A DNA stretch of 31,174 nt, from positions 1-31,174 of the forward strand of contig JBKJZQ010000129.1 in NCBI GenBank assembly GCA_046715095.1, in the 5' to 3' direction. Numbering within the stretch: the stretch's first letter is position 1; the number at the start of each line of letters is the position of its first letter. Position numbers and translations under genes: made by a program. Below are positions 1 to 31,174 of this stretch, piece by piece. The notes under the pieces were generated by a model. That model saw only the letters and a program-made list of their open reading frames with translations. It searched no databases and had not been told where the DNA came from. The stretch comes from Actinomycetota bacterium (GTDB lineage: Bacteria; Actinomycetota; CADDZG01; WHSQ01).

Positions 1-146
1 ACGTGACAGTCAACCGGGCCCGCACCGTGAGGGTCGTCCGATGACAGAGATGTTGCTGCCGGGGGTGATCGGTTCCATCCAGAGCCCCAAGGAGTTCGCT
101 CCCCGCCAGCGACTATGCTTCGGACACCGTCTCAGCGTTATCCCCA

Positions 147-312
147 GTCCGCCTGAGCCCGAGACCGAGGTCCCCTGTTTTTACGGGGCGGTGACGCCTT
201 GAATCTCGGCGAGCATGATCCCGGCTCCACCCGGTGAGGGCGCAGAGCTCGTCCCACCGCTGCCTCCCTCGGTCCCTTTCGACGCCAGGGCCCAAGGGTC
301 GCGTTGGCGGAC
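147..312 (-). ncRNA. candidate rod-shaped structured RNA, unidentified (6S-like size)
   Basis: Nested long-range helices: 147-151/308-312, 152-160/288-297 (one bulge), 161-170/267-276 (10 bp) and 188-196/250-260. Two helices gain G-U pairs only on the minus strand. No credible ORF. No known Rfam family recognised. Confidence 0.3.
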
Positions 313-372
313 ATTTTTCGGTGAGGCAACGAATCGATTTCCCGGACATTTCTAGTGAGTCAACTCGGGGGC

Positions 373-401
373 TTGACTGATGGGAGGATCTGGTCGATAC
401 T
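373..401 (+). promoter_or_regulatory. sigmaA-type promoter of the ilv-leu leader
   Basis: TTGACT at 373-378, 17-nt spacer, GATACT at 396-401; lies ~65 nt upstream of the leader peptide. Confidence 0.65.
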
Positions 402-467
402 TCGCCTTCACTACGCCCCTGCAGCGTCGCCGGGGTTCGTATTAGCCGAGATGGAAGAGCGATACGG

Positions 468-536
468 ATGACGAACCCGAGCAGCACCCAGGCGACGATC
501 AGCAGCTTCCTCCACGTCCTCGTACTTATTACCTAG
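468..536 (+). CDS. ilv attenuator leader peptide MTNPSSTQATISSFLHVLVLIT (22 aa; below the ORF-track cutoff)
   Basis: ATG468 preceded by GGAAGAG. Ends in a run of Leu/Val/Ile codons (ctc cac gtc ctc gta ctt att) including codons rare in high-GC DNA. TAG at 534-536 is followed by alternative hairpins and a terminator. Confidence 0.8.
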   Translation: MTNPSSTQATISSFLHVLVLIT

Positions 537-574
537 GCGCGCCCTCCCGACCCCTGGTCGGCGAGCGTGTGCCT

Positions 575-601
575 AACCCTCCGGTCACCGGAGGGTTTTT
601 T
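575..601 (+). terminator. intrinsic terminator of the ilv attenuator
   Basis: aaccctccgg-tca-ccggagggtt stem followed by a T6 tract. CCCTCC at 542-547 can compete for GGAGGG at 590-595 (antiterminator). A hairpin at 534-575 starts at the leader stop codon. Confidence 0.9.
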
Positions 602-756
602 CGTTCCCGGAGATTCCCGAGAGGTGGTGCCTCAAACGCAGAACGGCAAGAACCGAAATACCTAAAGGCAGAAGCAAACAGGGCACGAGCCGCCCCATTG
701 AGCGGCAGGGCAGACAGAAGCGGGCCGCCTCGGCGGGACGCAGAACAGGAGAAGAC

Positions 757-1035
757 ATGAAGTTCCACATCGGGAACGGCGACTACATCGGTACCGCGGA
801 GTGGCAGGCCCCCGGGCAGGTCGCGCTGGAGATGGACGACGACGGCCACCGTGCCTGGTTCGCCCGGTATTTCTCGGCCGAGGATTCGTTCATGGCCGGT
901 CCGGTCGAGTCGCCTGCGATGGCGATGCACCGCAGGGACGATTCCCCTCGTGCGTTCGAGCATGCGGCCTTCCGGCTGGCGGCCTACTCGTACAAGGTCC
1001 GGCGCAGTGACGACCGGGCCGCGGCTCACGGTTAG
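757..1035 (+). CDS. hypothetical protein, 92 aa, first gene after the attenuator
   Basis: AGGAG 5 nt before ATG; strongly G/C-ending codons; no family recognised. Confidence 0.8.
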   Translation: MKFHIGNGDYIGTAEWQAPGQVALEMDDDGHRAWFARYFSAEDSFMAGPVESPAMAMHRRDDSPRAFEHAAFRLAAYSYKVRRSDDRAAAHG

Positions 1036-1048
1036 AGGGGGAGACGAC

Positions 1049-1089
1049 ATGAGGTTGGTCAGGATCCAGAAGAAGAGGAAACGACGCTG

Positions 1090-1090
<1 letters not shown>
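1049..1090 (+). CDS. putative 13-aa basic mini-[16 protein letters not shown] coupled to ilvB
   Basis: GGGGGAG 5 nt before ATG1049; its TGA overlaps the ilvB ATG (TGATG). Confidence 0.35.
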
Positions 1091-2843
<1,753 letters not shown>

Positions 2844-2847
<4 letters not shown>

Positions 2848-2903
2848 GCGAGTCAGAGCTCACCATCCCGAGCGCCACACCCGCCGCGAAAGGGAAAGCA
2901 TGA
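2844..2903 (+). repeat. 56-nt MIRU-like intergenic element carrying a 19-aa bridge ORF (copy 1)
   Basis: atgagcgagtca...cacacccgccgcgaaagggaaagc|atga. ATGA overlaps the ilvB stop and the ilvN start. 43/56 identical, ungapped, to the copy at 23611-23666. Confidence 0.8.
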
Positions 2904-3493
2904 GCGAGATTACGACGCACACGATCTCTGTCCTGGTCGAGAACCGTCCCGGTGCCCTGGCGCGGGTCTCCGGGTTGTTCGCCAGGCGGGGCTACAACAT
3001 CGATTCGCTCGCCGTCGGAGAGACCGAAGATCGCACGATCTCCCGGATGACGATCGTTGTCTCGGTCGAAGGGAAGCCTCTCGAGCAGGTCACTAAACAG
3101 CTCCACAAGCTCGTGAGCGTTCTACGCATCGCCGAGCTTCCCCATGACGCATCCATTGAGCGCGAGCTGGCGCTGATAAAGGTCGGGGTCGACGCCGGGA
3201 GACGCGCCGAGGTGCTCGAGATCGTCGAGATCTTCCGCGCCAAGGTCGTCGACGTCGACGCCGGCGCACTGACGGTTGAAGCCACCGGCACCCCCGACAA
3301 GGTCGCGGCCCTCGAGGAGCTGCTCCGGCCCTACGGGATCGTCGAGATGGCCCGCACCGGAACCGTTGCGCTAGGCCGCGGCTCGATCGGACTCAAAGCG
3401 CCGAAGCTCCGACCGGTCTCGATCGAAGATCGATCCCGAGATCGAGGGATCCGTGAGCAGACGGGTGAAGCGATGTTTGGTCACGGATCCTGA
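2900..3493 (+). CDS. ilvN: acetolactate synthase, small regulatory subunit
   Basis: ISVLVENRPGALARVSGLFARRGYNIDSL ACT domain. Start placed at ATG2900 (after AGGGAAAGC) rather than the ORF-track 2816. Confidence 0.96.
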   Translation: MSEITTHTISVLVENRPGALARVSGLFARRGYNIDSLAVGETEDRTISRMTIVVSVEGKPLEQVTKQLHKLVSVLRIAELPHDASIERELALIKVGVDAGRRAEVLEIVEIFRAKVVDVDAGALTVEATGTPDKVAALEELLRPYGIVEMARTGTVALGRGSIGLKAPKLRPVSIEDRSRDRGIREQTGEAMFGHGS

Positions 3494-3526
3494 GAATGTC
3501 CGCCTAGTTCGAAAGAGAGAACTCAC

Positions 3527-4528
3527 ATGCCAGCCAAGATGTACTACGAGAATGACGCCCGGACCGACGCGCTGAAGAATAAGCGTGTGGCGGTCCTGGG
3601 ATACGGAGCGCAGGGTCGCGCTCACGCGCTCAACATGAAGGACTCCGGACTCGACGTCACGGTGGGACTCCGCAAGGACTCCGCGTCGTGGAAGCGCGCC
3701 GAGGCCGACGGCCTCGCCGTCGCAACCGTCAACGAAGCATGCTCGGATGCTGACCTCGTCGCCATGTTGGTCCCGGATCAGAACGCCGCCGATGTGTACC
3801 GCGAGTCGGTCGAGCCGAACCTGAAGCCCGGTGCGGCGCTGCTGTTCGCCCACGGATTCAACGTCCACTTCGGTCAGATCAACGCGCCGAAGGAGAACGA
3901 CGTCATCATGATCGCTCCGAAGGCCCCCGGCCCGCTCGTGCGCCGGACCTTCGAAGAGGGCAGTGGCACGCCGGCGCTGCTCGCCGTCCACCAGGATGCA
4001 ACCGGCGAAGCGACCGAAACGGCGCTTGCCTACGCGCAGGCGCTGGGCTGCACGCGCGCCGGAGTGATCGAAACGACCTTCGCAGAGGAGACCGAGACGG
4101 ATCTCTTCGGGGAACAGGCGGTCCTATGCGGGGGAACCTCGCGACTTATACAGGCCGGCTTCGAGACCCTGGTCGAGGCCGGCTACCAGCCCGAGATCGC
4201 CTACTTCGAATGCCTGCACGAGCTGAAGCTGATCGTCGACCTGCTCTACGAGGGCGGGTTCACTAAGATGCGAGACGCCATCTCCGACACGGCCGAGTAC
4301 GGCGACCTCACCCGCGGCAAGCAGATCGTGGGACCAGAGGTTGAAGCAGCGATGCGCAGGACCCTCGAAGACATCCGCTCCGGGGCTTTTGCCAAGGAGT
4401 TCATCCTCGAGAACAAGGCCGGTACGCCGGTTCTCCAGGCCGAGCGCCGCCGTCAGGCCGAGCTGCCGATCGAGAAGGTCGGCATCAAACTGAGGGAGAT
4501 GATGTCGTGGATGGCCAAAGACAAGTAG
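3527..4528 (+). CDS. ilvC: ketol-acid reductoisomerase
   Basis: [40 protein letters not shown] and [14 protein letters not shown] motifs. Confidence 0.97.
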
Positions 4529-6102
4529 GTGAGACAGCGGCAGGAGATGTAGCCGGCGTAGTAGCCGGCGACGTACGGATCTTCGATACGACGCTGCGGG
4601 ACGGGGAGCAGTCCCCGGGTATCTCGCTGAACCTCAAAGAGAAGGTCGAGATCGCCGAGCAGCTGGCGCGCTTGGGCGTTGACGTGATCGAAGCCGGATT
4701 CCCGATCAACGGTCCCGGAGAGGTCGAAGCCGTCAAGGCGATCGCAACGCGCGTCCGGGGCCCGATCATCACCGGGCTGGCGCGCTCTGAAGCCGCGGAT
4801 ATCGACATCGCGGCCGAAGCCGTGGCGGCTGCCGAGAGAGCTCGCATCCATACCTTCATCGCGACCAGCGAGATCCATATGTCCGCCAAGCTGCGGATGA
4901 CTCCCGACGAGGTCCTTGCGGCCGCGGCCGGCGGTGTCGAGCGAGCCCGTCGTCATGTGGACGATGTCGAGTTCTCGACCGAGGACGGGACGCGCTCGGA
5001 TCTGGAGTTCGTTGCGAAGGTCTTCAAGGCGACCGCCAGAGCGGGAGCGACGACGCTTAACTTTCCCGACACGGTCGGTTACGCGCTCCCCGAGGAGTAC
5101 GGCGAGATGCTTCGTTTCCTCATCGACGAGGTGGACGAGGACGTGATCTGGAGCGTCCACACCCACGATGATCTGGGCTTGGCCGTGGCCAATGCGCTCG
5201 CCGGGATCGCGGCAGGGGCACGGCAGGTCGAGGTCGCCGTCAACGGGATCGGCGAGCGCGCTGGCAACTGCTCGCTCGAGGAGATCGTGATGGCCATGCG
5301 GACGCGAACGTCTGGGTCCCTCGATTCGAAAGTCAACTCCCGCGAGATCGCACGCACGTCTCGCATGGTCTCGATGCTCACCGGTTATCCCGTGCAGCCG
5401 AACAAGGCGATCGTCGGTGCCAATGCATTCGCGCACGAGGCGGGCATCCACCAGCACGGCGTGATGGTCGAGCGCACCACGTACGAGATCATGGACCCGG
5501 TCGATGTCGGACTGGAGGGTTCCAAGATCGTCCTCGGCAAGCATTCCGGCCGCCACGCGTTCAGCAAGGCACTTGAGGACCTGGGCTTCCATCTCGGCAA
5601 GGAAGACGTTCAGCATGCGTTCGCACGGTTCAAGGAGCTGGCGGATCGGAAGATCCGCATCACCGACGTCGACCTCGAAGCGATCGTGGCCGATGAGATC
5701 GCCAGCGAAGCCGACGAGTTCGAGATGATCTCGCTGGCGGTGACCGGAGGCACGCACTCCGCCCCGACGGCGACGATCCGTCTCAAACATGGAGACGAGG
5801 AGATCGACGAGTCCGCGATCGGGGACGGCATGATCGACGCCGCTTGCGGTGCGATCCAGCGCGCGACCGGAGTGACGGCGCGCCTCGAGTCGTTCAATTC
5901 TTCGAGCGTGACGGGTGGCATCGACGCGTTAGGTGATGTCACGGTGGTTCTCGTCTCCGAGGAAGGGGACGACGAGCCACCCAGACGAGCCACCGGGCGG
6001 GGGGTGTCTACCGACGTGGTCGAGGCGTCGGCCCGGGCTTATCTCTCGGCGGTCAACCGGCTGATCCGGTTGAAGGCCCGCTCCACAGAGACGGTCGGCT
6101 AG
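4507..6102 (+). CDS. leuA: 2-isopropylmalate synthase (E. coli/Bacillus type, with C-terminal regulatory domain)
   Basis: [25 protein letters not shown] and [10 protein letters not shown] motifs. GTG4507 has GAGGGAG 8 nt upstream; the exact start is uncertain. Confidence 0.93.
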
Positions 6103-6130
6103 TGGCTCCACCAGCCTGGCGGAGCCACTA
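6100..6130 (+). promoter_or_regulatory. hairpin spanning the leuA stop codon to the leuC start, masking the leuC Shine-Dalgarno
   Basis: Perfect 10-bp inverted repeat tagtggctcc (6100-6109) / ggagccacta (6121-6130); GGAG at 6121-6124 is 6 nt before ATG6131. Confidence 0.6.
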
Positions 6131-7441
6131 ATGGGAAGCACGATCACTCAGAAGATCCTGGCGCGCGCCGCCGGCCGCGATGAGGTCGGTGCGGGCGAGA
6201 TCGTCACGTGCAAGGTTGACCTTGCCATGGCCAACGACGTCACCGCCCCATCGGCGGCGGACGCGTTCCGGCGGATGGGCGTCCCGGACGTCTGGGACAG
6301 GAGCAAGATCGCCCTGGTCGCGTCTCACTTCGTTCCGGCAAAGGACATCGCGACCGCGAAGCTCATGACCCGGATGAGGCAGTTCGCGATCGAGTACGAC
6401 ATCGAGCATTTCTTCGAGGTAGGACGGGGTGGGATCGAGCACATCCTGCTACCCGAGGAGGCGTTGACGCTTCCGGGACAGGTCGTGATCGGTGCCGATT
6501 CGCACTCCTGTACCTACGGCGCGCTCGGTTGCTTCTCGACCGGTGTCGGGTCCACGGACCTCGCCGCGGTGTGGGCTACGGGGGAGATCTGGCTCAAGGT
6601 GCCGGAGACCATGAAGATCGTCTACACCGGCGTCCCGGGCGATTGGGTGATGGGCAAGGATCTGATCCTGTCGGTCATCGGCCGCATCGGCGACGACGGC
6701 GCCTCGTACATGGCGATGGAGCACACGGGCGACAGCCTCCAGTACCTCTCGATGGACGCCCGGCTCACGTTGACGAACATGGCGATCGAGGCGGGGGCCA
6801 AGTCGGGCATCGTGCCGCCAGACGAGACCACACTGGACTACGTCCGGACGAGGCAGGAGATCATGGGGCGACCCAATGACTTCGAGGTCTTCGCCTCGGA
6901 CGACGATGCGCATTTCGCCCAGGTGATCGAGGTCGACCTCAACGGTGTGGAGCCGATGATCGCCCAACCGTCGCTGCCCTCGCTGTCGATACCGGTCTCG
7001 ACGGTCGAGCGACGCAAGGTCGATCAGGTGTTCATCGGGTCGTGCACCAACGCCCGCATCGAAGATCTGCGGATGGCGGCCCACGTCTTGGGCGACGCGC
7101 GTGTCGCTCCGGGGGTGCGCCTGATGGTGATCCCCGCAACGCAGCGGGTGTGGAAGCAGGCGAACGAGGAGGGATTGCTCGAGAGGTTCGCGGATGCCGG
7201 GGCTTCGGTATCCACCCCGACCTGCGGCGCCTGCCTCGGTGCGCACATGGGCGTCGTGGGACCCGGTGAGGTCTGTGTCTCGACCTCGAACCGCAACTAC
7301 GTCGGCCGCATGGGCGACCCAACCGCCCAGGTCTACCTGGCGAACCCGGCCGTCGCGATGGCCGCTGCGGTGGCGGGCGAGATAGTGCACCCCGACGAGA
7401 TCACCAGCGCGCCGGCTGGGGCGGTGTTGACGGGTGGGTAA
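6131..7441 (+). CDS. leuC: 3-isopropylmalate dehydratase large subunit (archaeal/Firmicute-type subfamily)
   Basis: GADSHSCTYGA, FIGSCTNAR and PTCGACLG [4Fe-4S] Cys motifs; STSNRNY; lies between leuA and leuD. Confidence 0.92.
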   Translation: MGSTITQKILARAAGRDEVGAGEIVTCKVDLAMANDVTAPSAADAFRRMGVPDVWDRSKIALVASHFVPAKDIATAKLMTRMRQFAIEYDIEHFFEVGRGGIEHILLPEEALTLPGQVVIGADSHSCTYGALGCFSTGVGSTDLAAVWATGEIWLKVPETMKIVYTGVPGDWVMGKDLILSVIGRIGDDGASYMAMEHTGDSLQYLSMDARLTLTNMAIEAGAKSGIVPPDETTLDYVRTRQEIMGRPNDFEVFASDDDAHFAQVIEVDLNGVEPMIAQPSLPSLSIPVSTVERRKVDQVFIGSCTNARIEDLRMAAHVLGDARVAPGVRLMVIPATQRVWKQANEEGLLERFADAGASVSTPTCGACLGAHMGVVGPGEVCVSTSNRNYVGRMGDPTAQVYLANPAVAMAAAVAGEIVHPDEITSAPAGAVLTGG

Positions 7442-7913
7442 GGCATTCCGTTACGAGGACAACGTCGATACGGACGTGATCATCCCAGCTCGTTACCTCA
7501 CGACGACTGAAGAGTCGGAGCTCGCCAAGCATGCGCTCGAGGATCTCGACGCGACCTTCGTGGAGCGCGTGGAGGCGGGAGACGTCATCGTTGCCGGCAA
7601 GAACTTCGGGTGCGGCTCGAGCCGGGAGCATGCGCCGATGGCCCTCAAGGGGACCGGCGTAGCAGGGGTGGTGGCGTCGAGCTTCGCGCGCATCTTCTTC
7701 CGGAACGCGATCAACACCGGGCTCCCGATCATTGAGTGTCCCGAGGCCGTCGCCGGCATCTCCGATGGCGATGAGGTAACCATCGATGCCGATGCCGGCA
7801 TCGTGCGCAACGCCACGACGGGCGAGGAGTTCAAGGGCGAGCCGATGCCGGAGTTCGTGATGGACATCGTGCGCGCCGGCGGACTCGTCGAGTGGGTGAA
7901 GGCCAAGCAATGA
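7434..7913 (+). CDS. leuD: 3-isopropylmalate dehydratase small subunit
   Basis: DNVDTDVIIPARYL, GKNFGCGSSREHA and SFARIFFRNAINTGLP motifs; GTG start overlaps leuC. Confidence 0.94.
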   Translation: MGKAFRYEDNVDTDVIIPARYLTTTEESELAKHALEDLDATFVERVEAGDVIVAGKNFGCGSSREHAPMALKGTGVAGVVASSFARIFFRNAINTGLPIIECPEAVAGISDGDEVTIDADAGIVRNATTGEEFKGEPMPEFVMDIVRAGGLVEWVKAKQ

Positions 7914-8779
7914 GGATCGCCGTGCTGCCCGGTGACGGGATCGGACCCGAGGTGATCGAGCCGGCGCTCGCCGAGTTGCCCGGTGAAGCCGAGGTCGTCC
8001 GCATCGAGGCGGGGGCCGAGCGCTACCTGGCAACGGGCGAACTGGTGACCGACGCCGATCTCGACGCGATCCGGGACTCCGATGCCCTTCTCTTCGGAGC
8101 GGTCGGCGATCCGCGGGTGCCAGACGGCGTGCTGGAGCGGGGTGTGCTCCTACGTCTCCGCAAGGAGCTCGATCTCTACATCAACCTGCGTCCTTTTCCC
8201 GAGCTCGGGCTCACGTTCGTGAGGGAGAACTCAGAGGGTCCCTACGCGGGCGTGGGCGAGAGGAACGGCGATCTCGCTACCGAGACCTCGATCAACACGA
8301 GGTCGGCGATTGAGCGATGCGTGCGCTACGCCTTCACGTTCGCCGGCGAGCGCGAGCAGCGGCTCCATCTGGTCCACAAGACCAACATCATGACCTACGG
8401 GGGCGGACTGTGGCGTGAGGTCTTCGACGAGGTCGCCGGAGCGTTCCCCGGGGTCGAGACCGGCTACGAGCACGCTGATGCGGCTGCGTACCACCTCATC
8501 ACGGACCGAGAACGGTTCCAGGTGGTCGTCACCGACAACCTCTTCGGGGACATCCTCTCGGACCTTGCCGCGGGGATCGCCGGGGGCCTCGGCAAGGCGG
8601 CGAGCGCCAACCTCCATCCAGACGCGGCCACGCGGCCGTCGCGATGCATCGGCCTGTTCGAACCGATCCACGGCTCGGCCCCCGACATCGCGGGCACCGG
8701 AACCGCCGACCCCACCGCCGCGATCAGAGCAACCCAGATGATGCTCGGAGAGCTAGAGAAAGAGAGTGCAAAGGCATGA
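7910..8779 (+). CDS. leuB: 3-isopropylmalate dehydrogenase, compact form (289 aa)
   Basis: IAVLPGDGIGPEV, NLRP, HKTN, TDNLFGDILSDL and FEPIHGSAPDIAG motifs; ATGA overlap with leuD at 7910. Confidence 0.9.
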   Translation: MRIAVLPGDGIGPEVIEPALAELPGEAEVVRIEAGAERYLATGELVTDADLDAIRDSDALLFGAVGDPRVPDGVLERGVLLRLRKELDLYINLRPFPELGLTFVRENSEGPYAGVGERNGDLATETSINTRSAIERCVRYAFTFAGEREQRLHLVHKTNIMTYGGGLWREVFDEVAGAFPGVETGYEHADAAAYHLITDRERFQVVVTDNLFGDILSDLAAGIAGGLGKAASANLHPDAATRPSRCIGLFEPIHGSAPDIAGTGTADPTAAIRATQMMLGELEKESAKA

Positions 8780-9267
8780 CAGCAAGGGTTGAGAGGTCGG
8801 AGACTCCGGGGCCCGGTAGGCATGCAGGCGCTCAGAAGTCGCTCGCCTCGGCGAGCGGCCAATACTTCAATGTTTGTGGATACAAGGTCGTCACCGAGCG
8901 GATGCACGAGAAGCAGTCGCACTCGCAGGCGATCGTCGAGGTCCGGTTCGGGACGACGTGCGTGAGGCAATCGGCGATGGGTGTGGGTCCGGTGCACGCG
9001 CTCGACGAGGCGCTCCGGGCGTGTCTCTCGGGGGAGTTCCCGGAGCTTGCCGAGGTCAGGCTCTCGGATTACAAGGTCTCGATCGTTGATTCCACCGACG
9101 CCACCGCTGCTCAGGTCAGGGTGATCATCGAAGCCACCGACGGTGAATCGACCTGGGACGCCGGGTGTGTTTCCGAGAACATCATCGATGCCTCATTCGA
9201 GGCGCTCGTATCGACGTCGGTGATGGGGATCATGAAGGCGCGCGGCGGCGCGCGCAGGTCGGCCTAG
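8776..9267 (+). CDS. stand-alone LeuA/CimA-type allosteric (dimerisation) domain protein
   Basis: GVGPVHALDEALR, LSDYKV and VSENIIDASFEAL resemble the citramalate synthase C-terminal domain; no TIM-barrel catalytic part; ATGA overlap with leuB. Confidence 0.8.
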   Translation: MTARVERSETPGPGRHAGAQKSLASASGQYFNVCGYKVVTERMHEKQSHSQAIVEVRFGTTCVRQSAMGVGPVHALDEALRACLSGEFPELAEVRLSDYKVSIVDSTDATAAQVRVIIEATDGESTWDAGCVSENIIDASFEALVSTSVMGIMKARGGARRSA

Positions 9268-9276
9268 ACTCGCGTC

Positions 9277-10107
9277 ATGACGCAGAAGATGGTCGCGTAT
9301 CAAGGCGAAGCAGGTGCCTACTCGGAAGAGGGAGCGAACCAGCTGTTCCCGGGGGCCGAGTTGATCCCGCTGAGCTCGATCAGGAAGGTGTTCGAGGCGG
9401 TCGAGGTCGGCCGTGTCGATTTCGGGCTCGTGCCGGTGGACAACTCCCAGGCGGGGAGCATCAACGAGACCTACGACCTCTTCCTGAAGCACGGACTCCA
9501 TCTCGTCGGAGAGACCATCGTGCGCGTCGATCACTGTCTCCTCGCCCTTCCGGGGACTAACCTCGACGATCTCACCGTAGTCATCAGTCACCCTCAGGCC
9601 ATCGCTCAATCCGAAGAGTTCCTCAACGCCCTCGACCTGAAGGTCAGGGCGGAGTACGACACCGCGGGATCAGCGAAGACCATCGTCGATGAGAAGCTCG
9701 AGACCACCGGCGCGATCGCCTCCAAGCGGGCGGCCGAGCTGTACGGACTTGATGTTCTCGCCGAGAAGATCCAGACCTATCCCGGCAACTACACGCGCTT
9801 CGGAGCACTGTCACGCAACCCCGAAGCCCTCGAGGAACCGAACAAGTGCTCCCTGGTGTTCGGCGTGGGTCACGTTCCAGGGTGTCTCTACCGGTGCATC
9901 GGTGCATTCTCGGAGCGCCACCTGAACCTGGGCAAGATCGAGTCTCGTCCCCGAGCCGGACGGCCATGGGAGTACGTGATCTACATCGATGTCGAGGCCC
10001 CGGCTCACGTCCCGGAAGTGATCGAGGCTCTCGCCGAGATGAGCGACCACGCGACCTTCACCCGCGTGCTGGGCTCCTACTCCGGCCGCACCGCGGACGC
10101 TCGCTAG
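9277..10107 (+). CDS. pheA: prephenate dehydratase (PDT plus ACT domain)
   Basis: AYQGEAGAYSE, SHPQAIAQS, DTAGSA, NYTRF and KIESRP motifs. Confidence 0.93.
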   Translation: MTQKMVAYQGEAGAYSEEGANQLFPGAELIPLSSIRKVFEAVEVGRVDFGLVPVDNSQAGSINETYDLFLKHGLHLVGETIVRVDHCLLALPGTNLDDLTVVISHPQAIAQSEEFLNALDLKVRAEYDTAGSAKTIVDEKLETTGAIASKRAAELYGLDVLAEKIQTYPGNYTRFGALSRNPEALEEPNKCSLVFGVGHVPGCLYRCIGAFSERHLNLGKIESRPRAGRPWEYVIYIDVEAPAHVPEVIEALAEMSDHATFTRVLGSYSGRTADAR

Positions 10108-10144
10108 TGCACCTCTAGGGGGATCTCGAACTCTCCGGTGCCCA

Positions 10145-10170
10145 GGAGGTTCCTTTCGAGGAACACCTCC
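10145..10170. terminator. hairpin between convergent pheA and the M4 peptidase gene
   Basis: ggagg-ttcct-ttcg-aggaa-ca-cctcc; no U-tract. Confidence 0.45.
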
Positions 10171-10198
10171 GTGCTCACGGCGCCGCCGAACGGGACTC

Positions 10199-13072
10199 CT
10201 AGAGACCGGAGGGGATCGTCGCGGTGAGGATGTCGTCGCCCCCGAAGACCGCGTCCTGCCACACGATGCGATCGCCGGACAGCGCGGGGAACCCTTGCTG
10301 TCCTCGCTGGGGGAGGAGGTCGTAGATGGTTCCGGTCGCGAAGCTGTACATGTAGAGATCGGTGTCGGGGAAGACGGCGCCCTCGGTACGGGCGACCCCA
10401 CCCTCGAGCTCGCCCTGACTGTTGGTCCACACCGCATAGTCCTCGTTCATCGCGGCCCCGAACGGGATCGCATCCCCCGACACCTCGGTGACCGCGCCCG
10501 AAGACGTGTTGAAGACGGCCGCGGTGCCCCCATCGTCTACGGCGAGAACGTTCTCCCCGTAAGCAGCGACGGCCAGCACCACGCCCGGCATCGTGCCGAG
10601 CTCCGTCACTTGACCACCCGGTTGCCACACCAAGACGGCTCCTGCGTCGGTACCCATCGCCACGGTTCCGTCGCCGGTGCCCACGGAAACCACGGAGGTA
10701 CTTCCGAGATCCGGGAGGTCCGCGGCGGTGATGCTCCCGGCCGGATCGATGAACTTCACCCTGTTGTTTTCCATCGAAACCCAGGCGGCGCCGACGTCCG
10801 AGCCGCCGAGCCCGGCCGCCAGCGTCGATAACCCGATCTCGTCGACCGCCTGCTTGGCACCGGCCGCGTCGTACCTTGCGATCGTCCCCGGAAGCTCGAG
10901 TGTGATCACCGAGTCACCGGCGAAGACCACCTGGGCGGTCTCGGGGGTAGCGGCAAGGTTCGTCGGGTTCTTGCCGACCCCCGCCTGAGCGGGGAATCCG
11001 AAGATGCCATCGCCTTCGTTCAGGTCGAGCCACGCGATCTCATCGCCGAAGACACTGGGAGCGAGTTGGGTCTGCGGAGCAGAGCTCACGATCTGGCCCG
11101 GCCCGGGGACGGGATCGGCACAGCCGGCACAGATCTTGTTGAAGTCGAAGGTCTCCTTGGCAACCCGGAGGATTTCGGGATCCGCTCCGGCTTCCACCGT
11201 GGTCTCTTCGATCGCGTTCCGGGCATCGAGGAATCCCGATGACGGACCGAGCTTCCGCGTGAGGGCGGCATAGACGATCTTGTCGAAGTCCGTGGCGAGC
11301 TTGGAGTCGTTCCCACCCCCACCGTCGATCTGCGCAAGGCGAGTACGGATGCTCCACAGCGCGTTGTTCCAGATCGAAGAGTTGAGGTGGACCCCGCCCG
11401 AGTCCTGATTGACTCCCAGGATCCGCAGCCTGTGGGGAGGATTGAGGATGTAGAGGTAATCCTCGAACGTGTTGCCGTTGAGCATGTAGCGCAGCGACAA
11501 GCCGCCCTCCGGGTTGGGCTTGCACATCGGGGTCGCGGAGGTGAAGCCGCCGCAACCTCCTTCGAACACCTCGGCGGTGTCGGAGCCCTTGAAGCGGTTT
11601 CCGATGACGTTCCCCAGGTAGTCCGAGAAGCTTTCGTTGAGCGCCCCCGACTGGCCCGAATAGATGAGTCCGGCCGACGTATCCGTTACGCCGTGGGTGA
11701 TCTCGTGCCCCGCCGTATCGATCTCGACCTCGGATAGCTCTGCGGGGGTTCCTCCCGGAGCGCACGGGTTTCCGTACACCATCTGCGGCGGCTGCAACGA
11801 GCCCGAGAAGAACGAGTTGCAGAAGTCGTTCCCTCCGAAGTTGACCGAGGAGATCAGCGATCCCCCTACCCCGTCCCATGAAGAGCGGCCCAGCTCCGCG
11901 TAGAAGTCGTAAACGACGCGGCTCAGTGCCTGCCCCGCGAGGGCTTCGGGATCCTCGATGAGCGTCGAGTTCGAAACGTACAGTTGACCGGGGAGCTGAC
12001 TCTCGTCGTTGCTTCCCCCGGCGTCATAGGTGTAGATGCCGCCGGTGCCCGTAGCGGGGTCGTAGGTCGGCACGGTCGTGTCCACTAGGGAGACCTGCCC
12101 ATTGTCGGTCACGAGCCCGTTCGCTTCGAGTGTTCCGCCGACGGGGTTATCGCCGTTGACCACGACGGACTGGCTGGCCACCTGAAGCTGTGTACGGAGG
12201 GATCCAACGTTCTTCGAGCCGGTTCGTACGGAGGCGATCTGCGGTCCGTAGGCGGGTAGTGCGTGGGCATGAGCAGAGGCCGGCCGCACGTTGAGCAGGT
12301 TTCCATCCGATGCGCTGATGTAGTAGAGCCCGTCGGCCAGGGTCAGTTCGTCACCCTCCCGGTCGGTGCCGACGACCGCAACCTCCCACGCGAGCTGACC
12401 ACCCTCGCCGGGAGTGATCACGAGTCGGGGCTTCCCCTGCGGCGTGCCTCCGGAGAGGCTCTTCGCGGCGGCGGCCGCTTTGCGAGCCGGGAAGGTGGGC
12501 TCGGTGTCGACCGATACGCCCGGGAAGACCCGGCCTCCGAGAGCGTTTACCCGGGGCTCGCCCTCGGCATCGCCGATCGTGACGATCAAAGTGCCGTCGA
12601 GCACCGGGACCCCCTCGAGGACCTGCTGGGCCCGGATCACGCTCGAACCGTTGGCGTCGGGAGGTTCGGCCTCACCGAATTCGAGGTCCCTGTAGCCGAT
12701 CCCGAACAAGCGAGGTCCGTAGGCGTCGAGGAAGGCCTCGATCACGGTTGGGGCATCGGCCCTGGGATCGGCGAAGAACCGCCCGCCCGACAGCTCTGTG
12801 AGGTAGCCGGTCACGTCATCCTGACGGCCGACCCAGCCGGAGCCGGTCGCCGACCGCAGCTCATCGATGGCGTCCTCTAGCTCGGCCAGACGGGCCCCCG
12901 ACTCGGCGGCTTCGGCGCTCTGCTGCCAGGTCGCCGATACGACGAGCGTCTGCGGACGCTCTCCCTCGGAGGATCCGAAGAGCGGCTCCTCATCGCACGC
13001 GGCCAGGAAGATCACGGCCCCAAGGGCCGCGATCAGAGTGAACGAACGTCGAGACGAGGATCCTGCTGCCAC
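10199..13072 (-). CDS. M4 (thermolysin-family) metallopeptidase lipoprotein with propeptide and a C-terminal beta-propeller-like region
   Basis: Lipobox LAAC after a hydrophobic stretch; HEITH at 11693-11707; ALNESFSD; GGVHLNS; FTP/PepSY-like proregion; C-terminal P.LSGDRIVWQD-type repeats. Confidence 0.88.
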   Translation of the reverse strand: MAAGSSSRRSFTLIAALGAVIFLAACDEEPLFGSSEGERPQTLVVSATWQQSAEAAESGARLAELEDAIDELRSATGSGWVGRQDDVTGYLTELSGGRFFADPRADAPTVIEAFLDAYGPRLFGIGYRDLEFGEAEPPDANGSSVIRAQQVLEGVPVLDGTLIVTIGDAEGEPRVNALGGRVFPGVSVDTEPTFPARKAAAAAKSLSGGTPQGKPRLVITPGEGGQLAWEVAVVGTDREGDELTLADGLYYISASDGNLLNVRPASAHAHALPAYGPQIASVRTGSKNVGSLRTQLQVASQSVVVNGDNPVGGTLEANGLVTDNGQVSLVDTTVPTYDPATGTGGIYTYDAGGSNDESQLPGQLYVSNSTLIEDPEALAGQALSRVVYDFYAELGRSSWDGVGGSLISSVNFGGNDFCNSFFSGSLQPPQMVYGNPCAPGGTPAELSEVEIDTAGHEITHGVTDTSAGLIYSGQSGALNESFSDYLGNVIGNRFKGSDTAEVFEGGCGGFTSATPMCKPNPEGGLSLRYMLNGNTFEDYLYILNPPHRLRILGVNQDSGGVHLNSSIWNNALWSIRTRLAQIDGGGGNDSKLATDFDKIVYAALTRKLGPSSGFLDARNAIEETTVEAGADPEILRVAKETFDFNKICAGCADPVPGPGQIVSSAPQTQLAPSVFGDEIAWLDLNEGDGIFGFPAQAGVGKNPTNLAATPETAQVVFAGDSVITLELPGTIARYDAAGAKQAVDEIGLSTLAAGLGGSDVGAAWVSMENNRVKFIDPAGSITAADLPDLGSTSVVSVGTGDGTVAMGTDAGAVLVWQPGGQVTELGTMPGVVLAVAAYGENVLAVDDGGTAAVFNTSSGAVTEVSGDAIPFGAAMNEDYAVWTNSQGELEGGVARTEGAVFPDTDLYMYSFATGTIYDLLPQRGQQGFPALSGDRIVWQDAVFGGDDILTATIPSGL

Positions 13073-13103
13073 AGGGCAGAGTGTCTGTACCCGGCCCCTG
13101 TCC

Positions 13104-13169
13104 TGTCAATGACCTTTGCGGCTTGATATCGGTTCTCCGAGGGGCCTCTTTTTCTCAAGGTCATTGACA
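13104..13169. promoter_or_regulatory. divergent promoter region with a 13-bp inverted repeat; each arm contains a TTGACA and a GTCA-W-TGAC palindrome
   Basis: tgtcaatgacctt (13104-13116) / aaggtcattgaca (13157-13169). Candidate -10 boxes at an 18-nt spacer: GACACT (minus, 13085-13080) and CAATCT (plus, 13188-13193). Confidence 0.65.
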
Positions 13170-13234
13170 AGGTGGTTCGGGACTCATCAATCTTCTGCTT
13201 GTGCTTGCCGGTTTACCCCACTAGGGAGGTCAGT

Positions 13235-14434
13235 TTGCAGTGCCCTGAGTGCTCCACCACCAATCCAGAGGTGGCGCAGTTCTGTTACAGGTGCGGTCAC
13301 GCCCTAAGACACGCCGACTCCTCCAAACACGGACGGAACAATTCATATGTGGTGCAGTCGTCCGAGGGCGTCAACCAGTTCGCCCTTATCTCCACGATCA
13401 TGCCCCACACCAATAGAGAGACCGCCGACAATTACCGCTGGGCCATGCTGATCAGCGCGCTTTTTGTCGTCGGCGCCACGGCGCTCGGCGTGCTGTCCAT
13501 GGCGGTAGCCGCCGCCGCCTTCCTGATCCCGATCGCCTATCTCGTCTACATCTACGACGTGAACCTGTGGGAGGACGCGCCGGTGCCGGTAGTCGCCGGC
13601 CTCTTCCTTGCGACGGGGGTGCTGGCGACCCTCGTTTCCCTCGTCTTCTTCCGCTGGGTCTTCGATTCGGAATTCGGGACGTTCGTCGCGGGAAGCGGAG
13701 CGCGAGGGGGCATCGGTTCGATCTCGATCACGGCGCTGCTGATATTCGCGGTGCTCCTGCCGATCGTTGCCGAGGTCGTGAAGAACCTCTTCGGCTGCCT
13801 GCTCGCCCGGCGACCCGAGTTCGACGACATGATCGACGGCCTGACGTTCGGGGTGGCCGCCGGTACCGCTTACGCCGCGTTCGAGACCATCGTCGTGTTC
13901 TGGTCGGTGTTCACCTCGAGTGAGTTCCGAACCACCGACGGGCTGGCCTCCTGGGTCGTCGTGATCGTGAACCTCATGGTCGTGAAGTCGCTCATCTACG
14001 GGACCGCCTCCGGGATAGCGGTTGGGGCGTTCTCCGGCAAAGGCGAGGGCCACGACGGCTTCACTCCTCACTACGTGGCGAACTTCGCCTTCGCCGCCGG
14101 TGCCAACGTTCTCTACTGGCTGGGCGTTCGGCTCTTCGCCTACGCACCGTTCGGACAGGTCCTCGGTCTCCTCTGGGGCCTAGTCATCCTGGGCATCCTC
14201 GTGATCCGAGTGAGGGTCAGCATGCAGGCCGCTCTGCTCGAAGCCGCGGTGGAAGATGCGGCGCACGAGCGCCACGGGTCGAGGGAGACATTCGAGGAGT
14301 CGTTCTGTCCCGAGTGCGAGAACATGCTGATCTCGGGCTCGCTCTTCTGCGTCGCCTGCGGGGAGTCGGTGCGCTCCACCTCCCACCAAGCGCGGCGAGA
14401 TATGCGCTCCGGATCGGTAGGGGGTGCGGCATGA
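13235..14434 (+). CDS. zinc-ribbon-flanked PrsW-family membrane protein, probably catalytically inactive
   Basis: TTG13235 after GGGAGG; CPEC..CYRC at the N-terminus and CPEC..CVAC at the C-terminus; multiple TM helices; PrsW-like PIVAEVVK, D..DG..G and YAAFET, but the His motifs are absent. Confidence 0.8.
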   Translation: MQCPECSTTNPEVAQFCYRCGHALRHADSSKHGRNNSYVVQSSEGVNQFALISTIMPHTNRETADNYRWAMLISALFVVGATALGVLSMAVAAAAFLIPIAYLVYIYDVNLWEDAPVPVVAGLFLATGVLATLVSLVFFRWVFDSEFGTFVAGSGARGGIGSISITALLIFAVLLPIVAEVVKNLFGCLLARRPEFDDMIDGLTFGVAAGTAYAAFETIVVFWSVFTSSEFRTTDGLASWVVVIVNLMVVKSLIYGTASGIAVGAFSGKGEGHDGFTPHYVANFAFAAGANVLYWLGVRLFAYAPFGQVLGLLWGLVILGILVIRVRVSMQAALLEAAVEDAAHERHGSRETFEESFCPECENMLISGSLFCVACGESVRSTSHQARRDMRSGSVGGAA

Positions 14435-15261
14435 GCGATCAGACAACACCGGTGCCTGAGCCGACGCCTTCTCCAGCGCCCGAGCCGACGCCGGCGGCGA
14501 CGGCTCCCGGGACGGCACAGCCGCCCGCCGGGGGAAGCCCGTTCAATTCCGGGAAGCAGAAGACCATCGCCATGATCGTCGCCGGAGTCGTGGTGGTGGG
14601 CGGTATCGGCGGGCTCATCGGCGCGATGGCGGGCGGCGGAGACGACAAGCAGGATGTCGCCGCTCCGGGTGAAGGGGGCTCTGGGATCCTCAACCCGACC
14701 CCGATCTCCAACACCAATCCGGAGCCCGAGGAAACAACCGAGCCGACCGAACCGGCGCCGCAGCCGACCGAGGCAGAGCCGCGACCGCCCCCGGCGGGCG
14801 ACGGTGTCTCACTGGGTGGGGTCGCGACGCTCCCGCTCCCGAGCGGCTGGAGCGTGCTGGGACAGAGCGACACGGACGCATTGCTGACCGACGATCAGAA
14901 CACGTGGGTCTATGGGGTGGTGGGCCAGCAGGACCCGTCCACCGATGCCGGTGCTCTCCTGAGTCAGGTCATCCCCGAGGTGCTTCCGTCGGAGAACTAC
15001 AGCCAGCTCCAACTGGGCGAGGTAAGTCCGATCCAGCCGTTCGGATCGATGGTCTCCACAGCGGTGGTCGACTACCAGGCCCTATGGGTTGACTCGCAAG
15101 GATCGATGTCCCTTTACGGGCAGATGTACGTGGGGATCCGGCAGGACGGCGCGTCCTTGATCCTCACCGCCGAGCACACGCCACCCGATGAGTTCGAACA
15201 GAGCAACTCGTCGTGGGGACCCGTGGTCGACGGAGCCTTCCAGGCTTTCGCCTCTCTATAG
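14431..15261 (+). CDS. single-TM protein with a Pro/Thr/Glu-rich linker and an extracytoplasmic domain of unknown function
   Basis: ATGA overlap with the upstream gene; TM segment IAMIVAGVVVVGGIGGLIGAMAG; PEP-rich stretches; good codon usage. Confidence 0.82.
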   Translation: MSDQTTPVPEPTPSPAPEPTPAATAPGTAQPPAGGSPFNSGKQKTIAMIVAGVVVVGGIGGLIGAMAGGGDDKQDVAAPGEGGSGILNPTPISNTNPEPEETTEPTEPAPQPTEAEPRPPPAGDGVSLGGVATLPLPSGWSVLGQSDTDALLTDDQNTWVYGVVGQQDPSTDAGALLSQVIPEVLPSENYSQLQLGEVSPIQPFGSMVSTAVVDYQALWVDSQGSMSLYGQMYVGIRQDGASLILTAEHTPPDEFEQSNSSWGPVVDGAFQAFASL

Positions 15262-15343
15262 TGGTGCGTTATCTGCGCGGAGGTGCGCTTAGGCTGATCC
15301 CTCAATCGTTCCGCGCGATCAGAGACGTCAGGAGGACCCCCAC

Positions 15344-16825
15344 ATGGCACAGGTAGACGTGCTTCCGGAGGTGACTAAGTTCATCGGATCCGGGCCCAAG
15401 ATGGTCATCGGCGGCGCCGCCGTTGCCGCCGCTTCGGGGGAGGTGTTCGACGTCTACGACCCTTCGACCGGCAAGGTCATCACTCACGCTCCCAGGGGGT
15501 CGGCGGAGGACGTCGACCGCGCCGTGGTGGCAGCTCGCGAGGCGTTCGATGACCGAAGGTGGACCGGATTGCGACCGGGGAAGCGTTCCGAAGTCCTGTT
15601 TAAGATAGGTGAGCTCATCAAACGCAACATCCCCGAGCTCACCCAGCTCGAGTCACTCGATTCCGGCAAACCCGTGAGCATCGCAGCGGGGGAGATGTGG
15701 ATGGCGAGCGAGGTCTTCCGCTACTACTCGGGATGGCCGACGAAGATCTTCGGTGAAACGAATCCCACCGCGGACGACATGTTCGTCTACTCCCTGCGCG
15801 AGCCGCTCGGAGTGTGTGGCGGGATAATCCCATGGAACTTCCCGCTCGCGATGGCGGTCTGGAAGGTCGCTCCGGCGCTTGCTTGCGGCAACACGGTCGT
15901 GCTGAAGCCCGCCGAGCAGACGCCCCTCACGGCCGTGCGACTTGCCGAGCTGTGTCTCGAAGCCGGTGTGCCCGAAGGTGTCGTCAACGTGGTGACCGGT
16001 CTCGGGCCGGAGGCGGGAGCCGCGCTCGCCTCGCACATGGACGTCGACAAGGTTGCGTTCACCGGATCGACCGAGGTGGGGCGGAAGATCCTCGAAGCCT
16101 CCGCCGGGAACCTGAAACGGGTATCGCTGGAACTCGGTGGCAAGTCCCCGAACATCGTGTTCGCGGACGCCAACATGAAGCGCGCCGCGAAGGGTTCGAT
16201 GATGGGGGTCTTCCTCAACTCGGGCCAGGTGTGCACCGCCGGCACGCGCATCCTGGTAGAGAGCTCGGTCCACGATGACTTCGTCGCATCGCTCGTGGAG
16301 GCGACCGCAGCGATGAAGCTCGGACCGGGACTTGACGAGACCACCGGGATGGGACCGGTCGTGTCACAGGAGCAACTCGACCGGGTGACCGGGTACATCG
16401 ACATCGGTAAAGGCGAGGGGGCCGAGGTCGTAACCGGAGGGGAACGAGCGACCGAGCTCGGCGACGGTTACTTCGTCCAGCCGACGGTCTTCGCCGGAGT
16501 GAAGAACGACATGCGCATCGCCCAAGAGGAGATCTTCGGTCCGGTCGCCGCCGTGATCGAAGTGGATGGGGTTGAGGAGGCCATCGAGGTGGCGAACGAC
16601 ACGGTCTACGGGCTCGCCTCGGCCGTATGGACGACGGATCTGTCCAAAGCCCATCGTGTCGCCAAAGGGATCAAGGCGGGGACCGTCTGGATCAATACCG
16701 CCGGGCAGTACGACCCTTCGGTCTCGTTCGGCGGCTACAAGCAGTCGGGCTTCGGGCGAGAGCTGGGCGCCCACTCGATCGAGACGTACACGCAGACGAA
16801 GTCGGTCTGGGTCTCGCTCAAGTAG
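15344..16825 (+). CDS. NAD-dependent aldehyde dehydrogenase
   Basis: IIPWNFP, KPAEQTP, FTGSTEVG, LELGGKSP (catalytic E), GQVCTAG (catalytic C) and EEIFGPV motifs; AGGAGG Shine-Dalgarno. Confidence 0.96.
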   Translation: MAQVDVLPEVTKFIGSGPKMVIGGAAVAAASGEVFDVYDPSTGKVITHAPRGSAEDVDRAVVAAREAFDDRRWTGLRPGKRSEVLFKIGELIKRNIPELTQLESLDSGKPVSIAAGEMWMASEVFRYYSGWPTKIFGETNPTADDMFVYSLREPLGVCGGIIPWNFPLAMAVWKVAPALACGNTVVLKPAEQTPLTAVRLAELCLEAGVPEGVVNVVTGLGPEAGAALASHMDVDKVAFTGSTEVGRKILEASAGNLKRVSLELGGKSPNIVFADANMKRAAKGSMMGVFLNSGQVCTAGTRILVESSVHDDFVASLVEATAAMKLGPGLDETTGMGPVVSQEQLDRVTGYIDIGKGEGAEVVTGGERATELGDGYFVQPTVFAGVKNDMRIAQEEIFGPVAAVIEVDGVEEAIEVANDTVYGLASAVWTTDLSKAHRVAKGIKAGTVWINTAGQYDPSVSFGGYKQSGFGRELGAHSIETYTQTKSVWVSLK

Positions 16826-17095
16826 TCACGAGATCCTGAAGCCGGATAGTCCCTGAGGAGCTTCGTCGACGGCATCGACCTCCTCGACGTGCGCGTGCGA
16901 GGGGCCGTTCTTCGCCCAGGAGATGACCCCGAGGACCGCGTCCTCATCGCCCTCCAGGACGAGCTCGACGCGACCGTCGGCGAGGTTGGTCGCGGAGCCC
17001 GCTACCCCGGCCTCCGAAGCAACCGTTCGCGCGGAGTCCCGGAAGAACACCCCTTGGACCTGTCCCGATACGTAGACCCTTTTCCGCACCCTCAA
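16826..17095 (-). CDS. acyP: acylphosphatase
   Basis: VSGQVQGVFFR and NLADGRVE motifs; TTG start overlaps the upstream stop codon. Confidence 0.93.
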   Translation of the reverse strand: MRVRKRVYVSGQVQGVFFRDSARTVASEAGVAGSATNLADGRVELVLEGDEDAVLGVISWAKNGPSHAHVEEVDAVDEAPQGLSGFRIS

Positions 17096-17388
17096 TTGGC
17101 GCCCCCCACGGGCCGGATTACGATCGTGTCGTGTTGAGGATCGAGAGCCACCACCGCGTCGGGGAAGGCCTCCGCCACGCTCGGATCCACGAAGATCCGG
17201 ACCCCGTCCCGTTCCATGATGCTTTCGCCGGCGCTCGGCCCCTCGGCCAACTCGACCTGGATGTTCGTCCCGCCACCGAGCCCTCGGGCTGCCCGCAGCC
17301 TTACGCCGCCACGCTGCTTGTCGATGCCGCCCATCTCGAGCGACCGAGCGAGCATCAGGGCGGCCTCGTCGGTTACTTCTAAACTCAT
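17092..17388 (-). CDS. HesB/IscA-like fold protein with no cysteines
   Basis: LEVTDEAA...GVRL...DGVRIFVDP pattern of A-type carrier-like proteins; strong Shine-Dalgarno. Confidence 0.7.
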   Translation of the reverse strand: MSLEVTDEAALMLARSLEMGGIDKQRGGVRLRAARGLGGGTNIQVELAEGPSAGESIMERDGVRIFVDPSVAEAFPDAVVALDPQHDTIVIRPVGGAN

Positions 17389-17462
17389 GCTCCTCCTAGT
17401 TCCTCCTATGCTCCTCTTGAGAAGATTGAGCGTACGCGACGAGACTACGGACAGGAGACGGG

Positions 17463-17855
17463 ATGGACGACAACGTGAGGGCGTTCCTCGAGGATAATCA
17501 CGGCGCCGTCCAGACCACTCTGGCCGAGGACGGCACGCCGCATGTAGCGAGGATCGGGGTCGGCCTCGTCGAGGGCAAGCTCTGGAGCTCGGCGACTCAG
17601 GACCGGGTCAGGACGAGGCATCTCCGCCGGGATCCCCGCTCGACCCTCTGCGTGCTGGCGGAATCGCCGTGGCAGTGGCTCGGTATCGAGGCGACCGTGA
17701 AGATCCTCGAGGACGATCCGGTCGAGGACAACCTCAGGCTCTACCGGGCGCTCGCGGGGGAGCCCGAAGACCTCGAGGAGTACAGGGCAGCGATGGTCAC
17801 GGAGAAGCGAATCATCTACGAGTTCGATATGGGTCGTACGTACGGCCAATTTTGA
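17463..17855 (+). CDS. PPOX-class putative F420-dependent oxidoreductase
   Basis: DGTPH, RVRTRHLRRDPR and EEYRAAMVTEKR motifs; AGGAG Shine-Dalgarno. Confidence 0.88.
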   Translation: MDDNVRAFLEDNHGAVQTTLAEDGTPHVARIGVGLVEGKLWSSATQDRVRTRHLRRDPRSTLCVLAESPWQWLGIEATVKILEDDPVEDNLRLYRALAGEPEDLEEYRAAMVTEKRIIYEFDMGRTYGQF

Positions 17856-17889
17856 GTCGTTGGTCCCCCCGGTGACCCCGTTCGCCTTC

Positions 17890-17916
17890 TCAAGCCCGCC
17901 TCGTCGAAAGCCGATA
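17890..17916 (+). promoter_or_regulatory. sigma28 (FliA/WhiG)-like promoter
   Basis: TCAAG (17890-17894), 15-nt spacer, GCCGATA (17910-17916); 42 nt before the GGDEF/HD-GYP gene. Confidence 0.5.
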
Positions 17917-17958
17917 CCCGAGATGTAGGCAATCGATGACATCTAGGGCAGGGGACGG

Positions 17959-20900
17959 ATGGGTCTCAGCGTGTCTGGGGAGGGGCAAACCTCCTCGATC
18001 TCCACAACCGAGGGACCTCGGGGAGCGCTCGAGCGCTCCCTGGTCGACTCGTACCGGAAATTAGCTCGCCTCATCGGCCACCTTCTGTCCGAACAGAGCC
18101 TCGATTCCCTCCTCGATGAGGTTGCCGGCGCCCTCGAAGGCCTCGTTCCCTACGACTCCCTGACGATCTATCAAGCGGACGAAACGACCCGTCTCCTCAC
18201 GCCCGTCTACGCTCGAGACCAGTGGGCGGAGGAGGTCCTCGCCAGCTCGATGCCCTTCGGTCACGGCATCACCGGCTGGGCGGTGGAACACCGCGAGCCG
18301 GTGATGACCAACGTCGCGCATCTCGATCCCCGCGCGGAGATGGTCCCGGGCACGCCGATCGAACCGGAGGCCCTGATCACGGTCCCGTTGATCTCGCGCG
18401 AGAAGATCAAGGGTGCGCTGAACCTCTATCGCATCGGAGAGCATGCCCACTTCAGCTCGATCGAACTGGAGCTAGCGCGTTGTTTCGCCGACGCGGCCGC
18501 GCTGGCGATCGACAATGCGGAGATACGCGTTGCGCTCGAGCACCAGGCTCAGACCGATGCACTCACCGGCCTCTACAACCACCGTTTCTTCCACGAGCGA
18601 CTCAAGGCAGAACTCGTGCGCGCCGGCAGGGTGAGCGACACCGTGGCTCTCATGGTGTTCGATCTCGATGATTTCAAGCGGGTCAACGACATCTACGGCC
18701 ATGGACTCGGAGACCATGTCCTCCAGACCCTGGGAGAAGTGCTTCGCACGCTGATTCGAGGATCGGATATCGCTTGCCGGGTAGGAGGCGAAGAGTTCGC
18801 CGTGATCCTCCCATCATGCGACGCCGGTGATGCTCTCGGGCTCGCCCGGAGGTTGTCGGACCGGCTTGCGGCCATCGACTTCGATCCTGCAGGGCGGATC
18901 TCCGTATCCATCGGGATAGCACAGGGGCCGCAGCACGCCGCCAACCCGCGCGAGCTCGTGGCTTGCGCGGAGGCGGCGATGATGACGGCGAAATCGCGCG
19001 GGAAGGCCCGAGCCGTCCTCTTCGAGGAGGGAGAGACCGAGCGGCCCCGGGGATCAGCCCGCGTTGATGATGTCCGCTCGATAGCCTACTTGAAGATGCT
19101 TCAGAGTTTGTCGGGAAAGCTGAACCGCTTAACTGAAGTCAAACAGATCGGGGATGCGATCACGTCGGAGTTGAGAACGCTGATCGACTACCACGACTGC
19201 CGTGTCTACCTTGCCGAGGAAGATCGTTTGATCCCGGTCTCCTGGCGCGGAGAGCTCCCCGAGGGCCATCACCCCTTTGAGTATGTGTTCATGTCGGGCG
19301 AAGGCATCGTGGGCAGAACCCTCCAGTCGGGAAGACCACAGCTGGTTGCCGATGTCTTCGATTGCAACTTTGCGGCCATCCCGACCGAGGGCAAGCAGGG
19401 CCCCCGCTCGGTCATCAGCGTTCCACTGACCTTCGGCGTGCGGGTCGTCGGAGTCCTGGCTCTGTCCAAGCTGGGAACGGGGCAATTCGACGCCGACGAT
19501 GTCAGGTTGCTGGAGGTTCTGGCCGGACACGCATCGGTCGCGTTGGAGAACGCCCGGATGTACGAGGAACAGCGACGGGACGCCGAAAGGTCGAGGGCAC
19601 TGCTCGAGTTCGCGGACCGCGCGGCGAAGGCGGAGTCCTTCCACGAGATCGGTAACGAGACCGCCGCCATGGCTCGGCGTCTGCTCGATGTCGACCAGGC
19701 CGCGCTGTGGGTGCAGGACGAGCGATCTGGCGAGTTCCGCTGCACCGCGCACTCGGGGTTGGTCGGGGATCCCTCTGGAGAACAGATGATCCGGACGCGC
19801 ATCGACCGGGCCGAGGGCGAGAGGCTCCTCGAACACCTGAAGGCGCCGGTTTTCATGTCGCCGGATGAGGTGAGGCAGCACATCAAGGTCGATGCTCCGT
19901 TCCGCCCGGCCGCGATCGCTCCGCTCAACTCGGCGAACGGCCTGATCGGCTGGATCGTCGCCCGCGAGCCGACGTCGCGCTCCTCTCACTTCACCGAAGA
20001 ACGTCTACGGCTGTTCGCCTCACTCGCGTCGCACGCGTCCATCGCGATGCAGAAGTCTCTGGTGTACCGCGACCAGAAGGAGACCGCCGAGATCGCTCAA
20101 GCTCTCCTCGAGTTCGGCAGCGAGCTTGCCAGAGTGGAGGGCCTCGATGAGGTACTCGAGCGTTCGGTCGAGATGGCAGCGCGTCAGCTCGGCGCTCCGA
20201 ACTCCTCCATCTGGATCCAGCACACGACCGGAGGGGACCTGTTGCCGGCGGCATCACACGGCCTCCACCAACGAGAGAAGTCTGTGCTGGAGGCAACGGT
20301 CATCGAAGGGGCGGTGGCGGAGAAGTACCTCGGCCGCGCGTTCCCCTTCGTCCTGCACATGAAGGACATCGAGGCGATGGGTGTGGACTCTAGTGTGGTC
20401 AGATCGTCCCTTGCCGTGGCACCGATGAGACTGGATGGGGCGCGTCACGCAGCGATCGCGGTCGCTGCACCGGTACTGGGTGAGTACGAGTTCTCCGACC
20501 GGAAGATGCGCTTGCTCGCGGGGATCGCGAACCAGCTTCAGCTGGCTATCAACAACGCGCTCGGATTCGACAACATGGAGCAGACGTTCCTCGACACCGT
20601 CGAGGCGCTTGCCAACGCCCTTGAAGCGAAGGACGAGTACACGTCCGATCACGCCAGGTGGATCACCGATGCGGCCCTCCTCGTAGGCGCGAAGCTGGGC
20701 ATGGACACGCAGAGCCTGAAGCGCCTCGAGCTGGGAGCCCTGTTCCACGACATCGGCAAGATCGGGATCCCGACCGACATCCTGCGGAAGCCCGGACCCC
20801 TCAACGACGAGGAGTGGGAGATCATCAAGACGCATCCGGTGCTCGGGGAGCGGATCCTTGCTCCGATCGCGAGGCTCGCCGACGTTCGCCCGATCGTGCG

Positions 20901-21159
20901 AGCCTGCCACGAGCATTGGGACGGGGAGGGATATCCAGACCGGAAGAAGGGTATCGATATCCCTCTCGAATCCCGGATCATCCTGGTGGTTGACGCGTTC
21001 CACGCGATGACCACCGATCGTCCCTACCGCAACACGCTCTCATTGGCAGAGGCCAAGAGCCGCTTGCTCGGTGGCTCGGACGAAGAGTTCGACCCCACGG
21101 TCGTAGAAACCTTCATGGCTATTCTGGGCGAGCATCCGGAGCTGGCGCACCCCCAGTAG
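17959..21159 (+). CDS. GAF-GGDEF-GAF-GAF-GAF-HD-GYP c-di-GMP cyclase/phosphodiesterase hybrid
   Basis: QTDALTGLYNHR; RGSD I-site; GGEEF (18784-18798); LFHDIGKIG; HEHWDGEGYP; four GAF-like segments ending in LA...A.A..N/Q. Confidence 0.93.
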   Translation: MGLSVSGEGQTSSISTTEGPRGALERSLVDSYRKLARLIGHLLSEQSLDSLLDEVAGALEGLVPYDSLTIYQADETTRLLTPVYARDQWAEEVLASSMPFGHGITGWAVEHREPVMTNVAHLDPRAEMVPGTPIEPEALITVPLISREKIKGALNLYRIGEHAHFSSIELELARCFADAAALAIDNAEIRVALEHQAQTDALTGLYNHRFFHERLKAELVRAGRVSDTVALMVFDLDDFKRVNDIYGHGLGDHVLQTLGEVLRTLIRGSDIACRVGGEEFAVILPSCDAGDALGLARRLSDRLAAIDFDPAGRISVSIGIAQGPQHAANPRELVACAEAAMMTAKSRGKARAVLFEEGETERPRGSARVDDVRSIAYLKMLQSLSGKLNRLTEVKQIGDAITSELRTLIDYHDCRVYLAEEDRLIPVSWRGELPEGHHPFEYVFMSGEGIVGRTLQSGRPQLVADVFDCNFAAIPTEGKQGPRSVISVPLTFGVRVVGVLALSKLGTGQFDADDVRLLEVLAGHASVALENARMYEEQRRDAERSRALLEFADRAAKAESFHEIGNETAAMARRLLDVDQAALWVQDERSGEFRCTAHSGLVGDPSGEQMIRTRIDRAEGERLLEHLKAPVFMSPDEVRQHIKVDAPFRPAAIAPLNSANGLIGWIVAREPTSRSSHFTEERLRLFASLASHASIAMQKSLVYRDQKETAEIAQALLEFGSELARVEGLDEVLERSVEMAARQLGAPNSSIWIQHTTGGDLLPAASHGLHQREKSVLEATVIEGAVAEKYLGRAFPFVLHMKDIEAMGVDSSVVRSSLAVAPMRLDGARHAAIAVAAPVLGEYEFSDRKMRLLAGIANQLQLAINNALGFDNMEQTFLDTVEALANALEAKDEYTSDHARWITDAALLVGAKLGMDTQSLKRLELGALFHDIGKIGIPTDILRKPGPLNDEEWEIIKTHPVLGERILAPIARLADVRPIVRACHEHWDGEGYPDRKKGIDIPLESRIILVVDAFHAMTTDRPYRNTLSLAEAKSRLLGGSDEEFDPTVVETFMAILGEHPELAHPQ

Positions 21160-21160
21160 G

Positions 21161-22204
21161 TCAGGCGAACAGGGTGAGGAACCGGTCGATCCCGAGGTTC
21201 CCTCCGGAGACGACGACCCCAACCTTTTGTCTTGCGTCTCGTCGAGACGACCCGCTTAGTCTTGCGTCTCGTCGAGACGACCCGCTTAGTCTCGCGTCCC
21301 GTCGAGACGACCCGCTCCTTCTTCCGGCGACGTCGACCTTTCCGGCCAGGATCGCAGCGAGGGCCGCGGCACCGGAAGGTTCGGCAACGGTCTTCATCCG
21401 TTCGAAGAGGAATGCCATTGCTCCGACGATCTCGGCATCGCTTACGAGGACGATGTCGTCCACCTTCGCCTTGATCACCTCGAAGGTGATCTCGCCGGGC
21501 GTCTCCACCTGTTGCCCGTCGGCGATCGTGCGCGGGACGTCGATCGACACCCGGTGACCGGCTTGAAGGGACCGCTTCGTGTCGTCTCCGGCTTCTGGTT
21601 CGACTCCGATAACCGAAGTGGACCTCGAAAGAGAGCGAGCCACCGTCGCGCACCCCGAGATCAGCCCGCCTCCTCCGACGGGAACGACCAGGATGTCGAG
21701 GTCGGGAACCTCCTCGAGCATCTCCAGGGCAACCGTTCCCTGCCCGGCGATGATGGTCGGATCGTCGTAGGGATGGATAAGGGTGAGGCCCCGTTCCTCC
21801 GCCAGCCTGTTCCCCAGTTCGGTCCGGTTCTCTCTGTACCGGTTGTACGTGATCACCTCGGCCCCGTATCCGTGCGTGGCGGCGAGCTTGACCTCGGGAG
21901 CGTCCTCCGGCATCAGGATCGTCGCGGTCGTACCGGCTATCCGGGCCGACAGCGCCACGGCCTGGGCGTGGTTGCCGGACGAGAAGGTGGTAACCCCTCG
22001 GCCCAGTTCCTCGGGGGACAGCGTCGATATCTTGTTGAACGCCCCTCTGAACTTGAACGCTCCACAACGCTGCAGGTTCTCGGCCTTCAGGAACAGATGC
22101 GCACCGACTGCCTCGTCGAGCGCTGTCGATGTGAGTAGGGGAGTCCGGTGGGCGACGCCGTCCAGCCGACGCGACGCGTCGCGGACGTCCTCCAGCTCGA
22201 TCAC
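21161..22204 (-). CDS. PLP-dependent threonine/serine dehydratase-family enzyme (hydroxyaspartate ammonia-lyase/serine racemase-like, no ACT domain) with a ~30-aa repeat insertion
   Basis: KAENLQRCGAFKFRGA (PLP lysine), SSGNHAQ, VPVGGGGLISG, EPSGA and VVSGGN motifs. Confidence 0.9.
   Translation of the reverse strand: MIELEDVRDASRRLDGVAHRTPLLTSTALDEAVGAHLFLKAENLQRCGAFKFRGAFNKISTLSPEELGRGVTTFSSGNHAQAVALSARIAGTTATILMPEDAPEVKLAATHGYGAEVITYNRYRENRTELGNRLAEERGLTLIHPYDDPTIIAGQGTVALEMLEEVPDLDILVVPVGGGGLISGCATVARSLSRSTSVIGVEPEAGDDTKRSLQAGHRVSIDVPRTIADGQQVETPGEITFEVIKAKVDDIVLVSDAEIVGAMAFLFERMKTVAEPSGAAALAAILAGKVDVAGRRSGSSRRDARLSGSSRRDARLSGSSRRDARQKVGVVVSGGNLGIDRFLTLFA
21229..21316. repeat. three tandem 30-nt palindrome-containing units, in frame within the dehydratase gene
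   Basis: Unit gtcttgcgtctcgtcgagacgacccgctta (two exact copies, third with 2 substitutions); core cgtctcg-t-cgagacg; encodes (SGSSRRDARL)x3. Confidence 0.95.
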
Positions 22205-22207
22205 GGT

Positions 22208-22711
22208 TTAAACGGGCTTGAACTGTTCGAAGGGGTTGCGGCAGTCGGCGCAGTAATAGAGGGCGCGGCATGGGGTCGGGCCGAACGGGTTCTCGTTCTG
22301 GGTGTTGGTGCTGCCGCAGAACGGACATGTCGCCACCTGGGGAAGGCCGATCTGGGTGATGAGCACCTGCTCTCCGTCCGCCGGAGGAGCGAGTCCGAAA
22401 TCCTTCAGCTTCCTGCGGCCATCCTCGGTGATCCTTGCGGTGGTCCAGGGAGGGCTGAACGTGGTCTCCACCGAGGCCTCCTCGATCCCATCGACCGCCT
22501 CGACCGCGGCCCTGACATCGGAGACGATCATCGAGATCGCCGGACACCCACTGAAGGTGGGAAGCACGATGATGCTGGCGTGAGCGCCGTCCGTGGTGAC
22601 CTTTTCGATCATGCCCATTTCGACCACGGACACCGCCGGGATCTCGGGATCGGGAACTCCGGCGAGGGCGTCCCAGATCGCGTCCTCGAGGACCCGCGTC
22701 GGAGCTACCAC
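22208..22711 (-). CDS. paaD: phenylacetyl-CoA 1,2-epoxidase subunit D
   Basis: VPDPEIPAVSVVEMG, PTFSGCPA, PPWTT, GLAPP, CPFCGS and CRALYYCADCRNPFEQFK motifs. Confidence 0.93.
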   Translation of the reverse strand: MVAPTRVLEDAIWDALAGVPDPEIPAVSVVEMGMIEKVTTDGAHASIIVLPTFSGCPAISMIVSDVRAAVEAVDGIEEASVETTFSPPWTTARITEDGRRKLKDFGLAPPADGEQVLITQIGLPQVATCPFCGSTNTQNENPFGPTPCRALYYCADCRNPFEQFKPV

Positions 22712-23553
22712 GATGCACCCGGATTGGCCCGGTAGGTCGACGTCATCTCATCCCACAAGGGGGTGAAGCTGTCCGAATGACGGCCCGCTCGGCCCCCGAG
22801 GCCTACGGTGGGAGCCCCGGTCCCGGCCGAACCGTTCTGATCCTGCGCCGCACCTTCGATCAGATCCCCCGATGAGGACGCGACGAACTCGGCGGCGCGG
22901 TCGTCGACCGCCCGGACCTCGGTCGGCAGGCCCATCCCGTCGAGGGCCTCGGCCGCCTTGGTGACGAACCTGGACCTCATCTCTTCGGAGGGAACGGGAA
23001 GCCACCCGGCTTCGACCGCGGCGTCCTCGAGCTCGAGCGGCTCGAAGATCCCGGTCGCGTCGGTGAACGCCTCGGACATTGAATCGATCAAGCGTGCGCG
23101 GCCTTCGACCGGCCCCTTCGAAACGCGCTGGAGCCAGGAGTCCGCGTGCAGCAGGTGGTAGCGCTCTTCCCGGCGGAGCTTGGTCGCGATCGCACTCAGC
23201 TCTTCGTGCGATGAGCTTTCGAGCGCCTCGAGCCGGATGTCATCGGCATGGTCGTAGAGCCAGTGCCGCGCAAGCGTGTACGCCCAGTTCCCGTTGGGGC
23301 GCTCGCAGATGAGCGCGTTCCGGTACTCGGACGGCTCGCGCCCCAGCGCGATGTGGTCCGGCTCGTCGCCGGTGAGCTTCGCTATCAGCGAGTAGAACGC
23401 GGACGCGTGGCCGATCTCGTCCTGCGCGATCGAGGAGAACGCGACGTCCTCTTCGATATGAGGAGCGTGGCCCGTCCATTCCGAATGCCGGTGGCCGAGG
23501 ATCAGCTCGTCGTCGGCGAGGGCGGTCAGGAGAGAGATCAGCGGGGCGTTCAT
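22705..23553 (-). CDS. paaC: phenylacetyl-CoA 1,2-epoxidase subunit C
   Basis: LADDELILGHR.SEWTGHAPHIEED, QDEIGHA, EERYH and PGASW motifs. Start at ATG23553 (GAAGGGG Shine-Dalgarno); an in-frame alternative at 23610 lies inside the repeat. Confidence 0.93.
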   Translation of the reverse strand: MNAPLISLLTALADDELILGHRHSEWTGHAPHIEEDVAFSSIAQDEIGHASAFYSLIAKLTGDEPDHIALGREPSEYRNALICERPNGNWAYTLARHWLYDHADDIRLEALESSSHEELSAIATKLRREERYHLLHADSWLQRVSKGPVEGRARLIDSMSEAFTDATGIFEPLELEDAAVEAGWLPVPSEEMRSRFVTKAAEALDGMGLPTEVRAVDDRAAEFVASSSGDLIEGAAQDQNGSAGTGAPTVGLGGRAGRHSDSFTPLWDEMTSTYRANPGASW

Positions 23554-23666
23554 GCTGTCCCCTTCGCGGCGGGCGTGCTGCGCAGGCGCAGTGTGTTTTG
23601 ACTCGCTCATGCTGTTCCCTTCGCGGCGGGCGTGCTGCGCAGGTGGGTGTGTTTTGACTCGCTCAT
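23551..23666 (-). repeat. tandem pair of the MIRU-like element (56-nt and 57-nt units; copies 2 and 3)
   Basis: atgagcgagtcaaaacacac...ctgcgcagcacgcccgccgcgaaggg(a/g)acagc repeated twice. Unit A encodes MSESKHTHLRSTPAAKGTA with ATGA overlaps at both ends; unit B is in frame with paaC. Confidence 0.9.
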
Positions 23667-23962
23667 GTCTGGTGTTCGATCTCCCGAGCCCGCACGAGGG
23701 CCTTCTCGCGTTTCTGGATCACGTCGCGATAAGCGGAGGCGAACCGGTAGCTCTTGTCCGCGGCGATCTCGAGGATCGATTCGTCCTTGAACGAGTGCAC
23801 ATCGCTCCGGCGGACGACCCACAGATGGTCGCCCTCACGACGCCTCACGAAGCACTCCTTCGCCATCATCAAGGCCATGTCGGGATCCGGTGCGATCACC
23901 GCGCCGGCGTGCTCGAACGGGTCCTTGTGCCCCGAGCGTCGGAAGACCTCATAGATCTCCAT
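23663..23962 (-). CDS. paaB: phenylacetyl-CoA 1,2-epoxidase subunit B
   Basis: MEIYEVFRR, HAGAVIAPDPDMAL, RRREG..LWVVR and DKSYR motifs; start at 23962, not the ORF-track 24349. Confidence 0.92.
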   Translation of the reverse strand: MEIYEVFRRSGHKDPFEHAGAVIAPDPDMALMMAKECFVRRREGDHLWVVRRSDVHSFKDESILEIAADKSYRFASAYRDVIQKREKALVRAREIEHQT

Positions 23963-23964
23963 CG

Positions 23965-24888
23965 CTAGGCGACGTGGATAGCGGGCTCGGCCATGGTTTC
24001 GCGCACCCACCGGTGATCGTCGTACATCTGCTTCCGCCACGCGAGCCGGCGCTCGGTCTCGGGTCCCTCGTTCTTCTTGATCGAGTCGAGAGGTCCCCAG
24101 TCGATGTCCTCCTCGTTGAGCAGCCAGTGGCCCGAGGACTCGTCGTGGAAGGGCGTGGGGGTTGGAAGCGTGAAGCCCAGCTCGAAGATCTTCGGCACGT
24201 AGCGGTCGAGGAATTCCTGCCTCAGATCCTCGTTCGTCCGGGTCTTGACCTTCCAGCGAAGCAACAGGTCTTTCTCGACGTTCGAGCGGGGGCCGAAGAA
24301 GTGGATGATCGCCAGCCACCACCGGTCGAGGGCGTCCTGGAACATCCACCTCTGGTGATCCGTCCCGGACGCCAGTTCGAGCGTGATGTCTTCACCGTGA
24401 CGAAGGTGGAGCTGCTCTTCCGCGCAGATCCGCTTCAGCACGCGCGTGTAGGGGGCGTAGGACGATTCCCTGAGCGCCGCCTGGGTGACGAGAGCGGCAC
24501 CGTCTATGAGCCAGCCGATGAGAGCGACGTCGCCCCAGTGGTGAACGGGGTAGTGGAAGACGTTGTGGAACTTGGATCTGCCGTTGATGAGGTCCGCGTA
24601 CATCGCCTCACGGCTCTTGCCGAGGTCCTCCGCGACGCGGTAGAGGAGCTGTGCGTGCCCGACCTCGTCCTGGATCTTCGCCGCGAGCGACATCTTCCGT
24701 CGCAGCGAAGGAGCGCTCGGGAGACGCTCGCGCTCGGGGAGAGCGCCCATGATCTCGGAGTTGGCGTGCATCTCGATGAACTTGAGGACGCCGCGCCGGT
24801 AGTCGTCGGGCATCCAGTCCTCCGTCTCGACCTTCCCACCCTCTTCGATCTTTGCGTTGAATCGGGCCAGCTTCTCTTCGTAGGTCAC
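23965..24888 (-). CDS. paaA: phenylacetyl-CoA 1,2-epoxidase catalytic subunit A
   Basis: KVETEDWMPDDYR, APSLRRK, KIQDEVGH and RICAEE.LH di-iron ligand motifs. Confidence 0.95.
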   Translation of the reverse strand: MTYEEKLARFNAKIEEGGKVETEDWMPDDYRRGVLKFIEMHANSEIMGALPERERLPSAPSLRRKMSLAAKIQDEVGHAQLLYRVAEDLGKSREAMYADLINGRSKFHNVFHYPVHHWGDVALIGWLIDGAALVTQAALRESSYAPYTRVLKRICAEEQLHLRHGEDITLELASGTDHQRWMFQDALDRWWLAIIHFFGPRSNVEKDLLLRWKVKTRTNEDLRQEFLDRYVPKIFELGFTLPTPTPFHDESSGHWLLNEEDIDWGPLDSIKKNEGPETERRLAWRKQMYDDHRWVRETMAEPAIHVA

Positions 24889-24890
24889 CC

Positions 24891-25481
24891 TCAGGCCTCC
24901 AGTCCCCTTAGAACCAGCTCCGCGAACTTCTTACCGATCTCTGTTGTGCCCAGCTCGCCACCGGGCCGGTACCACGCGTAGGTCCAGTTACCTGCGGACA
25001 ACACCAGCGTGGCCGCGAAACGAACGTCGGCATCACCCCGGAACTCTCGTGCCGCGACACCCTCTTCGATGATCAGCCTCACGATCTGCTCGTACCGATC
25101 GCGCTTCGTCTGGATCATCGCGCGAGGCTCTTCGGACAGGTAGCGCCACTCGTTGAGGAACACGATGGCGGCATCGAGGTGAAGGGTGGCGGTCTCGATG
25201 TGTCCCACGAGGAGCCTCTGGAGCTTCACCCTGGCAAACGCATCCGAGGCGAGGACCTCTTCGGCGCGAGCGAGGAATAGGTTGGCGCCGGAGTCGACCA
25301 CATCGAACAGCAGTTCTTCCTTCGAGCCGATGTGAGCGTAGAGCGACCCTCGCTGGAGCCCCAGCGCATCGCCGAGATGCTGCATCGACGTCCCGTGATA
25401 GCCGCGCGCCGAGAACAGGGTCGCCGCGGCCGACACCATCTCTTCCCGCCGAGCCCCTCGCGGCCTGGCTGCCGTCTGCAA
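24891..25481 (-). CDS. TetR-family repressor (PaaR/KstR2-like) heading the paa operon
   Basis: AATLFSARGYHGTSM...GSLYAHIGSKEELL helix-turn-helix; TTG25481 after AGGGGGG; 2-nt gap to paaA. Confidence 0.9.
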   Translation of the reverse strand: MQTAARPRGARREEMVSAAATLFSARGYHGTSMQHLGDALGLQRGSLYAHIGSKEELLFDVVDSGANLFLARAEEVLASDAFARVKLQRLLVGHIETATLHLDAAIVFLNEWRYLSEEPRAMIQTKRDRYEQIVRLIIEEGVAAREFRGDADVRFAATLVLSAGNWTYAWYRPGGELGTTEIGKKFAELVLRGLEA

Positions 25482-25523
25482 TGGGTCCCCCCTGGGATGA
25501 GATCGGATGAGATCGGTCGAAAA

Positions 25524-25569
25524 CAAACGATTGTTTGGTTAGCGTACCCGGGGCGGTCCCGGGGCGCAA
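25524..25569 (-). promoter_or_regulatory. paa promoter with an overlapping palindromic TetR operator
   Basis: -35 TTGCGC (25569-25564), 17-nt spacer, -10 TACGCT (25546-25541); operator CAAAC-AATC-GTTTG (25537-25524) covers the predicted start site. Confidence 0.7.
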
Positions 25570-25592
25570 CCCGGCCTCGCTATCCTTCGGTC

Positions 25593-26318
25593 GTGCCGCC
25601 CGATAGGAACGCCCCCGCCAAGGACCGGACAGGCACGATCATCAAGGGTCTGGCCAAGGCGTACCCGGATGCCACGATCGCCCTGAACTTCTCGAGCCCG
25701 CTCGAGTGCGTGGTCTCGACGGTTCTGTCGGCCCAGTCGACCGACGTCAAGGTTAACGAGGTCACGAAGTCGCTCTTCAAGAAGTACCGGAAGCCGGAGG
25801 ACTACCTCAAGGTCCCGGAAGAGGAGCTTCAGGAGGACATCCACGCCACCGGCTTCTTCCGCCAGAAAACCCGTGCGCTCCGGGGGTTGTCACAGAAGCT
25901 GCTCGACGACTTCGACGGTGAGGTGCCGGGAACCATCGCGGAGCTGATCCAACTCCCCGGAGTGGCGCGCAAGACCGCCAACGTCGTTCAATCGAACTGT
26001 TTCCCGGACGAGCTCGCCAACGACCCCGACGCCGGCATCGTCGTCGACACGCACGTCGGACGACTCGCGGTGCGTCTCGGGCTGACCGACAAGGGCCCCA
26101 AGGACGCCGAGAAGGTCGAGGCCGATCTCCTCGCGCTCGTTCCCAAGAAGCAGTGGTCGAGGATCTCCTACCTGTTGATCGATCACGGACGGACCGTCTG
26201 CCTTGCGAAGAAGCCGTTGTGTGGCGATTGCCCGATCGAACCTCTCTGTCCTTCGAGCCAGGAGGCGGGCGAGCCGGATCTGTACCGCGTCGCGGCCGGG
26301 AAGCCACGAAGTAAGTGA
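25593..26318 (+). CDS. nth: endonuclease III
   Basis: LPGVARKTANVV HhH motif; VDTHV; C-x6-C-x2-C-x5-C Fe-S motif; GTG25593 is 6 nt after TATCCT (probably leaderless). Confidence 0.95.
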   Translation: MPPDRNAPAKDRTGTIIKGLAKAYPDATIALNFSSPLECVVSTVLSAQSTDVKVNEVTKSLFKKYRKPEDYLKVPEEELQEDIHATGFFRQKTRALRGLSQKLLDDFDGEVPGTIAELIQLPGVARKTANVVQSNCFPDELANDPDAGIVVDTHVGRLAVRLGLTDKGPKDAEKVEADLLALVPKKQWSRISYLLIDHGRTVCLAKKPLCGDCPIEPLCPSSQEAGEPDLYRVAAGKPRSK

Positions 26319-27220
26319 GTCGTATCCGGATCGAGCCCGGCGTCTTCTTCGTTCTGGCCGGAGCGATGCTCTGGGGGACGACCGGGACCACGCAGGCCCT
26401 CGCCCCGGATGGAGCGACCCCGCTCGGCGTCGGCTCCGTCCGGGTCGTGATCGGCGGGGTCGCCCTCGTCGCTATCGCCAGAGCCCGAGGTCTGTTCCGT
26501 GGCGGCAAGAGGTGGGCACCGCTGCCGACCGCCGTGATGGCACTGAGCGTCGCGTCGTCGCAGCTGGCTTTCTTCGCCTCGGTCGAGAAGACCGGTGTCG
26601 CGATCGGAACGATCGTCACGATAGGCAGTTCACCGGTGGCTGCCGGTATCTTCGGACTCGTCTTCGCTGGAGAGCGCCCGTCGCGCGCGTGGTTCGTGGC
26701 AACAACTCTCGCGGTGGTCGGATGCTCGATGCTCATCGCTTCGGGAGGCGACGTCGCGGTCGATCCTGCGGGGATCGTCCTGGCCTTGCTGGCCGGCGCC
26801 GGTTACGCGGCCTACACCGTCTCGAGCAAGCGACTCCTGGCCGATCATCGATCGGGCGCGGTCATCGCCGTTGCCTTCGGACTGGCGGCGATCCCCCTCG
26901 GATGTGTGCTCGTGACCCAGGATCTTGCGTGGGTAGCGGCACCTTCGGGGATCCTCGCCGTTTCGCACCTCGGTTTCGTGACCGTGGCGCTGGCCTACAC
27001 GCTGTTCGCTCGCGGGCTCGCCACCGTGCCCTCGGGGACGGCCGTGACCCTGACGCTTGCCGAACCCCTGACGGCCGCGATCCTCGGCGTCCTCGTCCTC
27101 GAAGAGCGCCTGACGGCGACCTCGGTGGCCGGGAGCATGCTGCTCCTGGTCGGCCTCGTGATCCTGACGCTCGGTTCCAGGCCAAGCAAGCAGGAGCTGG
27201 CTGCGTCGCTCGAGGCTTGA
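26315..27220 (+). CDS. EamA/DMT family transporter
   Basis: About 10 TM helices in two repeats; LWGTTG and EPLTAAILG motifs; GTGA overlap with nth. Confidence 0.9.
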   Translation: MSRIRIEPGVFFVLAGAMLWGTTGTTQALAPDGATPLGVGSVRVVIGGVALVAIARARGLFRGGKRWAPLPTAVMALSVASSQLAFFASVEKTGVAIGTIVTIGSSPVAAGIFGLVFAGERPSRAWFVATTLAVVGCSMLIASGGDVAVDPAGIVLALLAGAGYAAYTVSSKRLLADHRSGAVIAVAFGLAAIPLGCVLVTQDLAWVAAPSGILAVSHLGFVTVALAYTLFARGLATVPSGTAVTLTLAEPLTAAILGVLVLEERLTATSVAGSMLLLVGLVILTLGSRPSKQELAASLEA

Positions 27221-27297
27221 GGTCGAGGATCGAGGTCGAAGCGGGGCCCGCGGCTAGGCTCTAAGGATTCAGCTACAGCCTTGAAGAGGAGACGCAG

Positions 27298-28695
<1,398 letters not shown>

Positions 28696-28728
28696 AGCTA
28701 ACGGTGGCATCACCACTAACATGAGGCC

Positions 28729-29730
28729 ATGAGCAGCCTCACCCAAGGCCCGGGGAAGGATGGAAGCCCGGCGAAGCAGGAAAAGAAGGTCATCCTCGCC
28801 GCCCCCCGTGGGTACTGCGCCGGCGTCGACCGGGCGGTGAAGATCGTCGAGCGGGCCCTCGACACCCTGGGGGCTCCGGTCTACGTGCGGAAAGAGATCG
28901 TTCACAACCGCCACGTCGTGACCGAGCTCGAGAAGCGCGGAGCGGTGTTCGTCGAGTCTGAGGAGGAGATTCCCGAGGGTGCCGTATGCATCTTTTCGGC
29001 CCACGGGGTCTCGCCCGAAGTCCGTAACAACTCCGAGAAACGTGGCCTCCAGGTCATCGACGCCACCTGCCCACTCGTGACCAAGGTGCACCTCGAGGCC
29101 AAACGGTTCGCTCGTAACGGCCGCAAGATCGTCCTCGTCGGCCACGTCGGGCACGAGGAGATCGAGGGGACGGCGGGGGAGGCTCCGGAGAACACCGTCG
29201 TCATCGAGAACGTCGACCAGATCGATGCCCTCGGTCTGGCCGTCGATGAACCGATCTCCTATCTGACGCAGACCACGCTGTCCGTGGACGACACCCTGGA
29301 TGTGGTCGAGGCCCTGCGGGGACGGTTCGACGACATCAAGGGGCCCCGCAACGACGACATCTGCTACGCGACGCAGAACCGGCAAGTTGCCGTCAAGGCG
29401 ATCGCACCCGAGGCGGATGTCGTGCTGGTCGTGGGGGCGGTCAACTCGAGCAACTCGAACCGCCTGGTCGAGGTTTCCAAAGTCGCCGGAACACCGGCCT
29501 ACCTCGTGCCCGACGAGACGCATCTCGATCCGTCATGGCTCGACGGCGCCAGCACGGTGGGGGTGAGCTCCGGCGCGAGCGCCCCCGAGGTCCTCGTCGA
29601 TCGGTTGCTGGAGCGTCTCGCCGAACTTGGCTTCAACGACGTTGAGACGAAAGAGGTCACGACAGAAGACGTGACGTTCTCGTTGCCGCCGTGGCTGAGG
29701 GAAGAGTCAACCGTCCCCGAACCGAGCTAA
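28729..29730 (+). CDS. ispH: 4-hydroxy-3-methylbut-2-enyl diphosphate reductase
   Basis: PRGYCAGVDRA, EIVHN, FSAHGV, DATCPLV, TQTTLS and DICYATQNRQ motifs; TAACAT 6 nt before the ATG (probably leaderless). Confidence 0.96.
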   Translation: MSSLTQGPGKDGSPAKQEKKVILAAPRGYCAGVDRAVKIVERALDTLGAPVYVRKEIVHNRHVVTELEKRGAVFVESEEEIPEGAVCIFSAHGVSPEVRNNSEKRGLQVIDATCPLVTKVHLEAKRFARNGRKIVLVGHVGHEEIEGTAGEAPENTVVIENVDQIDALGLAVDEPISYLTQTTLSVDDTLDVVEALRGRFDDIKGPRNDDICYATQNRQVAVKAIAPEADVVLVVGAVNSSNSNRLVEVSKVAGTPAYLVPDETHLDPSWLDGASTVGVSSGASAPEVLVDRLLERLAELGFNDVETKEVTTEDVTFSLPPWLREESTVPEPS

Positions 29731-29737
29731 CGCGCCA

Positions 29738-30022
29738 CTATTCGATCGTCTGCTCGATGTCGTTGGCGAGGTCGAAATCCCACGGCGTGAGCCCGCCCTC
29801 GGAATGCGTCGAGAGGGCCAGACGCACCTTGTTCCACCGGATATCGATATCTGGATGGTGGTCGTAGCGCTCGGCCAGGCGAGCCACCTCGTTGACGAAA
29901 TCGATCGCACCCTTGAAGTCGTCGAACTCGAAGACCTTGTGGATCTCCTCGCCCTCGCGCTCCCAGTCGCCTAGTTCGCCTAGGCGCTGTTCGATCTCTT
30001 CGTCGTCCAGCAGGTCCGCCAC
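29738..30022 (-). CDS. phhB: pterin-4-alpha-carbinolamine dehydratase
   Basis: F.FDDFKGAIDFVNEVA, HHPDI and THSEGGLT..D motifs. Confidence 0.92.
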   Translation of the reverse strand: MADLLDDEEIEQRLGELGDWEREGEEIHKVFEFDDFKGAIDFVNEVARLAERYDHHPDIDIRWNKVRLALSTHSEGGLTPWDFDLANDIEQTIE

Positions 30023-30174
30023 GTAGAGCCCCTCTCAGAAGTTCTTTAGGTTGCTCGGATCACTTGTTTGGTCCGGATCGGACGCTTCGGCGCAAGATAT
30101 CGCGCCGGAGCCACTTGGCAAGCCGCCCCCGTTATAGTCCCCGGGAGTTGGCCCGGCAACCGCAGGAGAGGAAG

Positions 30175-31174
30175 ATGGAGTACGGGATCGGCATCGGGGG
30201 CCCCCTGACGATGGTCGGCCCCATGGCCAAGATGGTCGAGGACGCCGGTTTCGAATCCTGCTGGGCGGCCGAGACCACGAATACGGCCTTCGTCGCCGCG
30301 GCTGCCGCGATCTCGGCGACCGACCGCATCACGGTCGGAACGGCCATCGCCCTTGCCTTCCCCCGGTCCCCTACGATCACCGCGATGACCGCCTGGGACC
30401 TGGACGAGCTGTCCGGCGGGCGGTTCATCTGCGGGCTGGGATCCCAGGTGAAGCGCGTCAACGAGAACCGGTTCTCGGTCCCGTTCGAACATCCCGCCCC
30501 CAAGCTGAAGGAGTACGCCCAGGTCATGCGGACCGTCTGGGCGGCGAACCGAGGCGATGACGTGGTCCACGAGGGCCGCTTCTACAACGTGACCATGCCC
30601 TCGTTCCACGGGCATCCTCAGCCGGATCGTCGCGACGTTCCGATCTACCTAGCGGCCGTGGGTCCCGTGATGTCCCGGGTCTGTGGCGCGGTCGCGGACG
30701 GACTGATCGGGCACCCGATCGCCTCGCCGAAGTACCTGCGTGAGGTGGTTCGTCCGGCGATCGAGGAGGGCGCTGCGGATGCCGGTCGGAAGCCCGAGGA
30801 GTGCAACCTCACCGCATCGCCGATGATCTCGATCTCGGATGACGTCGACCTCGCCCGCCGGGAGGTGAAGCTCCAGATCGCCTTCTATGCCACCACCCGC
30901 ACCTACAAACAGATCCTCGAGCTTCACGGACGAGGGCACATCATCGGGGATCTCCGTGAGGCGTTCGCGGCGAAGGACAAGGAACGGATGACTTCGTTGA
31001 TCGACGATGAGTTGTGCGACGCGATAGCGATCGCCGGTCGGGTCGAGGACGTCAAAGATCGTGTCCGGGATTGGGAGGGTGCCTGTGACCGAGCGATGGT
31101 GTCCGGCCCCTGGTACGGCCCGAGCCCTCGACGGATAATGGAGAACTACCAGGCCCTCGTCGAAGTATTTGGTA
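30175..31174 (+). CDS. LLM-class F420-dependent oxidoreductase (MSMEG_2256-like); runs off the window end, so absent from the ORF track
   Basis: ATG30175 after AGGAGAGGAAG; translates MEYGIGIGG...GTAIALAFPRSP...WDLDELSGGRFICGLGSQVK; open to the last base. Confidence 0.9.
   Translation, partial: MEYGIGIGGPLTMVGPMAKMVEDAGFESCWAAETTNTAFVAAAAAISATDRITVGTAIALAFPRSPTITAMTAWDLDELSGGRFICGLGSQVKRVNENRFSVPFEHPAPKLKEYAQVMRTVWAANRGDDVVHEGRFYNVTMPSFHGHPQPDRRDVPIYLAAVGPVMSRVCGAVADGLIGHPIASPKYLREVVRPAIEEGAADAGRKPEECNLTASPMISISDDVDLARREVKLQIAFYATTRTYKQILELHGRGHIIGDLREAFAAKDKERMTSLIDDELCDAIAIAGRVEDVKDRVRDWEGACDRAMVSGPWYGPSPRRIMENYQALVEVFG

Follow-up and report, generated by a model that had tools for sequence, protein, structure and literature searches.

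The genes ilvB and ilvN, which encode the large and the small subunit of acetolactate synthase, were separated by a short spacer with ATGA at both ends in the DNA of an uncultured actinobacterium. The question raised by this locus was what the spacer is, how it arrived between the two genes and what its presence means for their coupling. The window analysed here was the whole stretch of 31,174 nt that carries the locus. A preliminary description had interpreted the spacer as a member of a MIRU-like dispersed repeat family, and this interpretation was supported. We consider it highly probable that the ilvB–ilvN spacer is one insertion from a genus-restricted, dispersed family of minisatellite-like units of 56–57 nt, built like mycobacterial MIRUs, by which coupling would be relayed; less firmly, the family may spread without a transposase of its own. 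This reading was drawn from the anatomy, family, orientation, start-codon position, turnover and target bias of the units as they were observed.

The features of the junction and of a second site in the window are listed below. Model R1 was a sequence-only covariance model of the unit, which was also used for the cross-genome searches.

1090–2847, plus strand: ilvB, acetolactate synthase large subunit (from the ORF list; Pfam TPP_enzyme_N/M/C, E 1e-41 to 1e-53).
2842–2852, plus strand: GCATGAGCGAG on the left of the insertion, one of the two direct 11-nt repeats that flank it; the empty site in congener G004 has the 11-mer once.
2844–2903, plus strand: the repeat unit, measuring 56 nt from one ATG to the next, bounded by ATGA on either side and carrying a 19-codon relay ORF (included in the family alignment; 61 bits with model R1).
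2888–2898, plus strand: GAAAGGGAAAG, a purine-rich tract that resembles a Shine-Dalgarno sequence, in the 3' end of the unit; it was read from the sequence and ends 1 nt before the ilvN ATG.
2898–2908, plus strand: second occurrence of the 11-mer GCATGAGCGAG, on the right of the insertion; the ilvN start codon lies within it.
2900–3493, plus strand: ilvN, acetolactate synthase small subunit (Pfam ALS_ss_C and ACT_AHAS_ss); its start codon is the last ATG of the unit.
22705–23553, minus strand: paaC (Pfam PaaA_PaaC, E 5e-63); its ATG at 23553 is the terminal ATG of tandem unit B.
23550–23610, minus strand: tandem unit B, 57 nt with one extra base; its ATG is at 23610, where the ORF 22705–23610 begins.
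23607–23666, minus strand: tandem unit A, 56 nt; its ATG is at 23666, and its relay ORF runs from the paaB stop to the ATG of unit B.
23663–23961, minus strand: paaB (Pfam PaaB); its stop at 23663 overlaps the ATG of unit A.

The TGA stop of ilvB was located within the ATGA at 2844–2847, which was also the first ATGA of the repeat unit. The 19-codon ORF together with its stop occupied positions 2844–2903, and its TGA at 2901–2903 overlapped the ilvN ATG at 2900. The 56-nt unit running from ATGA to ATGA that had been described between the two genes was thus confirmed, and the direct repeat noticed at both of its ends was identified as GCATGAGCGAG. Since the ATG-to-ATG spacing was 56 nt, each unit shifted the reading frame by −1. 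A GGGAAAG tract equivalent to the purine tract preceding ilvN was conserved throughout the family alignment, and the tract at 2888–2898 probably functions as a Shine-Dalgarno-like element. The N-terminus of the ilvN product, MSEITTHT, was the same in congener G004, which had no unit at this junction. The motif scan of positions 2600–3100 found no promoter or terminator motif, so none was found inside the ilvB–ilvN spacer.

The distant copy on the opposite strand, to which the preliminary description had compared the ilvB–ilvN unit, was present at 23607–23666. The reported identities of 43 of 56 nt (ungapped) and 12 of 19 amino acids were reproduced, and shuffled sequences gave an expectation of 0 for a chance match of this kind. 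However, the site did not hold one copy but a tandem pair of 56- and 57-nt units at 23550–23666 on the minus strand, placed between paaB and paaC. Because of its one extra base, unit B was in frame with paaC, and an in-frame fusion read from the sequence could add 19 N-terminal residues to the paaC product.

The genome of the window (G000) was a metagenome-assembled genome (MAG) totalling 1.92 Mb, with a GC content of 65%; it consisted of 237 contigs and its completeness was 84%. An iterated nhmmer search, run until it converged, recovered 21 units at 19 loci with E-values from 3e-10 to 9e-18; since all of the genomes used were MAGs and G000 was 84% complete, these and the following copy numbers are lower bounds. 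The units were 56–57 nt long and occurred singly or in short tandem arrays, with tandem pairs at paaB/paaC and pnp/pepR. All 21 aligned nearly gap-free, with a mean column identity of 85%. Conservation was complete or almost complete over the opening 12 nt (ATGAGCGAGTCA) and in a GCGA close to the 3' end, and the units closed with GGGAAAGC followed by ATGA. An uninterrupted relay ORF, running from ATG to TGA, was present in 17 of 21. The sequence ATGAGCGAGTC occurred 18 times in G000, 17 times within units, when permuted 11-mers occurred 0.8 times on average. As to solo remnants, a single extra ATGAGCGAGTC was found outside the units of G000; remnants were a feature of congener G002, not of G000.

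Further, the genomic context of the copies was determined. The units lay in sense orientation to the flanking genes at all 19 loci (coin-toss P about 2e-6). The stop of a long upstream ORF overlapped the start of the unit at 16 loci, by ATGA in 13 cases, by TGATG in two and with a GA insertion in one; the remaining three loci were 5' leaders and not stop/start overlaps. A long ORF began at the last ATG of the unit, or a few bases past it, at 18 of 19 loci, the exception being an operon-end locus at which the unit was without its terminal ATGA. The copies were not random with respect to junctions, as the preliminary description had proposed, with the three leaders and the one operon end as qualifications. 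G000 had roughly 240 candidate ATGA junctions, of which about 16 carried a unit. The flanking genes, assigned by Pfam, were ordinary operon pairs of no common function, many of them metabolic: pyrB and pyrC, gcvPA and gcvPB, korA and korB, pnp and pepR, mltG and aroE, two ABC permeases, a BKACE enzyme and a biotin carrier, cysH and a zinc-ribbon protein, and a run of a luciferase-like oxidoreductase, an M20 peptidase and a xanthine-dehydrogenase-like gene.

ATGA and TGATG overlaps are established to mediate termination–reinitiation (PMC6728339, PMC12548453), and by analogy with it we proposed how coupling could persist across the unit. The ribosome ending ilvB would terminate on the ATGA of the unit, reinitiate there and translate a throw-away peptide; it would then terminate on the second ATGA and reinitiate on ilvN. 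In place of one overlap there would then be two, separated by a dispensable 19-codon ORF, and the second would be preceded by a Shine-Dalgarno-like tract. As two successive ATGA reinitiations would relay the coupling and not break it, the insertion should be nearly neutral: each downstream gene, ilvN and paaC among them, would remain coupled to the gene before it, at little cost. Both the relay and its effect on expression would be consequences of known behaviour at overlapping genes. A single metatranscriptome contig matched the ilvB–ilvN locus, over positions 2877–3106 only, and could be DNA carry-over.

The distribution of the family was investigated with model R1. Four congeners were searched, and 15 units were detected in G002, 14 in G004, 2 in G003 and 0 in G001, a genome 97% complete in 3 contigs. 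The further genomic copies anticipated in the preliminary description thus existed in G000 as well as in three congeners. The family was not found by the model in 82 genomes from 40 other genera of the same family or in a 150-genome sample of the phylum, and 151 genomes of the Rhodococcus-containing family gave single, weak and partial matches only (best E 2.6e-4). In an exact-pattern scan of one genome for each of 185,579 species, true copies were present solely in MAGs of this genus, which came from different studies and were labelled Actinomycetota, Actinomycetes or Actinomycetales bacterium. Matches in Rhodococcus, Patescibacteria, Pseudoalteromonas and others were rejected as chance, since only the specified bases matched and their identity to the consensus was 25–33 of 60. 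Among the genomes searched, the family was restricted to one genus. The host lineage is an uncultured actinobacterial genus whose family differs from the Rhodococcus-containing one, in agreement with the earlier assignment to a non-mycobacterial lineage, and public runs place the host organism in permafrost and soil.

The turnover of the units was followed at 18 orthologous empty sites: ilvB/ilvN, paaB/paaC, nine more loci of G000, and seven sites that were filled in G002, G003 or G004 and empty in G000. Removal of the unit had been predicted to restore a direct ilvB/ilvN overlap, and exactly this direct ATGA overlap was observed in G004, G003 and G001, with GCATGAGCGAG present once in G004; the other 17 sites were likewise seen empty. 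The paaB/paaC site was empty in all four congeners, each with a direct ATGA overlap where the junction contained ATGAGCGA. So were the cysH site and both C13 sites, and for these loci together with paaB/paaC an insertion in the G000 lineage was favoured. In contigs of three DNA runs no empty ilvB/ilvN allele was found, all being filled, and such contigs drop rare variants. Five filled sites were common to G000 and another genome of the genus: G002 shared three of these, and G004 and the JAENWO MAG one each. The pyrB/pyrC and korA/korB sites carried units in G000 and in G004, a distant congener, whereas in the closely related G002 they were not filled. At any single site, parsimony and not a rooted species tree would give the direction of change, that is, gain or precise loss.

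The closest species to G000 was G002, with flanks 88–97% identical. At sites filled in G000, this genome had internally deleted remnants of 11–17 nt: one of 15 nt at ilvBN in frame with ilvN, one of 11 nt at gcvP forming a 4-codon relay from ATGA to ATGA, and one of 17 nt at mltG/aroE forming a 6-codon relay. The N-termini of paaC and korB in G002 may be remnants too. Array lengths also differed between the two species, with 2 units in G000 versus 1.5 in G002 at pnp/pepR, and 1.3 versus 2.3 between the BKACE and biotin carrier genes. Orthologous units grouped by locus at 88–97% identity. A subfamily (TCAAAGGTAGCC...) was found at different loci in two species with 87–93% identity, which suggests that copies were still spreading around the time of the species split.

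The empty sites were then compared with a background of about 200 unoccupied ATGA junctions of G000, and in the conservative count each site was represented by the closest relative with a clean empty site. All 18 sites carried ATGA, GTGA or TTGA exactly at the insertion point, and they were enriched for the first bases of the unit itself (ATGAGC, ATGAGCGA). The dinucleotide GC followed ATGA at 9–10 of 18 empty sites versus 19% of unoccupied junctions (P 3e-3 to 7e-4), and GCGA followed it at 5–6 of 18 versus 3% (P 2e-4 to 1e-5). GC was also recorded just before ATGA at 6 of the first 13 empty sites versus the 15% expected. At filled sites, GC then followed in 16 of 18 cases and was commoner than at empty sites. 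Filled and empty orthologues differed at least twice in the codon that follows ATG, the difference being towards the AGC of the unit. One insertion was 62 nt long and consisted of a full unit and the first 6 nt of the next. The choice of target is biased towards sites that resemble the first 6–9 bases of the unit itself. The reading of this bias as microhomology is the weaker for being drawn from 18 sites, and the choice of the relative representing the ancestral target was partly a matter of judgement.

Several candidate structures in the unit were examined and rejected. A conserved hairpin had an RNAalifold consensus of −1.85 kcal/mol and no covarying pair, and a candidate 5-bp stem, GCTCA...TGAGC, was no better than in shuffled sequences and showed no covariation. 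Eight units folded no better than shuffled sequence, with z-scores from −1.9 to +1.5. No terminal inverted repeats were found, the ends ATGAGCGAGTCA and GGGAAAGCATGA not being complementary, and no inverted repeats were found within units. A linked transposase or HUH nuclease had been suggested as something to look for, but the Y1/HUH transposase domain PF01797 had no match in G000–G004, when 6 of 14 control genomes were positive; G000 is incomplete, and a mobilising gene could be unassembled in it. As no HUH/Y1 transposase was found, the earlier designation of the family as non-autonomous was an assumption.

It was proposed that new copies would arise by microhomology-guided copying or recombination, for example by template switching from another copy or array, and would land at start codons that resemble the ends of the unit (GC followed by ATGAGCGAG). 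Tandem gain, internal deletion and precise loss would result from slippage or recombination between short direct repeats. The target bias, the altered codon after ATG and the 62-nt insert fit such copying better than cut-and-paste with fixed ends, which is no proof of it, and with less firmness we suggest that the family spreads without a transposase of its own. A trans-acting enzyme preferring ATGAGC would give the same target bias. It is unlikely, but deserves a comparison, that the family is a non-autonomous MITE- or REP-like element moved in trans by an enzyme that recognises ATGA or ATGAGC and duplicates its target, a scheme in which the dispersal mechanism alone differs from the reading preferred above. 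Such an enzyme would account for the ATGA duplicated at every filled site and single at every empty one, as with MIRUs (PMC3184786). It is not easily reconciled with junctions that are non-uniform, given the 62-nt insert and the post-ATG codons that differ between filled and empty sites, or with a bias that reaches 8–9 nt of similarity to the unit and is more typical of homology-guided events. In its favour, the ends of the unit are sharply defined on the 5' side, and the range from 0 to at least 21 copies among congeners would be expected if the enzyme were present only in some lineages; the unit nevertheless lacks terminal inverted repeats and a supported hairpin (no covariation; z −1.9 to +1.5), and PF01797, the only transposase family screened, was absent from the five genomes.

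Two further explanations concern the existence of the family itself. It is very improbable that the units are functional leader or linker peptides, or regulatory uORFs, kept by selection, for instance to tune subunit stoichiometry. Many units precede metabolic genes and the ORF was intact in 17 of 21, as that explanation would have it, but substitutions ran opposite to purifying selection: the third codon position was the least variable, and synonymous changes were under-represented, at a fraction of 0.17 versus 0.26 expected. Selection on the 19-residue peptide was rejected as a candidate on this pattern, and the relay peptide is probably not the selected product. Moreover, presence or absence of the units varied among close species at orthologous junctions of housekeeping operons; tandem duplication, in-frame fusion (unit B at paaC) and remnants of 11–17 nt were tolerated, and the flanking genes had no common function. 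The other explanation, that ribosome-binding sites and N-terminal codons are similar by chance or convergence, or that the metagenome assembly is in error, was refuted. Many genes of high-GC actinobacteria do start with ATGAGC behind a purine-rich upstream sequence, yet the match extended over the full 56–60 nt in 21 units (E 1e-10 to 1e-18), and the 18 occurrences of ATGAGCGAGTC stood against the mean of 0.8 for its permutations. Contigs from three independent soil metagenomes spanned ilvB, the unit and ilvN with 0 differences, so the arrangement is no assembly artefact, and the family recurred in three other MAGs from different studies.

MIRUs, described by Supply et al. (1997, Mol Microbiol 26:991) and summarised in PMC12548453 and PMC3184786, are units of 40–100 bp that form tandem arrays of variable length and carry small ORFs overlapping the adjacent genes. 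Start codons are their insertion points, and the coupling overlap there is −4 (PMC12548453, after Supply et al. 1997). Their filled and empty sites show 4-nt direct repeats, and imperfect terminal and internal inverted repeats have been reported for them (PMC3184786). The present family resembles MIRUs in its size within 40–100 bp, its tens of dispersed copies, its sense orientation inside operons and its insertion at start codons. In both, a small ORF overlaps the flanking stop with one end and the flanking start with the other, by −4 (ATGA); both have 4-nt direct repeats at filled and empty sites and tandem arrays of variable copy number, and neither group has a known transposase. The differences are the host, an uncultured soil and permafrost genus of a different family, and the lack of inverted repeats in the present unit, when MIRUs have them (PMC3184786). 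Apart from the weak partial matches given above, no similarity was detectable with model R1 in the 151 genomes of the Rhodococcus-containing family, the comparison with MIRUs themselves being one by description. The present targets are also biased to the first 6–9 nt of the unit, and we found no report of such a bias for MIRUs.

REPs are palindromic hairpins that are linked to a RAYT (IS200/IS605-like Y1) transposase and whose positions bear no fixed relation to start codons. The present family is similar to REPs and REPINs in being short, abundant, extragenic, non-coding-sized and confined to a narrow lineage, and differs from them in that the unit has no hairpin and PF01797 was not matched in the five genomes. 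MITEs, such as ERIC/IRU and Correia-type elements, are small non-autonomous repeats, often co-transcribed with their neighbours, with filled and empty sites among relatives; their ends are terminal inverted repeats, their target duplications have a fixed length, and they insert in either orientation. Filled and empty sites among relatives were likewise a property of the present family, whereas its units are without inverted repeats, strictly sense and provided with a relay ORF. We place the family among the MIRU-type start-codon repeats. Its description as undescribed reflects negative literature searches only, in which no described non-mycobacterial MIRU-like family was found.

To our knowledge, the origin and movement of MIRUs have been an open question since 1997. 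The MIRU loci of the M. tuberculosis complex are mostly old and fixed, so insertion is hard to study there. The present family is a cleaner natural experiment: copy numbers run from 0 to over 21 per genome within a narrow genus, units have often been gained or lost recently at the junctions of housekeeping operons, short remnants preserve the relay, and a measurable target bias points to a homology-guided mechanism. Tentatively, and with rather more doubt than belief, it is proposed that MIRU-type elements have evolved repeatedly in high-GC soil bacteria as a general class of selfish DNA, which would colonise start codons by way of termination–reinitiation and move without a transposase through microhomology of their first 6–9 bases (ATGAGCGAG, Met-Ser-Glu) with the start of the target gene. 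If this were true, rewritten host N-termini (MSES...) and changed start codons would be a side effect.

The loci with 0, 1 or 2 units, or with mini-relays of 4 or 6 codons, are ready natural constructs for measuring how far termination–reinitiation tolerates inserted ORFs. The units also bear on annotation, as they can add or rewrite N-terminal residues of host proteins, and automatic gene prediction will either run ilvN, paaC and comparable genes on through the unit or overlook where they truly begin.

Within the tandem pair of repeat units located between paaB and paaC, the second copy was distinguished by its length:

23550-23610, minus strand: unit B, 57 nt, one base extra

Due to this extra base, the ATG of unit B was in frame with paaC and read through into the gene. 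The paaC product may carry a 19-residue N-terminal extension, and the paaC start would probably be placed at 23610 by gene callers, corresponding to an ORF of 22705-23610.

Repeat sequence was also observed within or next to other host genes of the source genome. The last 17 nt of the BKACE gene, which was located upstream of a unit (L014:807-890, contig C139), were identical to the unit 3' end, hence the C-terminus of BKACE (…KGNT) was encoded by a partial unit. In the extract L005:3073-3160 (contig C43), the 5' end of the unit was present in three nested copies. The unit was followed by a 3-codon mini-ORF, ATGAGCGAGTAA, the stop codon of which overlapped a third ATGAGCGAGTC, and it was at this third copy that the actual gene (MSESPDL...) started. 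The N-terminus encoded by this downstream gene seems to have been derived from the repeat. A further unit was found in the leader of an amidohydrolase gene (L008:3001-3060, contig C97), where the gene started with ATG. The same site was empty in the congeners G003 and G004, and the start codon there was TTG (TTGAGCACG). The start codon may have been upgraded by the unit insertion.

The cysH junction of the source genome (L011:3080-3160, contig C126) was empty in all four congeners. At this junction, GA was inserted behind the ATGA of the unit, and the unit 3' end had undergone a 23-nt partial tandem duplication (GCCGCGATCGGGAACGA[G/A]TGAGC, twice) upstream of a zinc-ribbon gene.

In the closest species, G002, remnants of 15, 11 and 17 nt were detected at ilvBN (L029), gcvPA/PB (L075) and mltG/aroE (L087), respectively. 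In each remnant, the initial 11-13 nt of the unit were present together with 0-6 nt from its end, and ATGA-to-ATGA relay ORFs of 4 and 6 codons were retained in two of the three.

Three 30-nt units unrelated to the 56-nt family were arranged in tandem at 21226-21326 of the window, within a long minus-strand ORF, each containing the short palindrome CGTCTCG-T-CGAGACG. In G004, two tandem units belonging to a diverged subfamily (ATGAGTGAGTCAACGC...; L089:2545-2660, contig C357) were located ~1 kb from the mltG/aroE junction, close to, but not at, the site filled in the source genome.

What the first reader, a model, noticed from the sequence alone, without database searches (positions are those of the whole stretch)
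23551..23666. Tandem MIRU-like array between paaB and paaC, with one unit captured in frame
Seen: unit A (56 nt) is a complete ATGA-to-ATGA bridge ORF; unit B (57 nt) has one extra base, so its ATG reads straight into paaC and could add 19 residues. Removing all 113 nt restores a direct paaB-TGA/paaC-ATG overlap. Inference: the element duplicates in tandem like MIRU-VNTR loci, ribosomes can relay paaB to unit A to unit B/paaC, and 1-nt indels let it donate new N-termini to proteins.
Basis: partly seen in the sequence, partly recalled or inferred. Interest (0 to 1): 0.75.

Follow-up and report, generated by a model that had tools for sequence, protein, structure and literature searches.

The report
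MIRU-like relay repeat between paaB and paaC
The 113 bases between paaB and paaC are two tandem copies of a small mobile repeat that sits on stop/start overlaps inside operons and carries a throw-away mini reading frame. It has the same design as the MIRU repeats of mycobacteria. One copy has slipped into frame with paaC.

Summary
On the minus strand paaB ends in ATGA. Unit A (56 nt) is a 19-codon ATGA-to-ATGA mini-ORF. Unit B (57 nt) reads in frame into paaC.

It is not a local oddity. The MAG holds 21 copies at 19 loci, almost all exactly 56 nt, co-oriented with their genes, and wedged between the stop of one gene and the start of the next (ilvB-ilvN, pyrB-pyrC and others). The family was found only in this genus: 15, 14, 2 and 0 copies in four sister species, and none in about 108 other genomes of the class.

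Sister species have empty sites with a direct ATGA overlap, including at paaB-paaC. They also show copy-number differences and in-frame scars of 15 nt. An independent soil metagenome contig carries the same two-unit array with the 57-nt in-frame unit, so it is not an assembly error.

There is no RNA structure and no selection on the peptide (dN/dS about 1.4). Length stays in the 3n+2 class or is rescued by an internal ATGA, which points to a ribosome-relay constraint.

Translation itself, and use of the extended PaaC start, are untested. The design matches MIRUs, but I detected no sequence similarity to anything in five mycobacterial genomes. This scan has already noted about 40 similar families on other DNA, though not this one.

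The parts
23663..23962 (-). paaB (99 aa plus stop); its TGA (23665..23663) overlaps the ATG of unit A
   Evidence: NCBIfam TIGR02157 is the best hit but below cut-off; 97% identical to G002 PaaB.
23611..23666 (-). Unit A: 56-nt element copy. The 19-codon mini-ORF starts at ATG 23666, and its stop (TGA 23609..23607) overlaps the ATG of unit B.
   Evidence: CM R1 61 bits.
23554..23610 (-). Unit B: 57-nt copy (net +1). Its ATG (23610) is in frame with paaC and would add 19 residues (MSESKHTAPAQHARREGDS).
   Evidence: the same length and frame occur in the independent contig of run X4.
23558..23565 (-). Purine-rich Shine-Dalgarno-like GAAGGGGA at the 3' end of unit B, 5-12 nt before the canonical paaC ATG. 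The family consensus here is GGGAAAG.
   Evidence: Function inferred.
22705..23553 (-). paaC, canonical form (282 aa, MNAPL...). This is the normal length and N-terminus for the family.
   Evidence: NCBIfam TIGR02158 at 209.6 bits; homologues are 277-287 aa and P0014 starts MNDSL.
23965..24888 (-). paaA, upstream operon partner
   Evidence: TIGR02156 at 358 bits.
22208..22711 (-). paaD; its GTG start overlaps the paaC stop by 7 nt (22705-22711)
2844..2903 (+). Third copy in the window: a 56-nt unit plus trailing ATGA between ilvB and ilvN
   Evidence: The site is empty in G004, G003 and G001, and G002 has a 15-nt scar there.

Best explanation
The paaB-paaC spacer is a two-unit tandem array of a dispersed, genus-restricted 56-nt intercistronic element.

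Shown:
- The element lies exactly on stop/start overlaps. It begins with ATGA on the stop of the gene before and ends with a purine-rich ribosome-binding-like motif plus ATGA on the start of the gene after.
- It carries a 19-codon frame whose length (3n+2) keeps both overlaps.
- It comes and goes between closely related species, duplicates in tandem, and decays by small deletions between short repeats.

Inferred:
- On the paa mRNA, a ribosome ending paaB at UGA restarts on the overlapping AUG of unit A, reads 19 codons, and stops at the UGA that overlaps the AUG of unit B.
- Because unit B is 57 nt, that ribosome continues in frame into paaC and makes a PaaC with 19 extra N-terminal residues.
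- Direct initiation at the canonical AUG behind GAAGGGGA can still give the normal 282-aa form.
- The peptide itself has no function. The frame exists so that the insertion does not break translational coupling, which is why the element is tolerated inside operons for enzyme subunits.

The enzyme or process that spreads it is unknown. The invariant 11-mer TGAGCGAGTCA at its 5' end is the best candidate for a recognition or restart signal.
For: Family:
- 21 copies at 19 loci in G000 by BLAST, nhmmer and the CM; nothing else down to E = 1.
- 18 of 21 are exactly 56 nt, and nt 2-12 are invariant.

Context:
- In 13 of 19 loci a long ORF ends at the leading TGA, and in nearly all a long ORF starts at the trailing ATG.
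- A walk through NTGA overlaps reaches the next gene, or the contig end, in at least 16 of 19 G000 loci and in nearly all loci of G002, G003 and G004 where the array start was available.
- Neighbours are operon partners: ilvB-ilvN, pyrB-pyrC, oxidoreductase alpha-beta, yceG-aroE, paaB-paaC.

Mobility:
- The filled G000 sites at ilvB-ilvN, two sites on C13 and pyrB-pyrC are empty in species that are 80-96% identical over the same regions. Those empty sites have a plain (A/G)TGA overlap.
- paaB-paaC is empty in all 26 relatives examined and in a metagenome allele.

Tandem dynamics:
- Arrays occur in G000 C22, in G002 C115, C112, C83 and C22, and in G004 C357, C265 and C215, several of them cut by contig ends.
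- The BKACE locus has 1 full unit in G000 and 2 in G002.

Relay constraint:
- dN/dS is 1.36, and third codon positions are the least variable.
- Length variants of 71 and 32 nt keep 3n+2.
- The 55-nt subfamily has an internal ATGA that chains two mini-ORFs.
- The only unrescued 3n+1 copy (C28) has no gene behind it and has lost its trailing ATGA.

The array is real: contig X4 spans it with two units, of 71 and 57 nt.
Against: - There is no direct evidence of translation: no Ribo-seq or proteomics, and the organism is uncultured.
- Frame 1 being open in copies of one ancestor is weak evidence by itself.
- The indel argument rests on about 9 variants (roughly P = 0.03), and some of them are related.
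- The invariant 11-mer is not explained by the relay model.
- No mobilising gene was found.
- The read evidence is from Logan contigs, not raw reads. In the runs most like the window (X1, X5) the array is shattered into short unitigs, so no single piece spans it there.
- All public PaaC homologues listed lack the 19-residue extension, so the long form, if made, is a peculiarity of this lineage.
Confidence: 0.8

Rival explanations
1. Assembly artefact: the tandem duplication and/or the extra base of unit B were created by mis-assembly of a dispersed repeat in a fragmented MAG.
For: G000 has 237 contigs. Arrays of this repeat break assemblies in G002 and G004. In runs X1 and X5 the region is split into short unitigs with branches.
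Against: A 3,320-nt contig from a different study (X4) spans 23300-23900 with 16 substitutions. It has two units, and unit B is again 57 nt, open and in frame. The two units differ at several positions, so they are not a collapsed or expanded identical repeat.
Confidence: 0.04
2. The mini-ORF encodes a functional micropeptide (a leader or regulatory peptide, or a small protein) that is conserved for its sequence.
For: The ORF is open in nearly all copies, and its first four codons (MSES) are invariant.
Against: dN/dS in the ORF frame is about 1.36, and third positions are the most conserved, so the constraint is on nucleotides, not residues. The same ORF sits in about 19 unrelated operons. Variants of 24, 10 and 8+11 codons are tolerated. 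Rfam finds nothing in the array region, and the tested ORF that begins with a unit (C28) matches no NCBIfam family.
Confidence: 0.04
3. A structured RNA or DNA element of the REP/BIME or MITE type (a hairpin acting as terminator, stabiliser or transposase target), with the ORF incidental.
For: Most small bacterial dispersed repeats are of this type. MIRUs themselves have been said to show imperfect inverted repeats (PMC3184786).
Against: The consensus fold is -1.9 kcal/mol with 6 pairs and no covariation. The array folds no better than shuffles, z = +0.76. There is no Rfam match. No Y1/RAYT transposase (PF01797) was found in G000-G004. Strict co-orientation with genes and exact codon-overlap placement are not expected of REPs.
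Confidence: 0.04
4. The element is real, but the mini-ORF is never translated. It works, or is tolerated, simply as a spacer that brings its own ribosome-binding site, so PaaC is made only from the MNAPL start and the in-frame unit B is silent.
For: A conserved purine-rich motif lies 5-12 nt before the trailing ATG in all copies. Six G000 copies have no overlapping upstream gene, so they need independent initiation anyway. The canonical PaaC length is universal.
Against: This model does not explain several things: why the 5' ATGA and 11-mer are invariant, why length stays 3n+2, why the 55-nt subfamily carries an internal ATGA, or why the only unrescued 3n+1 copy is the one with no gene behind it.
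Confidence: 0.12

Closest known systems
MIRUs, mycobacterial interspersed repetitive units (Supply et al. 1997, as summarised in PMC12548453 and PMC3184786)
   Same: - Short (40-100 bp) dispersed repeats in tens of copies.
- Located inside operons and co-oriented with the genes.
- Inserted at start codons, with a small ORF coupled to the next gene at -4 spacing (ATGA).
- Four-base direct repeats at filled sites, and empty sites in relatives.
- Occur in tandem arrays whose copy number varies.
   Different: - No detectable sequence similarity: the R1 model gives only partial hits of 20.5 bits or less in five PPE-bearing mycobacterial genomes.
- Different actinobacterial class, in an uncultured soil and permafrost lineage.
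- A single 56-nt size class, with no predicted hairpins or inverted repeats.
- An invariant 11-nt 5' end.
- Restricted to one genus among the genomes searched.
Other MIRU-like start-codon repeat families noted earlier in this scan (Acidimicrobiia, Gaiellales, Rokubacteria; e.g. e1-2377408, e1-2313904, e1-4118322, e1-4875399)
   Same: ATGA-to-ATGA mini-ORF repeats at gene junctions. They are dispersed, can expand in tandem, and are read as ribosome relays.
   Different: Those notes describe longer units (62-135 nt), mostly rich in hairpins. The notes are unchecked AI notes and I did not test them.
REP/BIME and MITE-type small repeats (PMC3184786)
   Same: Small, non-autonomous, multi-copy intergenic repeats.
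   Different: Those are palindromic and hairpin-forming, are not phased with codons, and depend on RAYT or IS transposases. Here there is no structure and no Y1 transposase.
Rickettsia palindromic elements (RPE) inserted in frame in genes (from my own knowledge; not checked here)
   Same: Small repeats that end up as extra residues in proteins.
   Different: RPEs are palindromic and insert within coding sequences. Here the extra residues arise secondarily, when an intercistronic unit changes length to 3n.

Membership tests
MIRU (by design and behaviour) | Short (about 40-100 bp) repeat dispersed in tens of copies | tested here: met
   56 nt; 21 copies at 19 loci in an 84%-complete 1.9-Mb MAG; 15 and 14 copies in two sister species.
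MIRU (by design and behaviour) | Lies between genes of one operon, co-oriented with them | tested here: met
   Every copy with flanking genes is co-oriented. Examples are ilvB-ilvN, pyrB-pyrC, korA-korB-like and paaB-paaC.
MIRU (by design and behaviour) | Internal small ORF whose ends overlap the neighbouring stop and start codons (-4 spacing) | tested here: met
   ATGA (rarely GTGA or TTGA) at both ends. The NTGA walk reaches the next gene, or the contig end, in at least 16 of 19 G000 loci and in nearly all loci in relatives where the array start was available.
MIRU (by design and behaviour) | Filled versus empty sites in relatives, with a four-base direct repeat | tested here: met
   Empty sites with a single (A/G)TGA at four G000 loci and at paaB-paaC. 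The shared repeat is often longer (ATGAGC, ATGAGCGAG).
MIRU (by design and behaviour) | Tandem arrays with variable unit number (VNTR) | tested here: met
   Arrays of 2 to at least 4 units. Counts are 1 versus 2 units at the BKACE locus, 2 versus 1.6 at the M16 locus, and 2 versus a scar at paaC between G000 and G002. Variation within one species was not shown.
MIRU (by descent) | Sequence similarity to mycobacterial MIRUs | tested here: not met
   The R1 model gives only partial, GC-rich hits of 20.5 bits or less in five PPE-bearing mycobacterial genomes, none with the 5' 11-mer. Caveat: I had no reference MIRU sequence, so this is a search of genomes, not a direct alignment.
MIRU (by design and behaviour) | Transcribed as part of the polycistronic mRNA, with the mini-ORF translated | not testable with these tools
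   No RNA or ribosome data were laid; the single read-laying run was used on DNA runs.
REP/RAYT elements | Conserved palindrome or hairpin, with a Y1 (RAYT) transposase in the genome | tested here: not met
   No consensus structure and no covariation; z = +0.76; PF01797 not found in G000-G004.

The most novel reading that the evidence does not exclude
The family is a translation-neutral mobile element that targets stop/start overlaps through its invariant 11-mer TGAGCGAGTCA, using a recombination or priming activity not yet known. Its decay products are a regular source of new coding sequence: N-terminal extensions (unit B on PaaC, the 54-nt units in G004, the 15-nt scars on IlvN and PaaC in G002) and C-terminal tails (the BKACE gene end). 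It would then give a traceable, repeated route for de novo birth of protein termini in operons.
Probability: 0.25. Interest if true: 0.75.

Novelty: new variant of a known kind. Interest (0 to 1): 0.5.

Why it matters
MIRUs are used worldwide for typing tuberculosis strains, but why they are tolerated inside operons, and how they move, have stayed largely conjecture since 1997.

A second, sequence-unrelated family with the same architecture, in a distant soil actinobacterium, argues that start-codon docking with a relay mini-ORF is a convergent or general strategy rather than a mycobacterial curiosity.

This family is unusually clean. It has one size class, no hairpins, and recent gains and losses between species 91-96% identical in the flanking DNA. 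It also supplies natural frame experiments: 3n+2 kept, 3n+1 rescued by an internal ATGA, and 3n fused to the gene. These translate directly into reporter designs.

It also shows concretely how such repeats leave residues on protein termini. On the practical side, it warns annotators that the start codons of genes behind such units are ambiguous.

Tried and rejected
- RNA structure: RNAalifold on 19 copies and a single-strand fold of the array gave nothing. Rfam at E <= 1 gave no match.
- Peptide selection: rejected by dN/dS and codon-position entropy.
- RAYT/Y1 transposase as the mobiliser: PF01797 not found in G000-G004. No other candidate was looked for.
- Wider distribution: a pattern scan of genome contigs found only the two sister MAGs, one stray contig and chance hits. 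The CM search of all 113 held genomes of the class gave only one marginal partial hit outside the genus (G093, E = 7e-4), which I treat as chance.
- Genome G391 (5_8_m_bin7): it holds a single copy, on a 5.6-kb contig 95% identical to G000 contig C9, and it has no paa locus. The contig is probably mis-binned, so I did not use it as a further host.
- Target preference: a crude ORF-based census of (A/G)TGA junctions is inflated by spurious long ORFs in a 65% GC genome. I use it only to say that ATGAGC after the element (17 of 19 loci) is well above background.
- Within-species copy number at paaC: Logan unitigs of X1 and X5 are too short to count units.
- History of the paaC locus: I could not resolve the exact order of events that gave both G000 units their locus-specific AAAACACAC and gave G002 its AAAGCACAC scar. 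Shared ancestry of an element at this site is the simplest reading.

Full report
**Observation**

The paa genes lie on the minus strand: paaA 24888..23965, paaB 23962..23663, paaC from 23553 to 22705, and paaD 22711..22208. NCBIfam confirms PaaA, PaaC and PaaD above their cut-offs, and PaaB as the best hit for its gene although below cut-off.

- paaB ends ...CAG ACA TGA, and the TGA overlaps an ATG at 23666.
- From that ATG a 19-codon frame (MSESKHTHLRSTPAAKGTA) runs to a TGA that overlaps the next ATG at 23610. This is unit A, 56 nt.
- From the second ATG the frame is open for 19 codons and then meets, in frame, the ATG AAC GCC (MNAPL) of paaC. This is unit B, 57 nt, giving a 301-aa ORF against 282 aa.
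- TRF reports the array (period 57, 2.1 copies, 93%, score 206).
- The first 20 nt of the unit occur three times in the window against none expected.
- Removing the 113 nt leaves ACATGAACG, a direct overlap.

One detail differs from the finding. Unit B is not unit A plus one base. A 5-nt stretch (CCCAC) is replaced by 6 nt (CTGCGC), which makes a CTGCGC doublet.

**A dispersed family**

The window lies on contig C129 of a 1.92-Mb, 237-contig, 65% GC MAG that is 84% complete. BLAST, an nhmmer profile and a sequence-only covariance model (R1, built from alignment A1) all find the same 21 copies at 19 loci, and nothing else down to E = 1.

- Eighteen of the 21 copies are exactly 56 nt from the leading ATGA to the trailing ATGA.
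- Positions 2-12 (TGAGCGAGTCA) are identical in every aligned copy. All 19 occurrences of that 11-mer in the genome are element copies.
- Positions 13-34 vary.
- Positions 35-56 are conserved and end in a purine-rich GGGAAAG-like motif 5-12 nt before the trailing ATG.

**Context**

Every copy with flanking genes is co-oriented with them. In 13 of 19 loci a long ORF (126-790 codons as crude stop-to-stop frames; the real paaB is 99 aa) stops at the leading TGA. In nearly all loci a long ORF starts at the trailing ATG.

Pfam identifies the neighbours as classical operon partners:
- ilvB-ilvN, the other copy in this window (2844-2903);
- pyrB-pyrC;
- the alpha and beta subunits of a 2-oxoacid:ferredoxin oxidoreductase;
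- yceG-aroE;
- a BKACE enzyme and a biotinyl carrier;
- a monooxygenase, M20 peptidase and xanthine-dehydrogenase-type chain with two copies.

A mechanical walk starts at the leading start codon and hops at each NTGA overlap. It reaches the next long gene, or the contig end, in at least 16 of 19 G000 loci, and in nearly all loci of the sister species where the array start was available.

**Distribution and mobility**

R1 finds the family only in the window's genus: G000 21 copies, G002 15, G004 14, G003 2, and none in G001 (97% complete, 3 contigs). It is absent from the other roughly 108 genomes held for the class, apart from one marginal partial hit.

A pattern scan of the species-level genome collection returned only the two sister MAGs (labelled Actinomycetota bacterium 5_8_m_bin21 and Dino_bin32), one stray contig and chance hits.

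Orthologous sites show recent gain and loss:
- The ilvB-ilvN site is empty in G004, G003 and G001.
- Both C13 sites are empty in G002 and the others.
- The pyrB-pyrC site is empty in G002, which is about 95% identical to G000 there. G004 has a diverged 54-nt copy at the same place.
- Empty sites show a single (A/G)TGA overlap.
- Filled sites have ATGA on both sides. The right-hand gene very often continues GC or GCGAG like the element's own 5' end (17 of 19 loci start ATGAGC). This suggests a target preference or a homology-assisted process.

**The paaB-paaC site in relatives**

None of 26 relatives has the element there. Most, including the three same-genus genomes, show a direct ATGA overlap with paaC starting MS(D/E/N)....

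Four of those genomes (G008, G010, G015, G023) are unpublished. They contribute only to the counts. No conclusion depends on them and none of their sequence is quoted.

PaaC homologues in the public protein collection are 277-287 aa. One starts MNDSL, so MNAPL is a normal native start, and none carries the 19-residue extension.

The closest relative, G002, together with a 15-member public cluster (P0001, 94% identical), starts MSEKHT+NDSLISLL. That is 15 extra in-frame bases. Their AAAGCACAC matches 8 of 9 positions of the locus-specific AAAACACAC in both G000 units, where the family consensus is GAGCTCAC. The simplest reading has two steps: an element was already at this junction in the common ancestor, and G002 then lost most of it and kept a five-codon scar as the new PaaC N-terminus.

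**Read-level check**

Sixteen runs listed as DNA or of unrecorded type, mostly soil, sediment and permafrost metagenomes, hold 46% or more of the sampled words of the stretch. I laid Logan contigs of four of them, from four different studies.

- X4 has one 3,320-nt contig spanning 23300-23900, with 16 substitutions and a 15-nt insertion inside unit A. Rebuilt, unit A is 71 nt (still 3n+2, a 24-codon ATGA-to-ATGA frame). Unit B is again 57 nt, open and in frame with paaC despite 8 substitutions. The array and the +1 state are therefore real and older than this strain split.
- X3 has a contig from a relative about 92% identical that joins paaB to paaC through GGGCATGAGCAATGAT. This is an element-less allele with a direct overlap (MSNDPLISLL).
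- In X1 and X5 the array is broken into short unitigs with branches to other unit variants, so units cannot be counted there.

**Tandem dynamics**

- Pairs of units occur at G000 C22, G002 C115 and C22, and G004 C357.
- Identical units run into contig ends at G002 C112 and C83 and at G004 C265 and C215, which implies arrays of at least four units that break assemblies.
- At the BKACE locus G000 has one full unit and G002 two. In both genomes the last 17-20 nt of the upstream gene equal the 3' end of the local units and co-vary with it. This indicates exchange within the array and a C-terminal tail derived from a unit.
- At the M16-peptidase locus G000 has two units. G002 has one full unit plus a 32-nt unit shortened between two TGAGC repeats.

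**What is constrained**

- There is no RNA structure. The consensus fold is -1.9 kcal/mol with no covarying pair, the array folds no better than shuffles (z = +0.76), and there is no Rfam hit.
- The peptide is not under purifying selection: dN/dS is 1.36, and third codon positions are the least variable.
- Phase is kept. Variants of 71 and 32 nt remain 3n+2.
- The 55-nt subfamily (C43 in G000; C22 and C247 in G002) carries an internal ATGA that chains an 8-codon and an 11-codon frame. Its 56-nt sister copy (C198) has one more A and a single frame.
- The only unrescued 3n+1 copy, C28, lies at the end of a gene facing a convergent gene. It has nothing to couple to and has lost its trailing ATGA.
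- The 3n variants are all in-frame fusions to the next gene: unit B here, two 54-nt units in G004, and the 15-nt scars at ilvN and paaC in G002.
- No length variant in front of a gene breaks the chain. With about nine variants this is suggestive (roughly P = 0.03), not conclusive.

**Mechanism**

- Shown: the architecture, its conservation, the gains and losses, and the tandem behaviour.
- Inferred: ribosomes finishing the upstream gene restart on the overlapping AUG, read the throw-away frame, and are delivered to the next start, so the insertion does not uncouple subunit genes.
- For paaC the chain paaB to unit A to unit B leads into the gene itself, which predicts a 301-aa PaaC. The GAAGGGGA before the canonical AUG leaves room for the 282-aa form too.
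- I put the relay at about 0.65 and production of the long form at about 0.5.
- How the element spreads is unknown. No Y1 transposase was found, and the invariant 11-mer remains unexplained.

**Comparison with known elements**

This is the design described for mycobacterial MIRUs:
- short repeats that insert at start codons, with an internal ORF coupled at -4 spacing (PMC12548453, citing Supply et al. 1997);
- 40-100 bp, 40-50 copies, four-base direct repeats, empty sites in relatives, polycistronic (PMC3184786).

All the behavioural criteria I could test are met. Descent is not supported: R1 finds only weak partial GC-rich matches in five PPE-bearing mycobacterial genomes, although I had no reference MIRU sequence to align directly. 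I found no paper in the held library on MIRU-like elements outside mycobacteria.

This scan has already recorded about 40 notes on comparable families in Acidimicrobiia, Gaiellales and Rokubacteria. Those are unchecked AI notes. A sequence look-up found none on this family. The ilvB-ilvN copy of this window was noted separately.

**Verdict**

It is a new, sequence-unrelated variant of a known kind of element. It is of moderate interest, mainly for its clean natural experiments on reading-frame phase and for direct examples of repeat-derived protein termini.

Noticed in passing
L090 (G002:C151), orthologous to window 2844-2903: At the ilvB-ilvN junction the sister species G002 keeps only 15 nt of the element (its first 13 nt plus GC). 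This is in frame with ilvN and would add MSESG to IlvN. G004, G003 and G001 are empty at that site.
   Followed up: partly
L003 (G000:C139) and L070 (G002:C115): The last 17-20 nt of the BKACE gene upstream of the array equal the 3' end of the local units and co-vary with them in each genome. G000 has 1 full unit and G002 has 2. This looks like a unit-derived C-terminal tail plus concerted evolution within the array.
   Followed up: partly
L017:1501-1560 (G000:C28): This copy lies behind a gene stop (TGATGA) and faces a convergent gene. It is 55 nt and has lost its trailing ATGA. It is the only copy with no gene to couple to and the only one whose relay is broken. The 74-codon ORF it opens has no family match and is probably spurious.
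   Followed up: partly
L074/L118 (G004:C265 end, C215 start); L073/L075 (G002:C112 end, C83 start): Arrays of identical 56-nt units run into contig ends, so longer arrays (at least 4 units) exist and break short-read assemblies. Copy counts from MAGs are therefore lower bounds.
   Followed up: no
window 21229-21316: A 30-nt tandem repeat (2.9 copies, 96% matches) lies in frame inside a PLP-dependent threonine-dehydratase-like gene on the minus strand, repeating RRDARLSGSS. It is unrelated in sequence to the 56-nt element.
   Followed up: no
window 22705-22711: The paaD GTG start overlaps the paaC stop by 7 nt, and paaA and paaB are 2 nt apart (paaA stop 23965-23967, paaB ATG at 23962). The paaB-paaC junction is therefore the only spaced one in the operon.
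   Followed up: no
L087 / G391:C211: A 5.6-kb contig binned in another MAG (5_8_m_bin7, 3.1 Mb) is 95% identical to G000 contig C9 and carries the same element copy. That genome has no other copy and no paa locus, so the contig is probably mis-binned.
   Followed up: yes
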